Translations under genes and position numbers: made by a program
Shown here: one piece after another, positions 1 to 64,000 of the stretch
Layout: every line of letters begins with the position of its first letter
How positions within the stretch are numbered: the stretch's first letter is position 1
NCBI GenBank assembly: GCA_009840945.1
Contig: VXMU01000052.1
Location: 6,885 to 70,884 of the forward strand
DNA: 64,000 bases
Origin: Chloroflexota bacterium
GTDB lineage: Bacteria; Chloroflexota; Dehalococcoidia; UBA2979
Direction of reading: 5' to 3'
The notes under the pieces: generated by a model
The model's database searches: none
Seen by the model: only the letters and a program-made list of their open reading frames with translations
What the model was told of the DNA's origin: nothing

Positions 1-106
1 CGAGCCGCGCCAGCTCGCTGCGCCCGCGCTCGACCGCGCGGCACTCGTCGTCGCGGTGCTGATGGTGCTCTACGGCTGCGCGGTCCAGGTGGGGGTGCGG
101 CTGTGA
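1..106 (+). CDS. C-terminal fragment of an ECF/cobalt transporter transmembrane (T) component (CbiQ/EcfT-like); 5' end lies outside the window
   Basis: Frame ending at TGA 104-106 translates to ...AALVVAVLMVLYGCAVQVGVRL*, a hydrophobic tail. Its stop overlaps the GTG start of the downstream CbiO-type ATPase (GTGA), the usual cbiQ-cbiO arrangement. Confidence 0.35.
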   Translation, partial: EPRQLAAPALDRAALVVAVLMVLYGCAVQVGVRL

Positions 107-882
107 GCGACAACGGCGCGCGGCCGACCGGAGACGCCGCGCCCGCGCTGCGGCTGCGCGGCCTCCACTACGACTACCCCGACGGCAGCACCGGCCTGCG
201 CGGCGTGGACCTCGACATCGAGCGTGGCGAGTTGGTCGCCGTCCTCGGGCCGAACGGGGCCGGCAAGTCGACGCTGATGCGGCTGCTCAACGGGCTCATC
301 CGCGGCGACGGGGCCATTGACGTGTTCGGCGAGCGGCTGACCGACGAGACGGTGCGCTCGATCCGGTCGCGCGTCGGCCTGCTGTTCTCGAACCCCGACG
401 ACCAGCTCTTCTCGCCGACGGTCATCGATGACGTCGCGTACGGGCCGCTCCACCAGGGCCTCGACGCCGACGAGGTGCTGGCGCGCTCGCGCGCCGCGCT
501 GGCGGAGGTGGGGATGGCGGCCTACGAGGACCGCACACCGCACCGGCTGAGCCTCGGCGAGAAGAAGCGCGTCGCCATCGCCACCGTGCTCTCGATGCGC
601 CCCGACATCCTCGTGCTCGACGAGCCGACGTCCGCGCTCGCCCCCGCTGCTCGCCACGAGCTGATCGAGCTGCTGCGGGCGCTGCCGCAGACGCAGATCA
701 TCGCCACGCACGACATGGCGATGGCGCGCGACCTCGCCTCCCGCGTGGTGGTGCTGTCCGACGGCCGGGTCGTGGGTGACGGGCCCACCGAGGTCGTCCT
801 CGGCGACCGCGAGCTGCTGCGCGAGCACGACCTCGAGCCCGCGCTGCACGGCCAGGCCGGCGCGCAGCGCGACTCCGCCTAG
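103..882 (+). CDS. ABC transporter ATP-binding protein, ECF/CbiO type
   Basis: Walker A GPNGAGKST, signature LSLGEKKRVAIA, Walker B ILVLDEPTSAL and an H-loop (ATHD) are present. GTG start overlaps the upstream stop. Confidence 0.85.
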   Translation: MSDNGARPTGDAAPALRLRGLHYDYPDGSTGLRGVDLDIERGELVAVLGPNGAGKSTLMRLLNGLIRGDGAIDVFGERLTDETVRSIRSRVGLLFSNPDDQLFSPTVIDDVAYGPLHQGLDADEVLARSRAALAEVGMAAYEDRTPHRLSLGEKKRVAIATVLSMRPDILVLDEPTSALAPAARHELIELLRALPQTQIIATHDMAMARDLASRVVVLSDGRVVGDGPTEVVLGDRELLREHDLEPALHGQAGAQRDSA

Positions 883-1334
883 TCCCCGACTCCCACTACG
901 AGGCTGCCGTGGAGGCCCTCGTGGCCCGGGACGGCGCAGAAGAAGCTGAGCGCGCCGCTCGGCGGGGCCTGCACGCGCACGATCACGTCGCCGTTGGGGG
1001 CGGTGCGCTGGTCGATCGCCGCGCCGGTGAGGCCGTCGAGCACGAACAGGTGCCCGGAGCCGCCGCTCCCGTCCAGCACGAACTCCACCACCTCGCCGGG
1101 GACGACCGAGACATCCTGGAGGTCCAGCTGCCCCGTGGACGCGTCGACGTGGATGACGCGGGACACCTCGGCGGTCGAGAGGTCGGCGGCGACCGGCCGG
1201 AGGCCGTCGTGCGAGTGGGCGCCCTGCACGATCGCCCACACGAGCGTCGCGCCGATCACGAAGTAGGCGATCAGGCGCGTGGGGACAGCCGGAGGCCGCC
1301 TGCGCTGGACGGGCGGCGCCGCGACGTTGCTCAT
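879..1334 (-). CDS. Cupredoxin-like (azurin/plastocyanin-type) protein with an N-terminal transmembrane anchor
   Basis: 151 aa. Hydrophobic segment LIAYFVIGATLVWAIVQGA. C-terminal motif SFFCAVPGHEGLHGSLVV resembles the azurin copper site FFCtfPGHsalMkG. Its stop overlaps the ATPase stop (CTAG). Confidence 0.5.
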   Translation of the reverse strand: MSNVAAPPVQRRRPPAVPTRLIAYFVIGATLVWAIVQGAHSHDGLRPVAADLSTAEVSRVIHVDASTGQLDLQDVSVVPGEVVEFVLDGSGGSGHLFVLDGLTGAAIDQRTAPNGDVIVRVQAPPSGALSFFCAVPGHEGLHGSLVVGVGD

Positions 1335-1397
1335 GTACCGATCATACGTCGGCGTCGCAGGTGGCGCGGGCGACGTGAGGCGGTCAGACTGCCGACC

Positions 1398-2540
1398 GTG
1401 ACGCCACGCGCCCTGCTCGGCCACTCCCACGCGCTCACCTACAGCGCCGTCGCGATCGTGCTCGTGCTCACGGTCTTCGTCGCGCCCGTGGTCGCCGGCT
1501 TCGAGGTCCCGCCCCTCAACCCCTTCGGCGCCGAGTCCAGCGAGGCCGAGGTCGTCGCGGTGGAGGTGACCGCCCGCGACCGGACCGAGGCCGGGACGAT
1601 CGTGAGCCAGCACGTGCGCGTGCGGCTCAGCGGCGGCGAAGAAGTCGCCATCGAGCGGCAGTTCTTCGAGGACGACCCGATCGGCATCCACGTCGAGCCC
1701 GGAGACGGCGTCCTCGTGACGGCCAACGAGACGCCCGAGGGCACCACGTACTTCATCGCGGACCGCTCGCGGAGCCTCGCGCTCTGGGTGCTCGTGATCG
1801 CGTTCGCCGCCCTCGTCACCCTCGTGGGGCGGTGGCGCGGCCTGTGGTCTATGGTCGGGCTGGCGGCGAGCTTCCTCGTGATCGTGCAGTTCATCATCCC
1901 GGCCATCCTGAGCGGCTGGAACCCGGTTGGCGTCACGGTGATCGGGTCGATCGTGATCGCGTTCACCACGCTGGTGCTGGCGCACGGGGCGAACTGGAAG
2001 ACGGTGGCGGCCATCTCGGGCACGGGGGTGAGCCTCGCGCTTGTGATCGTCTTCGCCGGCTTCGGCGTCGCGTTCACGGAACTGACCGGCCTCGCCGACG
2101 AGCACGCGATCGCGCTCAACATCCTCGCCGACAACACCATCGACGCGCGCGGGCTGCTCCTCGCCAGCATCATCATCGGCGCGCTCGGCGTGCTTGACGA
2201 CGTCACGGCGACGCAGGCCTCGACGGTCTTCGAGCTGCACCGCGCCAACGACCACCTCAGCGCGACCGAGCTGTTCGGCCGCGCGCTCAACGTGGGCCGC
2301 GACCACATCGCCTCGACGGTGAACACGCTCGTCCTCGCCTACGTGAGCGCGTCGCTGCCGCTCGTCGTGCTGCTGGCCTCGCAGCCGGAGCCGCTGGCGC
2401 TGCTGATCAGCCGCGACCAGTTCGCGACGGAGATCGTGCGCACGCTGATGGGCAGCATGGGCATCGTCGCCGCCGTGCCGATCACCACCGGCATCGCCGC
2501 GCTCATCGCCGCGCGCGTCCGCCTCGACGACGGCGCGTGA
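1398..2540 (+). CDS. YibE/F-family integral membrane protein
   Basis: About 380 aa with multiple hydrophobic helices. Putative GTG start (MTPRALLGHSHALTYSAVAIVLVL) in the frame of the 909..2540 ORF. Family assignment is from overall sequence resemblance. Confidence 0.5.
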   Translation: MTPRALLGHSHALTYSAVAIVLVLTVFVAPVVAGFEVPPLNPFGAESSEAEVVAVEVTARDRTEAGTIVSQHVRVRLSGGEEVAIERQFFEDDPIGIHVEPGDGVLVTANETPEGTTYFIADRSRSLALWVLVIAFAALVTLVGRWRGLWSMVGLAASFLVIVQFIIPAILSGWNPVGVTVIGSIVIAFTTLVLAHGANWKTVAAISGTGVSLALVIVFAGFGVAFTELTGLADEHAIALNILADNTIDARGLLLASIIIGALGVLDDVTATQASTVFELHRANDHLSATELFGRALNVGRDHIASTVNTLVLAYVSASLPLVVLLASQPEPLALLISRDQFATEIVRTLMGSMGIVAAVPITTGIAALIAARVRLDDGA

Positions 2541-2992
2541 CCACCCCGGACGAGGGTCGGCGTCCACGCTGCGTGTTCTGCGCCATCGTGGCCGGTAAGG
2601 CGGAGGCGCACGTGGTGTACGAGGACGAGCGGACGCTCGCGTTCCTCGACCACCGTCCGCTCTTCCCGGGCCACACGTTGGTCGTCCCGCGCGAGCACAT
2701 CGAGACACTGCCCGACCTGCCTGTAGCCGACCTCGGCGCGTTCTTTGCGGTGGTGCAGCACATCGCGCGGGTCATGCCGGCGGCGCTCGACGCCGAGGGG
2801 ACGTTCGTGGCGAACAACAACCGGGTCAGCCAGAGCGTCGCGCACCTGCACCTGCACGTCGTGCCGCGCACCCGCGGCGACGGGCTGCGGGGCTTCTTCT
2901 GGCCCCGCCACCCCTACGAGAGCCCGGAGCAGATGCGCGACGTGCAGTCGCGGCTCCGCGCGGCGATCGAGCGCGACGAGCCCGCGCGCTAA
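2537..2992 (+). CDS. HIT-family (histidine triad) hydrolase
   Basis: HIT motif VAHLHLHVVPR and upstream HTLVVPREHIETLPDL. ATG overlaps the upstream stop. Confidence 0.85.
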   Translation: MTTPDEGRRPRCVFCAIVAGKAEAHVVYEDERTLAFLDHRPLFPGHTLVVPREHIETLPDLPVADLGAFFAVVQHIARVMPAALDAEGTFVANNNRVSQSVAHLHLHVVPRTRGDGLRGFFWPRHPYESPEQMRDVQSRLRAAIERDEPAR

Positions 2993-3051
2993 CCCCGGCG
3001 GCGAAGCCTGCTTCACTCCCCGCGAGCCCGTTGCTAGACTCGATGGGGCGC

Positions 3052-3127
3052 AGGAGTGTAGCTCAGCTGGAAGAGCAGCGGTCTCCAAAACCGCAGGTCG
3101 GGGGTTCGAGTCCCTCCACTCCTGCCA
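3052..3127 (+). tRNA. tRNA-Trp (anticodon CCA)
   Basis: Manual cloverleaf: acceptor AGGAGTG/CACTCCT, D arm GCTC..GAGC, anticodon stem GCGGT/ACCGC with loop CTCCAAA, T arm GGGGG-TTCGAGT-CCCTC, discriminator G, encoded CCA. Confidence 0.9.
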
Positions 3128-3137
3128 GCAACCACTC

Positions 3138-3224
3138 GCCGAGGTGGTGGAATTGGCAGACACGCCGTCTTGAGGGGGCGGTGCCCGTAAGGGCGTATGA
3201 GTTCGAGTCTCATCCTCGGCACCA
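3138..3224 (+). tRNA. tRNA-Leu (anticodon GAG), long variable arm
   Basis: Acceptor GCCGAGG/CCTCGGC, anticodon stem CCGTC/GGCGG with loop TTGAGGG, long variable arm, T arm ATGAG-TTCGAGT-CTCAT, discriminator A, CCA. 87 nt. Confidence 0.85.
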
Positions 3225-3335
3225 GCAATCACACCGATCGCGCCCCGCACATGCGGGGCGCACGGCCATCCGGGGCGTCGAGGCCCGCCGCCGCGCTGGA
3301 ATCCGCAGCGCGCAACCGCGACAATCGATGTCCGG

Positions 3336-3409
<74 letters not shown>

Positions 3410-3457
3410 ACCTCACCCACCCCGCATCCCCGCGGCGGCGCAGCCGGACCCCGAGCC

Positions 3458-4867
3458 ATGACCACCACCGACCTCACCGCCACCGCCGCGCTGCTCGACT
3501 GGGCCGCCTCGTACCGCCTCGACGACGCCAACGCGGCGCAGGTCCGCTACCTGCTGCTCGACCACGCCGCGAACAGCCTCGGCGGCCTCGACGCCGAGTC
3601 GACGCGCACCGTGCGGCGCTTCGTCGCCGTCCGGCCGGGCGCGAGCCCGGCGCCCGGCGGCCTGCAGGCGTCCGAGGAGTACGCCGCGCTGGTCGCCGGG
3701 GTGAGCGCGCACGCGCTTGAATCCGACGACACGCACCAGCCCTCGTCGTCCCACCCCGGCTCGGCCGTGTTCCCGGCCGCGCTCGCGCTCGCCGAGTCCA
3801 CCGACGCCGGCTTCGACGCCTTCGCCGAAGCCGTGGTCGCGGGGTACGAGGTGGTCGCGCGCATCGGCGAGGCGGCCACGGCGGCGGGCCAGTACGAGCG
3901 GGGCTTCCACCCGACCGGCACCGTCGGCGTCTTCGGCGCGGCGGTCGCCGCCGGGCGGCTGCTCGGCCTCGACGCCGCGCAGCTACGCTCCGCGCTGGGG
4001 ATCGCGCTGAGCCAGTCGGCCGGCTCGATGGCGTTCCTCGACGGCGGCGCGTGGACGAAGCGGCTGCACCCCGGCTGGGCGGCGCACGCGGGCATCATCG
4101 CCGCGCGGCTCGCCGCGCTCGGCTACATCGGCCCGCTCGACCCCATCGCGGGGCGCTCCGGCTTCCTGCAGGCCTACACCGACACACCTGAGGCGGGCGC
4201 GCTGACGGCGGGCCTCGGCTCGTCGCCCCTCGCGGTCCACACGACGAGCCTCAAGGCGTACGCGTGCTGCCGCTACAACCAGGCGCCCATCGACGCGATC
4301 CTCGCGCTCGTCCGCACGCACGACCTCGCACCGGACGCCGTCGCGCGCGTGCGCGTCGGCGTGCTGGAGGCGGGGTGGAGCATCGTCGCGGAGCCCGAGG
4401 CGGAGAAGCGCCGGCCCACATCGGTCGTCGACGCGCAGTTCAGCATGCCGTACGCGGCGGCCATCGCGGTGCTCCACCGCGCGGCAGGGACACGCCAGTT
4501 CCGCCCGGACGCCATCGCCTCCACCGAGGCGGCCGCGCTCATGGACCGCGTTGAGTGCTACCGCTCGGAGCGCCTCGAGGCGATCTTCCCGCAACACTGG
4601 CCCGCCGAGGTCGAGCTCGAGCTCACCGACGGGCGCGTGCTGCGCGAGTACGTCGAGGGCGCGAAGGGCGACCCCGAGCGCCCGCTCTCGCCCCTCGAGC
4701 TTGAGGCCAAGTTCGCCGACCTCACGGACCGCACACTCACCTCCGAGGGCCGCGCATGTGTCCTCGAAGCCGTCCGCGGGCTCGGCAGTGACACCTCGCC
4801 GCGGGACCTCGCGCGCCTGCTCGGCAGCGCGGACATCCTCGCGCCGGGCGTCGCCGGGCTCGGCTAG
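3458..4867 (+). CDS. MmgE/PrpD-family protein (2-methylcitrate dehydratase / cis-aconitate decarboxylase superfamily)
   Basis: 469 aa starting MTTTDLTATAALLDWAASYRLDD.... Full-length similarity to MmgE/PrpD proteins. The upstream part of the 3197..4867 ORF overlaps the tRNA genes and is not coding. Confidence 0.8.
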   Translation: MTTTDLTATAALLDWAASYRLDDANAAQVRYLLLDHAANSLGGLDAESTRTVRRFVAVRPGASPAPGGLQASEEYAALVAGVSAHALESDDTHQPSSSHPGSAVFPAALALAESTDAGFDAFAEAVVAGYEVVARIGEAATAAGQYERGFHPTGTVGVFGAAVAAGRLLGLDAAQLRSALGIALSQSAGSMAFLDGGAWTKRLHPGWAAHAGIIAARLAALGYIGPLDPIAGRSGFLQAYTDTPEAGALTAGLGSSPLAVHTTSLKAYACCRYNQAPIDAILALVRTHDLAPDAVARVRVGVLEAGWSIVAEPEAEKRRPTSVVDAQFSMPYAAAIAVLHRAAGTRQFRPDAIASTEAAALMDRVECYRSERLEAIFPQHWPAEVELELTDGRVLREYVEGAKGDPERPLSPLELEAKFADLTDRTLTSEGRACVLEAVRGLGSDTSPRDLARLLGSADILAPGVAGLG

Positions 4868-4869
4868 CG

Positions 4870-5544
4870 ATGGTGATCACGCTCACCGACCTCATCGCGA
4901 ACCGGACACTCGCTCCCGGCATGGCTGCGCTCCTCGCGGCCGCGGTCGAGGAGCGCCGGTCTCTCCTCGTGGTCGCTATCCCGCGGAACGCGGGGAAGAC
5001 CACGCTGATGACGGCGGCGTTCGAGGAGCGCCCGGACGCGGTGCCGCTCCACATGCTCGGGCGGCGTCATGGGGAGTCGCTCGGCATACCGGAGGAGGGC
5101 GCACCACCGGGCTATCTCTCCATGTCCGAGATCGCGCCCCACCCGGTCACCGACAGCTACCTCTGGGGCGCCGACGTGCGTCGAATCTTCGAGGCCGCGC
5201 ACGAGCGCGGGCACGCGATCGCGACGGCGCTGCACGCGGACGGCATCGACTCGGCGTTCGAGGTGATCGCGGAGAACGGCGTCCCCGACGAGCACGCCTC
5301 TCTGATCGACGTGGTGGTCTACATCCGGCTCTTCGGCAGGTGGCAGGCTCCCGAGCGGCGCGCCGTCGAGACCATCCACGAGGTCGAGCGCGTCCGCGAC
5401 GGCGAGGTGGTCGCGCGCCTCACCCACCGCTGGGATGAAGCGACCGACCGGTTCGAGACGGCAGACGCCCCGACGTCCGTCTCGCCCGAGGCCTATGCCC
5501 GCCACCTCGCGCGATTCACCGAGGCAGCCGGCCGCGACGCCTGA
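4870..5544 (+). CDS. Small P-loop protein with a degenerate VirB11/CpaF (T2SS-E)-like ATPase core
   Basis: 224 aa. P-loop AIPRNAGKTTLMTAA. C-terminal segment TALHADGIDSAFEVIAENGVPDEHASLIDVVVYIRLFGRWQAPERRAVETIHEV resembles the CpaF/VirB11 TxHAns...D.vvql.r..dG.Rrv..I.Ev region. No recognisable Walker B/Asp box. Confidence 0.5.
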   Translation: MVITLTDLIANRTLAPGMAALLAAAVEERRSLLVVAIPRNAGKTTLMTAAFEERPDAVPLHMLGRRHGESLGIPEEGAPPGYLSMSEIAPHPVTDSYLWGADVRRIFEAAHERGHAIATALHADGIDSAFEVIAENGVPDEHASLIDVVVYIRLFGRWQAPERRAVETIHEVERVRDGEVVARLTHRWDEATDRFETADAPTSVSPEAYARHLARFTEAAGRDA

Positions 5545-5634
5545 CGGAGACAGCGCCTCCGGGCGCCGAGGCCCACACGCGGCCTCGGATGTAGCATCAA
5601 ACCAGCAAGCGATCGTGAAAGGACGCACACACCC

Positions 5635-6456
5635 ATGGCTCGACCGGCACGCACCCTCGACCAGAGCAACTACGAGGTGATCCTTATCGACAAGCGCGAC
5701 GACGGTGTCGCCGTGGTCACGCTCAACCGCCCCGAGCGCCACAACGCCGTCGGCGGCCCGATGCACACCGAGCTCGCGCAGCTCCCCGGCGACATCCAGG
5801 ACGACCCGGACGTGCGCGTCGCCGTCCTCACCGGCGCGGGGCGCTCGTTCTGCTCCGGCGCGGACGTCGAGGCGAGCTTCGGCGACGCCTCGCTCGACCC
5901 GGCGCTGCCGCTCGGCCTTGAGGGCGAGGCGCGCAACATCGTCGACGGGTTCCTGCGGCTCGACAAGCCGGTGATCACGGCCGTGAAGGGCTACGCGCTG
6001 GGCCTCGGCGCGACGGTGGCGCTGCTCGGCGACATCGTACTGGCGGGGCGCAGCATCCGCATCGGCGACACGCACGTGGTGGTCGGCATCACGGCCGGCG
6101 ACGGCGGCGCGGTGCTGTGGCCGCAGCTGATCGGCCCGCAGGCCGCGAAGTACTACCTCTTCACCGGCGAGCACGTCGACGCCGAGACCGCCGAGCGCCT
6201 CGGCCTCGTCTTCCGCGTCCATGACGACGAGGACCTGCTGGACGAGGCGATCGCGATGGCGTCGCGCATCGCGGCGGGCGCGCCCTACGCGATCCGCACG
6301 ACGAAGCGCGCGATCAACCGCTCGCTGGAGCGCATCTCGCAGGACGTGATGCCGTTCTCCCTCGCCGCCGAGGGGCTGGCGATGAAGACCGACGACATGG
6401 GCGAGGCGGTGGCCGCGTTCTCCGAGCGCCGCGCGCCGCAGTTCAAGGGGCGGTAG
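5635..6456 (+). CDS. Enoyl-CoA hydratase/isomerase (crotonase family)
   Basis: VVTLNRPERHNAV...LTGAGRSFCSGADV oxyanion-hole motifs, 273 aa. Confidence 0.85.
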   Translation: MARPARTLDQSNYEVILIDKRDDGVAVVTLNRPERHNAVGGPMHTELAQLPGDIQDDPDVRVAVLTGAGRSFCSGADVEASFGDASLDPALPLGLEGEARNIVDGFLRLDKPVITAVKGYALGLGATVALLGDIVLAGRSIRIGDTHVVVGITAGDGGAVLWPQLIGPQAAKYYLFTGEHVDAETAERLGLVFRVHDDEDLLDEAIAMASRIAAGAPYAIRTTKRAINRSLERISQDVMPFSLAAEGLAMKTDDMGEAVAAFSERRAPQFKGR

Positions 6457-6581
6457 CCCTCGCGGGGGCCTCGCCCGGCCGCGGTCGGGCTCGCGAACAC
6501 GGGCGTGCTGTTGACGGCCTCGCCGCCCGCGGTGCACGTTCGTCGTGAGCCGCGATTGCGCCGCGGCGGGAAGCGAGGCCC

Positions 6582-6995
6582 GTGATGGTGGAGATCCGCA
6601 GAGCGAACAGCAGCGATCACGACGGCCTCGTCGACCTCTGGGTCGATACCGGCCTCGGGCGCCTCGAGGAGTCCGAGTGGGATGTGCTGATCGCGCATCC
6701 CGCGGCCGCCGTGCTGATCGCCGAGGACGACGGCGCCGTGGTCGGCGCGGCCGTGGCCTCATTCGACGGGTGGCGGGCGTACATCTACCACGTCGCGGTG
6801 ACCGAGGCGGCGCGCCACAAGGGCGTGGCGCGCGCGCTCATGGACGAGGCGGCCGGGCACCTCTTCGGCGAGGGCGCGAGCGCGATCTACGTGATGGTGC
6901 ACGGAGAGAACACGGGGGGCCTCGCCCTCGCGGCGGCGGCAGGCTACATGCCCGAGGGCGAGATCGTCCTCGTCCGCCAGAGCGGCGAGGACTAA
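6582..6995 (+). CDS. GNAT-family N-acetyltransferase
   Basis: 137 aa with GNAT core motifs (AVVGAAVASF...YIYHVAVTEAARHKGVARALMDEA). Confidence 0.75.
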   Translation: MMVEIRRANSSDHDGLVDLWVDTGLGRLEESEWDVLIAHPAAAVLIAEDDGAVVGAAVASFDGWRAYIYHVAVTEAARHKGVARALMDEAAGHLFGEGASAIYVMVHGENTGGLALAAAAGYMPEGEIVLVRQSGED

Positions 6996-7026
6996 GTCCT
7001 CAACGGAGGGGCGCACCGCACAGACA

Positions 7027-7187
7027 CCCCCTCACCCCGCTCTATCCGGCTCCCTCTCCTGCACTGCGGGAGAGGGTTGGGGTGAGGGTCCGGCGGGCGT
7101 GCAGGTGCAGGTCAGGCGAGGGCAGACCAGACCCCCTCACCCTCGCCCTCTCCCCCGCAGACGGGGGCGAGGGGATCGGAGTCAGAG
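7027..7187. repeat. Composite REP/MITE-like hairpin repeat: A-type unit (7027-7095) plus B-type unit (7123-7187)
   Basis: A-type palindrome ccctctcc-tgcactgc-gggagagg flanked by cccctcacccc/ggggtgaggg. B-type hairpin ccctctcccccg-cagac-gggggcgaggg. Homologous copies at 23134-23427 and 38318-38380. Lies between convergent gene 3' ends and overlaps the ACT-gene stop codon. Confidence 0.7.
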
Positions 7188-7574
7188 CATCGAGTCCTCG
7201 TCCACCACGGAGCGGGCGCGGTCCAGGTCGTCGGCGCTGAGGGCGATCGTCGCGTGGCCGCCGTGGCGGTTGAGGATGTGCATGCTCTGGATGTTCACCC
7301 CGGCGTCGCGGAACTTCGCCGAGAGCTGCGCGAGCGCCCCCGGCTCGTCGACGAGGCGCACGATGAGCGCGTCGTCCGCCACGGCGCGGTAGCCCGCCGC
7401 CGAGAGCGCGAGGAGTGCCCGGTCGTCGTCGTCGGTCGTGATGACGACCATGCCGTGGTCGCCCACGCCCTCGGTGTCGAGCGACTGGATGTTGATGCCG
7501 CGCTCGGCGAGGGCGGCCGTGATGCCGGCGATCACGCCGACCTCGTTCTTGGTGCTCACGATGATGCGCTGCAT
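7182..7574 (-). CDS. ACT-domain protein (small-molecule-binding regulatory domain)
   Basis: 130 aa (MQRIIVSTKNEVGVIAGITAALAERGINIQSL...) with two ACT-like beta-alpha-beta-beta-alpha-beta halves. Lies immediately downstream of hdc on the same strand. Confidence 0.7.
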   Translation of the reverse strand: MQRIIVSTKNEVGVIAGITAALAERGINIQSLDTEGVGDHGMVVITTDDDDRALLALSAAGYRAVADDALIVRLVDEPGALAQLSAKFRDAGVNIQSMHILNRHGGHATIALSADDLDRARSVVDEDSML

Positions 7575-7603
7575 GGCGCCCCTCTCCGCCGCCGGCGGCG
7601 TGC

Positions 7604-8737
7604 TCAGGCGGGCTGCGCCACGGGGCCCGCGGCGACGAGTTCCTCGGCGAGCTGATCGATCTGGTCGCGCGTCACGTGCCCCATCGTGATGAGGTGCGCG
7701 ATGCCCTCGTAGGGCGCGAGCTGCCACTTCTCGATGATGTCCGCGGGCGGCCGCGGGAAGACGACGGTGGCCGAGTTCTTGTTGCGCCACGCCGGGATGC
7801 CCGCGCTGTTGAAGTGCTCGACGGCGTACGCCGCCACGTCGAGCATGCCGGCTACGAGCTGCGTGAAGCCCTCGATGCCGTACTGCTCCCAGGCCAGCCA
7901 CAGCATGAGCGGCGTGATCCCGTTCCGGGAGCCCGTCAGCGTCGTGTCCATCACGCCCACGTACTCGACCGAGCGCGCGATGCGGGCGACGTACTCGTTG
8001 CGCGTGAGCGCGACGCCGCAGGGGATGGGCGCGCCGATGAGCTTGTGGCCGCTGATGGAGATGCTGTCGAAGCCGTCCTCGAACGTGTGCGGCTGCGGGT
8101 CGTCGACGAACGGCAGGATCATGCCGCTCAACGCCGCGTCGCCGTGGATGTAGTGCCTCGTGACCGCGAGGTCGTCGAAGATCTCGCGCACGCGGCTCAC
8201 GTCGTCGACGGCGCCCTTCATGGTGGTGCCGATGTTGGCCATGAAGATCGCGGGCACGTCGCGGTTGATGCGGATCGACTCGCGGAGGTCGTCGTAGTCG
8301 ACCTCGCCGTTCTCCTGGCTCTTGATCATGATGTTGCGGGTCCTGAGGACGCGCGTGATCTTGAGGATGCTGTAGTGGGTGTCCTCGGAGAAGTAGACGA
8401 TGCCGTCCGGGAAGAGCTCGCGGGCGAGGAACATGCCGTACATGTTCCCCTCGGTCCCCCCGTTGGTGACGTAGCCCCACAGGTCCTCGCGGGGGAGCCG
8501 CATGAGGTCGCCGAAGCGACGGATCACCTCGCGTTCGATCTCGTGGGTGTTGGTGGCGAAGTTGCTGTCGTGGAACGGGTCGCCAACGTTGTTGACGTTG
8601 AAGCTCAGGAACGGCAGCAGCGCGGAGTAGTCGAAGTCCTGGTTCGTGGGGTAGCCGAGGAAGTGTCCCGCGAGGTCCTCGAACCTCGACTCCAACTCGT
8701 CCAGTCGCTGCCGGGTCGTGGCCTGCAACTCGGTCAT
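7604..8737 (-). CDS. hdc: Pyridoxal-dependent histidine decarboxylase (Gram-negative-type HDC, group II decarboxylase)
   Basis: 377 aa. Near-colinear match to enterobacterial/Vibrio HDC signatures: WGYVTNGGTEGNM, SEDTHYS, ANIGTTMKGAVDD, ALSGMILPFVDD, DSISISGHKLIGAPIPCG (PLP lysine), SRNGITPLMLW, AGIPAWRNKNSATVVFP. Start chosen at ATG 8737 (MTELQ...), preceded by GGAGG-N7. The upstream in-frame ATG at 8752 lacks an SD. Confidence 0.8.
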   Translation of the reverse strand: MTELQATTRQRLDELESRFEDLAGHFLGYPTNQDFDYSALLPFLSFNVNNVGDPFHDSNFATNTHEIEREVIRRFGDLMRLPREDLWGYVTNGGTEGNMYGMFLARELFPDGIVYFSEDTHYSILKITRVLRTRNIMIKSQENGEVDYDDLRESIRINRDVPAIFMANIGTTMKGAVDDVSRVREIFDDLAVTRHYIHGDAALSGMILPFVDDPQPHTFEDGFDSISISGHKLIGAPIPCGVALTRNEYVARIARSVEYVGVMDTTLTGSRNGITPLMLWLAWEQYGIEGFTQLVAGMLDVAAYAVEHFNSAGIPAWRNKNSATVVFPRPPADIIEKWQLAPYEGIAHLITMGHVTRDQIDQLAEELVAAGPVAQPA

Positions 8738-8841
8738 GGTGAGGCCTCCCATGTGCGGAAGGGCGGCTGCTCGATTGCGCCGTCTTCACCTATCAGGCTA
8801 TCGCCGGGAAGGGCCGGTTGCCTAGACTGGATGCCTAGCGG

Positions 8842-8915
8842 TGCCGGGTGGTGTAACGGTAGCACAGGGGACTTTGGATCCCTTGATGGAGGTTCGATTC
8901 CTCCCCCGGCAGCCA
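8842..8915 (+). tRNA. tRNA-Gln (anticodon TTG)
   Basis: Acceptor TGCCGGG/CCCGGCA (U1:A72, typical of bacterial tRNA-Gln), anticodon stem GGGGA/TCCCT with loop CTTTGGA, T arm GGAGG-TTCGATT-CCTCC, discriminator G, CCA. Confidence 0.85.
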
Positions 8916-8962
8916 TCACTGACGGTACTGCGAACTTCCGGCCCGGCGGAGGCAGGTGGTCC

Positions 8963-10651
8963 ATGGCCAGGCTCAGCGGCGGCGAGGCCCTCGCCCGCTC
9001 ACTCGTCCGCGAGGGCGTCGAGGTGGTCTTCGGGCTGCCGGGCATCCAGACCTACGGGCTCGTCGCCGGGCTGCGCGACGAGCCGGGTATCCGCCTGATC
9101 TCGACCCGTCACGAGCAGGCCACGACGTACATGGCAGACGGCTACGCCCGCGCCTCGGGGAAGCCCGGCGTGGCGCTGGTGGTGCCCGGTGTCGGCCTCT
9201 ACAACGCCGCGTCGGGCCTGGCCACGGCGTACGCGCGCTCCTCGCCTGTGCTCGTCATCGCCGGGCAGGTGCCGCGCGCCGCGATCGGCAAGGACGCCGG
9301 GGCGGTGCACGAGGTGCTGGACCAGGCCGACACGGTGCGCTCCGTGACCAAGTGGCGGCGCGCCGCGATGAGGCCTCGCGAGATTCCCGCCGCCGTAACC
9401 GAGGCCTTCCGACAGCTCCGCACCGGTCGTCCGCGCCCCGTGTTGATCGAGGTGCCGCCCGAGGCGGGTGTCGAGCGCGAAGAGGTCGAGCTGTGGGATC
9501 CGGCGCCGGTCTCGCCGATCGTGCCGAGCCCCGACCAGCTGCGGGCGGCAGCCCGCGTCATCGCCGGGGCGCGCCTGCCCGTTATCTACGCCGGCGGCGG
9601 TGTGGCGCGGTCGGACGCCGAGGACGCCCTCGTCCGGCTGGCCGAGGCGACGAACATCCCCGTGGTCACGTCGAGCGGTGGCAAGGGGACGATCCCGGAC
9701 AGCCACCCGCTCTCCTACGGCTCGTGCTTCAGCCCCCGGGGCGAGCGGCAGGAGATGAACCAGCTCTTCGAGGTGATGCAGGCGGCCGATGTCGTGATCG
9801 GGATCGGCGCGCGCTTCTCGCTGGGCAATCCGGCGGGGAACGCCTCCACGCTCGTGAACATCAACGTCGACGACGCCGAGCTGATGCGGATCCAGTCCAA
9901 CACGGTCCCCCTCCACGGCGACGCGAGGGCGACCATCGAGGCGATGCTCCCCTACCTGGACGAGGCCGGAGCGGGCGACCGCCCGTCGCCGGCGAGGGCC
10001 GTCGAGGCGGCCCGGAACCTGATCGCCTACTACGACATCAGGCTGAAGGAGCCGCAGTACGCGGTGCTGGAGACGATCCACGGCGCCATCCCGGAGGACG
10101 CGTTCATCGTCTGGGACGTCACGCAGTTCGGCTACTACGCCCGCACGCACTACCGGGTGAACCACCCGAAGACGTACATCGACTCCGGCTACCAGTTCAA
10201 CGTCGGCTACTCGTTCCCGACGGCGCTCGGGGCGAAGGTGGCGGAGCCCGGCCGGTCCGTGGTCTGCATGGTTGGCGACGGGGGCTTCCTCTTCAACGCA
10301 TCCGAGCTCGCCACCGCCGTCCAGCACGGCCTCACCGTCGTGACCGTGGTCTTCCGGAACGACTCGTACGGCAACGTCGCGCGCGACCTGGACGTGGCGT
10401 TCGGCGGCGCCTACGGGACCGACCTGCACAATCCGGACTTCGTCGCGTTCGCGGAGTCGTTCGGCGCGGTCGGCATGCGGGCATCGGATCCGATGGAGCT
10501 GGAGACGCTACTTCCCGAGGCGCTCGAGCGCGACGCGCCGGTCGTCATCGACGTGCCGTTCGGCGACATGCCGATCCCGCGCGCCCCGCAGTTCGCGCCC
10601 GTCTACGAGCTGCCCTGGACGCGGCCCCAGGAGGGGCTGATCGAGTCCTGA
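8963..10651 (+). CDS. Thiamine-pyrophosphate-dependent enzyme (acetolactate synthase large-subunit-like / TPP decarboxylase family)
   Basis: 562 aa. N-terminal TPP-enzyme pyrimidine-binding domain (GLPGIQTYGLVAGL...), central domain and C-terminal TPP-binding motif (VCMVGDGGFLFNASELATA...N). ATG preceded by GGAGG. Confidence 0.85.
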   Translation: MARLSGGEALARSLVREGVEVVFGLPGIQTYGLVAGLRDEPGIRLISTRHEQATTYMADGYARASGKPGVALVVPGVGLYNAASGLATAYARSSPVLVIAGQVPRAAIGKDAGAVHEVLDQADTVRSVTKWRRAAMRPREIPAAVTEAFRQLRTGRPRPVLIEVPPEAGVEREEVELWDPAPVSPIVPSPDQLRAAARVIAGARLPVIYAGGGVARSDAEDALVRLAEATNIPVVTSSGGKGTIPDSHPLSYGSCFSPRGERQEMNQLFEVMQAADVVIGIGARFSLGNPAGNASTLVNINVDDAELMRIQSNTVPLHGDARATIEAMLPYLDEAGAGDRPSPARAVEAARNLIAYYDIRLKEPQYAVLETIHGAIPEDAFIVWDVTQFGYYARTHYRVNHPKTYIDSGYQFNVGYSFPTALGAKVAEPGRSVVCMVGDGGFLFNASELATAVQHGLTVVTVVFRNDSYGNVARDLDVAFGGAYGTDLHNPDFVAFAESFGAVGMRASDPMELETLLPEALERDAPVVIDVPFGDMPIPRAPQFAPVYELPWTRPQEGLIES

Positions 10652-10804
10652 CCGGACCTCCGACGCGATACGGCGGTGGGGGCTCACTCGCTGTCGTCCC
10701 CACGCAGGCGGTGCGGCCGGGCAGGCCGCGGGCCGCACTACGGCGTCAGGTGCTATCTTCCGTTCCCGACCACTCGCGCTGATGTCCGCCGGAAGGGGCG
10801 CAAC

Positions 10805-11365
10805 ATGAAGATCGGCGTCATCTCAGACACCCACATCCCGTCGATGGGCCCCGAGCCCCCGCACCAGGTGATCAAGGCCTTCGAGGGCGTCGACCTGATC
10901 GTCCACGCCGGCGACATCTACGCCGACTCCTGCCTCGAGTGGCTCGGCCGCATCGCGCCCGTCGAGTCCGCCAAGTCGCGCTTCGCAGCCGTCGCCGAGG
11001 GCGCCCCCCGCACGGGGACGACTTTGGTGCTGGACCTCGAGGGCCGCAAGGTGGGCGTCGTCCACAAGCTGGAGCTGCTGCCGATCGTCGACGAGATCTA
11101 CCCGGGCTCGCTCTCCAAGTACCCCGAGGACCAGGACCTCGAGGACGAGCTGGTCGCGATCTTCGGCGAGACCGTCGACATCGTGATCTTCGGCTACACG
11201 CACGAGGCGATGGTGGAGACGTTCCGCGACGTGCTGTTCGTGAACCCCGGCAGCACCTCGATGATCAAGCAGAGCATGCTGCTCGGCCACGTCGCCGTCC
11301 TCGACCTCAACGACGATGGCAGCGCCGAGGCCGAGGTGATCTATCTCGGCGACGTCGAGGAGTAG
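10805..11365 (+). CDS. Metallophosphoesterase (YfcE/MJ0936 family)
   Basis: MKIGVISDTHIPS...VHAGDIYAD...GYTHEAMV: calcineurin-like phosphoesterase motifs. 186 aa. Confidence 0.8.
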   Translation: MKIGVISDTHIPSMGPEPPHQVIKAFEGVDLIVHAGDIYADSCLEWLGRIAPVESAKSRFAAVAEGAPRTGTTLVLDLEGRKVGVVHKLELLPIVDEIYPGSLSKYPEDQDLEDELVAIFGETVDIVIFGYTHEAMVETFRDVLFVNPGSTSMIKQSMLLGHVAVLDLNDDGSAEAEVIYLGDVEE

Positions 11366-11447
11366 CTGGCGCGACGCCCCGGCGCCCTCGCGGCCGGCGG
11401 ACACGGGCGGCTGCTAGAGTGTCGGGCGCGCCGGGAGGAGGCTGCGC

Positions 11448-12659
11448 ATGACCGGCATCATGCCCCTGGACGACGTGCGCGTGCTGGACCTGTCGCGCTA
11501 CACGTCCGGGCCGTTCTGCACCCGCGTCCTCGGCGACTACGGCGCCGACGTGATTAAGATCGAGCAGCCCGGGACGGGCGACCCCGCTCGCGCGCTCCCT
11601 CCGTTCTACCAGGACGAGCCCGGCCTCGAACGCAGCGGCATCTTCCTGTTCCTCAACACCAACAAGCGCAGCGTGACGCTCGACCTCAAGAGCGAGCGGG
11701 GGCGTGAGATCGCGCTCGAGCTCGCCGCGAGCTCGCAGGTGGTGATCGAGAACTTCGCGCCCGGGACGCTCGACCGCCTCGGGCTCGGCTTCGACGCACT
11801 GCGCGCGGTGAACCCCGGCATCGTGCTGACCTCGATCAGCAACTTCGGGCAGACCGGCCCCTACCGCGACTGGCAGGGCACCGACCTGACGCTGCTGGCC
11901 ATGGGCAACATGCAGGGCACCGGCGACACCGACCACGAGCCGCTCAAGACCGCCGGCCACCACGCCACGTACTACCCGGGCTACGTGGCCGCCCTGGCGA
12001 CCTCGATGGGCCTGATGACCGCCGAGCTGACCGGCGAGGGGGAGCACCTGGACATCAGCATCTTCGAGACGCACTCGCACTCCGTCGACGGCCGGCTCGG
12101 CCGCACGCTCGCGTACCAGTACAACGGGCGCCTCGTCGGCCGCTCGGGCATGGCGGGCGCCATCGGCAGCGGGATCTTCCCGTGCGCGGACGGCTACTTC
12201 GGGCTCAACGCGGGCGCCGGGCTGGTTCAGCGCATGATCCGCATGGTCGGCCGCGAGGACCTGCTGGAGCACCCGGACTGGTCGACCGTCGCCGAGCTGT
12301 CCAAGGCGGAACGCGCCATCGAGTTCCAGGGGATCCTCATCCCGTGGCTGCTCGAGCGCACCAAGGAAGAGGTGCGCACCGAGTGCGAGCGCTTCGGCGT
12401 CCTCGGCGGCCCGCTCAACACCATCGAGGACCTCTTCCAGGACCAGAACTTCCAGGCGCGGGAGTTCTTCCAGGAGATCGACCACCCGACCACCGGCCCC
12501 ATCCAGTACCCCGGCTTCCACGCGGTCCTGCACCGCGACGAGCCGATGCCGGAGCGCAGCCGCGCGCCGCTGCTGGGCGAACACACCGACGAGGTGCTCG
12601 GGGAGCTCGGCATCGAAGCCGGCGAACGCGAGGCGCTACGCGCCTCGGGCGTGATCTAG
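11448..12659 (+). CDS. Family III CoA-transferase (CaiB/BaiF family)
   Basis: MTGIMPLDDVRVLDLSRYTSGPFCTRVLGDYGADVIKIEQPGTGDPAR...: characteristic N-terminal region. 403 aa. Confidence 0.85.
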   Translation: MTGIMPLDDVRVLDLSRYTSGPFCTRVLGDYGADVIKIEQPGTGDPARALPPFYQDEPGLERSGIFLFLNTNKRSVTLDLKSERGREIALELAASSQVVIENFAPGTLDRLGLGFDALRAVNPGIVLTSISNFGQTGPYRDWQGTDLTLLAMGNMQGTGDTDHEPLKTAGHHATYYPGYVAALATSMGLMTAELTGEGEHLDISIFETHSHSVDGRLGRTLAYQYNGRLVGRSGMAGAIGSGIFPCADGYFGLNAGAGLVQRMIRMVGREDLLEHPDWSTVAELSKAERAIEFQGILIPWLLERTKEEVRTECERFGVLGGPLNTIEDLFQDQNFQAREFFQEIDHPTTGPIQYPGFHAVLHRDEPMPERSRAPLLGEHTDEVLGELGIEAGEREALRASGVI

Positions 12660-12674
12660 CAGGGGAGGAGCGCC

Positions 12675-13997
12675 ATGACGTCACCAGCATCCAACGGCAA
12701 GCGGCTCCCCCTGGAGGGCGTGCGCATCCTGGACTTCACCGTCGTCTGGGCCGGCCCCTACTGCACGATGCAGCTCGCGGACTGGGGCGCGGAGGTGATC
12801 CGCGTCGAGTCGGTGCACCACTTCGCGCCGCAGACGCGCGGACTGATCGCCCGCCCGCCGCAGGAGTTCGCCGAGAACAGCGCGAACCAGGGCGGCGGCT
12901 ACCCGGACGACCTCCTGGGCGAGCGCCCGTGGAACCGCGGCCCCTACTTCAACAACCACGGCCGCAACAAGCGCTCGGTCACCGTGCACCTCGGGACGCC
13001 CGAGGGGCAGGCCGCGCTCGACCGGCTGATCGAGCACTCCGACGGGCTGATCGAGAACAACCTGCCGCCGAACATCGAGAAGCAGGGCATCACCTGGGAG
13101 CGCGTCTCCGCGGTCAACCCGCAGATGATCATGCTGCGCGTCCCGGCGTTCGGCATCGAGGGTCCCTACCGCGGCTACCGGACGTGGGGGAACCACATGG
13201 AGGCGCTGCTGGGTCACCCCGTGCTGCGCTCCTACCCGCAGCTCAGCCTGGACTACGCGCCCATGGCGGTGCCCTCGGACGCCGCGTCGGGGATCGGCGG
13301 TGCGCTCGCGTTCGCGATGGGCCTCCGCCAGCGCCGCAAGACGGGCAAGGGCCTGATGATCGAGGCCGCGACGGCGGAGAACTTCGTCCCGTTCCTCGGC
13401 GACTTCGTCATGGACTACAGCATGAACGGCCGCGTGCAGGAGCGGCTCGGAAACACCCACCCGACGATGGCGCCGCACAACGTCTACCCGTGCTTCGGCA
13501 CCGACCGCTGGATCGCCATCGCCGTGCGGTCCGAGGACGAGTGGGCGAGCCTCTGCAAGGTGATGCACCAGCTCGGCCTCGAGGACGACCCGCGCTTCGC
13601 GACGATGGAGTCGCGCCACGAGCACCGCGACGCGCTGGACGCGCGCATCGCCGAGTGGACGGCGATCAAGGACGCCTACTGGGTCATGGAGCGCCTCCAG
13701 ATCGAGGGCATCCCGGCGGGCGTCGCCATGCACGAGCGAGACGTGCTGGAGAACCGCCAGCACGGCGCCCGCGACTTCTGGCGCACCATCAGCCACCCGG
13801 AGGCGGGGACGCAGCGTCACGTCGGCCCGCTGTGGCGCACGACGGGCGACAACCCGGGGGAGGCCCGGCACGCACCGCGCCTGGGCGAGGACAACGACTA
13901 CGTCTACAAGGAGGTCATGGGCTACTCCGACGAGGAGTACGCCGACTTCGAGCGCATGGGCCACATCGGCATGGACTACGACCCCTCGGTAGCCTAG
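12675..13997 (+). CDS. Family III CoA-transferase (CaiB/BaiF family), second tandem copy
   Basis: LEGVRILDFTVVWAGPYCTMQLADWGAEVIRVES.... 440 aa, directly downstream of the first copy. Confidence 0.85.
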   Translation: MTSPASNGKRLPLEGVRILDFTVVWAGPYCTMQLADWGAEVIRVESVHHFAPQTRGLIARPPQEFAENSANQGGGYPDDLLGERPWNRGPYFNNHGRNKRSVTVHLGTPEGQAALDRLIEHSDGLIENNLPPNIEKQGITWERVSAVNPQMIMLRVPAFGIEGPYRGYRTWGNHMEALLGHPVLRSYPQLSLDYAPMAVPSDAASGIGGALAFAMGLRQRRKTGKGLMIEAATAENFVPFLGDFVMDYSMNGRVQERLGNTHPTMAPHNVYPCFGTDRWIAIAVRSEDEWASLCKVMHQLGLEDDPRFATMESRHEHRDALDARIAEWTAIKDAYWVMERLQIEGIPAGVAMHERDVLENRQHGARDFWRTISHPEAGTQRHVGPLWRTTGDNPGEARHAPRLGEDNDYVYKEVMGYSDEEYADFERMGHIGMDYDPSVA

Positions 13998-14360
13998 GTG
14001 GAGGTCAGGCGGCTGCTGGTCGCGACGTTCGTCGAGCCCGTGCAGAACTGGCGGGACTACGACGCGCCGTTCAGCACGAAGCTCCGTCTTTACGTTCGAA
14101 ATAACTGGACCAAGATGCGCACCTTGTCGCTCTGCTGCGGCAACCACGGCGAGCCAGGTTGCTGACGCCTGGACCACGGGCCCGGTTCGGGCCATCATCA
14201 TCACAATCATAGTGACGAGTAAGATGCCCGCCTTGTCGTCCGCCGTCTGAGCTCGTATGCACTATCACGAAACCGCCGGATTGCCGCGCACACTGATTGG
14301 ATCCAGGCCCGCATCTGCGTAGACTCGCCTGGTACACACGGATCAAGCGAGGGAATACCG

Positions 14361-14615
14361 ATGCCGAAGTTCACTCCCATGGAGCCATCCGAAGTGCTGA
14401 TCGGCCGCGCGAGGGCTGCTGCCGAAGAACGTGCCCACTACGTGGAGGCCGTCAGCGCCTCCGACGCCGGCAAGATCGAGCTCGCACGTGGCGAGAATCC
14501 CACCCGGGTGAAGCGCCTGCTCTCCGAGGCCGCGAGGCAGGCCGGCACCAAGGTGCGCTCCTCGTGGGAGGACAAGTCCCGGCGCGTGCTGCTCTGGAAG
14601 AAGGTCGGCCGCTAA
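14361..14615 (+). CDS. Hypothetical small basic protein (84 aa)
   Basis: ATG with GAGGGAA 6 nt upstream. Sits in an atypically lower-GC intergenic island and is followed by an intrinsic terminator. No recognisable family. Confidence 0.35.
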   Translation: MPKFTPMEPSEVLIGRARAAAEERAHYVEAVSASDAGKIELARGENPTRVKRLLSEAARQAGTKVRSSWEDKSRRVLLWKKVGR

Positions 14616-14728
14616 CAGGCCCACCCCGCGGACGACCCCACGCTCAGGACGCCGCCGCTCGCGGAACGACCGCGCGGCGGAAGCCGCTCGCCTGCGCCGG
14701 CGAGGGCGCGGCCGCGCCCAACGAAGAA

Positions 14729-14760
14729 GCCCCGGGTCCACCGGGGCTTTCTTGCTTCGC
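14729..14760 (+). terminator. Putative rho-independent terminator
   Basis: GCCCCGG-TCCA-CCGGGGC hairpin followed by TTTCTTGCTT. Confidence 0.5.
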
Positions 14761-14856
14761 GCGGATCGGGCTCTGTGGGTCTGCCCCTGCGGGCACTACA
14801 GCCTTGGCGCTCCCTCGATACGGGAACGCCTTCCTGTGACGCCCGGGTCTGGCTGG

Positions 14857-15024
14857 TCAGGACTCGCGGCGCGTCGGGCGCTTCTTCGCGAGTCCTCGCA
14901 GGTACGGGTTCGAGGGGTTCGCCGGGAACTCTCGCGTCTCTCCGCAGCCCTTGCAGCGGCCCGGCACTCCCCCGCCCGACGGCTCCGACAGGATCCAGTG
15001 ATGGACGTGATCTTCCGTCGTCAC
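14857..15024 (-). CDS. Hypothetical small CxxC (zinc-ribbon-like) protein; start uncertain
   Basis: VTTEDHVHHWILSEPSGGGVPGRCKGCGETREFPANPSNPYLRGLAKKRPTRRES (55 aa from the GTG). An alternative ATG at about 15136 would give about 93 aa. No family recognised; could be spurious. Confidence 0.25.
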   Translation of the reverse strand: MTTEDHVHHWILSEPSGGGVPGRCKGCGETREFPANPSNPYLRGLAKKRPTRRES

Positions 15025-15292
15025 GCCGCGAGCCTCTGCTGCCACGGTTTCCCCCTCACCAACGTTCCTCGCCTCGCGCGGGACCGCTGCTCTCGCGAGC
15101 CGCCTGCCGGCCACCACGCAACGATGGTTCCCGCGCATAGTGCCACACGTGTCCACCCCCTTGCGAGCGTGGCGCGCGACGCGCCCCACCCCGCGCCGCG
15201 TCCATAAGCGCGATCGGCGCTACATTGGGTCACTATCGGATCGCCGCCCGGCGATCTCACCGCCAGACACACCATTCAGGGAGCTCCAGACA

Positions 15293-15847
15293 GTGACCGA
15301 TCGCGGCATCATCCTGTGGTTCACCGGCCTCTCCGGCGCCGGCAAATCGACCCTCGCCGAACAGCTCGCACCCGTCCTCTCGGCCCGAGGGCGCAACGTC
15401 GAGGTCCTCGACGGCGACGAAGTACGGACGAACCTCTCGAAGGGGCTCGGGTTCTCCAAGGAGGACCGCGACACCAACATCCGACGCATCGGCTACGTCG
15501 CGCGGCTGCTCTCGCGCAACGGCGTCGCCGTGATCACGGCGGCGATCTCGCCCTACGCAGCCATCCGCGACGAGGTGCGCGCGAGCATCGCCGACGAACC
15601 CTGCGAGTTCATCGAGATCCACGTCGACTGCTCGATCGAGGAGCTCACCCGCCGCGACGTGAAAGGCCTCTACGAGAAGGCGCTGCGCGGCGAGATCGAG
15701 AACTTCACCGGCATCTCCGACCCCTACGAGGCGCCCGAACACCCCGAGGTGCGCGTCAACTCCGAGACGCAGAACGAGGACGAGTCGCTGGGTGACATCG
15801 TCGGCTACCTCGAGTCCCGCGACCTGATCCGGGGAGACGCATCGTGA
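15293..15847 (+). CDS. cysC: Adenylyl-sulfate (APS) kinase
   Basis: P-loop FTGLSGAGKSTLA and full-length APS-kinase similarity. GTG start with AGGGAG upstream; the stop overlaps the sat start. Confidence 0.9.
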   Translation: MTDRGIILWFTGLSGAGKSTLAEQLAPVLSARGRNVEVLDGDEVRTNLSKGLGFSKEDRDTNIRRIGYVARLLSRNGVAVITAAISPYAAIRDEVRASIADEPCEFIEIHVDCSIEELTRRDVKGLYEKALRGEIENFTGISDPYEAPEHPEVRVNSETQNEDESLGDIVGYLESRDLIRGDAS

Positions 15848-17019
15848 GCCCCGACACCTCCCAGCTCGTCCCCCCGCACGGCGGTACGCTGCGCGAGCTG
15901 CTCGCCACCGGCGAGGAGGCCGCCGCGCTCGTCGCGCAGGCGAGCGAGCTGCCGGTGCTGCGCCTCGGCGCACGCCAGGTCACCGACCTCGAGCTGCTCT
16001 CCGTGGGCGCGCTCAGCCCCCTCGGCGGCTTCATGGACGAGGCCGACTACCGCGCGGTGGTCGAGGGCATGTGCCTCGCCGACGGGACCGTGTGGAGCGT
16101 GCCCATCACCCTCCCCGTCACTGCCGGGCAGGCCGCCGACCTCGCCGGCAGGCAGATCGCGCTGGCCGCCGAGGACGGCACGCTCCTCGCCGTGATGGAC
16201 GCGGGCGAAGCCTACCCGTACGACCGTGAGCGCGAGGCGGAGAAGGTGTACCGCACCGCCGACCCCGCGCACCCGGGCGTCGAGGCGGTCAACGAGCAGG
16301 CCGAGCTGCTGCTCGGCGGGCCCGTCCGCGCCTTCGCGCTCCCCCCGGACCCGGAGTTCCCGGAGCACCGGCTGACCCCGGCGCAGACGCGCGCCGCGTT
16401 CGCCGAGCGCGGCTGGCGCACTGTCGTCGGATTCCAGACGCGCAACCCCGTGCACCGCGCCCACGAGTACCTCACCAAGGTCGCCCTCGAGGTCGTGGAC
16501 GGGCTGCTGCTGCACCCCCTCGTCGGTGAGACGAAGGAGGGCGACATCCCCGCCGACGTGCGGATGCAGTGCTACCAGGTGCTGCTGGATGGCTACTACG
16601 CGCAGGACCGCGTCGTGCTCTCCGTGCTCCCGGCGTCGATGCGCTACGCGGGGCCGCGCGAGGCGATCTTCCACGCGATCATGCGCCAGAACTACGGCTG
16701 CTCGCACTTCATCGTCGGCCGCGACCACGCCGGCGTGGGCGACTACTACGGCACGTACGACGCGCAGGAGATCTTCGACCAGCTCGAGCCGGGCGCGCTG
16801 GCGATCCAGCCGCTGAAGTTCGAGCACAGCTTCTTCTGCGTGCGCTGCGAAGGCATGGCCAGCTCGCACACCTGCCCACACGGCAACGACGTCCACGTCT
16901 TCCTGTCGGGCACGCGCGTGCGCGAGATGCTCGAGGCCGGCGAGGCCCCGCCTGCCGAGTTCACCCGCCCCGAGGTCGCCGAGGTGCTGATCGAGGCCTA
17001 CAGCGGGGGCGCGCCGTAG
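15844..17019 (+). CDS. sat: Sulfate adenylyltransferase (ATP sulfurylase, monomeric Sat type)
   Basis: QTRNPVHRAHEY and GRDHAGVGDYYG motifs. 391 aa. Confidence 0.9.
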   Translation: MSPDTSQLVPPHGGTLRELLATGEEAAALVAQASELPVLRLGARQVTDLELLSVGALSPLGGFMDEADYRAVVEGMCLADGTVWSVPITLPVTAGQAADLAGRQIALAAEDGTLLAVMDAGEAYPYDREREAEKVYRTADPAHPGVEAVNEQAELLLGGPVRAFALPPDPEFPEHRLTPAQTRAAFAERGWRTVVGFQTRNPVHRAHEYLTKVALEVVDGLLLHPLVGETKEGDIPADVRMQCYQVLLDGYYAQDRVVLSVLPASMRYAGPREAIFHAIMRQNYGCSHFIVGRDHAGVGDYYGTYDAQEIFDQLEPGALAIQPLKFEHSFFCVRCEGMASSHTCPHGNDVHVFLSGTRVREMLEAGEAPPAEFTRPEVAEVLIEAYSGGAP

Positions 17020-17040
17020 CGTCGCGCCCCTCCCGGGCCA

Positions 17041-18807
17041 CTACCAGAAGACAGGCGTCCCGAGCACGACCACGGCGATGACCGTGAGGGAGAGCGGCGC
17101 GCCGAGCCGCGCGTAGTCCGGGAACCGGTAGCCGCCCGGCCCGTAGACCATCATGTTCGTCTGGTAGCCGATCGGCGTGAGGAACGATGCCGAGGCGGTG
17201 ACCGCGATCGCGATCGCCGTGCTGCGCGTGTCGAGGCCAGCCGCCTCTGCTGCCGCGACCGCCACCGGGAACATGAGCACAGCCGCCGCGCTGTTCGTGA
17301 CCAGCTCCGTCAGCACGATCGTCGCGATGACCAGTGCGAGCAGCACGCCGCGCGGCCCGAGGCCCTCGAAGGCGTCGACGATGCCGATCGCGAACTCGTC
17401 GGCGAGCCCGGACTCGCGCACGGCGGCGGCGAGGCCGAACGCGGCCGCGATCGTCACCACGACGTCCAGGTCGATCGCGTTGCGCGCCTGGATCGGGCTC
17501 AGCACGCGCAGCCCGACGACCGCCAGCGCGGCCAGCAGGGCCGACTCGACCAGCGTCAGCACGCCCGTCGCGGCCAGCGCCACCATCGCGATGACGATGG
17601 GCGCCACCACCAGCGCCCGACGCTGCACACCCCGGCTCGTGATCTCGCCGACGCTCGATACGAGCAGGAAGTCGGGCTGCTCGGCCCACTGCATCTCGAA
17701 GTCGTCGTCGCTGATGAGCAACAGCGTGTCGCCGACGCGCATGCGGATGTCGCCGAGCTTCGCGTCGACGCGGAAGCCCGCGCGGTGCACGGCCACCACC
17801 GCGGCCTGGTAGCGCCCGCGGAACTCCGAGTCGCGCAGCGTCTGGCCCACCACCGGCGACTGCTGCCCCAGCACGACCTCGTAGATCGCGCCCGTGCCCG
17901 GGCCGAGCCGGGCAAGCTGGCCGTCCTCGCTCGACCGCAGGCCCGCCATGCCGTGCAGGTCGACCACGTCGTCGACGCGGCCGACGAAGCGCAGCCGGTC
18001 GTCGCCGCGCAGCACGGTCCGGGGCGACACCGGCGCGATGGTGTAGCCGGGGCGCTCGAGCTGTACGAGGAAGACGCCGTCCAGGCTGCGCAGGCCGCCC
18101 GCCTCGACCTCGACGCCGTCGAGGCGGCCCGCGCGCTCGACCACCATCTCCACGGTGTACTCGCGCGACGCCGCACCCAGGCTGCCTCGCGGACCGCTGC
18201 GGTCGGGCAGCACGAGCGGCGCGAGGACCACGATGACCACGAGGCCCACGACGGTGAGCGGCAGGCCTAGCTTCGCGACCTCGAAGAGCCCGATCGGGTC
18301 CATCCCCGCGCCCTCGACGAGCCCCGCCACGGCCACGGTCGTCGAGGTGCCGAGCACCGTCATCGTGCCGCCGAGGACGGCGGCGAACGACAGCGGCATC
18401 AGGTAGCGCGACGGCGGCGTGCCCTGGCGGTCGCTCCACTCCGAGACCGCCGGCGCGAGGATCGCCACGATCGAGGTGTTGCTGAGGAACGCCGATGCGC
18501 CGGCCGTCGGCGCCAGCAGGCGCACGCCCGCCTGCAGGAAGCTGCGCCCGCCGCCGAGCATCGTCGACAGCGCGGGCACGAGCGCGCCGGTCTCGTGCAC
18601 GGCACGCGCGACGACGAGCAGCGCGCCGACGGTAAACGGGGCGGGGTTGGCGAAGCCGGCGAGCGCCTGCTCGGGCTCGGTCACGCCTGCCGCCATCAGG
18701 ATCACGGCCGCCCCGAGCAGCGCCACGGAGGGCGGCGCGAAGCCGCGCAACATCGCGACGACGGTCATCGCGGTCACCGCGAGGGTGAGCCACGCGTCAG
18801 CGCTCAC
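17041..18807 (-). CDS. SLC13/DASS-family anion permease with two internal TrkA-C domains (putative sulfate/anion transporter)
   Basis: 588 aa. Hydrophobic N- and C-terminal halves flank two TrkA-C-like soluble repeats (VERAGRLDGVEVEAGGLRSLDGVFLVQLERPG...; LGQQSPVVGQTLRDSEFRGRYQAAVVAVHRAG...). Convergent with sat. Confidence 0.8.
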   Translation of the reverse strand: MSADAWLTLAVTAMTVVAMLRGFAPPSVALLGAAVILMAAGVTEPEQALAGFANPAPFTVGALLVVARAVHETGALVPALSTMLGGGRSFLQAGVRLLAPTAGASAFLSNTSIVAILAPAVSEWSDRQGTPPSRYLMPLSFAAVLGGTMTVLGTSTTVAVAGLVEGAGMDPIGLFEVAKLGLPLTVVGLVVIVVLAPLVLPDRSGPRGSLGAASREYTVEMVVERAGRLDGVEVEAGGLRSLDGVFLVQLERPGYTIAPVSPRTVLRGDDRLRFVGRVDDVVDLHGMAGLRSSEDGQLARLGPGTGAIYEVVLGQQSPVVGQTLRDSEFRGRYQAAVVAVHRAGFRVDAKLGDIRMRVGDTLLLISDDDFEMQWAEQPDFLLVSSVGEITSRGVQRRALVVAPIVIAMVALAATGVLTLVESALLAALAVVGLRVLSPIQARNAIDLDVVVTIAAAFGLAAAVRESGLADEFAIGIVDAFEGLGPRGVLLALVIATIVLTELVTNSAAAVLMFPVAVAAAEAAGLDTRSTAIAIAVTASASFLTPIGYQTNMMVYGPGGYRFPDYARLGAPLSLTVIAVVVLGTPVFW

Positions 18808-18930
18808 GCCCGCGCCTCGCCGTCACTGCCGGCTGCCATGCCGCACAGGGTACGACCGGCGATGCCGCGCCTGACAGACCCTCGGTCGCGTCGGGCAGAC
18901 GGTTGGTCACGTCGGGCGGGCGGTTGGTCG

Positions 18931-20013
18931 CTACGCGGGCGGGTCGTCGTGCGCGGCGAGCGCGGCCTTCACGCGGTCGATGGGCGCCACCTCGAACGGG
19001 TCGACGCCGTTGAGCAGCGCGAGGTAGTACGACACCCAGTCGCCGATGTACGCCGCGTGCAGCACCGAGTCGAGCCCGCCGGAGCCCTCGACGTACACGA
19101 CCTCGGAGGAGACGTCCGCCCGCTGGAGCTCGGACGCCGTGACCTCCACGCGGCGACGGTTGCGCGCGTGCAGCCCGTCCCCGTCGAGGAGCACCACGTG
19201 CAGCCGCTCGACCGCCTCCCGCGGTCGCGCGAACCCGGCGACGAGGTTGTGGTCGAGCTCGGGGAGCTCCGCCGACACGGCCCACTGGCTCGCGTTCTCG
19301 GGGATCACGCCCGCCCACCGCGAGGCGGCGACCCGCAGCACGCCGGGACCGACGACGACCGGGATACGCCCGGCAAGGCGCCCGGCGATCTGCTTCGGGA
19401 GGTTCGAGGACGTCGGCACGTCGGGGTCCGCGGCCTCGCTACAGCGGTTGAGCAGCGTGATCGCGGCTGCGACCTCGCCGTCGCCCACCTTAAGTACGCC
19501 GGCCCGGCGCAGCAGAGCGAGCAACGGGAGCACGCTGTAGCCGAGGGCTGTCCGTGGCGGGCCCGCGAAGGCGAACGAGAACGTGGGCACACCAGCGTCC
19601 GCGGCGCGGTCGCCGAGCTTGCCGCCGGTGGTGATCGCGACGCGCGCGGCCCCCTGCGAGCCGGCCGCGTCGAAGGCCGTCAGGACCTCCTCGGTGTTGC
19701 CGGAGAACGAGCAGGCGACGAAGAGCGAGCCGGCGTCGAGCGCCGGCGGGGTGTAGTCGCGCAGCACCTCGATGGGCGTGGCGGAGCGTGTCGAGCCGAG
19801 GGCTGCCACCATCTCCGCGCCGATGGCCGACCCGCCCATGCCGGCGACCACCACGCGGCGCGGCGCGAGCAGGGTCAGCGACGAGGCCCACTCGCGGCCG
19901 GCGTCCCACGCCGCGATGGCCTGCCGGGGCAGTCCGGCGACGAGCTGGCCGAACGCGCCGGGATCGATCCCGGCGCGCCTTGCGGTATCGTCCAGCACGG
20001 CGTCGTCGCCCAC
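18931..20013 (-). CDS. SIS-domain bifunctional phosphoglucose/phosphomannose isomerase family protein
   Basis: 360 aa with SIS-domain motifs (VVVAGMGGSAIGAEM..., VACSFSGNTEE). Confidence 0.7.
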   Translation of the reverse strand: MGDDAVLDDTARRAGIDPGAFGQLVAGLPRQAIAAWDAGREWASSLTLLAPRRVVVAGMGGSAIGAEMVAALGSTRSATPIEVLRDYTPPALDAGSLFVACSFSGNTEEVLTAFDAAGSQGAARVAITTGGKLGDRAADAGVPTFSFAFAGPPRTALGYSVLPLLALLRRAGVLKVGDGEVAAAITLLNRCSEAADPDVPTSSNLPKQIAGRLAGRIPVVVGPGVLRVAASRWAGVIPENASQWAVSAELPELDHNLVAGFARPREAVERLHVVLLDGDGLHARNRRRVEVTASELQRADVSSEVVYVEGSGGLDSVLHAAYIGDWVSYYLALLNGVDPFEVAPIDRVKAALAAHDDPPA

Positions 20014-20081
20014 GGCGGCCCCTCACCAGCGCACGCGACAGCGTAGAGAGGCCGCCCGTTACGCGCGCTCCCCGGCCGTCG

Positions 20082-20549
20082 TCAGAGGGCGAGCGCCTCC
20101 GCCTCCTCGCGCAGGCGTCGCAGGCTCCACATGGCGTCGAGGTCGCGCTCGTTGATCTCGTGGACGTAGTCGGCCAGCGAGACGTCGCCGCGGTACGGGT
20201 GCGTGCCGTGGTGGTCCCACGCCGACCCGGCCCACTCCAGCTCCCAGAGCAGCTCCTGGCGGAGCCCCGCGAAGTCCCACACCAGATCGTGGACCGACGC
20301 CGCCCTGTACCCGCCCTCGCCCGGCCCGAGGTGGGCGCGACGCTCGGCCAGCCGAGCACCGTCACGGCGCACCATCGCCTGCACCGCGCGCAGGTCCTCG
20401 CGCTCCGAGTCGCGCAGGAAGCCGACGGTCTCGACGATGGACCACACCTCGCGCAGACCCTCGCCCGGCGGACGGCGCTGCAGCGCCTCCTCGGGCAGCC
20501 CGGAGACCAGTTCACCGACCTCGTGGGCGACCTCGCGCAGCGCCTTCAT
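20082..20549 (-). CDS. DinB/YfiT-like (DinB_2/DUF664) metal-dependent protein; start uncertain
   Basis: 155 aa from ATG 20549 (MKALREVAHEVGELVSGLPEE...WDHHGTHPYRGDVSLADYVHEINERDLDAM). The upstream 79 codons of the long ORF look non-coding. Confidence 0.4.
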   Translation of the reverse strand: MKALREVAHEVGELVSGLPEEALQRRPPGEGLREVWSIVETVGFLRDSEREDLRAVQAMVRRDGARLAERRAHLGPGEGGYRAASVHDLVWDFAGLRQELLWELEWAGSAWDHHGTHPYRGDVSLADYVHEINERDLDAMWSLRRLREEAEALAL

Positions 20550-20682
20550 GAGCCAGCGCTGGTTCGAGCCGTAGCGACGCGTCGAGGGTGGCACGTCGCG
20601 ATCGTTGGCGCGGCGCGCCCGGCCTGTCAATGCGCCCCGACGCCGCGTTGACCGCGACTGCTGATGCGGCCAACCTCGCCGC

Positions 20683-21516
20683 ATGAGCGCCGACACGCTG
20701 CCGTACACCGTCCTCATCCTCCTCGTGGAGCTGGCCGTCGGATCGCTCGTCTTCGTCACGTGGTTCGAGCGGCGTGGGCAGATCACGCACGGCTACGTGC
20801 AGATGGGCGGCGTGGTCGTCGTGCCCACGCTCCTGCTCGCCATCGTCATCGCCTTCGCGATCTCCCCCGTCGACGTCATCGACGGGTTCACGCTGCGCTC
20901 TGGCGCCGTCGGGGCGCTGCGAGTGGCGCTGCTCGTCTTCATGGCAATCGCCCTCGTGAACCTCGTCGCGGCGTTCGCCGAGCGGATGCCGGTGGCGAGG
21001 TGGTCCGGGGTCCTCGGCGGCGCCTGGGGCGTCGTCACGCTCGCGATCCTCGCGGTACTCGTCGCCGGGCCGGCCTGGTCGTACGTGGGCGTGCTGGGGA
21101 GCATGCTCGCGGCCTCGGTCGCCCTCGGCGGCTCGATGATGGCGATGAGCTGGGGCCACTGGTACCTGACGAACTCCGGGCTCCCGAAGGAGCCGCTCGA
21201 GGAGATGTCGCTGGTGGTGCTGGGCGCGCTCGTGGCGCAGGCGGCGTTCGCGGTCGTCGCGGCGGCCGCGCCGGTGCGCGAGGTGCCGCTCACGCAGACC
21301 GCGTTCGGGGTAGCACTGGGCGAGAATCCGGCGTTCTGGTTCCGCGTCGGCGTCGGGCTGATCTTCCCCGCCGTGCTGGCGTGGCTGGCGTGGAGGGCGG
21401 CCGCGATCCGCGGCATGATGGCCGCCACCGGCCTACTCTACATCGCCGTCGGCGCCGTCCTCACCGGCGAGGTCCTTGCGCGCGGCCTGCTGTTCGCGAC
21501 GGGCGCCGCCGTCTGA
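20683..21516 (+). CDS. Polytopic integral membrane protein, unknown function
   Basis: 277 aa with about 8 hydrophobic helices. Divergent from the DinB-like gene. Confidence 0.6.
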   Translation: MSADTLPYTVLILLVELAVGSLVFVTWFERRGQITHGYVQMGGVVVVPTLLLAIVIAFAISPVDVIDGFTLRSGAVGALRVALLVFMAIALVNLVAAFAERMPVARWSGVLGGAWGVVTLAILAVLVAGPAWSYVGVLGSMLAASVALGGSMMAMSWGHWYLTNSGLPKEPLEEMSLVVLGALVAQAAFAVVAAAAPVREVPLTQTAFGVALGENPAFWFRVGVGLIFPAVLAWLAWRAAAIRGMMAATGLLYIAVGAVLTGEVLARGLLFATGAAV

Positions 21517-21520
21517 GGAT

Positions 21521-21547
21521 GGAACCGTTTCCGGTCGCCGTGCGTAT
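21521..21547 (+). promoter_or_regulatory. Putative ECF-type promoter (GGAAC-N17-CGTA) upstream of the ECF sigma gene
   Basis: GGAAC at 21521-21525 and CGTAT at 21543-21547, separated by 17 nt, about 70 nt upstream of the sigma start. This is the classic AAC/CGT ECF -35/-10 pattern. Confidence 0.45.
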
Positions 21548-21616
21548 AAGGGAGTAGACGGCGCACGGGGCGTCGTACAATATCCCTGCCTCCCTCGCAC
21601 GAATCCGGGGGGCCGT

Positions 21617-22303
21617 ATGGCCGAAGCGCAGTCCCGAGTCGCCCAGCTCCCCGCATCCCTTGCCGCCGCACGCGCCGAGCGCCAGGCGGCCGAGTCGCGC
21701 CAGCCCGCACCCGCCACCGACGACCAACTGCTGCGCCGGCTCCGGTCGGGGCAGATCGAGGCGCTCGAGCAGCTCTACGACCGCTACTCGACCCTCGTCT
21801 ACTCGGTCGCGCTGCGCGTGCTGCACGACCAGGGCCTCGCCGAGGACATGACGCAGGAGGTCTTCCTGCGGCTCTGGCGCCGTCCTCGCATGTACGACCC
21901 CTCGCGCGGCCGCTTTGTGAGCTGGCTGATGTCCGTCACGCGCAACCGCGCGATCGACGAGCAGCGCCGCCGCGCCCGCCGCCTGCGCGAGGAGGGCGGT
22001 GACAGCGAGGTGGTCCAGGCGGTGCCCAGCACCGACCGCCTCGACGACCCCTCGGCGGTCGCCGCGCTGAGTGACGAGCGCGCGGCCGTGCGCGCCGCCG
22101 TCGAGCAGTTGCCGCCGACGCAGCGGCGCGTGATCGAGCTGGCATACTTCGCCGGGATGACGCAGGCAGAGATCGCGGAGGCGACCTCCACGCCCATCGG
22201 CACCGTGAAGACCCGTGTGCGCCTCGCCATGCGCAAGCTGCGCGAGGCGCTCCAGCAGGCCAGACCGCAACCGCTGAGCGAGGTGTCGCGGAGCAGACCA
22301 TGA
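21617..22303 (+). CDS. ECF-subfamily RNA polymerase sigma-70 factor
   Basis: Region 2 (LVYSVALRVLHDQGLAEDMTQEVFLRLW) and region 4 (QRRVIELAYFAGMTQAEIAEATSTPIGTVKTRV). 228 aa. Confidence 0.85.
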   Translation: MAEAQSRVAQLPASLAAARAERQAAESRQPAPATDDQLLRRLRSGQIEALEQLYDRYSTLVYSVALRVLHDQGLAEDMTQEVFLRLWRRPRMYDPSRGRFVSWLMSVTRNRAIDEQRRRARRLREEGGDSEVVQAVPSTDRLDDPSAVAALSDERAAVRAAVEQLPPTQRRVIELAYFAGMTQAEIAEATSTPIGTVKTRVRLAMRKLREALQQARPQPLSEVSRSRP

Positions 22304-23133
22304 GACCGGAAGAGCGCGAAGAGCTGCTGGCCGCGTACGCGCTCGACGCGCTGAGCGGCCCCGAGGCCGACGAGGTCGAGGCGCTGGTCGCCGCCGACGC
22401 GGAGGCCGCCGAGCAGCTTGCCGCCTACCGCGAGATCGCCGACCTGATCGGCCTCGAGGCGCCGTTGCGCCGCACCGACCCCGCGTTGCGCGACCGCATG
22501 CTGCAGTCGGCGCAGCGCATGCGCCCCACGCCGACCCGCCGGTTCCCGGTGCTGCGCGTCGCGGCGATCGCGGCCTCGCTCGCCGTCGTCGCCATCGCCG
22601 TGAGCTGGGGCGTGCGCCTCCAGGGCACCATCGACACCCTGCAGGAGGAGTCCGCGTCACTCGCCGCGACCATCGCCGCCGACGCCCAACGCCTCGACGC
22701 CATCGAGACCGAGCGCGTGGGCAGCGGCGGCGACGAGGCGGTCCGCAACGAGTTGCAGACCACGCTCGAGGCCCATCAGCGCATCATCGCGATCCTCGCC
22801 GACCCCAACGTGCAGGAGGCGCCGCTGGAGAGCACCACCGCCGGCCGAGGGGCGAAGGGGCGCTACCTGTGGAGCGCGGATCTCGGCGCCGGCGTGGTGA
22901 TCGCGCAGCAACTGCCCCCGCTCCCCATCGGCACCGTCTACGAGCTGTGGCTCATCGAGGGCTTCGACGAGGTCTCGGGCGGGACGTTCGTCCCGACCCC
23001 CGACGGCGACGCACAGGTACTGATCGAGCTGGACTTCGAGTTCAACCCATTCTCGGTCGCAATCACGCCCGCCCCCGTCGGCGGCTCGGACGCCATGCCC
23101 ACGCCGATCGTGCTCTCAGGCTGGGTGCCGTAG
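22300..23133 (+). CDS. Anti-sigma factor (RskA-like, single transmembrane segment)
   Basis: Overlaps the sigma stop (ATGA). N-terminal anti-sigma domain (EELLAAYALDALSGPEADEVEA), TM helix VAAIAASLAVVAIAVSW, C-terminal extracytoplasmic domain. Confidence 0.7.
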   Translation: MRPEEREELLAAYALDALSGPEADEVEALVAADAEAAEQLAAYREIADLIGLEAPLRRTDPALRDRMLQSAQRMRPTPTRRFPVLRVAAIAASLAVVAIAVSWGVRLQGTIDTLQEESASLAATIAADAQRLDAIETERVGSGGDEAVRNELQTTLEAHQRIIAILADPNVQEAPLESTTAGRGAKGRYLWSADLGAGVVIAQQLPPLPIGTVYELWLIEGFDEVSGGTFVPTPDGDAQVLIELDFEFNPFSVAITPAPVGGSDAMPTPIVLSGWVP

Positions 23134-23427
23134 CGCCCCCTCCCCTCGACGCCTGCTCCGCGAGTCCGGCCCCCTCTCCCGCAGTGCGGGGGAGGGTTGG
23201 GGTGAGGGTCCGGCGAGCTCCTCGATGCGTCCATGCACCCCGCAGACCCCCCCTCACCGTCACCCTCTCCCCCGCCGTCGGGCTGGGTCGGAGAGCCGGG
23301 GCAAGCCCCCGCTCTCCTCGACGCGGGGATACCCCGCGGGTGAGGCGCGGGGATCAGAGTCCGGTTCCCTCTCCCGCATTGCGGGAGAGGGCGGAGGGTG
23401 AGGGTCCGGTAGGCTCCTCGATAGCTG
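23134..23427. repeat. Cluster of REP/MITE-like hairpin repeats (A-type, B-type, A-type)
   Basis: 23134-23230 and 23362-23425 match the A-type unit at 7027-7095 (ccctctcccgca[g/t]tgcggg[g]gagggttggggtgagggtccgg). 23238-23360 is a B-type-related unit with nested hairpins (gagagccgggg/cccccgctctc; cgcgggg-ata-ccccgcg). Lies between convergent gene ends. Confidence 0.7.
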
Positions 23428-23480
23428 GCGCGCGTGCGCAGACTCTCCTCGGCCTGGACGAGGGGTAGGGAAAGTCGCCG

Positions 23481-24704
23481 TTACGAAGCTTCCTCGACGG
23501 CGGGGGCTGCCTCCTCGGCGCCCTCGGCACCTTCGGTGGCCTCGGCATCCGGCTCCGAGGGCTCACCAGCCTCCTCGTCGTCCTCATCGTCGAGGCCGAA
23601 GTGGGCCGCGACGTGGGTACGCGACATTGCCTCGCGGGGGGCGAGGCCACTGAAGCGGTGGTCGGCGTACCAGAACAGCTCACGGAGCAGCGCCACCAGC
23701 GGGATGATCACCACCAGCGCGATGAACCCGAACACCGTGCCAGCGATCGCGAGCAGCATGATGATCACCGCGGGATGCAGGTCGACCGCGTGGCCCTGCA
23801 CGCGGGGCACCAGCAGGTGGTTCTCCACCTGCTGCACCAGCACGTAGAGCAGCAGCACCCAGATGATCTTGTCGGGATCGGTCGCCGCGACGATCAGCAC
23901 GGCCGGCAGAGCGCCGATGAACGGCCCGACGATCGGGATCAGCTCGGCGACCCCCGCGAAGACCGCGAGCGCGATCGCGAGGTCCACGTCGAGGAACGTG
24001 AGCCCGATGAACGTCGCCACGCCCACGAGGAAGCCGAGCAGCAGCTGGCCCCTCAGGTAGCGCCCGATGAGCTGATCCGCGATGCGGACGCCGTTGAGCA
24101 CGTCCGGCTGCACCGGCTCCGGGACGGCGGCGGCGAAGTTGCGCTCGAAGTTGTGACGGTCGCGCAGCGCGTAGAACATCCAGATCGGCACGACCACGAA
24201 GCCGGCGATCACCGCGATCCAGCCCGTGAGCGACTCGAACACCGGGGCGCCGGCCGACGCGATGCGATGGCCGAGGTCGTCGCCGAACTCGGCCGCGTAC
24301 TCATCGATGCGCTCGCGGATGTCCTCCGGGACGCGCTCGCGGTAGACCTCGAGCCAGACGTTGACCTGCGCCTGCGTGTCGTCGATGTGGGCGGGGAGGT
24401 CGTCGACGAACTGTGAGATCTCGTCGGCGGCGACCGGGACCACCGCCACGCCCGCGCCGGCGAGCACGCCGGCGATCGCCAGGTAGACCAGCACCACCGC
24501 GAAGCCTCGGAGCACCACGTTGTCCCGGCGCGAGTGCCAGGGCACGAGGCCCGCGAGGCGATCCACCACGGGCGTGAGCACGTACGCGAAGAGCGCGCCG
24601 ATCGAGAACGGCAGCAGCGCCCAGCGCGCCTGCCACGCGACCCAGGCCACCAGGAGCAACATGCCGGCCCACAGGGCGATCCGCCATCGAGCAGCCGTCA
24701 TCAC
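23481..24704 (-). CDS. AI-2E-family (PerM/YhhT, UPF0118) transporter
   Basis: 407 aa polytopic membrane protein with typical AI-2E organisation and an acidic C-terminal tail. Confidence 0.8.
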   Translation of the reverse strand: MMTAARWRIALWAGMLLLVAWVAWQARWALLPFSIGALFAYVLTPVVDRLAGLVPWHSRRDNVVLRGFAVVLVYLAIAGVLAGAGVAVVPVAADEISQFVDDLPAHIDDTQAQVNVWLEVYRERVPEDIRERIDEYAAEFGDDLGHRIASAGAPVFESLTGWIAVIAGFVVVPIWMFYALRDRHNFERNFAAAVPEPVQPDVLNGVRIADQLIGRYLRGQLLLGFLVGVATFIGLTFLDVDLAIALAVFAGVAELIPIVGPFIGALPAVLIVAATDPDKIIWVLLLYVLVQQVENHLLVPRVQGHAVDLHPAVIIMLLAIAGTVFGFIALVVIIPLVALLRELFWYADHRFSGLAPREAMSRTHVAAHFGLDDEDDEEAGEPSEPDAEATEGAEGAEEAAPAVEEAS

Positions 24705-24818
24705 GCCATCGCCGCCTTCATCCCCGCCGCGCGCGCCTCATTGTGACGGATTCATGCTCCGCGTTGACAGGCCCCCGGGAAGCGGCCACGATCAGAGGTG
24801 ACTGAAGGAGGACACTCC

Positions 24819-25250
24819 ATGGTCACCACCGAAGCGCTGGAGGTACGCCTCGCCGACTCCGGCTATCGCATCACCGAGCCGCGACGGGCCCTCATCGACG
24901 CCATGCGGGACCTCGGCGACCACTTCACCGCCGAGGAGCTCCTGCAGGCCACCCCCGGCGTCGGGCGCGCGACGGTGTTCCGGACCCTGCGCCTGCTCCT
25001 GGACCTCGGGGCACTGTGCCACGTGGTGATGGAGACCGGGACGGTGGGCTACCGGCTCACCAGCGAGGGGCACCACCACCACATCGTCTGCTCTGGCTGC
25101 GGCGCCATGAGCGACTTCGCGACGTGCGACATCCAGGACCTGCTGGACGAACTGCACCGCCGCACCGGCTACGAGATCCAGGCGCACCGCCTGGAGGTCT
25201 ACGGCCTCTGCTCGGACTGTCGCCTGCCACTCCAGGCGTCCACGAGCTAA
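24819..25250 (+). CDS. zur: Fur-family metalloregulator, probably zinc uptake regulator Zur
   Basis: 143 aa with a winged-helix DNA-binding region and HHHHIVCSGCG...CSDC metal sites. ATG preceded by GAAGGAGG. Directly upstream of znuACB. Confidence 0.8.
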   Translation: MVTTEALEVRLADSGYRITEPRRALIDAMRDLGDHFTAEELLQATPGVGRATVFRTLRLLLDLGALCHVVMETGTVGYRLTSEGHHHHIVCSGCGAMSDFATCDIQDLLDELHRRTGYEIQAHRLEVYGLCSDCRLPLQASTS

Positions 25251-25413
25251 CCGGGCTGCCTCGCGCCCGTATCGCCTCCTCGGGCCGCCTCGCGAGCGCC
25301 TGCCCTCGAGTTCGCACGCGTGAGCCATGCTGATACTTGGTATTTGACCGCCCTATCGAGACCGCGTACCGTTCGTCGACTGACGCGCGACCACGTATCC
25401 ATGAAGGGCACTC

Positions 25414-26643
25414 ATGCTACGCGGACTCCGACGATTCACTCCCGTACCACTCCTGCTCCTGGCTGCGGCGCTCGTCGCCGCCGCCATCGTCGCCTGTGGC
25501 GACGACGATGACGACGAGGAGGCCGGCGCTGGCGCTACCGACGCCACAACGGCCCCTGCCGCGAGCGAGCCGCTCAAGGTCGTGACGTCCACCGGCATCC
25601 TCGCGCACTTCGCCCAGCAGGTTGCGGGCGATGACGCCGAGGTGGTGGCGGTGATCCCCGCGGGCGCCGACACGCACACCTTCAGCGCCTCCACCGGCGA
25701 CATCCGCAACATCGCGGCGGCCGACGTCGTGATCGTGAACGGCTTCAACCTCGAGGAAGGCACGCTCGCCACCATCTTCGAGCACATCCCGGACGACGCC
25801 CGGCTCGTCATCGCCGCCGCCGGCATCAAGCCGCTCGAAGGTGGTCACCACGACGACGAGGACGACCACGGCGACGAGGAAGAGGGCGACGACCACGACG
25901 AGGGCGACGACGACCACGGCGACGAGGACGAGGACGAAGGCGAAGACCACGGCGACGAGGAAGAAGAGGGCGAGCACCACGACGAGGACGAGGAAGAAGA
26001 AGGCGACGACCACGGCGACGAGGACGAAGGCGAAGGTCACGACGAGGACGAGGGCGAAGACCACGGCGACGAGGACCACGAGAAGGCCGAGGCTCCGGCT
26101 GGCGCCGAGCTGGCAGTCGCCGACGGCGACCCGCACATGTGGCTCACCGTCCCGAACGCCATGGTCTACGTGCGCAACATCGCCGACGGCCTCGCGGCCG
26201 CCGACCCCGACAACGCCGCGGCGTACCGCGAGCGCTCCGAGGCCTACCTGGCCGAGCTGCAGGCGCTGGACGAAGAGGTCCGCGCCGCGGTCGCCGGGAT
26301 TCCGCAGGAGCGCCGCGTGCTGATCGTCTACCACGACGCGTTCCAGTACTTCGCGGTCGAGTACGGCCTCGAGCTGGCAGCCGCGGTGCTGCCGGCCAGC
26401 CCGTCGCAGCAGGCAAGCGCGGCAGCGGTGGCGGAGATCATCGAGATCGTCGAGGAGCACGGCGTGGGCGCCGTCTACCGCGAGCCGCAGTTCGCTGCCG
26501 ACGCGCTCGACGCCATCGCCGAGGAGGCCGGCGTCGGGGTGTTGGTGCTCTACAGCGGCGCGTTCACGGACGAGATCGACACGTACGTCGACCTGATGCG
26601 GTTCAACGCACGCTCGCTCGTCGAGGGTCTCGGCGGCGGGTAA
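25414..26643 (+). CDS. znuA: Metal ABC transporter substrate-binding lipoprotein (ZnuA/TroA family) with a long His/Asp/Glu-rich loop
   Basis: Lipoprotein signal MLRGLRRFTPVPLLLLAAALVAAAIVAC. Cluster-9 SBP fold. About 90-aa insertion of H/D/E repeats (GHHDDEDDHGDEEEGDDHDEGDDDHGDEDEDEGEDHGDEEEEGEHHDEDEEEEGDDHGDEDEGEGHDEDEGEDHGDEDHE). Confidence 0.85.
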   Translation: MLRGLRRFTPVPLLLLAAALVAAAIVACGDDDDDEEAGAGATDATTAPAASEPLKVVTSTGILAHFAQQVAGDDAEVVAVIPAGADTHTFSASTGDIRNIAAADVVIVNGFNLEEGTLATIFEHIPDDARLVIAAAGIKPLEGGHHDDEDDHGDEEEGDDHDEGDDDHGDEDEDEGEDHGDEEEEGEHHDEDEEEEGDDHGDEDEGEGHDEDEGEDHGDEDHEKAEAPAGAELAVADGDPHMWLTVPNAMVYVRNIADGLAAADPDNAAAYRERSEAYLAELQALDEEVRAAVAGIPQERRVLIVYHDAFQYFAVEYGLELAAAVLPASPSQQASAAAVAEIIEIVEEHGVGAVYREPQFAADALDAIAEEAGVGVLVLYSGAFTDEIDTYVDLMRFNARSLVEGLGGG

Positions 26644-26661
26644 CGCACGCGGCGGCGGGGA

Positions 26662-27624
26662 GTGGAGGGGCCCGTGACGTCAGACCACGGTGTCGAGCAC
26701 GGACACGGAGCTCATGGCCCCGCCGGCCACGAGGACCCGGACCACGTACACGACGAGATGGGCCTGGACGCGGCCGGGCACGTCCCGGCTCGCGCCCGGC
26801 TCGCCGCCGGGCACAGCCACGGGCCGCTCGCGCTGGAGGTCAACAACCTCTGGGCGGGCTACCCGGGCAAGACCCCGGCCCTGGAAGACGTCAGCTTCGT
26901 CGTCCCCGAGGGCGAGATGGTCGGGCTCGTCGGCCCGAACGGAGCCGGCAAGTCCACGCTGTTCAAGTCCATCCTCGGTGTCATGCGGCCGCTGCTCGGC
27001 GAGGTCCGTGTCTTCGGCCGCCCCGTCAGCGAGACGCGACGCGACGTCGCGTACACGCCGCAGGCCGAGGAGGTGGACTGGGACTTCCCCGTCAGCGTCA
27101 TGGACGTGGTGCTGATGGGTCGCTGGAACGGGACGCGCCTCTTCCGGCGCTGGTCTCGCGAAGACCGCGAGATGGCGCACGCCGCGCTGGAGCGCGTGCA
27201 GATCTCGGGCATGGAGAAGCGCCAGGTCGGCGAGCTCTCCGGTGGACAGCGGCGGCGCGTGCTCATCGCGCGCTCGATCGCCCGCGGAGCGCGGCTGCTG
27301 CTGCTGGACGAGCCGTTCGCCGGCCTCGACGCCGGCGTGGAGCACGACCTCCTCGCGATCCTCGACGACCTCACGCACCAGGGGTGCAGCATCCTCATCG
27401 CCACGCACGACCTGTCGTGCGTGGCGACGGCGTGCGATGAGGCCTGCTGCCTCAACCGCACCGTCCAGGGCTACGGGACACCCGCCGACGTGCTCACCGA
27501 AGAGGTGCTGGCGCGCACCTTCGACCGTCACCTCATCACCGTCGGCGAGAGCGGCATCAGCTTCGGCGGCGACGCGATCGCCGTGGCCGGCGAGCCGCAC
27601 GGTCACGAGCACAGCGCGAACTGA
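26662..27624 (+). CDS. znuC: Metal (zinc) ABC transporter ATP-binding protein with a His-rich N-terminal extension
   Basis: Walker A GPNGAGKST, signature LSGGQRRRV, Walker B LLLLDEPFAGLD. About 55-aa N-terminal extension with 11 His residues. GTG start; an alternative ATG lies at about 26755. Confidence 0.85.
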   Translation: MEGPVTSDHGVEHGHGAHGPAGHEDPDHVHDEMGLDAAGHVPARARLAAGHSHGPLALEVNNLWAGYPGKTPALEDVSFVVPEGEMVGLVGPNGAGKSTLFKSILGVMRPLLGEVRVFGRPVSETRRDVAYTPQAEEVDWDFPVSVMDVVLMGRWNGTRLFRRWSREDREMAHAALERVQISGMEKRQVGELSGGQRRRVLIARSIARGARLLLLDEPFAGLDAGVEHDLLAILDDLTHQGCSILIATHDLSCVATACDEACCLNRTVQGYGTPADVLTEEVLARTFDRHLITVGESGISFGGDAIAVAGEPHGHEHSAN

Positions 27625-28475
27625 TGGCCGACCTCGTTTCGTGGCTGCTCGAACCCTTCGAGTACGCGTTCATGCAGCGCGCACTCATGTCGCTCGTGAT
27701 CGTGAGCGTGGTCGGGTCGGTTGTCGGGACGTTCGTCGTACACAAGGGGCTGGCGGCGTCCGGTAGCGGGCTGGCGCACGCGACACTCGCGGGTGTCGCC
27801 ATCGCGTTCGTGAATGGCGTGAGCATCGCGCTCGGCGCGCTCGTCGCGGCCGTCGCCTCGGGCGTGGGCATCGGCTACGTGCGCAGCAACTCGCGCGTGA
27901 GCTACGACACCGCGATCGCAATCTTCTACGTCTCCGCCTTCTCGCTGGGCATCCTCATCATCTCGCGGCGGTCGAGCTACACGCCGGACCTGATCTCGTT
28001 CGTCTTCGGCGACATCCTCGGCGTCTCGCGCGCGGACCTCGTCGGCGAGCTCATCCTCGCGGTCGTCGTCGTCGGATTCGTGCTGGCGTTCTACCGCGAG
28101 ATGGTCATGGTCGCGTACGACCCGGCGATGGCCGCGGCGGCGGGGGTGCGCGCCTGGTTCTTCGAGTACGCGCTGCTGGTCCTGATCGCCCTCGCCGTGG
28201 TCGTGGCGCTGCAGGCGATCGGCATTGTGCTGGTCTCGGCGATGCTCATCATCCCGCCGGCGACCGCGAGCCTGCTGGCGCGGCGCATCCCGCAGATCAT
28301 CGCGATCAGCTTCGTGCTCTCCGTGGGCGCCTCGATCCTCGGCCTCTACGCCTCCTTCCACGCCGACGTCGCCGCGAGCCCGGCTATCGTGCTCGGCTCC
28401 ACGCTGGCCTTCGCCGTCACCCTCGCGGCCACCTCGCGACGCGGAGCGCGCCTCCCGGTTGGCGCCGCCGAGTAG
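27624..28475 (+). CDS. znuB: Metal ABC transporter permease (ZnuB family)
   Basis: 283 aa polytopic protein; ABC-3 family organisation. Its start overlaps the znuC stop. Confidence 0.85.
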   Translation: MADLVSWLLEPFEYAFMQRALMSLVIVSVVGSVVGTFVVHKGLAASGSGLAHATLAGVAIAFVNGVSIALGALVAAVASGVGIGYVRSNSRVSYDTAIAIFYVSAFSLGILIISRRSSYTPDLISFVFGDILGVSRADLVGELILAVVVVGFVLAFYREMVMVAYDPAMAAAAGVRAWFFEYALLVLIALAVVVALQAIGIVLVSAMLIIPPATASLLARRIPQIIAISFVLSVGASILGLYASFHADVAASPAIVLGSTLAFAVTLAATSRRGARLPVGAAE

Positions 28476-28591
28476 CTCCAGGAACGCACCCCGGGGCCCC
28501 GGTTGAGCGCGAGCGGCGTCACCCCTACGCTTGACGTACTCCACGGGCCTCCCTGCGGGTCGACTCGGTCGGCCCGCGCACGAGAGCAGCG

Positions 28592-30100
28592 ATGGTCGCC
28601 GACCCCGCCGCAAAGTCGCCCGATTCGCCGGCCCCCGCCGACCCCGGCGGGAGCAGCGCTGAGCCCGATTCCGGCTCGCCCGATCCCACCAAGATCGACC
28701 GCAAGGCGCGGATGAAGCTGCCGGCCAACACGCCCGACAAGCAGGCGCCCGACGTCCGCGTCCACAACTGGGACGAGGTCTTCCACCTCTTCGACCCCGA
28801 GACCGCGAAGGCCGAGGCCGTCCGCTGCATCCAGTGCCCGGCCGCCCCGTGCACCGTCGCCTGCCCCGTCGACAACGACATCCCCGGCGCGCTGTGGCTG
28901 CTCGAGCTGGGCGACATCGACGGCGCGGCTAACGTCTTCCGTGAGACCAGCGAGCTGCCCGAGATGTGCGGCCGCCTCTGCCCGCAGGAGCGCCTGTGCG
29001 AAGGCGACTGCGTCGTCGGCAAGAAGGGCATCCCCGTCGCCATCGGGAAGCTCGAGGCGTTCGTGACCGAGCACCAGCGCTCCGACGGCACGGGCCCCTC
29101 GACGGAGACGGCCCCCGCGACGGGCAAGACCGTCGCGGTGATCGGCGCGGGGCCCGCCGGCATCGGCGTCGCCGAGCGCCTCGCCCGCAACGGGCACGCG
29201 GTGACGATGTTCGACGCGTGGCCGGTGCCGGGCGCGCTGCTGCACTACGGCATCCCGAACTTCAAGCAGAACAAGGCCACCGTCGCCCGCAAGTTCGACG
29301 ACCTCCAGTCGATGGGGGTGCGGCTGGTGATGAACACCCACATCGGCCGGGACATCCCGTTCGAGCACCTCGAACGCGACTACGACGCCGTGTTCATCGG
29401 CGCCGGCGCGATCGCCGGGGCCGAGCTGGGCTTCGAGCACGAGGACGCCCCGGGCGTGTACGCCGCGACCGAGTTCCTGGTGCGCGGCAACCTGCCGCCC
29501 GAGGAGCTGCCGGAGCACCTCCGCGAGCCGCTGCCGGACATGCGCCGCGTGGTGGTGATCGGCGGTGGCGACACCTCGATGGACTGCGTCCGCACCGCCG
29601 TCCGCCTCGGCGCGGAGCAGGTGCGCCTCGTCTACCGCCGCACGGAGGAGGAGATGCAGGGCCGCTCCGAGGAGCGCCAGCACGCCTACGAGGAGGGCGT
29701 GATCTTCGACTACGTGACGGCGCCCCTCGCGATCCTGACCGACGCCGACGGCGCGGTGAGCGGCGTCCAGTGCCAGCGCATGCAGCTCGGCGAGCCCGAC
29801 GAGAGCGGGCGCGCGCGCCCGGAGCCGGTCCCCGACACCGAGTTCGAGATCGCCGCCGACGCCGTCGTCATCGCCATCGGCTACAACGTCGACGAGGAGT
29901 GGGGCGAGGTCGCCCCGGCGGTGAACCGCGACCCGTGGGGCCGCTTCACCGTGGACCCCGACACCATGCGCACGAACCGGCCAGGCGTCTTCGCCGGCGG
30001 TGACGACATCAACGGCGCGGACCTGGTGGTCACCGCCCTCGCCGACGGCCACGTCGCGGCCGCGTCCATCGAGGAGTACCTCGCGACCGGCGAGTGGTAG
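28592..30100 (+). CDS. Glutamate synthase small-subunit-like (GltD family) FAD/NAD(P)H oxidoreductase with an N-terminal Fe-S cysteine cluster
   Basis: CIQCPAAPCTVACP and CEGDC cysteine motifs, then two Rossmann GxGxxG/A motifs (VAVIGAGPAGIGVA; VVVIGGGDTSMD). 502 aa with a Pro-rich N-terminal extension, so the start is uncertain. Confidence 0.7.
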   Translation: MVADPAAKSPDSPAPADPGGSSAEPDSGSPDPTKIDRKARMKLPANTPDKQAPDVRVHNWDEVFHLFDPETAKAEAVRCIQCPAAPCTVACPVDNDIPGALWLLELGDIDGAANVFRETSELPEMCGRLCPQERLCEGDCVVGKKGIPVAIGKLEAFVTEHQRSDGTGPSTETAPATGKTVAVIGAGPAGIGVAERLARNGHAVTMFDAWPVPGALLHYGIPNFKQNKATVARKFDDLQSMGVRLVMNTHIGRDIPFEHLERDYDAVFIGAGAIAGAELGFEHEDAPGVYAATEFLVRGNLPPEELPEHLREPLPDMRRVVVIGGGDTSMDCVRTAVRLGAEQVRLVYRRTEEEMQGRSEERQHAYEEGVIFDYVTAPLAILTDADGAVSGVQCQRMQLGEPDESGRARPEPVPDTEFEIAADAVVIAIGYNVDEEWGEVAPAVNRDPWGRFTVDPDTMRTNRPGVFAGGDDINGADLVVTALADGHVAAASIEEYLATGEW

Positions 30101-30160
30101 GTTTGCCCGCCCCACCGGTGGTCGGGCTGCGCTCCAACCAGTTAGAGTAGAAGGACGAAC

Positions 30161-30179
30161 GTTGAGTCGGGCTCGCGGT
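30161..30179 (+). terminator. GC hairpin (GGGCTCGC-ggt-GCGAGCCC) between the gltD-like gene and the peroxiredoxin gene; possible terminator or attenuator
   Basis: Perfect 8-bp stem 29 nt upstream of the peroxiredoxin GTG start. A second hairpin, gcccg...caccggtg...cgggc, lies at 30106-30130. No U-tract. Confidence 0.3.
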
Positions 30180-30207
30180 GCGAGCCCGCGTTACGAAGGA
30201 GACACGC

Positions 30208-30657
30208 GTGGCGCTGGAGATCGGCCAGGAAGCACCTGACTTCACGTTGGTCAACGAGGACAACGAGCAGGTGACGCTCTCCGAGTTGCGCGGATCACCC
30301 GTCGTCCTCGTCTTCTACCCCTTCGACTTCTCGGGCATCTGTACCGGCGAGCTGTGCGAGATCCGCGACGAGTACTCCGGCTGGAGCGGCGCGGGCGCCA
30401 CGGTCTTCGGCATCAGCCGCGACAGCCGCTTCGCCCACGCCGCCTTCAAGGCGGCCGAGAACTTCCAGCACTCCCTCCTCGCCGACCTCAAGGGCGAGGT
30501 GGCCCGCGCCTACGGCACGTGGAACGAGGACCTCGGCGCAGCCGAGCGACTGACGGTCGTCATCGACGCGGCGGGCAACGTCGCCTACTCGCAGCAAAAC
30601 CCGATCCTCGAAGCGCGCGACCATTCGGACGTGCTGGCGGCCATCCAGGGCTCGTAG
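30208..30657 (+). CDS. Peroxiredoxin (AhpC/TSA family, AhpE/Bcp-like)
   Basis: EAPDFTL...VVLVFYPFDFSGICTGELC peroxidatic-Cys motif. GTG start with GAAGGAG 5 nt upstream. Confidence 0.85.
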   Translation: MALEIGQEAPDFTLVNEDNEQVTLSELRGSPVVLVFYPFDFSGICTGELCEIRDEYSGWSGAGATVFGISRDSRFAHAAFKAAENFQHSLLADLKGEVARAYGTWNEDLGAAERLTVVIDAAGNVAYSQQNPILEARDHSDVLAAIQGS

Positions 30658-30709
30658 GGCGGGGTGCGATCGGCGAGGCAGATCACGAGAAGCGGGGGGT
30701 GACGCGCTC

Positions 30710-31057
30710 GTGATGGAAGAAAAGCTGTCCCATACGCCGGAAGGCGAGTACTGCCCGATCCGGGCGACACTCTCGATCCTCGGTCAGAAGTGGGTGCCCC
30801 ACATCGTCTACGAGCTCGGCGGCGGCAAGCGCCGCTTCAACGAGCTCGCCATCCGCATCGGCGGCTGCAACGCCCGGACCCTGCGCGACCGCCTCGAGGA
30901 GCTCGAGGACGTCGGCATCGTGCGGCGCAAGATCGTGAACAAGATGCCGCCGTGGGTGGAGTACGACCTCACCCCGCGCGGGCGCGAGCTCTACGACGCG
31001 ATGCGCCCGATCCAGCACTGGGGAGCCCGCTACCTCTCGGCGGCCTCGCCCGCCTGA
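30710..31057 (+). CDS. HxlR-family winged-helix transcriptional regulator
   Basis: CPIRATLSILGQKWVPHIVYEL...RFNEL...ARTLRDRLEELEDVGIVRRK signature. Confidence 0.8.
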   Translation: MMEEKLSHTPEGEYCPIRATLSILGQKWVPHIVYELGGGKRRFNELAIRIGGCNARTLRDRLEELEDVGIVRRKIVNKMPPWVEYDLTPRGRELYDAMRPIQHWGARYLSAASPA

Positions 31058-31070
31058 GCCCGCCCACCCG

Positions 31071-31484
31071 GTGACCGCCGAGCCCGACTTCCACGACCTC
31101 GCCCGCGGCGACGAGTTCCTGTTGCCGTCGTTCTCGTTTGACGCCTCAAGCATCCGTGCGTACCTCGACGCGACGGGCGAGCCCGTCGAGCGCTGGGACG
31201 GCGTGGTCCCGCCGATCGCGGCAGGCGCGCTGGCGCTCGGCGCGCTCATGGAGCGCGTGCCGCTGCCGGGCGGCGCGCTGCACGCGGGGCAGGAGTTCGA
31301 GTTCCTGCGCGCCATCGCACCCGGGGAGTCGCTGGAGACGCTCGTGCGGGTCGCGCAGCGCTCCGAGCGTCGAGGCACGCTCTTGCTCGCCCTCGAGGTG
31401 GAGCTGCGTAGCAGCTCCGACGGCGAGACCGTGCTGCGCGGCCGCTCGACCGTGGCGGCGCCAGCCGGGGAGGCAGCCTCGTGA
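31071..31484 (+). CDS. MaoC-like hotdog-fold protein (HadA-like N-terminal-type subunit)
   Basis: 137 aa hotdog fold. Its stop overlaps the start of the next MaoC gene (GTGA), the arrangement of heterodimeric hydratases. Confidence 0.65.
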   Translation: MTAEPDFHDLARGDEFLLPSFSFDASSIRAYLDATGEPVERWDGVVPPIAAGALALGALMERVPLPGGALHAGQEFEFLRAIAPGESLETLVRVAQRSERRGTLLLALEVELRSSSDGETVLRGRSTVAAPAGEAAS

Positions 31485-31873
31485 CGACTCCGCCCGAGGT
31501 CGCCCCGGTGACGCGCCTCATCGACCAGGACCGCGTGAGCCGGTACTCGGTGGCCGCGAACGACCCGAACCCGATCCACACGGACGCGGACTTCGCCGCG
31601 ACCACGGACTTCGGCCGCCCCATCGCCCACGGCATGCTCGTGCTCGCCCTCGTGTCCGAGGCGATGAGCGCGACGTTCGGGGAGCGCTGGGCGGCGAGCG
31701 GCGCGCTCAAGGTGCGCTGGCGCGCCCCGGCGATCCAGCCCGTGGAGGTGACGGCGACGGCGGAGCCTCGAGGCGTCGAGGACGGCGTGGCGAGCTACGC
31801 GGTGCAGTGCGCCACCGCCGCCGGCGCCGTCCTGCTCACCGGCACTGCCTCGGTACGCGTCGAAGGGGCGTGA
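31481..31873 (+). CDS. MaoC-family (R)-specific enoyl-CoA/ACP hydratase (HadB-like catalytic subunit)
   Basis: Hydratase 2 motif ...YSVAANDPNPIHTDADFAATTDFGRPIAHGMLVLALV.... Confidence 0.7.
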   Translation: MTTPPEVAPVTRLIDQDRVSRYSVAANDPNPIHTDADFAATTDFGRPIAHGMLVLALVSEAMSATFGERWAASGALKVRWRAPAIQPVEVTATAEPRGVEDGVASYAVQCATAAGAVLLTGTASVRVEGA

Positions 31874-31898
31874 AACGCTGCGCGTAGTGCCTGTCGCT

Positions 31899-32168
31899 TC
31901 AGCGCCGTCGAAGTCTCCGGTAGACGCTTGAACGATGCCCGACCGCGACGACGATCACCGATTGGGTGTCGTCGTAGATCGCGTAGATCACGCGGTACTC
32001 ACCAACGCGGATGCGGTGCAGCGGGACTCCACCGAGCTTGCGTGAGCCGCTTGGCCGAGGGTCGTCCGAAAGTTGCTCAATGCGGCGGCGCAGTCGTCGC
32101 CGGACCACGCTCCCGAGTCGGCCGAAGTCACGCTCCGCCGACGTCGCCAGATCAACCGTCCAGGGCAC
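31899..32168 (-). CDS. Type II toxin, RelE/ParE family
   Basis: 89 aa; ...YRVIYAIYDDTQSVIVVAVGHRSSVYRRL is the typical RelE/ParE C-terminus. Confidence 0.8.
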   Translation of the reverse strand: MPWTVDLATSAERDFGRLGSVVRRRLRRRIEQLSDDPRPSGSRKLGGVPLHRIRVGEYRVIYAIYDDTQSVIVVAVGHRSSVYRRLRRR

Positions 32169-32180
32169 GCGAGAGGGGCG

Positions 32181-32435
32181 CTAGAGGCCGTACTTCGCCT
32201 TCACGGCCTCCCAGGGGATCGTGCCCTCCGTCTTCACGCGACGGAGTCGCTCAAGCCCGAGACGCAGATCCTCGGCGTCCTCGAGGGCATCCAGTTCGGC
32301 ATCAGTCAGTTCGTGCTTCGCCTTGATCGACTCCCAGGAGACGCTGTCTTCCCTCTCCAGTCGCTCGAGGGAGACGCGTACATCCTCGGCATCTTCGGGC
32401 GCCTTCGGCTCGCGAGGAAGGTCTTCGGCGGCCAT
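32181..32435 (-). CDS. Cognate antitoxin with tandem-duplicated Unstab_antitox-like motif
   Basis: 84 aa. Two internal repeats: EDAEDVRVSLERLEREDSVSWESIKAKHEL and LEDAEDLRLGLERLRRVKTEGTIPWEAVKAKYGL. These match the addiction-module-component pattern (..W.evka.l). Immediately upstream of the RelE/ParE gene on the same strand. Confidence 0.55.
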   Translation of the reverse strand: MAAEDLPREPKAPEDAEDVRVSLERLEREDSVSWESIKAKHELTDAELDALEDAEDLRLGLERLRRVKTEGTIPWEAVKAKYGL

Positions 32436-32509
32436 GTTCGTCTCGTCACTTCCAACCGCATGGTGGGAGCAGTCGGCCCGAGGAGTATACCCAACGATCG
32501 AGGCGCACC

Positions 32510-33148
32510 CTACGCCTCCGGCGTGACCGTCTCCACCGCCCGCCACATGTACCACGACGCCACGGTGCGGTACGGCGACCACGGCTCGCCGATCTCGCGG
32601 GCCTGGCGGGGCGTCGGCGTCTCGGGGAGGCCGTAGGCGGCCTGCATCCCCTTCCGCACGCCGAGGTCACCGACGGGCAGCACGTCCGGGCGGCCGAGCT
32701 CGAACATCAGGAACATGTGCGCCGTCCACTCGCCCACGCCCTTGACGGCCGTCAGCCGCTCCATCACCTCGTCGTCGCCGAGGTCCGGCATGGCGTCGAA
32801 GTCGAGCGTGCCGTCGACGCAGTGCTGCGCGAGGTCGCGCAGGTAGCCGGCCTTCTGGCGCGACACGCCCGCGCCGCGGAACGCCTCGTCGGTCGTGGCG
32901 AGGATGTCGATGGGATCGGGCGTGCGCTCCTCGTCGCCGTACAGGGCGAAGAAGCGGCGCTGGATGGCGCGCGCGGCGGCGCCCGCGAGCTGCTGGAACA
33001 TGATCGAGCGGACCACCGCCGCGTACGGGTCGCCGCCCGGCCGCGGCTGGTACGGGCCGTGCTCCTCGATCAACGCGCCGACGACGGGGTCGGCCGTGCG
33101 CAGGTGCGCGTAGGCGGCGCGGGCGGAGAAGCGAAGGCGATTGGCCAT
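32510..33148 (-). CDS. DNA-3-methyladenine glycosylase II (AlkA-like, HhH-GPD superfamily)
   Basis: HhH-GPD motif ...LTAVKGVGEWTAHMFLMFELGRPDVLPVGDLGVRKG... with catalytic Asp. 212 aa. Confidence 0.75.
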   Translation of the reverse strand: MANRLRFSARAAYAHLRTADPVVGALIEEHGPYQPRPGGDPYAAVVRSIMFQQLAGAAARAIQRRFFALYGDEERTPDPIDILATTDEAFRGAGVSRQKAGYLRDLAQHCVDGTLDFDAMPDLGDDEVMERLTAVKGVGEWTAHMFLMFELGRPDVLPVGDLGVRKGMQAAYGLPETPTPRQAREIGEPWSPYRTVASWYMWRAVETVTPEA

Positions 33149-33184
33149 ACACGCATCGTACCCGGCGAGGGCGAGACGATCCGG

Positions 33185-33982
33185 TCAGCCGGCCAACGTC
33201 CGAACGCGCCGCTCGGGGAGGACCAGCGGATTGCCCTCGACAGGATCCTCGATGACGCGCACGGGATGTTCGAAGACCTCGCTCAGCAGCGAAGCCTCGA
33301 GGACTTCGCGCGCCGGTCCGAAAGCGGCGACGCGGCCGCCGTGGAGCAGGAGCACCCGTGCGGCGTGCGTGGCCGCGAGGTTGAGGTCGTGCAGCACGGC
33401 CACGACCGATATCCCGCGGGCCGTAATGTCGTGGAGCAAGTCCATCACCAGCGCCTGGTGGCGCAGGTCCAGTGCGCTCGTCGGTTCGTCCAGGAGCACG
33501 AGCGGCGTGCGCTGCGCCAGCACACGCGCCAGCGAGACAAGCGTCTGCTCTCCCCCCGAGAGCGTCGGGAACGTGCGCGTCGCCATCGACTCCACTCCGG
33601 TGAGCCGCATCGCTTCCTCGACGGCGGCCTCATCGTCGCCGGACTCGGGCGTACGCAGCCACGGCACCCGCGCGAAGCTCACCACCTCACGTGCCGTGAA
33701 TCGGAAGGTTGTCGGCGTCTGCTGCGGCAACACCGCGCGAAGGCGCGCCTGCTCCATCGCGCGCATGTCGGCGATTGGCCGCCCCTCGATGCGGACGCTA
33801 CCCGACGTCGGCGCCAGCTCTCCGGCAACGATGCGGAGCAGGGTCGATTTGCCCGCTCCATTGGGTCCCACCACCGCAAGCAGTTCGCCGCGCTCCGCCT
33901 CGAAGCTCGCGTCGTCGAGCAGGCGCGCCTGGCCCACCTCGAACGAGACGCCATCGACGGCGAGGAGCGCGGTCACATCCAA
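33185..33982 (-). CDS. Iron-siderophore/hemin ABC transporter ATP-binding protein (FecE/HmuV-like)
   Basis: Walker A GPNGAGKST, signature LSGGEQ, Walker B LVLLDEPTSALD. Overlaps the upstream permease gene. Confidence 0.8.
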   Translation of the reverse strand: MDVTALLAVDGVSFEVGQARLLDDASFEAERGELLAVVGPNGAGKSTLLRIVAGELAPTSGSVRIEGRPIADMRAMEQARLRAVLPQQTPTTFRFTAREVVSFARVPWLRTPESGDDEAAVEEAMRLTGVESMATRTFPTLSGGEQTLVSLARVLAQRTPLVLLDEPTSALDLRHQALVMDLLHDITARGISVVAVLHDLNLAATHAARVLLLHGGRVAAFGPAREVLEASLLSEVFEHPVRVIEDPVEGNPLVLPERRVRTLAG

Positions 33983-35097
33983 CCGCCCTGCTCGCGCGTG
34001 GTGCGGCGGAGGAGGAACAGGAAGTACGGCCCGCCGATGAGCGCCGTCACCACGCCCAGCGGGAGCTCGGCCGGCACCACGATCGTGCGAGCCACGAGGT
34101 CGGCGCCGAGCAGCAAGATCGCACCCCCGAGCGCGCTCGCGGGTAGCAGCACGCGGTGGTCGGGGCCGATCACGATACGCAGCAGGTGGGGCACGACGAG
34201 GCCGACAAAGACCACGATTCCGGCGACCGCAACCCCCGCACCGACGACAAGCGTTGACACCACGATCACGAGTACTCGCACGCGCTCGGTACTCACACCC
34301 AGGTGGAACGCCTCGCGTTCGCCGAGCACGATCAGGTTCATCGCGCGGGCGTGCGGCAGCAGCACCAGGCCGAAGACCGTCATCAACGCCACCGGCAGCA
34401 CCACGCGCCAGGTCGCGCCCGCGAGGCTGCCGAGCGTCCAGAACACGATGCTACGCAACTCTGCGTCGTCGGCCAGGAAGCCGGCGAGGCCGATCAAGCC
34501 CCCTGCAATGGAGTTCATCGCGACGCCGGTCAGGATGAGCGTCACCACCTGCGTCCGGCCGTCGGACCGTGCCAGCCCGTACACCACGAGGGTGAGCAGC
34601 AGCGCGCCGGCGAACGCCGCGAGCGGGAGCGACAGCCAGCCGAGCGGCGCGACCCCGGTGATGATCAGCACGATCGCGCCCAGCGCTCCCCCGCTCGATA
34701 CGCCGATCAGGCCCGGCTCGGCGAGCGGGTTGCGGAAGATCGCCTGCAGCGACGCGCCGGCCATGCCCAGCCCGGCTCCCACGCAGATGGCAAGCACGAT
34801 GCGAGGCATCCGGATGCCCCACACGACCTGCTCGCGCAGCACGTCCACCTCGATGCCCGTGGAAATGCCGACGCGGTTGAGCAAGACGGTCGCCACCTCC
34901 GCCGGTGGGACACGTACGGCGCCGATACCCGCGTTGAGCAGAACCGCGACCACGAGCAGCACGGTGAGCAGCGCGAACGCGGGCGCAGCGCTCGACGCGC
35001 TCGACCCCTCGCCTCGCTGCCAGAGCCGCCACCACGCGCCGCGCGGCACGCCTCTTCGCACGTCTCGAGCTCGCTCGGCGGTCTGGCGTCGGATCAT
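33973..35097 (-). CDS. FecCD-family iron-siderophore/hemin ABC permease (HmuU/BtuC-like)
   Basis: 374 aa, about 10 TM helices, FecCD signature region. Confidence 0.85.
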   Translation of the reverse strand: MIRRQTAERARDVRRGVPRGAWWRLWQRGEGSSASSAAPAFALLTVLLVVAVLLNAGIGAVRVPPAEVATVLLNRVGISTGIEVDVLREQVVWGIRMPRIVLAICVGAGLGMAGASLQAIFRNPLAEPGLIGVSSGGALGAIVLIITGVAPLGWLSLPLAAFAGALLLTLVVYGLARSDGRTQVVTLILTGVAMNSIAGGLIGLAGFLADDAELRSIVFWTLGSLAGATWRVVLPVALMTVFGLVLLPHARAMNLIVLGEREAFHLGVSTERVRVLVIVVSTLVVGAGVAVAGIVVFVGLVVPHLLRIVIGPDHRVLLPASALGGAILLLGADLVARTIVVPAELPLGVVTALIGGPYFLFLLRRTTREQGGWM

Positions 35098-35108
35098 GGA
35101 CGCACGCT

Positions 35109-36224
35109 CTACGGGGATCCCGCGTGGATCGCTGCGATCAGCTCGGCGAGCGCCGCGCCCGAGCGCGGACCGTAGCCGAGCAGATACTGGGCGTCGAAGT
35201 CCACGACGGCGCGGTGGCGTCCTGCTGCCGTCTGGGCCATCCCGGGGATCTCAAGCAGTCCGTCGATGCCTCCCACGGACTCCAGTCCCGTGGTGATCAC
35301 GAGGATCACGTCGGGGTTCGCGGTGACCAGCGCCTCCGGCGTGATCGCCATGAACCCCTGCACGCCCGCCTCGACGCCGACGTCGATCCCGCCCGCGGCC
35401 TCGATGAGCGAGGTGGCTCCGGCGCCGTCGCCGCCGATGAGCTGCGTGTGCGCCCCTCGCAGGTAAATGAACGCGACGCGCGGCTCGGCTTCAGAGCTCG
35501 CGGCGGCCGCGATCGCCTCCTCGATCGCCGCCAACGACTCGGCCGCCAGCCGTTCGCCGCGGAGCGGCACACCCAGCGCCGAGGCGATGCGCGTGATCTT
35601 CTCCTCGATGGTTTCGAGCGTGTTGTAGTCGGGGAGGATGAGCACGGGGATACCCGTGCCTCGGATCTGCTCGATCACCTCGGGCGGTCCGGCGAAGGTG
35701 GTGCCGAGCACCAGCGTGGGCTGGAGCGCGATGATGCCCTCGGCGCTCAGCGCGATCTGCACCCCCACCTCCGGCAGCTCCTGCGCCTCGGGCGGGTAGG
35801 TCGACGTGGCATCCACGCCGACGACGCGGTCGCCCAGCCCGAGTGCGAACACGATCTCGGTGATGGTCCCGTTCAGCACCACCAGCCGCGAGACGTCCTC
35901 GATGACGATCTCGTCGCCGTCGACGTCCGTGACGGTGACGGGCAGCTCCGGCGCCTCCTCGACCGGCGGCTCGGTCGGCGTGGGCGCGGGTGTCGATCTG
36001 GCCGTGGTGGTCGCCCTCGGCGTCGGTGCGGGCGTCGCGGTATCGGTGGCCGCCGCGGCAGGCGTCGGCGTGGGCGTGCTCGGCGCCGTCGGCTCCGCCG
36101 TCGCGGTGCGCTCCGCCGTCGCGACCGCGGACGGGCCGGGCGCGGCGTCGTCCTCGCCCGTGCATGCCGCGGCTGCGAGCGTCACGGCGAGGAGCACCAG
36201 CGCAGCCCGGGCTGCGTGCATCAT
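35109..36224 (-). CDS. Periplasmic-binding lipoprotein of iron-siderophore/hemin ABC transporter (HmuT-like) with a Thr/Pro-rich linker
   Basis: Signal/lipobox MMHAARAALVLLAVTLAAAAC. About 70-aa T/P/A-rich linker. Class III SBP core (VVLNGTITEIVFALGLGDRVVGVD...). Start chosen at the ATG doublet; the upstream 21 codons of the ORF are excluded. Confidence 0.7.
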   Translation of the reverse strand: MMHAARAALVLLAVTLAAAACTGEDDAAPGPSAVATAERTATAEPTAPSTPTPTPAAAATDTATPAPTPRATTTARSTPAPTPTEPPVEEAPELPVTVTDVDGDEIVIEDVSRLVVLNGTITEIVFALGLGDRVVGVDATSTYPPEAQELPEVGVQIALSAEGIIALQPTLVLGTTFAGPPEVIEQIRGTGIPVLILPDYNTLETIEEKITRIASALGVPLRGERLAAESLAAIEEAIAAAASSEAEPRVAFIYLRGAHTQLIGGDGAGATSLIEAAGGIDVGVEAGVQGFMAITPEALVTANPDVILVITTGLESVGGIDGLLEIPGMAQTAAGRHRAVVDFDAQYLLGYGPRSGAALAELIAAIHAGSP

Positions 36225-36406
36225 GCTGCCCACGGATGGCCTTCCGGTCGTGTTCAGCTCGGTGGCGTCCTTCGAGGGTAGGCACACCGCGCCGTGCCGT
36301 TCTCACCATGCGTGCAAGAAATCACGATAAATGGAAGATATGTGTAGACTCGCGACCACGTCATACCGCGACTCGATCACGAAGTCCCACACGCCAGGGA
36401 GGCGCC

Positions 36407-36721
36407 ATGTTCATCGCGATGAACCGGTTCCAGATCGCCGAGGGCCGCGAGGAGGAGTTCGAGCGGAGCTGGCGCGAGCGCGACAGCTACCTGGACGAGG
36501 TGCCGGGCTTCCAGCACTTCGCGCTCCTCAAGGGCGACAACCCCGGCGAGTACATCTCGCACTCCACCTGGGAGTCGCGCGATGCGTTTGTCGCGTGGAC
36601 GCAGTCCGACGTCTTCCGCAAGGCCCACGGCCAGCCCCTCGCGGGCGGCGTGATGCAGGACGCCCCCCACGTCTCGCTCTACGAGGCAATCCTGGTGACG
36701 CCCGGGGACTCGACCGACTGA
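36407..36721 (+). CDS. Heme-degrading monooxygenase (IsdG/MhuD family, ABM domain)
   Basis: MFIAMNRFQIAEG...WESRDAFVAWTQSDVFRKAHG aligns with IsdG MKFMAENRLTLTKG...[27 protein letters not shown] SD. Divergent from the hemin importer. Confidence 0.75.
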   Translation: MFIAMNRFQIAEGREEEFERSWRERDSYLDEVPGFQHFALLKGDNPGEYISHSTWESRDAFVAWTQSDVFRKAHGQPLAGGVMQDAPHVSLYEAILVTPGDSTD

Positions 36722-36737
36722 GCATCCCGGCCCGCCG

Positions 36738-37301
36738 CTAGCGTGAGGACGGCTCCTCGCTCGCGCCCACGCTCGCGAGCCAGCGCTCCGCCTCGCGCGG
36801 GGAGCGCAACCGCACGAACTCGAGGTGGGCGTGCGCGGGGTCGCGCATCGCCGCCTGGAACTCACGGCGGCGACGCCGGAACGTGCGGAGCAGCCACAGC
36901 AGGATCGAGTCCCGGCTCGCGAAGGACATCCGCCAGCTCTCGCGGTTGCCGTGCCACAGCTCCTCGCGCCGCCACGAGCGCGCCATGGTGCGGCGCAGCA
37001 GCCGCCACGCGCACGTCCGGAACGGGTAGTCGAGCCAGACCACGGCTGCCGCCCGCGGCCAGACGACCCGCTGGGTCATCGCCGAATAGTTGCCGTCGAC
37101 GACCCACCCGCCCAATGCCGTTGCGGCCTCGGCTCGTGCGGTGAAGACCTCGTCGGGGACCTCCACCCACTCCTCGGCGAAGTGGAGCGCGTCCAGCTCG
37201 ACGTGAGGGGCGCCGAGGGCGGCTGCGAGCCGCCGCGCGAGCGCGGTCTTGCCCGCGCCGCTGCTGCCCACGACCACGATCCGTCTGCCGATGTCCGTCA
37301 C
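36738..37301 (-). CDS. P-loop NTPase of the adenylate-kinase-like/AAA_17 (topology-modulation FlaR-like) family
   Basis: RIVVVGSSGAGKTALARRLAAALGAPHVELDALHF... Walker A, 187 aa. Confidence 0.6.
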   Translation of the reverse strand: MTDIGRRIVVVGSSGAGKTALARRLAAALGAPHVELDALHFAEEWVEVPDEVFTARAEAATALGGWVVDGNYSAMTQRVVWPRAAAVVWLDYPFRTCAWRLLRRTMARSWRREELWHGNRESWRMSFASRDSILLWLLRTFRRRRREFQAAMRDPAHAHLEFVRLRSPREAERWLASVGASEEPSSR

Positions 37302-37435
37302 GTGCTCCAGCGTCCGCGCGGCCTACACACCTCGGCGCCTCGTGAACGACAACGCCGCCGCGCTCTCGCGCAGCGGCGTCTCGATGGTCGGCGCGGGCCC
37401 TTGCGGGCCGCGCCGCGCTCCTCGTCGGGAGCGAC

Positions 37436-38182
37436 CTACATGTACTGGCCGCCGTTGGGCGAGAGCTGCGCGCCGGTGAAGAAGCCGCCCTCGGTGCAGA
37501 GGAAGCGCACCAGCGCCGCGATCTCCTCCGGCTCCGCGAAGCGGCCGAGGGGGATCTGCGACTTGATGTTGTCCTGAATCTCGTCGGAGAGCGCCGTCAC
37601 CATGTCGGTCGAGACGAAGCCCGGGCACACCGCGTTGACGGTGATGTTGTTGCGCGCGAGCTCCTTCGCGGCGGTCTTCGTGAAGGCGATCATCCCGGCC
37701 TTCGCCGCCGAGTAGTTCGCCTGCCCGACGTTGCCCATCTGGCCGATGATCGAGGACATGTTGATGATCCGGCCGTAGTTCGCCTCGCGCATGTGCGGCA
37801 CCGCCGCGCGCGTGCAGTAGAACATCGACGACAGGTCCGTCTGGATGACCTCGTCCCACTCCTCGACGGAGAGCCGCGCGATGGTGCGGTCGCGGTTCAC
37901 GCCGGCGTTGTTGACGAGGATGTCGATCTTGCCGAGTTCCTCGACGGCAGTTTCGACCACGTCCGAGGCCTCGTCGGCGTCGGCCACGTTGGCCTTGACG
38001 AGTACGACGGTCCCGCCGAACTCGTGGATCATGTCGCGCGTCGCCTCGGCCGCGTCGGCGTTCGACACGTAGTTGACGATCACCGACGCGCCCTCGCGCG
38101 CCAGCTCGATCGCGCACGCGCGCCCGATGCCGCGGCCGCCGCCGGTCACCACCGCCACCTGTCCCTCGAGTGCTCCAGCCAT
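37436..38182 (-). CDS. fabG: 3-oxoacyl-[acyl-carrier-protein] reductase (SDR family)
   Basis: TGGGRGIGRA, NNAG, and S...YSAAKAG catalytic motifs. 248 aa. Confidence 0.85.
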   Translation of the reverse strand: MAGALEGQVAVVTGGGRGIGRACAIELAREGASVIVNYVSNADAAEATRDMIHEFGGTVVLVKANVADADEASDVVETAVEELGKIDILVNNAGVNRDRTIARLSVEEWDEVIQTDLSSMFYCTRAAVPHMREANYGRIINMSSIIGQMGNVGQANYSAAKAGMIAFTKTAAKELARNNITVNAVCPGFVSTDMVTALSDEIQDNIKSQIPLGRFAEPEEIAALVRFLCTEGGFFTGAQLSPNGGQYM

Positions 38183-38317
38183 CTCCGCCTCCCTGTGGTG
38201 GGCTCATGTTCTGCGCCGCATCGTGACCGTGCGGCGGCGAGGGCGCAAGCCTGTCCGGTCCGGCCCGTCCCCGCGCGCGGGTGAGCCTGCTCAAGCGTGC
38301 GACGAGGCCTCGGCGTG

Positions 38318-38380
38318 CGCAGACCCCCTCACCCTCGCCCTCTCCTCCGCAGACGGAGGAGAGGGGATCAGAACCAGAAG
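38318..38380. repeat. B-type REP/MITE-like hairpin repeat
   Basis: gcgcagaccccctcaccctcgccctctcctccgcagacggaggagaggggatcagaacc has a perfect 11-bp stem CCCTCTCCTCC/GGAGGAGAGGG and is homologous to 7123-7187. Lies between the 3' end of the mutase gene and the 5' end of fabG. Confidence 0.7.
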
Positions 38381-38405
38381 GGGGCGCGGGTGAAGCGCTT
38401 GCTGG

Positions 38406-40082
38406 CTAGACGACCGTCGGTGGGGTGTACTCGCCCCACTCCTCGCGCAGCACGTCGCACATCTCGCCGAGGGTGGCGTAGCTGCGCACCGCGTCGAGGA
38501 TCGGCTCCATCATCGAGTCGTCGCCGCGCGCGGCCTCGCGCAGACCGACCAGCGCCGTGTCCACGGCGCCCTGGTCGCGCTCCGACCTCACGCGCGCGAG
38601 GCGCTCGAGCTGGGCGTCGATGACCGCCGTGTTCGGGCGGAAGATCGGCGTCGCGTCCTCGTCCTGGTCGACGTACTGGTTGACGCCCACGACCACGCGC
38701 TCGCCGTTCTCGATCTCGTGCTGGTAGGCGACCGAGGCCTCCTGGATCTCGGACTGCACGTACCCGCTCTCGACCGCCGCGACCGCCCCGCCGATGTCCT
38801 CGACGCGGTCGATGATCGCCTGCGCGGCCTCCTCGAGCTGGTTCGTGAGCGACTCGACGTAATACGAGCCGGCGAGCGGGTCGATGGTGTCGGCCGCGCC
38901 GGTCTCGTGGGCGATGATCTGCTGCGACCGCAGCGCGAGCTGCTGCGCCTCCTCGGTCGGCAGCGCCAGCGCCTCGTCGTAGCACGACAGCGCGAGCGAC
39001 TGCACACCGCCGACGACGGCCGCGAGGGCCTGGATCGCCGAGCGGGTGAGGTTGTTGAGCGGCTGCTGCGCGGTCAGCGTGGAGCCGCCGGTCTGCGTGT
39101 GCGTGCGGAACATCATCGCGTTCGGGTTGGTCGCGCCGTAGCGCTCCTTCATCGAGCGCGCCCACATGCGCCGCAGCGCACGGAACTTGGCGACCTCCTC
39201 GAAGAAGTAGTTGTGCGTGTTGAAGATCCACGACACCCGCGGCGCCACGTCGTCAACCGACGCGCCCTGCTCCAGGCAGCGGTCGAGGTAGGCGAAGGCG
39301 TTGGAGAACGCGAACGCGACCTCCTGCGCCGCAGTCGAGCCCGCCTCACGGATGTGGTACCCGGAGACGGAGATCGAGTTGAAGCGCGGCGACTCCTGCG
39401 CGCAGTAGTTGATGAGGTCGGCCGCCAGCCGCACCGAGGGCCCAGGCGGGAAGATGTACGTGCCACGAGCGACGTACTCCTTGAGCACGTCGTTCTGCGC
39501 GGTCCCCATGATCACGTTCGGCGGGTGCCCCTGCTTCTCGGCGGCGACGATGTACATCGCCACGAGGATCGGCGCCGGCGCGTTGATCGTCATCGAGGTC
39601 GAGATCCCGTCCAGCGGGATGTCCTCGAACAGCGTCTCCATGTCGGCGAGGCTGTCGATGGCGACGCCCACCTGCCCGACCTCGCCGGCCGCCATCGGGT
39701 GGTCCGAGTCGTAGCCGGTCTGCGTCGGGAGGTCGAACGCCGTGGAGAGCCCTGTCTGGCCGTTGGCCAGCAGCTCACGGAAGCGCTCGTTGGTCTCCTC
39801 GGGCGTCCCGAAGCCGGCGTACTGGCGCATGGTCCACAGCCGCCCGCGGTACATCGTCGGCTGCACGCCGCGCGTGAACGGGTACTGGCCCGGGAAGCCG
39901 ATGTCCTCGAGGTAGTCGACACCCTCGACGTCGAGCGGGGTGTAGAAGCGCTGGGCTTCGGCCGAGGAGGTCTCGAACGTCTGCCGGCGCTCGGGGAAGC
40001 GGCCCAGCACCTTGGCCAGCGGGCCGCCTTCCCACGTGCCCTGCGCGTCCTGGATCGCCGTCGCTTCTTCCGGCTTCATCAT
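38406..40082 (-). CDS. Acyl-CoA mutase large subunit, catalytic (beta/alpha)8 domain only (methylmalonyl-/isobutyryl-CoA mutase family, split type)
   Basis: 558 aa with full-length similarity to the MCM substrate-binding barrel. No C-terminal B12-binding DxHxxG domain, so the cobalamin-binding subunit must be encoded elsewhere. Confidence 0.85.
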   Translation of the reverse strand: MMKPEEATAIQDAQGTWEGGPLAKVLGRFPERRQTFETSSAEAQRFYTPLDVEGVDYLEDIGFPGQYPFTRGVQPTMYRGRLWTMRQYAGFGTPEETNERFRELLANGQTGLSTAFDLPTQTGYDSDHPMAAGEVGQVGVAIDSLADMETLFEDIPLDGISTSMTINAPAPILVAMYIVAAEKQGHPPNVIMGTAQNDVLKEYVARGTYIFPPGPSVRLAADLINYCAQESPRFNSISVSGYHIREAGSTAAQEVAFAFSNAFAYLDRCLEQGASVDDVAPRVSWIFNTHNYFFEEVAKFRALRRMWARSMKERYGATNPNAMMFRTHTQTGGSTLTAQQPLNNLTRSAIQALAAVVGGVQSLALSCYDEALALPTEEAQQLALRSQQIIAHETGAADTIDPLAGSYYVESLTNQLEEAAQAIIDRVEDIGGAVAAVESGYVQSEIQEASVAYQHEIENGERVVVGVNQYVDQDEDATPIFRPNTAVIDAQLERLARVRSERDQGAVDTALVGLREAARGDDSMMEPILDAVRSYATLGEMCDVLREEWGEYTPPTVV

Positions 40083-40127
40083 GGTTCTGCTCCTCGGACC
40101 CTGGCGTCTGCTCCGATGCTGCCGTGG

Positions 40128-40550
40128 CTAGCGCAGCTCGTCGATCATGACGAGCGCGTCGCCGCGGATCACCTCGGTGCCATCCTGGTTCGTGACGTTG
40201 GTGTTGAGCGAGACCTGGTTGCGCTCGGTGTTGACGGCCGTGGCCTCGACGTTCGCGGTGAGCGTGTCGCCGGGCGAGACGGGGGCGCGGAACTGGAGGT
40301 TCTGCCCCAGGTAGATCACGACCGCGTCCGGCGCGAGCCGGGTGCCGAGGGCCGCCGAAATCACACCCGCGGCGAGGATGCCGTGGGCGATCGGCGCGCG
40401 GAAGCGCGTGCGCGCCGCGTACTCGGCGTCACTGTGCAGCGGGTTCGTGTCGCCGGAGACCTGGGTGAACATCGAGATGTCCTCCTCGGTCACGGTCTTC
40501 TCGAAGCTCACCGTCGTGCCGACGGTCACGCCCTGGACGTCATCAGCCAT
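40128..40550 (-). CDS. MaoC-like (R)-specific enoyl-CoA hydratase (PhaJ-like hotdog)
   Basis: ...FTQVSGDTNPLHSDAEYAARTRFRAPIAHGIL... hydratase 2 motif. About 140 aa. Start at the ATG doublet (40550 or 40556). Confidence 0.75.
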   Translation of the reverse strand: MADDVQGVTVGTTVSFEKTVTEEDISMFTQVSGDTNPLHSDAEYAARTRFRAPIAHGILAAGVISAALGTRLAPDAVVIYLGQNLQFRAPVSPGDTLTANVEATAVNTERNQVSLNTNVTNQDGTEVIRGDALVMIDELR

Positions 40551-40956
40551 CGTCATCCCCTCGCCTGGCGCGCCCGGCGGGCGCGTGTACTCCTCGCATG
40601 CCGCGAAGTCGCGATGAGCATAGCCGGAATCGCGCGAACGCGGCACGCCTTGGGCCAGCGCATCAGTGTGCGCTACTCGGCGTCGCCGCGACGACTAGCC
40701 GGCGAACTGGAGCATGCCGCCGACAACGGCGGCTATTGCGAGCGTCTGGATCAGGAGGGCACGGTACAGATCGCCACGCGTGACGAGGTTGCTCGTCCGC
40801 TCACCGAGCGTTGCAATTCGAGGCTCGTGCGTTTGCTCAGCCACGTCTTGCGCCCTGCCTCAATGGTTGCATTCTAGGTCGAGCCCGCTGGATTGACGGC
40901 CCGCAAGCGTATTCCGCAGCATTTAACCGTTGATTACGAATAAATGCGAAAAAAGA

Positions 40957-40984
40957 TTGACCCAGCCCGCCGACCGGCGATAAT
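40957..40984 (+). promoter_or_regulatory. Putative sigma-70 promoter of the suf operon (TTGACC-N16-GATAAT)
   Basis: TTGACC 40957-40962 and GATAAT 40979-40984 in an unusually AT-rich stretch about 135 nt upstream of sufR. An inverted repeat GCATTTA-N15-TAAATGC lies at 40919-40947. Confidence 0.45.
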
Positions 40985-41119
40985 GGACACACGGACCACG
41001 CACCCCCGACCGGGGACGCGTGACCGGTTCCCAGGCGGGGAAGCCGAGCCGGAAAGCATCAGCGGTACCCCTTGCGCCGACGCGCGAGGCGAGCGTACGC
41101 GGTGCGGCTGAAGGGGCGC

Positions 41120-41875
41120 ATGGAGCGCGCACGCGACGAACTGATCCGTATCCTCCACGAGCGCGGCGACAGCTCCGTCGCCGGCCTCGCCGAGGCCATG
41201 GGCATGTCCCAGGGCTCCGTGCGCCGCCACCTCGACATCCTCGGCGCCGACGGGCTGATCGAGACCCGCCAGGAGCGCCGCCCGCGCGGCCGCCCCCTCA
41301 CCGTCTACTCGCTGAGCGAGGCCGGCGAGGAACGCTCGTCCGCGGCCAACTACCAGCGCCTGCTGGACCACGTCTACCCCGCCCTCACCGACCTCGCCGC
41401 CGATGAGGTGTCGGGGCAGCCCGGCGCCGCGATCCTGTGGCGCATCTTCGAGTCCGTCGCGGAGCGCGTCGCCACCGAGCAGGCCCCATTCGTGCGCAGC
41501 GACGAGCTGCCGAACCGCATCACCGAGGTCGTCTCCGCCATGAGCGAGGTCGGCGTCCTGCACGACGCCGTCGACGAGGGTGACGCCTTCCGGCTCAGCA
41601 ACGTCGGCTGCCCGTGCCGCTCGACGGCCCTCGAGACGGACGCCGCCTGCGAGGCGGACCGCTACAGCATCGAGTTGCTCGTGGGCGCGCCGGTCGAGCA
41701 GGTCGCGACCATCGCGGGCGGGTCGGCGTGCTGCGAGTACATCGTGAGAAAGCCCGCGGACGGCGACGCCGCCCGCGGCTCATCGGTCCCGGCGTTTGGC
41801 GCGCCGGCGCCACCATCACCAGGCAGAAGGCCAGGTCAAGAGCCATCGAGCCGAGCGAGAGTGGAGTTGCTGTGA
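41120..41875 (+). CDS. sufR: SUF system transcriptional repressor SufR (winged-helix N-terminus, Cys-rich C-terminus)
   Basis: N-terminal wHTH (LIRILHERGDSSVAGLAEAMGMSQGSVRRHLDIL), C-terminal cysteines (VGCPCRST...C...CC). Stop overlaps the sufC start. First gene of the suf operon. Confidence 0.75.
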   Translation: MERARDELIRILHERGDSSVAGLAEAMGMSQGSVRRHLDILGADGLIETRQERRPRGRPLTVYSLSEAGEERSSAANYQRLLDHVYPALTDLAADEVSGQPGAAILWRIFESVAERVATEQAPFVRSDELPNRITEVVSAMSEVGVLHDAVDEGDAFRLSNVGCPCRSTALETDAACEADRYSIELLVGAPVEQVATIAGGSACCEYIVRKPADGDAARGSSVPAFGAPAPPSPGRRPGQEPSSRARVELL

Positions 41876-42675
41876 GCGCAGTGAACGGGCAGGAGTCGGC
41901 GCAGCCGCTGCTGGAGGTCCGCGACCTCCGCGTGAGCGTGGCCGCGGACCCGGAGATTGAGATCGTCAAGGGCGTCGACCTCGCGGTGCGGCCCGGCGAA
42001 GTGCATGCATTGATGGGGCCGAACGGCTCGGGCAAGAGCACGCTCGCCAACGCCATCGCGGGCAGCCCCGAGTACGTCATCGACAGCGGCGAGGTGCACT
42101 TCCAGGGCGAGGACGTGACGGCGCTCACCGCCGACGCGCGCGCGCGCATGGGCATGTTCCTCTCGTTCCAGTACCCCACCCCCATCCCGGGTGTGACGAT
42201 GGTGAACCTGCTGCGCATGGCCATGAAGGCCCGCAGCGGCGAGGAGCCCCCGGCGCGCGAGTTCCTGCAGCAGCTCCGCGAGGTGCTCAAGACGCTCCGC
42301 ATCGACGAGGACTTCGCCCGCCGTTACGTCAACGACGGCTTCTCCGGCGGCGAGAAGAAGCGCGCCGAGATCCTCCAGCTCGGCATGCTCAAGCCGCAGC
42401 TCGCGATCCTGGACGAGACCGACTCCGGCCTCGACGTGGACGCGCTGCGCACCGTCGCCGAGGGCGTGAGCGCGCTCCACAACCCGGAGATGGGCATCCT
42501 GCTCATCACCCACTACCAGCGCATCCTCAACTACATCACGCCGGACTTCGTGCACGTGCTGGTCGACGGCCGCATCGTCCGCTCCGGCGGCGCCGACCTC
42601 GCACACCGCATCGAGGCCGACGGCTACGACCCCATCCTGCAAGAGCTCGGCCAACCCGCCGGGGCGGCCACCTAG
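41872..42675 (+). CDS. sufC: Fe-S cluster assembly ATPase SufC
   Basis: Walker A GPNGSGKST, signature FSGGEKKR, Walker B AILDETDSGLD, H-loop ITHY. Confidence 0.9.
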   Translation: MSAVNGQESAQPLLEVRDLRVSVAADPEIEIVKGVDLAVRPGEVHALMGPNGSGKSTLANAIAGSPEYVIDSGEVHFQGEDVTALTADARARMGMFLSFQYPTPIPGVTMVNLLRMAMKARSGEEPPAREFLQQLREVLKTLRIDEDFARRYVNDGFSGGEKKRAEILQLGMLKPQLAILDETDSGLDVDALRTVAEGVSALHNPEMGILLITHYQRILNYITPDFVHVLVDGRIVRSGGADLAHRIEADGYDPILQELGQPAGAAT

Positions 42676-42714
42676 GCCAGCGACGCAACTAGCGAACGAA
42701 GCGAGGGGCCAACG

Positions 42715-44133
42715 ATGACAACCGTGAACCCGAAGGCACGCGAGGCTGTCGGCGAGTACCAGTGGGGCTTCCACGACACCGAGGCGCCGCTCTTCCGCGC
42801 CGACAAGGGGCTGGACGAGGAAGTCGTACGCCAGATCTCCGGGCTCAAGGACGAGCCGGAGTGGATGCGCGAGTTCCGCCTCGAGTCGCTCCGCACCTTC
42901 TTCGAGAAGGAGGACCCGACCTGGGCCGGCAGCCCCGACCTCCTCGAGGCCATCGACTTCGACGCCATCACCTACTACGTCCGCGCGACCGACCGCGACT
43001 CCACGGACTGGGATGACGTGCCCGAGTACATCAAGGACACGTTCGACAAGCTCGGCATCCCGGAGGCGGAGCGCCAGTTCCTGGCCGGCGCGGGCGCGCA
43101 GTACGACTCCGAGGTGGTCTACCACAACATCCGCGAGGACCTCGCCAAGCAGGGCGTGGTCTTCCTTGGGATGGACCAGGGGCTCGCCGAGTACGGCGAC
43201 CTGGTGGAGGAGCACTTCGGGACCGTGGTGCCGCCGGGGGACAACAAGTACGCCGCGCTCAACAGCGCCGTGTGGTCCGGTGGCTCGTTCATCTACGTGC
43301 CGCCGGGCGTGCACGTCGAGGTGCCGCTGCAGGCCTACTTCCGCATCAACACCGAGAGCATGGGCCAGTTCGAGCGGACGCTGATCATCGCCGACGAGGG
43401 CTCGTACGTGCACTACGTGGAGGGCTGCACCGCGCCTATCTACAGCACGGACTCGCTGCACTCGGCAGTGGTCGAGATCATCGTCAAGAAGGACGCTCGC
43501 GTCCGCTACACGACCATCCAGAACTGGTCGAACAACGTCTACAACCTCGTCACCAAGCGTGCGGTCGCGTACGAGAACGCCGTGATGGAGTGGGTGGACG
43601 GCAACATCGGCTCGAAGCTCACGATGAAGTACCCCTCGGTCTACCTCATGGAGCCGGGCGCGCATGGCGAGATCCTCTCGCTGGCGTTCGCCGGGGACGG
43701 GCAGCACCAGGACGCGGGCGGCAAGGTCATCCACGTCGCGCCCGACACCTCGTCGGCCATCGTCTCCAAGTCCGTCTCGCGCGGTAGCGGCCGCACCTCC
43801 TACCGCGGCCTGCTCAAGGTCGAGGAGGGCGCCGAGGGCTCCACGTCGACGGTGCGTTGCGACGCGCTGCTGCTGGACGAGCACTCCCGCTCCGACACCT
43901 ACCCGACCATGGAGGTGGACGAGGAGCGCGTGAACATCGGCCACGAGGCCTCGGTCTCCAAGCTCGGCGACGACCAGCTCTTCTACCTGATGTCGCGCGG
44001 GCTCACCGAGGAGGAGGCCGGCAAGATGGTCGTCAACGGCTTCGTCGAGCCGATCGTCAAGGAGCTGCCGATGGAGTACGCCATCGAGCTCAACCGCCTC
44101 ATCGAGCTCCAGATGGAAGGCTCGGTCGGCTAG
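42715..44133 (+). CDS. sufB: Fe-S cluster assembly scaffold protein SufB
   Basis: 472 aa with full-length SufB similarity (…[30 protein letters not shown]…). Confidence 0.9.
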
Positions 44134-44170
44134 CGCCGGCCCTCGAAGGAATCGAGCACACAGGACGCCC

Positions 44171-45391
44171 ATGACGACCGACGCCGCCACCGACCACTAC
44201 GCGGAGCCCGCCGTGACCGTCGCCGCCGAGGGGCGCGGCGAGCCCGGCTGGCTCCGCGACCGCCGCGCCGAGGCCGCTCGCGCCTTCGACGCCACCCCCC
44301 TGCCCACGCGCGCGCTGCGCCCGTGGCGCTACACCGACGTGACGGGGCTCGACTTCGCCGCGTTCGCGCCCACGCCCGGCGCACTCAGCATCGAAGCCAC
44401 GACGCCCGACGGCGCCTACGCCGGGACGATCGCCGGCGCGCTCGGCACCCACGAGGCGATCGTGCGCGACGGCCTCGGCTCGCTCGCGCCGGCGACCGAG
44501 GGCAAGTTCCAGGCCGCCAGCGCCACGCTCTGGACCGACGGCGTGCTGGTCCACGCACCCGCGCGCACGGTCTTCGACGCACCCGTCGTCGCCGAGCTCG
44601 ACGTGCCCGAGGGCGACGCCGCGGTCTTCCCGCGCGTGCTCGTCGTCGCCGGCGAGCACGCCGAGGTGACCGTGGTGCTGCGCCTCCGCTCGACCAACGC
44701 CCCGCTGCTCGCGGCCGGCATCGTCGAGATCGAGGCGGGCCAGGCCGCGCGCGTGCGGCTGCTCATCGACGACCGCTGGGGCGCCGACACGCAGGACTAC
44801 ACCACCGTCCGCGCGCGCCTCGGCCGCGACGCCGACCTCCAGGTCGCCTCGCTGGCCATCGGCGGGCGCGTGGTCAAGCAGACCGTCGAGGTCACGCTGG
44901 AGGGCGAGGGCGCCAACTCGGCGATCCGCGCCGTCGCGCTCGGCGACGAGGACCAGCACTTCGACTTCGTTACGTTGCAGGACCACACGGGCCCGCGTAC
45001 CACCTCGGACGTCGAGGTGAAGGCGGCGCTCGCCGGTGCCTCACGCTCGATCTACTACGGCATCACGCGCGTGGGCGAGGAAGCCGCGGGCGCGGAGGCG
45101 AACCAGCAGAACCGCAACCTGCTGCTCTCGAACGCCTCGAAGGCCGACTCCGACCCGGTGCTCGAGATCCTGACAGCCGACGTGATCCGCTGCGGCCACG
45201 GCGCGACCGTGGGGCCGGTGGACGACGAGGCGCTGTTCTACCTCCAGAGCCGCGGGCTCGACCGCCGCACGTCCTTGCAGCTCCTCGTGAGCGGCTTCTT
45301 CCAGACCGTGCTGCGCGACATCCGCCTGGAGGGCGTCGCCGAGGAGCTCGAGGAGACGGTCTTCGCCAAGCTCGCCCGGGCCGAGCTGTAG
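44171..45391 (+). CDS. sufD: Fe-S cluster assembly protein SufD
   Basis: 406 aa; SufB/D C-terminal beta-helix region (...ADSDPVLEILTADVIRCGHGATVGPVDDEALFYLQSRGL...). Confidence 0.85.
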   Translation: MTTDAATDHYAEPAVTVAAEGRGEPGWLRDRRAEAARAFDATPLPTRALRPWRYTDVTGLDFAAFAPTPGALSIEATTPDGAYAGTIAGALGTHEAIVRDGLGSLAPATEGKFQAASATLWTDGVLVHAPARTVFDAPVVAELDVPEGDAAVFPRVLVVAGEHAEVTVVLRLRSTNAPLLAAGIVEIEAGQAARVRLLIDDRWGADTQDYTTVRARLGRDADLQVASLAIGGRVVKQTVEVTLEGEGANSAIRAVALGDEDQHFDFVTLQDHTGPRTTSDVEVKAALAGASRSIYYGITRVGEEAAGAEANQQNRNLLLSNASKADSDPVLEILTADVIRCGHGATVGPVDDEALFYLQSRGLDRRTSLQLLVSGFFQTVLRDIRLEGVAEELEETVFAKLARAEL

Positions 45392-45414
45392 CCGCCCCAT
45401 GGAAGGTTGCGCCC

Positions 45415-45735
45415 GTGCCGCGTGAGCGCGTCGCCTCGGTCTCCGAGATTCCCGAGGGTGAGGTACGCGTGGTGCTCTGCTCCAGTGGCCGCTCGCTCGC
45501 GGTCAGCAACGTGGAGGGCGAGCTCTTCGCCATCGACAACGTCTGCACCCACGACGACGGCCCGCTCGGCGAGGGGCGGCTGCGCGGCGGCCGAGTGATC
45601 TGCCCCCGCCACGGCGCGGCCTTCGACGCTCGCACCGGCCGCGCGCTCACGCTGCCGGCCGTGCGCGGCGTCAGCGCCTACGACGTGACCGTGGACGGCG
45701 AGGACGTGCTCGTGGATTGCGAGGCGGCATCGTGA
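45415..45735 (+). CDS. Rieske (2Fe-2S) ferredoxin-like protein embedded in the suf operon
   Basis: CTHDDGPL...CPRHGAAF Rieske CxH/CxxH boxes. GTG with GGAAGG upstream; an alternative ATG lies at 45399. Confidence 0.75.
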   Translation: MPRERVASVSEIPEGEVRVVLCSSGRSLAVSNVEGELFAIDNVCTHDDGPLGEGRLRGGRVICPRHGAAFDARTGRALTLPAVRGVSAYDVTVDGEDVLVDCEAAS

Positions 45736-47018
45736 CCACCTCGGGCGACGGCGTCGGCAGCTCCGCCTACGCGTTCGATGTCGAGCGCATCCGCCGCGAC
45801 TTCCCCGTGCTCAAGCGCGAGGTCAACGGGCACACCCTCGTCTACCTCGACAACGCAGCTACCTCGCAGCGGCCCGTGCAGGTGATGGCGGAGATCACGC
45901 GCTTCTACCGCGACAGCAACGCCAACATCCACCGCGGCGTGCACACGCTCTCCGTCGAGGCAACCGACCAGTACGAGGGCGTGCGCGAGAAGGTGCGCTC
46001 CTTCATCGGCGCGCCGTCGGCGTCCGAGATCGTCTTCACCCGCAACACCACCGAGTCGATCAACCTCGTCGCGCACGCCTGGGCGCGCGCGTTCCTCGAG
46101 GCAGGCGACGAGGTGGTGATCTCCGAGATCGAGCACCACTCGAACATCGTCCCGTGGCAGATGCTGCGCGACGAGCGCGGCATCGTGCTGCGCCACATCC
46201 CGATGCTCGACGACGGCACGCTGGACCTCGACGTTGCCCGCGCGACCATCGGCCCGCGGACGAAGCTGCTGGCCATCACGCTGATGTCGAACGCCCTCGG
46301 CACCATCGTCCCCGTCGGCGAGCTGGCCGACCTCGCGCATGCGCACGGCGCGCGCGTGCTGGTCGACGCGGCGCAGGCCGCGCCGCACCTGCCGATCGAC
46401 GTCGGCGAACTGGGCGCGGACTTCCTCGCGTTCTCCGCCCACAAGATGCTCGGCCCCACCGGCGTCGGCGTGCTGTGGGCGCGCGGCGAGCTGCTGGAAG
46501 CCATGCCCCCGTTCCTCGGCGGCGGCGACATGATCGCCACCGTCTCGCTCACCGAGTCCACGTGGAACGAGGTGCCCCACAAGTTCGAGGCCGGCACCCC
46601 CAACGTCGGCGGCGTCATCGCCTTCGGCACCGCCATCGACTACCTGCAGGCGCTCGACATGGAGCGGGTGCGGGCGCACGAGCGCGAGCTGACGGGCTAC
46701 GCGCTGAGCACGCTCGCGCGCGTGCCGGGCGTGACGCTGCACGGCCCCCTCGACCCCAACCTGCGGGGCGGCGTCGTCTCGTTCAGCCTCGAGGGCGTCC
46801 ACCCGCACGACGTCGGGCAGGTGCTCGACAGCCGCGGGGTCGCGATCCGCGCCGGGCACCACTGCGCGCAGCCGGTGATGCAGCGCCTCGGCATCCCGGC
46901 CACCGCGCGCGCGTCGTTCTACATCTACAACACCCGCGACGAGGTCGACGCGCTCGAGGAGGCGGTCCGCGAGACCGCGAGCTACTTCGGCTTCACGCCC
47001 GGGGCCACGGTGGCCTGA
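45732..47018 (+). CDS. sufS: Cysteine desulfurase SufS (class V aminotransferase, group II)
   Basis: PLP-Lys region FLAFSAHKMLGPTGVGVL and catalytic Cys loop RAGHHCAQP. Start overlaps the Rieske stop. Confidence 0.9.
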   Translation: MTTSGDGVGSSAYAFDVERIRRDFPVLKREVNGHTLVYLDNAATSQRPVQVMAEITRFYRDSNANIHRGVHTLSVEATDQYEGVREKVRSFIGAPSASEIVFTRNTTESINLVAHAWARAFLEAGDEVVISEIEHHSNIVPWQMLRDERGIVLRHIPMLDDGTLDLDVARATIGPRTKLLAITLMSNALGTIVPVGELADLAHAHGARVLVDAAQAAPHLPIDVGELGADFLAFSAHKMLGPTGVGVLWARGELLEAMPPFLGGGDMIATVSLTESTWNEVPHKFEAGTPNVGGVIAFGTAIDYLQALDMERVRAHERELTGYALSTLARVPGVTLHGPLDPNLRGGVVSFSLEGVHPHDVGQVLDSRGVAIRAGHHCAQPVMQRLGIPATARASFYIYNTRDEVDALEEAVRETASYFGFTPGATVA

Positions 47019-47020
47019 CG

Positions 47021-47500
47021 ATGACCGACGCCGCCCTCGACGACCTCTACCGCGAGATCCTGCTCGACCACTACCGCAGCCCGCGCAACCGCGGCCGCCT
47101 GGACGCGCCCACGGCCAGCGCCGACGGCGCGAACCCGCTCTGCGGCGACCAGATCACACTCGACGTCGTCCTCGACGACGACGGCAACGTCGTGGACGTG
47201 GCGTTCGAGGGCTCGGGCTGCTCGATCTCGCAGGCGTCGAGTTCGATGATGACCGGGTACGTGAAGGGGCGGCCCACCGAGGAGGCCCTCGCCGGCGTCG
47301 AGGCGTTCCAGCGCATGATGGTCGACGGCGACCCGCTCGACGAGGAGTTCGGCGACATCGAGGCGCTCTCGGGCGTGCGCAAGTTCCCGGTGCGGGTAAA
47401 GTGTGCATCGCTCGCCTGGAAGACCCTCGAACAGGCGCTGACCGCGCAAGCGGACCAGGCCGATCCCGTCACGACCGACGAGAGGAGCATGACGACATGA
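47021..47500 (+). CDS. sufU: SUF sulfur-transfer/scaffold protein SufU (NifU-like N-terminal domain)
   Basis: ...NPLCGDQITL...GSGCSISQASSSMM...VRVKCASLAW three-Cys/Asp pattern. Confidence 0.85.
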   Translation: MTDAALDDLYREILLDHYRSPRNRGRLDAPTASADGANPLCGDQITLDVVLDDDGNVVDVAFEGSGCSISQASSSMMTGYVKGRPTEEALAGVEAFQRMMVDGDPLDEEFGDIEALSGVRKFPVRVKCASLAWKTLEQALTAQADQADPVTTDERSMTT

Positions 47501-47826
47501 CCGACACGACCTCCGTGGAGCGCCCGAACGTCGATACGCTGCGCGAGATCCTGCGAGACATCCAGGACCCCGAGTTGCGCATGAGCATTGTCGACCTCGG
47601 CCTCGTCTACCACGTCGACATCGACGACGACGGGCTCGTGACCATCGACCTCACGCTCACCACGCCGGCGTGCCCGATCGGCCCGATGCTGCAGGGGCAG
47701 GCGTACCACATGCTCACCCAGCTCGAAGGCGTCGAGGACGTCGAGGTGAACCTGGTGTGGGACCCGCCCTGGGACCCAAAGACCATGGCCTCGGAAGAGG
47801 TCCGGATGCAGCTCGGCATCTGGTAG
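47497..47826 (+). CDS. sufT: DUF59/MIP18-family Fe-S assembly protein (SufT-like)
   Basis: ...DPELRMSIVDLGLVYHVDID...LTTPACPIGPMLQ... DUF59 motif. ATGA overlap with sufU. Confidence 0.75.
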   Translation: MTDTTSVERPNVDTLREILRDIQDPELRMSIVDLGLVYHVDIDDDGLVTIDLTLTTPACPIGPMLQGQAYHMLTQLEGVEDVEVNLVWDPPWDPKTMASEEVRMQLGIW

Positions 47827-47872
47827 CACTGCACCCCCTCGCGCCGTCCCGCCACTCGATCATGCGCCCCGC

Positions 47873-49570
47873 ATGACGGCCGACTCGCAGCCTCCCCGGG
47901 GGCGGCCTCGCAGCCGCCGCGACGTGCTGCGCCTCGGTGCGGGCGTGCTCGCCGCCGCCCTGCTCGCGGCGTGCACCACGTCCGACGACGAGGAGCCCGA
48001 GCCCGGCGAGACGCCCGAGCCCACGCCGTCGCCTGGTCCCGCGTTGCCCCTCGCACCCCTGCCCGCCATCCCGGCCGTCGCGTCGAACGGCCTGCTGCGG
48101 CTCGCCACCGTCGCCGAGCCGGAGGTGCCGACGGCGCTCGTCTACTCCACGCTGGTCACGGTCGACCCTCGCGACGCCCGCATCCACAGCGACCTCGCGG
48201 ACTTCATCGAGCAGCCCGACGCGCTCACCGTCACGTTCACGATGAACTCCCACGCCGTCTACCACCCGCGCAGCGGTGGCTCGGGCAGCGGGCCGGATGC
48301 GATCGACGCCTCCGAGGTGGCCCGTGACTTCACCATCCGCGCCGACGCCGAGGAGTTCCTGTTCAGCCATGTCGCCGACGAGATCACCGCCGTCGACTCG
48401 CTGACGCTGCGGCTCGGGCTGCGCGCCCCCTACGCGCTGCTCCTCGACCAGCTCGGCGACGTCGCGACCGCGGGCATCCGCGCCGACGCGCCGTCGACGG
48501 TCGGCATCCCGCTCGGGAGTGGCCCCTTCATCCCCGAGCGCCACGAGGACGGCAGCCTCATGCTGCGACCCCACGCCGGCTACCACCGCCTCGGGCTCCC
48601 GTTGCTGCGTGCGATCCAGATAGCCACCGCCGACCGCGAGCGCACGCTCGGCGCGGCCTTCGCGGGCGGCGCCCTCGACGTCCTCGCGCTCGGCTCGCCG
48701 GACAGCGTCCTGCGCGCCTCCGAGCGGTCCGACGCGCGGGTGCTGCAGCGCAGCTCGCGGCGCGCGCGCGGCCTCGGGCTCTCGCTCGTCGGCACGAAGG
48801 GCGGACGCGAGGTGCGCTTCCATCCGGCCTTCCAGGACCAGCGCGTCCGCCGCGCCGTCGCGATCTCGCTCGACCGCGACGCGATTGCGGCCTACGACGA
48901 CGCGGTCGACGCCGGACCGATCGGCCCCGCCTTCGCCGCCGACGCCCTCGAACCCGCCACCCTGGGGACGCACGAGCTGTTCCAGCACGACCCGCGCGAA
49001 GCGGCGCAGCTGCTGCAGGCTGCGGGCCACGAGGAGCTGACGTTCACCCTCGAGGCACCGCTCACGCAGCCGCTGCGCGGCCTCGCGCAGCTCATGGCGC
49101 GCCAGCTCCGCGAGGCCGGGGCCACGGCCGTGCTCGACCTCGTCGACCACTCGCGGCTGCAGACCGACCTCGCCGGGGGAGACTTCCAGGCGATCCTCTT
49201 CGAGCTCGAACCCGTGCGCTCCCCGGACATCGGGCTGCGGCTGCACATGTCGGGCGGGCTCAGCGGCGTCTCGCCGTGGGGCTACTCGAACCCCGTCTAC
49301 GACGGCGCGGTGCGCGACGTGCTGGCGTCCATCGACCCCGGCGCGCGGGCCGCGGGCGCGCGCGCCGCCCAGCGGCTGCTGCTCGACGACGTACCCGCGA
49401 TGATCCCGCTGCCGGAGCCCATCGAGCGCATCGCCATCGCGGAGGCCGTCGGCGGGTACGCGTACGACGCGTACGACTTCAACGAGCGCGGCCTCGGCTC
49501 GCTGTGGCACGTCGACACCGGCTCCGCGCAGACGCCTCGCCGGCCCGTCACCACGGCAGGTGCCCTGTGA
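47873..49570 (+). CDS. Solute-binding protein of ABC transporter family 5 (peptide/nickel type), Tat signal and lipobox, orphan
   Basis: RRDVLRLGAGVLAAALLAAC twin-arginine/lipoprotein signal, Pro/Glu-rich linker, SBP_bac_5-like body. No adjacent permease or ATPase genes. Confidence 0.6.
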   Translation: MTADSQPPRGRPRSRRDVLRLGAGVLAAALLAACTTSDDEEPEPGETPEPTPSPGPALPLAPLPAIPAVASNGLLRLATVAEPEVPTALVYSTLVTVDPRDARIHSDLADFIEQPDALTVTFTMNSHAVYHPRSGGSGSGPDAIDASEVARDFTIRADAEEFLFSHVADEITAVDSLTLRLGLRAPYALLLDQLGDVATAGIRADAPSTVGIPLGSGPFIPERHEDGSLMLRPHAGYHRLGLPLLRAIQIATADRERTLGAAFAGGALDVLALGSPDSVLRASERSDARVLQRSSRRARGLGLSLVGTKGGREVRFHPAFQDQRVRRAVAISLDRDAIAAYDDAVDAGPIGPAFAADALEPATLGTHELFQHDPREAAQLLQAAGHEELTFTLEAPLTQPLRGLAQLMARQLREAGATAVLDLVDHSRLQTDLAGGDFQAILFELEPVRSPDIGLRLHMSGGLSGVSPWGYSNPVYDGAVRDVLASIDPGARAAGARAAQRLLLDDVPAMIPLPEPIERIAIAEAVGGYAYDAYDFNERGLGSLWHVDTGSAQTPRRPVTTAGAL

Positions 49571-50409
49571 CGTCGCCTCCCCCGCCTCCCGCGCTCGACC
49601 TCGACACACTGCGCGACGCCCTCGAGGCCGCCGTGCACGACGCCTGCGAGGCGATCCGCACGGTCATGCGCCGCGGCTCCGTCCGCGTCGGCCACAAGTG
49701 GGGCGAGGGCCCGGTCACCGAGGCCGACCACGCCGCCGACGAGATCCTGCACCGCCGCCTCACGCCGCTCATCACCGGCGCGCACTGGCTCTCCGAGGAG
49801 TCCGAGCAGGAACACCCGCTCGTCCCCGGCGAGCCGACGTGGGTGATCGACCCATTGGACGGTACGCGCGAGTTCCTGCGCGGCCTCCCGGAGTTCGGCG
49901 TCTCGGTCGGCCTCTTCGCGGAGGACCGGCTCGTGCTCGGCGCGGCGGGGCTGCCCGCCGGCGAGGAGCCCGTCGTCTACAGCGGCCTCGTCACCGACGG
50001 CCGCAGCGAGGCCCGCGTCGACGGCGTTTGGCTGCCGACACTCGATGGCAGCGGCGTCGACGCCGACGGCGAGGGTGACCCGGGCCGCATCGTCGTCTCG
50101 CGCTGGGACTACGAGCACCGCCGGCTGCAGCACCGCCTCCCCTTCGATGTGTACCCGCTGGGCTCGGCCGTCGTGAAGCTCGTCCACGCCGCCACCGGCG
50201 AGGCCGGCGTCTACCTCTCGACCGGCCCTCGGTCGGTCTGGGACGCGGCGGGCGGCGCAGCGGTCCTCGCCGCTGCGGGCGGCGTCATCCTCCAGACCAA
50301 CGGCCAGCCGCTCCACCTCTCCCCCCAGCAGGAGCGCATCCCCCCGTTCGTCGCCGGCGCCCCCGCCCGCGCAACCGCGCTACTCCGCAGCCTCGGCGTC
50401 GAGGTGTAG
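49567..50409 (+). CDS. Inositol-monophosphatase-family phosphatase, probably 3'(2'),5'-bisphosphate nucleotidase CysQ-like
   Basis: WVIDPLDGTREF metal-binding motif and ...EESE.... GTG overlaps the upstream stop. Confidence 0.7.
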   Translation: MTSPPPPPALDLDTLRDALEAAVHDACEAIRTVMRRGSVRVGHKWGEGPVTEADHAADEILHRRLTPLITGAHWLSEESEQEHPLVPGEPTWVIDPLDGTREFLRGLPEFGVSVGLFAEDRLVLGAAGLPAGEEPVVYSGLVTDGRSEARVDGVWLPTLDGSGVDADGEGDPGRIVVSRWDYEHRRLQHRLPFDVYPLGSAVVKLVHAATGEAGVYLSTGPRSVWDAAGGAAVLAAAGGVILQTNGQPLHLSPQQERIPPFVAGAPARATALLRSLGVEV

Positions 50410-50418
50410 GCAGGCGAG

Positions 50419-51747
50419 CTAGCGAGCCGGGGAGCCCTCGCGCGTGCCCGCCTCACGCTCCTCCGCCCCCCGTCTCGCCTCCCCCACCACCGTCGACCGG
50501 AAGCCGGGCGCGAGGAGGAGGACGGCGAGGGCGCCGACGATGACGAGCAGGGCGTAGATGATCTGGGCGGGCTGGGTGCCGATCGCCTCGGCGAGGAGGC
50601 CGCCGGCCGCGGCGCCCATCATCATCGTCGCGCGGTCAAAGGCGAGCAGGCCCATCAGGCGGCCTCGCATCTGGTCCGGCGCGGCGTCCAGCATGATCAC
50701 CTGCACCAGCGCGAACGCTCCCGACTGGAACAGCCCCGAAGCGAAGACGAGCACCAGCGGCAGCACCAGCCACGCCCGGCCCAGCTCGCCCGGCAGGTAG
50801 GTGCTGAGCGCGAACAGGATCAGCAGCGAGCCGAACGCGACCATCATCAGCGGCACCAGCACGCCGAGCCGCCGCGGCGACCTGGACGCGATGGTGAGCG
50901 CGCCCACCAGCGACCCCGCGCCCGTCAGCGACATCATCACCCCGAAGCCGAACGGCCCGATGTCGAGCACCTCGAGGGCGAAGAGCGGCGCGAAGAGCTG
51001 CATGAACGAGAGCCCGAACGCGAAGTAGATGAGCGCGAGGCCGATCGCGCCGCGGATGGTGGGCGTGCGCCACGCGTAGCGCATCGCGTCGCCGAGCCCG
51101 CCGAGCATCGCGCCGACGCCCGACGCGGCCGGCGGGACGTGCGGCGGCACGCGCAGCATCGAGGTGGCCGTGACGGTCCCCGCGTAGATGACGGCGATGG
51201 CGACGAACGCGCCGTTGACGCCGACCGCCGCGATGAGGAAGCCCGAGGCCGCCGTGCCCGCGATGCGCATCGTGTTCTGGGTCGCCGAGAAGAGCGCGAT
51301 CGCGTTGGTAACGCGGTCCGGCGGCACCACCTCGGGGACGAGCGACTGCCGCGCGGGCTGGTCGAACGCCATCGTCACGCCCCGGATCGCGGCGGCGGCG
51401 TAGATGTGCCAGAGCTCGATGAGCCCCGCGACCAGCAGCACCGCGAAGCTCACGTTGAGGACGAACGCGCCGATCTGCGAGAGCTGGAGCACGCGCTTGC
51501 GGTCGAACCAGTCGATGGCGACGCCGGCGAAGATGCCGAAGACGAACTGCGGCAGCGTGCGCGCCGCGATGACCCCGCCGAGCTGCGCGGGCGACTCGGT
51601 CAGCGCGTAGACGAGGTACGGCCGCGCGATGTTCTCCGTCCACAGCGCGGCGGAGTGGCTGGAGACGCCGAGCCAGAGCAGGCGGTAGTCGCGGATGCGC
51701 AGCGACGAGAACATGCTCGCGCGGTCTGCGGCCATGCTCGCCTCCAC
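50419..51747 (-). CDS. MFS transporter (EntS/macrolide-efflux-like)
   Basis: About 440 aa with 12 predicted TM helices and an MFS signature between TM2 and TM3 (DWFDRKRV). Confidence 0.8.
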   Translation of the reverse strand: MEASMAADRASMFSSLRIRDYRLLWLGVSSHSAALWTENIARPYLVYALTESPAQLGGVIAARTLPQFVFGIFAGVAIDWFDRKRVLQLSQIGAFVLNVSFAVLLVAGLIELWHIYAAAAIRGVTMAFDQPARQSLVPEVVPPDRVTNAIALFSATQNTMRIAGTAASGFLIAAVGVNGAFVAIAVIYAGTVTATSMLRVPPHVPPAASGVGAMLGGLGDAMRYAWRTPTIRGAIGLALIYFAFGLSFMQLFAPLFALEVLDIGPFGFGVMMSLTGAGSLVGALTIASRSPRRLGVLVPLMMVAFGSLLILFALSTYLPGELGRAWLVLPLVLVFASGLFQSGAFALVQVIMLDAAPDQMRGRLMGLLAFDRATMMMGAAAGGLLAEAIGTQPAQIIYALLVIVGALAVLLLAPGFRSTVVGEARRGAEEREAGTREGSPAR

Positions 51748-51801
51748 CCACTGGCCGAGGGCGCCCCGGGAGACGAACCTAACGTGCGCGTGAGACTGAC
51801 G

Positions 51802-52389
51802 CTAGCCGCGCGCCCCCGCCTCCTCCACCAGCAGGTCCGCCAGCGCCGCGAGGTCCGCCACGCGCTGGACGCGCTCGTGGTACGGCAGGTCGCGGTTGCG
51901 AGGCCAGTCGCGGAGGAACGGGCGCACCTCGGTGCGGTCGGCGAGGTACTGCGCGGTGCGGCCGTCGTCGTCGATGTGTTCGTCGGCCTCGAGGACCATG
52001 ACGGAGCCCGCCTTGAAGTGCGGGCTCGGCAGCCAGGTGATGTTCCAGTACGCGTTGTCCAGGTACAGGTCCAGCCCGTGCCATTCGAGCCAGTGGATCG
52101 GCGAGCTGCGCCGCCCGGTCAGCACCGCGACGCGACGCACCTCGCTCAGCCGCGCGAGCGCCTCGCCGACGCCGGGCAGCGGCCGCCGGAAGTCGAACCG
52201 CAGGTGGTCGAGGGGCCACGAGAGCCACTTCGGAGGCACCACTGCGCGGTGTGGCCGCTCGTGCGGGTCCAGGAAGCGGCGGCTGATCCCCATGTTGAGG
52301 CCGCGCTCGCCCCCGAACGGCGGGCCGCAGATCACCCCGTCGAGGTCGACGGTGAGCAGCGGGAGCTCTTCGCGGCCGCCCGTGGTCAT
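51802..52389 (-). CDS. HAD-like hydrolase (possible 5'(3')-deoxyribonucleotidase-type)
   Basis: LLTVDLDGVICGPP resembles HAD motif I (DxDGV). Start overlaps the stop of the Lon-like gene (same operon). Confidence 0.45.
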   Translation of the reverse strand: MTTGGREELPLLTVDLDGVICGPPFGGERGLNMGISRRFLDPHERPHRAVVPPKWLSWPLDHLRFDFRRPLPGVGEALARLSEVRRVAVLTGRRSSPIHWLEWHGLDLYLDNAYWNITWLPSPHFKAGSVMVLEADEHIDDDGRTAQYLADRTEVRPFLRDWPRNRDLPYHERVQRVADLAALADLLVEEAGARG

Positions 52390-54911
52390 GCCTGCGGCGT
52401 GTCCTGGCCCCGCACCTCGATGGGTGGTTCGGGCGGCGGCTGCGGCGGGACGCCCGGCTGCGGCGGCACGGCGATGCGAGCCGACGGGACGAGCGAGACG
52501 TCGACGCCCGGCGCGGCGGCGCCGCGCAGCGCCTCGGCGAAGCGGCGCAGCCGCGCCTGCACGCGGCCGAAGATCGTGTCGGGCGGGTACGCGCCGTCCT
52601 CGCCGGGCTCACCCGCGGGCACGCCCGTGAGCAGCTCGATCCCCTGCTCGATGCGCTCGATGGCCCAGACGTGGAACTCGCCGCGCTCGACCGCCTCGGC
52701 GACCTCGGGGCGGAGCACGACGTTCGGGACGTTCGAGGCGGGGATCATCACGCCCTGCGTGCCGTCGAGGCCGCGCGCGGCGCAGACCTCGTAGAAGCCC
52801 TCGATCTTCGCGGTCGCGCCGCCAATCGGCTGCACCTCGCCGCGCTGGTTGAGCGAGCCGGTGACGGCGACCGACTGGCGGATCGGCGCCTCGGCGAGCG
52901 CGGACAGGAGCGCGTACAGCTCCGTCGAGGAGGCGGAGTCGCCGTCGATGTCGTTGTAGAGCTGCTCGAACGTGAGGCTGGCGTGGAGCGCCATCGCCAT
53001 GTCCTGGCCGAAGCGGTCGGCGAGGAGGCCGCGCAGGATCAGGAAGCCCTTGTTGTGCGTCCGCCCGGCCATGTCGCTCTCGCGCTCGATGTTCACGATC
53101 GTGCCGCGCCCGGCGGAGACTACGCAGGTGATGCGCGAGGGACGCCCGAAGGTGAGGTCGCCGAGGTTGTAGACGGACAGCGCGTTGATCTGCCCGACCT
53201 CCTCGCCGGCGGTGTCGATGAAGACCGTGCCCTCCTCGATGAGCTGCTGCATGCGGTCCCGCACCAGCGAGGAGCGGTACTCGCTCTCCTCGAGCGCCCG
53301 CTCGACGTGGACGAGGTCGGCGACGCCGGTGCCGTCCTGCGCGGCCCAGTAGTCGGCCTGGCGCACGAGGTCCAGCAGCGCGCCGATGTTGCCGGAGAGC
53401 CGCCGCTGGTCCTCGACCTGCCGCGAGGAGTGCTCGATGAGCCGCGCGACGGCCTGGTCGGAAAAGCAGGCGAGCCCGGCGCGGTCGCACTGGCGGTGGA
53501 TGACCGAGGAGAGCCCGAGGATGTTCTCGCGGCTGCGCTCGAAGTCGACCTCGAAGTCCGCCTTCACCTTGAACAGCTCGCGGAAGTCCGCGTCGAGGCG
53601 GTACAGGTACGGGTACATCGAGGCATCCCCGATGATGACGACCTTCACGTCGAGCGGCATCGGCTCCGGGCGCAGCCCGGCGGTGGGGATGAGGCCGAGC
53701 GCCTGTTGCAGGCTCTCGATCGTGAGTTCGCCGGAGTGCAGCGCGCGCTTGAGCCCCTCGTAGGCCGCGCCGTTGGTGAGCAGGTCGCGCATCCGCACCA
53801 TCAGGTAGCCGCCGTGGGCCCGTCCCAGCGATCCCGTGCGGATCATCGTGTGGTCCGTGACGACCATCCCCGCCTGCCCGACGTACTCGATGCGCCCGAG
53901 GAGGTTCTGGTACGTCGGGTTCGTCTCGACGATCACCGGTGCACCCGCGCCCGCGTCGTTGGTGATGAGCGCGTTGACCTGGTAGCGGCGGAGCAGCGCC
54001 TCGCGCTGCTGGTCGGTGTCCGCTCCGCCCGGGCGCTGGCCCTGCGCCGGGGCGCGCAGGCGGTCGCGCTCGCGCACGAGGTCCGCCTGCACGGCGGCGA
54101 GGAACGCGCTCACGTCGTCGCGGTCCGGGAAGAGCTGCTGCACCGTCCCGAAGCGCTCCTCGACCGCCTCGCGCGCGACATCCTCGTCGAGGCGCACGAG
54201 GGCGTCGCGCGCCTCCCGCTCCAGGCCGCGGATCTCCAGCAGCGTGTCCTGCACGACCGGTTCGAGTTCCTCGCGCGCGCGCCGCATCGTCTCGTCGCGT
54301 TGCTCGTCCGGGAGCGCGGCGAACTCCTCGTCCGAGGCGGCCCGGCCATCGATCAGCGGCGCCGACATGACCCCCTGTGGCGTCATCTGCAGCGCGAAGC
54401 CCATCTCCGACGCGCGGCGCTGCAGCGCCTGGATCAGCTCGCCCCGGCGCTGCTCCGAGCCGCCGCCCACGTCCGCCCGGCGGCGCACGTACGCGTCCGA
54501 CTCGAACGCCTCGCGCACGTCCTCGACCGCGCGCTCGACGGTGCGTCGCACGAGGGCGGCGAATCCGGTCGCGCCGCCGGCGGGCAGCTCGAGGCCGACG
54601 GGGCGGTCGGGGTCCTCGAAGTTGCGGACGTAGACCCAGTCCGGGGGCGCGGGCTCCATCTCCGCGCGGCGGCGCAGCAGCGCCTCGATGATCGAGGACT
54701 TGCCGATGCCGTCGGGACCCGAGGCGTAGAGGTTGTAGCCGCGCGCTTTCATGCCGAGCGAAAACTCGATGGAGCGGACGGCGCGCTCCTGCCCGAAGAC
54801 GGCCTCCACGGCGTGGAGCTCCTCGGTGCTCGCGAACGGCAGATCGTCCGCGTCACAGCGGGCCGTGAGGTCCTCGACGCCGACTTCGAGGGCGCCCATC
54901 GGCTCGTTCAT
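52386..54911 (-). CDS. Lon-related ATP-dependent protease (AAA+ module plus C-terminal S16 peptidase domain; COG1067-like)
   Basis: Walker A YASGPDGIGKSSI, AAA+ body, C-terminal Lon-like proteolytic domain (...DIDGDSASSTELYALLSALAEAPIRQSVAVTGSLNQRGEVQPIGGATAKIEG...), Pro-rich tail. Start taken at ATG 54911 with GGAGGGG SD; the ORF extends a further 37 codons upstream. Confidence 0.75.
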   Translation of the reverse strand: MNEPMGALEVGVEDLTARCDADDLPFASTEELHAVEAVFGQERAVRSIEFSLGMKARGYNLYASGPDGIGKSSIIEALLRRRAEMEPAPPDWVYVRNFEDPDRPVGLELPAGGATGFAALVRRTVERAVEDVREAFESDAYVRRRADVGGGSEQRRGELIQALQRRASEMGFALQMTPQGVMSAPLIDGRAASDEEFAALPDEQRDETMRRAREELEPVVQDTLLEIRGLEREARDALVRLDEDVAREAVEERFGTVQQLFPDRDDVSAFLAAVQADLVRERDRLRAPAQGQRPGGADTDQQREALLRRYQVNALITNDAGAGAPVIVETNPTYQNLLGRIEYVGQAGMVVTDHTMIRTGSLGRAHGGYLMVRMRDLLTNGAAYEGLKRALHSGELTIESLQQALGLIPTAGLRPEPMPLDVKVVIIGDASMYPYLYRLDADFRELFKVKADFEVDFERSRENILGLSSVIHRQCDRAGLACFSDQAVARLIEHSSRQVEDQRRLSGNIGALLDLVRQADYWAAQDGTGVADLVHVERALEESEYRSSLVRDRMQQLIEEGTVFIDTAGEEVGQINALSVYNLGDLTFGRPSRITCVVSAGRGTIVNIERESDMAGRTHNKGFLILRGLLADRFGQDMAMALHASLTFEQLYNDIDGDSASSTELYALLSALAEAPIRQSVAVTGSLNQRGEVQPIGGATAKIEGFYEVCAARGLDGTQGVMIPASNVPNVVLRPEVAEAVERGEFHVWAIERIEQGIELLTGVPAGEPGEDGAYPPDTIFGRVQARLRRFAEALRGAAAPGVDVSLVPSARIAVPPQPGVPPQPPPEPPIEVRGQDTPQA

Positions 54912-55036
54912 CGCGTGTCCCCTCCGGCTCGGCCGCGGCGAACGGTGGTGGTCAGTCGAGCGTAGCACGCTCCCGGCTGTGCGCCGTGCTAGCATCCCGC
55001 GGTCGATACGGCGGGCGATCACGAAAGGATCGATGC

Positions 55037-56023
55037 ATGCGTGCGGCCGTGATCAGCGAGCCAGGCGATCCCGACGTCTTCGAGATCCGGGAGCTTCCCG
55101 ACCCGGAGCCCGGGCCCGAGGAGATCCTCGTCTCCGTCCACGCCAGCGCGCTCAACCGCGCCGACCTCATGCAGCGCCGAGGGGGGTACCCTGCCCCGCC
55201 CGGCATCCGTGGCGACGTGCCCGGGCTGGAGATGGCGGGCGTCGTCGAGGCCGCCGGCGACCGCGTCACGGCGTGGGAGGTCGGCGACCGCGTGATGGCG
55301 CTGCTCGGCGGCGCCGGGTACGCCTCGAAGGTCACGGTCCACGAGCGCCAGGTCATGGCGGTCCCGGACGGCCTCGGCTTCGACGAGGCCGCGGCGATCC
55401 CCGAGGTGTACCTGACCGCGTTCGACGCGCTCTTCCAGCACTGCGAGCTGCTGCCGGGCGAGAACGTGCTCGTCCACGCCGCCGGATCGGGCGTCGGCAC
55501 GGCTGCCGTGCAGCTCGCCGCGGTCTCCGGCTGCCGGGTCTACGGCACCGCGGGCAGCGAGGAGAAGCTCGCCAAGGCCGCCGACCTCGGCCTCGATGTC
55601 GGCATCAACTACAACGACAGCGACTTCGCCGAGGTCATCGCGGAGGACACCGGCGGCGCCGGCGTCAACGTCATCCTCGACGTCATCGGCGCGCCCTACT
55701 GGGAGCGCAACCTCGCCTCGCTCGCCGTGCGCGGGCGCATGGTGCTCGTCGGGACGATGGGCGGCGGCCGGCTCGAGACGAACCTCGGCCTGCTCATGGG
55801 CAAGCGCCTGCGCGTACACGGCACGGTGCTGCGCGCCCGCCCACTCGAGGAGAAGGCGGCGCTCACCCAGATCTTCGCACGGCGTCACCTCCAGCACTTC
55901 GCCTCGAGCCGCCTCGTCTCCGTGGTCGACCGCGTCTACCCGCTCGAGGAGGTGGGCGAGGCGCACCGCTACATGGAGAGCAACGCCAACTTCGGCAAGA
56001 TCGTCCTCCACATCGCGGACTGA
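55037..56023 (+). CDS. NADPH:quinone oxidoreductase (zinc-independent MDR family, Qor-like)
   Basis: MDR fold; nucleotide motif VHAAGSGVGTAAVQLA. 328 aa. Confidence 0.85.
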   Translation: MRAAVISEPGDPDVFEIRELPDPEPGPEEILVSVHASALNRADLMQRRGGYPAPPGIRGDVPGLEMAGVVEAAGDRVTAWEVGDRVMALLGGAGYASKVTVHERQVMAVPDGLGFDEAAAIPEVYLTAFDALFQHCELLPGENVLVHAAGSGVGTAAVQLAAVSGCRVYGTAGSEEKLAKAADLGLDVGINYNDSDFAEVIAEDTGGAGVNVILDVIGAPYWERNLASLAVRGRMVLVGTMGGGRLETNLGLLMGKRLRVHGTVLRARPLEEKAALTQIFARRHLQHFASSRLVSVVDRVYPLEEVGEAHRYMESNANFGKIVLHIAD

Positions 56024-56026
56024 GCC

Positions 56027-57148
56027 ATGCCCACCCCGCGCGGCCTCGCCCCAGCCGGACGCGCGAGCGTCGAGGCCGTCGCGCGCCGCCACCTCGACGA
56101 CGGCCTGCACACCGGCGCGCAGCTCGCCGTCTACCGCGACGGCGAGTTGCAGGTCGACCTGCGGATCGGCTCGGCCTCGGCGCCGGAGGCGAGGATGCTG
56201 TGGTTCTCCGCCACGAAGCCCCTCGCCGCCGTCTCGGTGCTCATGCTCGCCGAGCGCGGCGCGCTCGACCTCGACGCACCGATCGCCGAGCTGTGGCCTG
56301 AGTTCGGCGCGGGCGGCAAGCAGGCGTGCACCGTCCGCCACGTCCTCACGCACCGCGGCGGCTTCCCCGTCTTCCCGTGGGAGTACGACTGGGAGCACAT
56401 CGACGACTGGGACGCGGTCTGCGCGGTGACCGCCGCCATGGAGGCGGCGTGGGCGCCCGGCGAGGACACGGGCTACCACCCGGTGACCTACGGCTTCGCC
56501 CTCGGCGAGGTCATCCGCCGCGTCGACGGCCGCGCGCCGCGCGACTTCCTCCGCGACGAGGTCTTCGGGCCGCTCGGCATGGACGCCTCGCTCGGCATCG
56601 AGGACGCGCGGCAGCCGGACGTGGTGACCGTCGAGGCGATGTCCGAGGTCACGATGCTCGACCCCACGGGGAGCGAGCGGCGTACCTCGGACATCGTGCG
56701 GCGCTTCCGCCTGCCCTCGACGCTGCGCGCGCAGATGCCCGCCGCGAACGCGATCGGCAGCGCCGAAGCCCTCGCTCGCTTCTACGACGCGATGCTCGAC
56801 GCTCGCAGCCCCCGGGACGCCTCGACGCGCCCGCGCCTGCTGTCCGCCGAGGTGGCGACGCAGGCGACGACGCGCCAGTGGCGGACGGACTTCGACCGGA
56901 CGTTCATGCTGCCGGCGTCGTACGGCCTCGGCTTCCTCGTCGGCGGGGTGATGGAGCCGTACAACCAGCCCGACGTCTTCGGCCACAGCGGCCAGCAGTC
57001 CACCATCGGGTACGCCGACCCCGAGCGCGGCCTCGCCGTCGCGTACGTCACCAACGGCCTGCACGGGCCGCTCGAGGTGCAGATGCGCTACAGCGACGTC
57101 GCGCTCGCGGTCATCGCCGCGTGCGAGGAGGCGGACCGCGCGGGTTGA
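56027..57148 (+). CDS. Serine hydrolase of the beta-lactamase/esterase (class C-like) family
   Basis: S-x-x-K motif FSATKP; 373 aa of beta-lactamase-related fold. Confidence 0.8.
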   Translation: MPTPRGLAPAGRASVEAVARRHLDDGLHTGAQLAVYRDGELQVDLRIGSASAPEARMLWFSATKPLAAVSVLMLAERGALDLDAPIAELWPEFGAGGKQACTVRHVLTHRGGFPVFPWEYDWEHIDDWDAVCAVTAAMEAAWAPGEDTGYHPVTYGFALGEVIRRVDGRAPRDFLRDEVFGPLGMDASLGIEDARQPDVVTVEAMSEVTMLDPTGSERRTSDIVRRFRLPSTLRAQMPAANAIGSAEALARFYDAMLDARSPRDASTRPRLLSAEVATQATTRQWRTDFDRTFMLPASYGLGFLVGGVMEPYNQPDVFGHSGQQSTIGYADPERGLAVAYVTNGLHGPLEVQMRYSDVALAVIAACEEADRAG

Positions 57149-57151
57149 GCG

Positions 57152-57412
57152 CTACTGGCGACGGCCGCGCTGCCGGCGTCGACGCCGCCGGCGCTGGGCG
57201 TGGCCGGGCCGCGAGGTCGTCGGTGCGGTGGGCTGCGGGGGCGGGACTTCCTTCGGTTCGCCGACGATCTTGCGGGAGATCCACCGCGAGAGCTGGAGCG
57301 ACCAGAAGCTGGCGGTCACGAAGAGCGGCATCGAGATCGCGACCGTCAGCCAGTCTCCCCCGCTGGACGCGAACGAGATCACGCCCGCGACAAGCGAGAG
57401 CACCACGGTCAT
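57152..57412 (-). CDS. Hypothetical small membrane protein with Arg-rich C-terminus
   Basis: 86 aa: MTVVLSLVAGVISFASSGGDWLTVAISMPLFVTASFWSLQLSRWISRK...RRRRRRRQRGRRQ. No family recognised; could be spurious. Confidence 0.3.
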   Translation of the reverse strand: MTVVLSLVAGVISFASSGGDWLTVAISMPLFVTASFWSLQLSRWISRKIVGEPKEVPPPQPTAPTTSRPGHAQRRRRRRRQRGRRQ

Positions 57413-57517
57413 CACCAGGATCTGACGGTCCAGCACCCCGGCAGTATGCCACCACGGGCCGCGCTGACGCCGCCGCCTCGCGGCACTGGTAGCCTCGCGC
57501 GCACCTATACTGGGGCC

Positions 57518-58936
57518 GTGACTGAAGCTGGATTCGACGACGCCTCGCAGCGCGCTTCGACGCCGCGCGCCACCGACTCGCCCGGTCTGCCCGACCGCGC
57601 CGAGGACGCCCCGACCCGACCTGCGGACGCGGCGGAGGGCCGCTTCCACGTCGTCGAGCTGCCGGAGCGCTTCGACCCGCGCGTGCTGCTCAATGGCGCG
57701 ACGGCCTCGACAGTGAGCGCGTATTACGAGCGCCCCGACCAGGACCTCGTGCTCGCGGGCATCGGCGTGGCCGCGCGCGTCGTCGCGCCACCCGGACGCG
57801 GCGCGACCGCGCTGCGCGAGCCCGCCCGAAAGCTCCTCGACGCGTGGGACGGCTCGGCGAAGCAGGTGCTGCGGCCGCGGCTGCTCGGCGGCTTTGCGTT
57901 CGACGACGCCGCGACGGGCAGCGCGCACTGGGCGGGGTTCGACGCCGGCTGGCTGCTGCTGCCACGCATGCTGTTCATCCGCGAGCGCGGCGTCAGCGGC
58001 GTGGTGCTGGCCCCGGACACGGACCGCGAGGACCTCTACACGCTCCTCGCCGACCTCGCCGCGCGCGACCCGGCCGAGCGCGAGGCGCCGGTCGCCGACG
58101 CGACGCAGCTGCGCGTGCTGTGGGACGTGAACCGCCCGGCCCTGCTCATGGCCGTCGCCAGCGTCGCGGCGGACATCCGCTCCGGCGCCTACGAGAAGGC
58201 CGTGTTGGCCGCCACGCGCGAGATGGAGGCCGAACGCCCCATCGAGCCCGGCGTCGCGCTGGCCCGCCTGCGCGAGGGCTACCCGATGTGCCACCTCTTC
58301 AGCTACCGCGCGGGCGACGGCATCTTCCTCGGGGCGAGCCCCGAGCAGCTCGCCGGTCTTCGCGACGGGCGCATCACCACGCTCGGCCTCGCGGGCTCGA
58401 TCCGCCGCGGGCAGACACCCGAGGAGGACGAAGAGCTGGGGGACGCGCTGCTCAACAGCGTCAAGGACCGCATCGAGCACACCATCGTCGTGCGCGCGCT
58501 GCGCGAGGGCCTGGACGAGCTCGGCACCGGCCTGCACGCGCCCAACCAGCCCGAGCTGCTCCGCCTCTTCAACATCCAGCACCTGGCGACCCAGGTGACC
58601 GCCGAGGCGCGTTCCGGCGTCGACGTGCTCGACGTCGTCGAGCGCCTGCACCCGACGCCGGCCGTCGGCGGCTGGCCGACCCCGATGGCGCGCGCCGTCA
58701 TCGGGCACTACGAGCGCTTCGACCGCGGCTGGTATGCGGGGCCGGTGGGGTGGATCGACGCGGCCGGCGAGGGCGAGTTCGCCGTCGGACTGCGCTCCGC
58801 GCTCGTGCGCGGCGCGCGCGCGTGGCTCTTCGCGGGCGCGGGCATCATGGGCGACTCAGACCCCGAGGCCGAGCTGGCCGAGATCGAGCTGAAGTTCCGG
58901 CCCCTCACCACCGCCCTCGGCGGGGGCCAGCTGTGA
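57518..58936 (+). CDS. menF: Isochorismate synthase (menaquinone-specific)
   Basis: Chorismate-binding C-terminal domain (…GAGIMGDSDPEAELAEIELKF…). First gene of the men operon. GTG start uncertain. Confidence 0.8.
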   Translation: MTEAGFDDASQRASTPRATDSPGLPDRAEDAPTRPADAAEGRFHVVELPERFDPRVLLNGATASTVSAYYERPDQDLVLAGIGVAARVVAPPGRGATALREPARKLLDAWDGSAKQVLRPRLLGGFAFDDAATGSAHWAGFDAGWLLLPRMLFIRERGVSGVVLAPDTDREDLYTLLADLAARDPAEREAPVADATQLRVLWDVNRPALLMAVASVAADIRSGAYEKAVLAATREMEAERPIEPGVALARLREGYPMCHLFSYRAGDGIFLGASPEQLAGLRDGRITTLGLAGSIRRGQTPEEDEELGDALLNSVKDRIEHTIVVRALREGLDELGTGLHAPNQPELLRLFNIQHLATQVTAEARSGVDVLDVVERLHPTPAVGGWPTPMARAVIGHYERFDRGWYAGPVGWIDAAGEGEFAVGLRSALVRGARAWLFAGAGIMGDSDPEAELAEIELKFRPLTTALGGGQL

Positions 58937-60846
58937 CCACCGACGACGGGGCGAACGCGCTCTACCGCTACATCGGCGCCTTCACGGCCCAGCTTGCGCG
59001 CAGCGGCGTTGGCCACGCGGTGATCGCGCCCGGCTCGCGCTCCACCCCGCTCACGCTCGGGCTCGACCGCCACCCCTCGATCAAGACGTGGCTGCACGTC
59101 GACGAACGTGCGGCCGGCTACTTCGCGCTCGGCCTGGCGCGCCAGCTCAACGCACCCGTCGCGATCGTGACGACCTCCGGGACGGCTTCGGCCAACCTCC
59201 TCCCCTCCATCGTCGAGGCGTCCCTGTCACGCATCCCCCTCGTCGCGCTCACGGCGGACCGGCCGCCCGAGCTGCGCGACATCGGAGCCAACCAGACCAT
59301 CGACCAGACGGGGCTGTTCGGGAGCCACGCCCGGTGGGCCGTCGAGCTCCCGGTCACCGACGGCAGCGCAGCGCTGGAGGCGTACGCGCGGAGCATCGCG
59401 GCGCGCGCCGTGGCCTCAGCCGCCGAGGCGCCCGCGGGGCCGGTCCACGTCAACGTGCCGCTCCGCGAGCCGCTCATCGGGGCCGGCTGGCAGCGTGCAT
59501 TCGACGAGGGCGCCGCGACGGCGTCCCTGGACGTGCTGCCGAACCCGGTCACGCCGTTCGAGCAGCCCGCGCCCCGGCGGCCATACGCGCCGGTGCTCAC
59601 GCCGCAGATCAAGCGCCCCCACGAGCACGCCCGCGCCGCGGCAGCGCGGCTGGTCGGGCCGATCCTCGGACGCCGCGGGATCATCGTCTGCGGCCCGGAG
59701 TCGGCGGGCCTGCCCGCCGAGGCCATCGACACCCTCGCGCGCACGCTCGGCTGGCCGATCCTCGCCGACCCGCTCTCCGGCGTCCGCACGGGCCGCCACA
59801 GCATGGTGCGGGTGATCGACACCTACGACGCGCTGCTGCGCTCCCCGCGCTTCGCCGCTCGGGCCGCGCCCGAGGTGGTCCTGCGCTTCGGCGCCGCGCC
59901 GACGTCGAAGGTGCTCAACCAGTTCCTCGCCTCGCTGGACGGGGTGCCGCAGTTCGTCGTCGACGTGGCGGGCGGATGGCGCGACCCGGACGCGGTCGCG
60001 TCCGTGATGCTGCGCGCCGAGCCGCACGGGCTGTGTGACGCGGTGGTCGAGGCCCTCGGCGCGCGACGGCCATCGGCGTTCACCGGGGCCGCCAACGACC
60101 CGGCCCGCGTCGGCGCGCCGTACCACGCCGACTCCTCGTGGCTGCAGTTCTGGACCGGCGCGAACAGCACCGCGCGCGCGGCCCTGGACCAGATGCTGCG
60201 CGACACCTCCGAGCCGTTCGAGGGGTACGCGCCCGTGGCGCTCGCGAGCGCGCTGCGCGACGTCAGCACGGTGGTCCTCGGCAACTCGATGATCATCCGC
60301 GATGCCGACTCGTTCATGTGGGGCCAGCCCCGCGCGCTGCGCTTCCTCGGCACCCGCGGCGCCTCGGGCATCGACGGCGTCGTGTCTACGGCCGTGGGGG
60401 CCGCCGCGGCGGGGCTGGGTCCTGTCGCCGCGCTGGTCGGCGACCTCTCGTTCCTGCACGACCTCAACGGGCTGTGGGCGCTGCGCCGCCACCACCTCTC
60501 GCTCCTCGTGGCGCTGGTCAACAACGACGGCGGCGGCATCTTCCACTTCCTCCCGCAGGCCGACCACGCCCCCGCGGAGTTCGAGGAGTGGTTCGGCACG
60601 CCGCACGGGCTCGACTTCTCCGGCGCCATCGGCACCTTCGGCGGGCGCCTCGTGCGCCCCGAGCCGAGCGAGTGGCTGGACGCGCTGCGCAGCGCCGCGA
60701 ACCTGCCCGGTCTCACCGTGGTCGAGCTGCGCACCGACCGCGAGCGCAACGTCGCGCTGCACCGCGAGGCGTGGGAGCGCGTCGACGCCGCCCTGCGCGA
60801 CGCCGAGGCCGAGCCCACCCCGCCGGCCGCGGCCGGCGCGCGGTAG
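58933..60846 (+). CDS. menD: 2-succinyl-5-enolpyruvyl-6-hydroxy-3-cyclohexene-1-carboxylate (SEPHCHC) synthase
   Basis: TPP-dependent enzyme (...VTTSGTASANLLPSIVEASLSRIPLVALTADRPPELR...). Start overlaps the menF stop (GTGA). Confidence 0.85.
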   Translation: MTTDDGANALYRYIGAFTAQLARSGVGHAVIAPGSRSTPLTLGLDRHPSIKTWLHVDERAAGYFALGLARQLNAPVAIVTTSGTASANLLPSIVEASLSRIPLVALTADRPPELRDIGANQTIDQTGLFGSHARWAVELPVTDGSAALEAYARSIAARAVASAAEAPAGPVHVNVPLREPLIGAGWQRAFDEGAATASLDVLPNPVTPFEQPAPRRPYAPVLTPQIKRPHEHARAAAARLVGPILGRRGIIVCGPESAGLPAEAIDTLARTLGWPILADPLSGVRTGRHSMVRVIDTYDALLRSPRFAARAAPEVVLRFGAAPTSKVLNQFLASLDGVPQFVVDVAGGWRDPDAVASVMLRAEPHGLCDAVVEALGARRPSAFTGAANDPARVGAPYHADSSWLQFWTGANSTARAALDQMLRDTSEPFEGYAPVALASALRDVSTVVLGNSMIIRDADSFMWGQPRALRFLGTRGASGIDGVVSTAVGAAAAGLGPVAALVGDLSFLHDLNGLWALRRHHLSLLVALVNNDGGGIFHFLPQADHAPAEFEEWFGTPHGLDFSGAIGTFGGRLVRPEPSEWLDALRSAANLPGLTVVELRTDRERNVALHREAWERVDAALRDAEAEPTPPAAAGAR

Positions 60847-60851
60847 CGCCG

Positions 60852-61694
60852 ATGCCCCGCTTCGACGTCGACGGGCTCGCGCTGCACGCCGACGTGGCGG
60901 GCTCCGGGCCGCCGCTCGTGCTGCTGCACGGCTTCACCGGCGCCGCCGACACCTGGGCCGGCCTGACGGCGGACCTCGCCGAGGACTACACGGTGATCGC
61001 ACCCGACCTCGTGGGCCACGGACGCTCCGACGCCCCCGCCGGCGTCGAGCGCTACCGCATGCCGCGCGCCGCGAGCGACCTCGTCGCACTCGTGCGCCGG
61101 CTTGGCCACGACCGGGCGGCGTGGCTCGGCTACTCGCTCGGCGGGCGCACGGCGCTCCAGGTGGTCGCGCAGCACCCGGACGCCGTCGAGGCGCTGGTGC
61201 TGGAGGGCGCCTCGCCCGGCATCGCGGACCCTGAGGAGCGCGCGGCGCGCGTCCGCAACGACGAGGCGATGGCGGACCGCATCGAGCGCGACGGGGTGGA
61301 GGCGTTCGTCGACACCTGGGAGCAGGTGCCGCTCTTCGCCACGCAGCTATCGCTGCCCGCCGAGACCCGCGCGGCGATCCGCGCGACGCGCACGGCGAAC
61401 ACGACCACGGGGCTCGCCAACTCGCTGCGCGGGATGGGCGCGGGCGCGCAGGATCCGCTCCAGGACCGCGTCGGCGCGATCGATGTGCCGACGCTCCTGG
61501 TCGCGGGCGAGCTGGACACGAAGTACGTGGAGATCGCGCGGGATATGGCGCGCACGATGCCGGACGCTACGATGCATGCGATCGAGGGCGCAGGGCACGC
61601 CGCCCACCTCGAGCGTCCCGAGGCGTTCCGGCGCCCGCTGCTCGAGTTCCTCCGCCGCGCCTACCCGGGCGCACGCGCGGCGGCACGGGCCTGA
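60852..61694 (+). CDS. menH: 2-succinyl-6-hydroxy-2,4-cyclohexadiene-1-carboxylate (SHCHC) synthase, alpha/beta hydrolase
   Basis: [14 protein letters not shown] and GYSLGGR nucleophile elbow. Lies between menD and menB. Confidence 0.75.
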
Positions 61695-61720
61695 CACGCG
61701 AAGACGGAGTGGAGACCACG

Positions 61721-62557
61721 ATGACGACGGAGGCCACCCAGACCATCGAGTGGGAGCAGATCGGCGACCACAGCGACATCTACTACCACAAGGCCGAGGG
61801 CATCGCGAAGATCACGATGAACCGGCCGGAGGTGCTCAACGCCTTCCGCCCCCAGACCCTGGACCAGATGGCGTGGGCGTTCGAGGACGCCCACATGGAC
61901 CCCGACATCGGGGTCGTGCTGCTCACCGGTGTGGGCCAGCGCGCCTTCTGCACCGGCGGCGACCAGCGCGTCCGCGGCGAGGGCGGCTACATCGGCGACG
62001 ACGGCATCCCCACGCTCAACGTGCTGCCGCTGCAGCGCTACATCCGCTCGATGCCGAAGCCGGTGATCGCGCTGATCAACGGCTACGCCATCGGCGGCGG
62101 CCACGTCCTGCACGTGGTCTGCGACCTCTCGATCGCCTCCGAGACGGCGCGCCTCGGCCAGGTCGGCCCGCGCGTCGGCTCGTTCGACGCCGGCCTGGGC
62201 GCGGCACAGCTCGCGCGCATCGTCGGGCACAAGAAGGCCCGCGAGATCTGGTACCTCTGCCGCCAGTACAGCGCGCAGGAGGCGATGGAGATGGGCCTCG
62301 TGAACGCCGTGGTCCCGCCCGACCAGCTCGAGGCCGAGGGCGTGCAGTGGGCGCGCGAGATCCTCGCGCATAGCCCGACCGCCATCCGCTTCATGAAGAT
62401 GGGCTTCCTCGCCGACACCGACGGCATCGTCGGCCTGCAGCAGATCGCGGGCGACGCGACCTCGCTGTTCTACCGCACCGACGAGGGCAAGGAGGGCCGC
62501 AACGCCTTCCTGGAGAAGCGCACGCCGGACTTCAAGCAGTTCCCGCGCCTGCCCTGA
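61721..62557 (+). CDS. menB: 1,4-dihydroxy-2-naphthoyl-CoA synthase
   Basis: Crotonase fold with MenB-specific regions ([22 protein letters not shown]...[11 protein letters not shown]...). GGAGTGGAG SD. Confidence 0.9.
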
Positions 62558-62580
62558 GCGCGCCCGCCGGGGACGACGCG

Positions 62581-63495
62581 ATGCAGGGGGCTTCGCAGCC
62601 CGCAGACGGGGACGGCCCCTCGCGCGTCGGTGCGTGGGTGCTGGCTGCCCGCCCACCGACGCTCACCGCCGCCGCCGCGCCGGTCGTCGTCGGCACCGCG
62701 GTGGCGCTGCACGCGGGCGAGGCGCAGGCGGGCCCCGCCGCGGCGGCGATGCTCGGCGCGCTCGCCCTCCAGGTGGGGGCGAACCTCGCCAACGATGTCT
62801 CGGACTTCCGCAGGGGCGCGGACACTGCCGACCGCATCGGCCCGCCGCGCGTCACGCAGCTCGGGATCCTGAGCGAGCGGCAGGTCATCGGCGGGCTCGT
62901 CGTCGCCTTCGGGGTCGCGACGCTGGCGGGGCTGTACCTCATCGCCGTCGCCGGCTGGCCGGTGCTCGCCGCCGGGGTCGCCTCGATGCTCGCCGCGCTC
63001 GCCTACACGGGGGGGCCGTGGCCGTTCGGCTACCACGGCCTGGGCGACGTCTTCGTGTTTATCTTCTTCGGCCTCGTGGCGGTGGTCGGCACGTACTACG
63101 TGCAGGCCGAGGCGATCACGGCCGCGGCCGTCGCGGCCGCGGTGCCCGTCGGCTGCACGGTGACCGCGATCCTCATGGTCAACAACATCCGCGACATCGA
63201 GACCGACGAGGCTGCCGGCAAGCGCACGCTCGCCGTGATGATCGGCCGCCAGCCCGCGCGCTGGCTCTTTGTCGCGACGGTGGCCGTCGCGTACCTCAGC
63301 GCCGCCACGCTCGCGCCCATCGACGGCTTCGGGGCGTGGACGCTGCTCTCGTGGCTGAGCATCCCGCTCGCCGTCTCGCCCGTGCGGGCGGTGATGAGCA
63401 GCACCGACGGACCGACGCTCAACTCGGCGCTGCGCGCGACGGCACGCCTGCACCTTGCCCTCGGTGTGCTGCTCGCGATCGGACTCGCAATCTGA
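62581..63495 (+). CDS. menA: 1,4-dihydroxy-2-naphthoate polyprenyltransferase (UbiA family)
   Basis: NDVSDFRRGAD first Asp-rich motif and second motif region NNIRDIETD; about 8 TM helices. Confidence 0.85.
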   Translation: MQGASQPADGDGPSRVGAWVLAARPPTLTAAAAPVVVGTAVALHAGEAQAGPAAAAMLGALALQVGANLANDVSDFRRGADTADRIGPPRVTQLGILSERQVIGGLVVAFGVATLAGLYLIAVAGWPVLAAGVASMLAALAYTGGPWPFGYHGLGDVFVFIFFGLVAVVGTYYVQAEAITAAAVAAAVPVGCTVTAILMVNNIRDIETDEAAGKRTLAVMIGRQPARWLFVATVAVAYLSAATLAPIDGFGAWTLLSWLSIPLAVSPVRAVMSSTDGPTLNSALRATARLHLALGVLLAIGLAI

Positions 63496-63508
63496 CACGA
63501 TCGCCGCG

Positions 63509-64000
63509 ATGTCCCTCGCGCGCCTCCGCTACCGTCCGTTCCGTCTCCCGATGCGCGCACCCATGCAGACCGCACGGGCCGCGATCGCGTACCGCTCCGG
63601 CGTGGTCCTCGAGCTCACCGACGAGGACGGCATGCGCGGGCTCGGCGAAGCCTCGCCGCTCCCCGAGTTCGGCGAGGGTGACGTCGACGACGTCCTCGGG
63701 CTGCTCGAGGAGCACGCCGGCGCCCTCGCCGAGGGCGCCCTCCCGGACGGCGTCGACGGCCCGGGCGCAGCGGCGCTGCGCTGCGCACTGGACGTAGCAC
63801 AGCTCGACCTCGACGGCTGGCAACGCGGCACACGCGTCTCCCAACTCCTGAGCGAGCACCCGCGTACACGCGTCGAGGCGAACGCCGTGCTCGGCGACGG
63901 GCCGCCGGAGCAGATGCTGGCGGAGGCCCTCGAGGCCGTCGAGGCCGGGTTCCGCACGGTGAAGATGAAGGTCGGCGCCAAGGCCCCCGACGAGGACGTA
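63509..64000 (+). CDS. menC: o-succinylbenzoate synthase (enolase superfamily), 3' end beyond the window
   Basis: MSLARLRYRPFRLPMRAP...GFRTVKMKVG. Partial; about 164 codons are visible. Confidence 0.75.
   Translation, partial: MSLARLRYRPFRLPMRAPMQTARAAIAYRSGVVLELTDEDGMRGLGEASPLPEFGEGDVDDVLGLLEEHAGALAEGALPDGVDGPGAAALRCALDVAQLDLDGWQRGTRVSQLLSEHPRTRVEANAVLGDGPPEQMLAEALEAVEAGFRTVKMKVGAKAPDEDV

What the first reader, a model, noticed from the sequence alone, without database searches (positions are those of the whole stretch)
7182..8737. Gram-negative-type PLP histidine decarboxylase co-transcribed with an ACT-domain protein
The 377-aa ORF is colinear with the enterobacterial/Vibrio pyridoxal-dependent HDC and shares nearly every signature block. 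This enzyme type is usually found in Proteobacteria. There it is often tied to histamine-containing siderophore pathways such as anguibactin, acinetobactin and pseudomonine. Here there is no NRPS; it is followed by a small ACT-domain protein, a domain that binds amino acids or small ligands. Divergently across a tRNA-Gln there is a TPP enzyme and a metallophosphoesterase. The substrate (histidine or another amino acid) and the role of the ACT partner are unknown.
Basis: partly seen in the sequence, partly recalled or inferred. Interest (0 to 1): 0.5.

Follow-up and report, generated by a model that had tools for sequence, protein, structure and literature searches.

The report
Decarboxylase with dedicated ACT-domain partner
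A vitamin-B6-dependent amino-acid decarboxylase, labelled "histidine decarboxylase" by databases but probably with another or unproven substrate, is always paired (or, in cyanobacteria, fused) with a small amino-acid-sensing ACT protein, which points to an undescribed regulated two-part enzyme found in several bacterial phyla.

Summary
Window 7604-8737(-) encodes a 377-aa group II PLP decarboxylase. After a 29-nt gap, 7182-7574(-) encodes a 130-aa tandem-ACT protein.

The pairing is not incidental:
- 80 of 80 Chloroflexota genome loci found through the decarboxylase carry the ACT gene directly downstream.
- 78 of 78 evaluable metagenome loci found through the ACT protein carry the decarboxylase directly upstream.
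- No third gene is conserved.
- The two are fused into one ~555-aa protein in many cyanobacteria, including Stanieria PCC 7437 and Pleurocapsa PCC 7319.
- They overlap by 4 nt in a Pirellulales MAG.

The "histidine decarboxylase" label is not established:
- NCBIfam's HDC model scores proven serine and alanine decarboxylases (458 and 453 bits) about the same as this protein (481). True HDCs score 576-605.
- The protein lies outside the classical HDC clade (bootstrap 99).
- It lacks that clade's pocket motifs (YPE, NNCGDW). At the known specificity position it has Thr/Cys/Val instead.

All catalytic and PLP-binding residues are intact. The TPP enzyme and metallophosphoesterase neighbours are not conserved.

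Best reading: a catalytic subunit plus a dedicated ACT sensor subunit, with the substrate unresolved. I found no literature on it. It is a new variant of a known kind, of moderate interest.

The parts
7604..8737 (-). [quoted passage not shown] Schiff-base Lys232 lies in S229-G-H-K232. Also present are His121, Asp200, Thr172 and catalytic-loop Tyr259. The specificity position is Thr31, in GYPTNQDFDY.
   Evidence: PF00282 and NF002748 hits. PDB 7ERV E=7e-113 and 8JG7 E=7e-94. All 13 residues conserved across the eight group II decarboxylases compared in PMC11407765, and the PLP ligands, are conserved.
8745..8750 (-). Shine-Dalgarno-like GGGAGG, 7 nt upstream of the decarboxylase ATG at 8737.
   Evidence: Read from the sequence. 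It supports the 8737 start, as do the 377-aa gene calls on near-identical contigs.
7575..7603 (-). 29-nt intergenic spacer between the decarboxylase stop and the ACT start. It contains GGAGAGGGG at 7579-7587 as the ribosome-binding site for the ACT gene. This is operon architecture.
   Evidence: Sequence. Across 81 loci the median spacer is 17 nt, and seven loci have a 4-nt overlap.
7182..7574 (-). Partner subunit: a 130-aa stand-alone tandem-ACT protein. ACT1 covers about residues 4-59 and ACT2 about 70-123. Invariant motifs include E11-x-G13-V14-x-A16 in ACT1 and D76-E-P-G-A-L-A82 in ACT2.
   Evidence: Pfam ACT, ACT_AHAS_ss, ACT_4 and ACT_8 hits. The 37-sequence alignment has no gaps. The AF2 model has pLDDT 85.6 with two beta-alpha-beta-beta-alpha-beta units. 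Top Foldseek hits are BT0572 (2F06), YdjB, aspartokinase beta subunits and the AHAS small subunit.
7140..7173 (.). GC-rich perfect 9-bp inverted repeat (CCCTCGCCC / GGGCGAGGG, 16-nt loop), ending 9 nt downstream of the ACT stop codon. It may be the operon's terminator hairpin, but it has no T-run.
   Evidence: the repeat finder I5. The consensus terminator scan found nothing, so the function is inferred only.

Best explanation
The locus is a self-contained two-gene module. The first gene encodes a catalytically competent group II PLP amino-acid decarboxylase of the HDC/SerDC family. The second encodes a dedicated tandem-ACT protein. I propose that the ACT protein is the enzyme's regulatory (sensor) subunit. 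It would bind a small ligand, most likely an amino acid (the substrate, or an end product of the amine's pathway). It would then tune decarboxylase activity allosterically, as the ACT-ACT beta subunit does for aspartokinase and the ACT small subunit does for acetohydroxyacid synthase. In cyanobacteria the same two parts are one polypeptide.

Shown: gene structure, catalytic residues, obligate and reciprocal gene linkage, natural fusions, co-inheritance, and the separate clade with different pocket motifs.

Inferred: physical complex formation, ligand binding by the ACT pair, and the direction of regulation.

The substrate is not established. The pocket is not that of classical bacterial HDC (Glu), nor of serine decarboxylase (Tyr) or alanine decarboxylase (Phe). 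The specificity position is small or aliphatic (Cys>Thr>Val>Ala/Ile/Ser) and the catalytic loop is hydrophobic. This favours a medium-to-large neutral side chain; histidine is not excluded.
For: Catalytic competence:
- PF00282 hit.
- All 13 residues conserved across the eight group II decarboxylases compared in PMC11407765, and the PLP ligands, are conserved (residue list from PMC11407765).

Linkage:
- ACT lies directly downstream in 80/80 genome loci with 65-87% decarboxylase identity.
- The median spacer is 17 nt, with several 4-nt overlaps.
- Reverse search with the ACT profile: 78/78 evaluable metagenome loci have the decarboxylase directly upstream, down to 35% ACT identity.
- No other gene is conserved: at most 11/80 and at most 8/80 loci.
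- Pairwise identities of the two proteins correlate at r=0.86; the permutation maximum is 0.19.

Fusions:
- About 100 clusters of 549-595-aa decarboxylase-ACT proteins occur in cultured and uncultured cyanobacteria.
- The C-terminus of P0243 is 40% identical to the window ACT protein over its full length.
- A further fusion, P0516, groups with the Pirellulales-type sequences in the NJ tree.
- A Pirellulales MAG has the unfused pair with a 4-nt overlap.

Specificity of the linkage:
- Classical HDC (Salinivibrio P0255) sits in an NRPS siderophore cluster without ACT.
- Four neighbouring subfamilies have no ACT neighbour.

ACT fold: the closest structures are stand-alone tandem ACT proteins, then the regulatory subunits of aspartokinase and AHAS.

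Not classical HDC.
Against: - No biochemical data exist for any member. I found no paper on it, though the library is incomplete.
- A physical interaction was not modelled, because the tools give no multimer prediction or coordinates.
- ACT-like proteins can have non-allosteric roles.
- Monophyly of all ACT-linked lineages is unresolved in my NJ trees (11% bootstrap). The linkage could have arisen more than once or been lost in intervening lineages.
- The best PDB hit is still an HDC: 48% identity, against 43.5% to SerDC.
Confidence: 0.6

Rival explanations
1. It is a genuine histidine decarboxylase making histamine, as annotated. The ACT partner senses histidine (or histamine) so that histidine is decarboxylated only when it is plentiful.
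For: The best solved-structure hit is Photobacterium HDC, at 380 bits and 48% identity. NF002748 matches above its cutoff. Small residues after the Pro also occur in eukaryotic aromatic and histidine decarboxylases, so a small Thr/Cys is compatible with a bulky side chain (my knowledge of DDC and human HDC structures, not tested here). From unverified memory, the closest ACT structure, 2F06, was deposited with bound histidine. That is a lead only.
Against: NF002748 also accepts proven serine and alanine decarboxylases at 458 and 453 bits, while true HDCs score 576-605. The classical HDC clade has 99% bootstrap and excludes this protein; a joint clade gets 0%. The conserved YPE, NNCGDW and DYISAHDKT segments are all replaced. 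Glu is never seen at the specificity position in 201 + 66 clade members. There is no NRPS, histidine/histamine antiporter or hisRS-type context.
Confidence: 0.25
2. It is a bacterial serine (or alanine) decarboxylase of the plant type, making ethanolamine or ethylamine.
For: It is 43.5% identical to AtSerDC. The N-terminal motif YPxN.DFDY and NN[VL]GDPF resemble SerDC more than HDC.
Against: The specificity residue is Thr/Cys/Val/Ala, not Tyr (Ser) or Phe (Ala). In AtSerDC, Y111A/L/V/W abolish serine decarboxylation (PMC11407765). The plant SerDC clade is separate, with bootstrap 92. The catalytic loop differs. There is no Cys/His zinc-finger tail (sequence). Cyanobacteria that carry the fusion are not known to need ethanolamine lipids (general knowledge).
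Confidence: 0.06
3. The ACT protein is functionally tied to the decarboxylase but is not an allosteric ligand sensor. It could be a stabilising or assembly subunit, a product (amine) binding or handling protein, or a post-transcriptional regulator of the operon.
For: The linkage and fusion data prove association, not mechanism. Some tandem-ACT proteins, such as YdjB, have no known ligand.
Against: Both ACT units keep the canonical beta1-alpha1 loop motifs that form ligand sites in regulatory ACT domains: ExGV.A and DEPGALA, invariant in 37 sequences. The closest folds with known function are ligand-binding regulatory subunits.
Confidence: 0.1
4. The adjacency is incidental gene order with no functional link.
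For: None beyond the general possibility.
Against: Linkage is 80/80 and 78/78 reciprocal across at least three phyla with no other synteny, there are repeated gene fusions, and the pairwise identities correlate at r=0.86.
Confidence: 0.02

Closest known systems
Gram-negative PLP-dependent histidine decarboxylase (Morganella, Photobacterium, Vibrio type; PDB 7ERV; NCBIfam NF002748)
   Same: Same fold and family, about 377-386 aa, 48% identity. The PLP-binding S-G-H-K, His stack, Asp, and catalytic Tyr loop position are identical.
   Different: It is a separate clade. The pocket segments differ: YPE becomes YP[T/C/V], NNCGDW becomes NNVGDPF, and DYISAHDKT becomes EYVGV[LM]DTT. The genomic context is an ACT partner rather than a siderophore NRPS. 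Histidine activity is unproven.
Plant serine decarboxylase and tea alanine decarboxylase (AtSerDC 8JG7, CsAlaDC 8JIK)
   Same: Same subfamily, about 43% identity. They share the YPxN.DFDY and NN.GDPF motifs and score equally against the 'HDC' model.
   Different: The specificity residue is Tyr or Phe there, against Thr/Cys/Val here. The plant enzymes have an N-terminal extension and a C-terminal zinc finger that are absent here. No ACT partner is reported for the plant enzymes (PMC11407765).
Aspartokinase alpha2-beta2 (ACT-ACT beta regulatory subunit) and acetohydroxyacid synthase large plus small (ACT) subunits
   Same: Same architecture principle: a catalytic protein plus a small separately encoded ACT regulatory protein, which is fused in some lineages. 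The ACT model's Foldseek hits include these subunits, with probability 1.0.
   Different: The catalytic partner here is a group II PLP decarboxylase, for which I know of no described ACT subunit. Sequence identity to those ACT subunits is only about 20-25%. Ligand and effect are unknown.
Stand-alone tandem-ACT proteins of unknown function (BT0572, PDB 2F06; YdjB, PDB 9VP8)
   Same: They are the closest sequence and fold matches to the ACT protein. They are about 130-144 aa with two ACT units.
   Different: Identity is only 23-24% and TM is about 0.5, so the domain orientation differs. No decarboxylase linkage of those proteins was seen or tested here.

Membership tests
[quoted passage not shown] | Significant match to PF00282 and to solved members | tested here: met
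   PF00282 at 82.9 bits against a cutoff of 27. 7ERV E=7e-113 and 8JG7 E=7e-94.
[quoted passage not shown] | Schiff-base lysine in S-x-H-K, the PLP-stacking His, the Asp binding pyridine N1, the catalytic-loop Tyr, and the 13 residues conserved across the eight group II decarboxylases compared in PMC11407765 | tested here: met
   K232, H231, H121, D200, A202, T172, Y259, S270, G94/T95, and all 13 residues listed in PMC11407765, are conserved.
Classical bacterial histidine decarboxylase (EC 4.1.1.22, Morganella/Photobacterium type) | Score above the NCBIfam NF002748 equivalog cutoff | tested here: inconclusive
   480.6 bits against a cutoff of 305. Proven SerDC (458) and AlaDC (453) also pass, and true HDCs score 576-605. 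The criterion does not discriminate substrate.
Classical bacterial histidine decarboxylase (EC 4.1.1.22, Morganella/Photobacterium type) | Phylogenetic placement within the clade of characterised HDCs | tested here: not met
   In the NJ bootstrap the HDC clade (7ERV, Salinivibrio, Sinobacterium, P0311) has 99% support without the window clade. A joint clade has 0%.
Classical bacterial histidine decarboxylase (EC 4.1.1.22, Morganella/Photobacterium type) | Clade-specific pocket motifs GYPE and NNCGD[WH], and the loop DYISAHDKT | tested here: not met
   The window has GYPT, NNVGDPF and EYVGVMDTT. Of 201 clade members, none has Glu.
Classical bacterial histidine decarboxylase (EC 4.1.1.22, Morganella/Photobacterium type) | Context with a histamine-using siderophore NRPS or a histidine/histamine antiporter | tested here: not met
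   Only ACT is conserved next to it. The control HDC, P0255, sits in an NRPS cluster.
Classical bacterial histidine decarboxylase (EC 4.1.1.22, Morganella/Photobacterium type) | Decarboxylation of L-histidine to histamine | not testable with these tools
   This needs an enzyme assay.
Plant-type serine/alanine decarboxylase | Tyr (Ser) or Phe (Ala) at the AtSerDC-111 / CsAlaDC-106 position | tested here: not met
   The window has Thr31. The clade has C/T/V/A/I/S. The functional role of this position comes from PMC11407765.
Plant-type serine/alanine decarboxylase | C-terminal Cys3-His zinc finger | tested here: not met
   The window protein ends ...EELVAAGPVAQPA with no Cys in the tail.
ACT-domain regulatory subunit (aspartokinase beta / AHAS small-subunit type) | One or two ACT (beta-alpha-beta-beta-alpha-beta) domains | tested here: met
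   Pfam ACT in 2 stretches. The AF2 secondary structure shows two such units at pLDDT 85.6.
ACT-domain regulatory subunit (aspartokinase beta / AHAS small-subunit type) | Dedicated genetic coupling to, or fusion with, its catalytic partner | tested here: met
   80/80 and 78/78 loci, fusions in cyanobacteria and elsewhere.
ACT-domain regulatory subunit (aspartokinase beta / AHAS small-subunit type) | Binds an effector and changes the partner's activity | not testable with these tools
   This needs binding and kinetic experiments.

The most novel reading that the evidence does not exclude
The ACT-linked enzymes are a previously unrecognised, widespread family of allosterically controlled amino-acid decarboxylases. 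They occur in Chloroflexota (at least about 590 species-level genomes), in many cyanobacteria as fusions, and in Planctomycetota. Their substrate is not histidine. It might be, for example, a branched-chain, sulfur-containing, aromatic or hydroxy amino acid. If so, the proteins of this clade that databases now label 'histidine decarboxylase' are misnamed, and an unknown amine-producing step exists in these phyla.
Probability: 0.4. Interest if true: 0.65.

Novelty: new variant of a known kind. Interest (0 to 1): 0.5.

Why it matters
Group II PLP decarboxylases are normally described as unregulated homodimers, or as controlled by pH or transcription. A dedicated ACT sensor subunit, separate or fused, would add a new mode of control to this enzyme class. 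It would also add a new client to the ACT regulatory repertoire.

In practice, the result shows that the NCBIfam "histidine decarboxylase" equivalog does not separate histidine, serine and alanine decarboxylases. Histamine-production potential inferred from such annotations is therefore unreliable, for example in metagenomic surveys of Chloroflexota, SAR202 or cyanobacteria.

The module is present in cultured cyanobacteria (Stanieria cyanosphaera PCC 7437, Pleurocapsa PCC 7319), so the substrate and the regulation can be tested directly.

Tried and rejected
- Conserved third partner. I looked for a transporter, an amine-using enzyme or an NRPS by clustering all ORFs in 80 genome loci and 80 metagenome loci. 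None was found.
- Riboswitch or leader upstream. Rfam at gathering threshold found only tRNAs.
- Consensus promoter and terminator scan. It found nothing, which is uninformative for a 72%-GC Chloroflexota genome.
- tRNA-Gln adjacency. It is present only in 5 of 25 loci tested, all close relatives, so it is local synteny.
- Literature. Searches for Chloroflexi, SAR202 or cyanobacteria with HDC, and for ACT with decarboxylase, found nothing relevant. The MetDC structure paper (PMC7888583) is not held, so MetDC pocket residues could not be compared.
- Monophyly of all ACT-linked lineages. It is not resolved by the NJ bootstrap (11%), so I make no claim.
- His55 (GDPFH) as a substrate-binding residue. 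I rejected this because the position is variable (A/V/S/G/E/D) in the wider ACT-linked set.
- Structure-based pocket analysis.
Full report
**1. What is there**

The window is about 72% GC. Its proteins have closest relatives in Chloroflexota and Dehalococcoidia MAGs. It is 99.93% identical over 14.5 kb to an ENA metagenome scaffold.

On the minus strand, ATG 8737 to TGA 7604-7606 encodes a 377-aa protein. A GGGAGG sequence sits 7 nt upstream of the ATG. Twenty-nine nucleotides further on, after a GGAGAGGGG ribosome-binding site, ATG 7574 to stop 7182 encodes a 130-aa protein. Independent gene calls on near-identical contigs give the same 377-aa and 130-aa products.

The first protein matches Pfam PF00282 and NCBIfam NF002748. 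The second has two ACT domains. No ORF of 600 aa or more in the window carries NRPS domains.

**2. The enzyme is a competent PLP decarboxylase**

The residue list comes from the AtSerDC/CsAlaDC structural paper (PMC11407765). Mapped onto the window protein, every residue conserved across the eight group II decarboxylases compared there and every PLP ligand is present:
- Lys232 in S-G-H-K (Schiff base)
- His121 (ring stacking)
- Asp200 (N1 salt bridge)
- Ala202 and Thr172
- His231, Gly94/Thr95 and Ser270 (phosphate)
- catalytic-loop Tyr259

**3. Is it a histidine decarboxylase?**

The best solved relative is Photobacterium HDC (7ERV, 380 bits, 48% identity). Plant serine decarboxylase is close behind (8JG7, 318 bits, 43.5% identity).

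As a control, I scored proven enzymes against the NCBIfam "histidine decarboxylase" equivalog, whose cutoff is 305 bits:

| Protein | Bits |
|---|---|
| AtSerDC | 458 |
| CsAlaDC | 453 |
| Window protein | 481 |
| True HDCs | 576-605 |

The model hit therefore says "this family", not "histidine".

In NJ trees of the window protein, close relatives, 116 family representatives (50%-identity clusters from 1.84 billion proteins) and the PDB anchors:
- The Chloroflexota clade has 100% bootstrap.
- The classical HDC clade (7ERV, Salinivibrio, Sinobacterium, P0311) has 99%.
- The plant SerDC clade has 92%.
- A clade joining the window group with the HDCs is never recovered.

The residue after the conserved Tyr-Pro has been shown experimentally to set substrate choice in this subfamily. 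Tyr111 gives serine and Phe106 gives alanine. Y111A/L/V/W abolish serine decarboxylation (PMC11407765). Residues at this position by group:
- Classical HDCs have Glu (YPE).
- The window has Thr31.
- 201 members of its clade have Cys 148, Thr 29, Val 14, Ala 7, Gly 1 and Ser 1 (one more had no motif match).
- 66 more divergent ACT-linked enzymes have Cys 33, Val 13, Thr 9, Ile 5, Ser 4, Pro 1 and Ala 1.

Glu, Tyr and Phe are never seen. Two other segments also separate the groups:

| Segment | ACT-linked enzymes | Classical HDC | SerDC |
|---|---|---|---|
| NN.GD... | NN[VI]GDP[FY] | NNCGD[WH] | NNLGDPF |
| Loop after catalytic Tyr | EY[VI]Gx[LM]DTT | DYISAHDKT | EYLASRDAT |

By homology to dopa decarboxylase, the NN.GD... 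segment corresponds to the Ile101'/Phe103' pocket wall. That mapping is my own knowledge and was not tested here.

So histidine specificity is unproven. The classical recognition elements are absent, and so are the Ser and Ala determinants. A small or aliphatic specificity residue plus a hydrophobic loop suggests a medium-to-large neutral side chain. This is an inference only, and histidine is not excluded.

**4. The ACT pairing is the robust finding**

- *Forward test.* A degenerate-pattern scan of 185,579 species-representative genomes gave at least 591 relatives. The best 80 loci have 65-87% identity. All 80 carry the ACT gene directly downstream on the same strand. The median spacer is 17 nt and seven loci have 4-nt overlaps.
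- *Reverse test.* A scan of metagenome contigs with an ACT alignment returned 80 loci with 35-92% ACT identity. All 78 with enough upstream DNA have the decarboxylase immediately upstream.
- *No third partner.* In both sets, clustering of all flanking ORFs finds no other conserved gene: at most 11/80 and at most 8/80 loci. The TPP enzyme and metallophosphoesterase are not found next to the pair in any of the 80 genome loci; they recur only in near-identical metagenome contigs. The GNAT and enoyl-CoA hydratase side is shared only with the closest locus, L001. tRNA-Gln is shared with 5 of 25 loci.
- *Co-inheritance.* Pairwise identities of the two proteins across 78 loci correlate at r=0.86. The permutation maximum is 0.19.
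- *Fusions.* Two of the top family representatives are decarboxylase-ACT fusions (P0242 at 557 aa, P0243 at 532 aa). The C-terminus of P0243 is 40% identical to the window ACT protein over its full length. A search with P0242 found about 100 clusters of 549-595-aa fusions. They come from Stanieria cyanosphaera PCC 7437, Pleurocapsa PCC 7319, Merismopedia, Altericista, Lyngbya, Acaryochloridaceae and Waterburya, again without conserved neighbours.
- *Other phyla.* A Pirellulales MAG has the unfused pair overlapping by 4 nt. Another fusion, P0516, groups with those sequences in the NJ tree.
- *Controls.* A classical HDC (Salinivibrio) lies in an isochorismate/NRPS siderophore cluster with no ACT gene. 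Four neighbouring subfamilies have other neighbours and no ACT: a PALP enzyme, none, an AsnC regulator, and an MFS transporter.

The deep branching order, and therefore a single origin of the linkage, is not resolved.

**5. The ACT protein**

Thirty-seven homologues align over 130 columns without a gap. The invariant motifs are E11-x-G13-V14-x-A16 and D76-E-P-G-A-L-A82. These lie in the beta1-alpha1 loops, which form the ligand sites in regulatory ACT domains (established knowledge).

The AF2 model (pLDDT 85.6) shows two beta-alpha-beta-beta-alpha-beta units. Foldseek's best matches are the stand-alone tandem-ACT proteins BT0572 (2F06) and YdjB. Next come many aspartokinase regulatory beta subunits and the AHAS regulatory subunit.

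**6. Mechanism proposed**

I propose a catalytic PLP decarboxylase dimer with a dedicated tandem-ACT sensor subunit, fused in cyanobacteria. The sensor would bind an amino acid or related metabolite and set decarboxylase activity, by analogy with the aspartokinase alpha/beta and AHAS large/small subunit pairs.

My estimates:
- Functional coupling is close to certain, about 0.95.
- An allosteric sensor role is likely, about 0.6.
- The substrate is open: histidine about 0.25, serine or alanine about 0.06, other about 0.7.

**7. Novelty**

I found no description of an ACT partner for a group II decarboxylase, or of this clade, in the searchable literature. That library is incomplete. I rate the finding a new variant of a known kind. 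It is of moderate interest, has a clear experimental path, and carries a practical warning about "histidine decarboxylase" annotations.

Noticed in passing
window 7029-7173 and 23367-23391: A cluster of GC-rich inverted repeats of the CCCTC.CCC / GGG.GAGGG type fills the 186-nt gap between the convergent ACT and GNAT genes. A similar perfect palindrome, CCCTCTCCCGCATTGCGGGAGAGGG, lies at 23367-23391 (0 expected by chance). They may be REP-like elements or T-less terminator hairpins.
   Followed up: partly
L012 2259-2650; L061 about 7126-7291: In two loci the normally short decarboxylase-ACT spacer is expanded to 371 nt and 163 nt. In L012 the insert contains the same kind of CCCTCACCCC...GGGAGAGGGG palindromes, which suggests a small repeat element inserted inside the operon.
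   Followed up: no
L023 2552-4077 (+) and 8529-7004 (-): Two complete copies of the decarboxylase-ACT pair lie in inverted orientation about 3 kb apart in one MAG contig. This is either a real inverted duplication or an assembly artefact.
   Followed up: no
L020, L023, L027, L036: Four loci carrying the Chloroflexota-type pair (69-70% identity) come from MAGs titled 'Alphaproteobacteria bacterium'. This is either bin mislabelling or horizontal transfer.
   Followed up: no
P0241, P0249, P0409 (EukProt Picocystis sp.): Eukaryotic (green alga Picocystis) homologues of 593-666 aa score highest of all 50%-cluster representatives (616 bits, two matched stretches). This suggests a partly duplicated or extended decarboxylase in an alga.
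   Followed up: no
window about 3008 (tRNA-Trp/Leu/Cys cluster 3052-3409) versus L087 14567-15916: A near-identical contig, L087, has a 1.35-kb extra segment next to the tRNA-Trp/Leu/Cys cluster that the window lacks. It carries a 382-aa ORF without Pfam hits. This is a strain-level indel at a tRNA cluster.
   Followed up: no
window 4870-5544 (+): A 224-aa ORF with no Pfam match is conserved at 76% in L001 and is called as a gene in near-identical contigs. It sits between an MmgE/PrpD-family gene and an enoyl-CoA hydratase.
   Followed up: no
window 11448-13997 (+) and about 15293-17019: Two tandem family III CoA-transferase paralogues lie here. By mapping from the 99.9%-identical scaffold L088, APS kinase and ATP sulfurylase genes follow. 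The surroundings point to organic-acid CoA metabolism and sulfate activation, unrelated to the decarboxylase.
   Followed up: partly
L092 952-1407 (-); L090 4144-5250 (+); L093 2126-3409 (+): Other subfamilies of the same decarboxylase family have different recurring-looking partners. The Bacteroidota member has a divergent AsnC/Lrp regulator. P0248 has a PALP (tryptophan-synthase-beta-like) enzyme 6 nt downstream. P0250 has an overlapping MFS transporter. This hints that each subfamily has its own regulation or pathway.
   Followed up: no
NCBIfam NF002748: The curated 'equivalog' cutoff of 305 bits for histidine decarboxylase is passed by crystallographically and enzymatically proven serine and alanine decarboxylases. 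The model over-annotates HDC across the whole family.
   Followed up: yes
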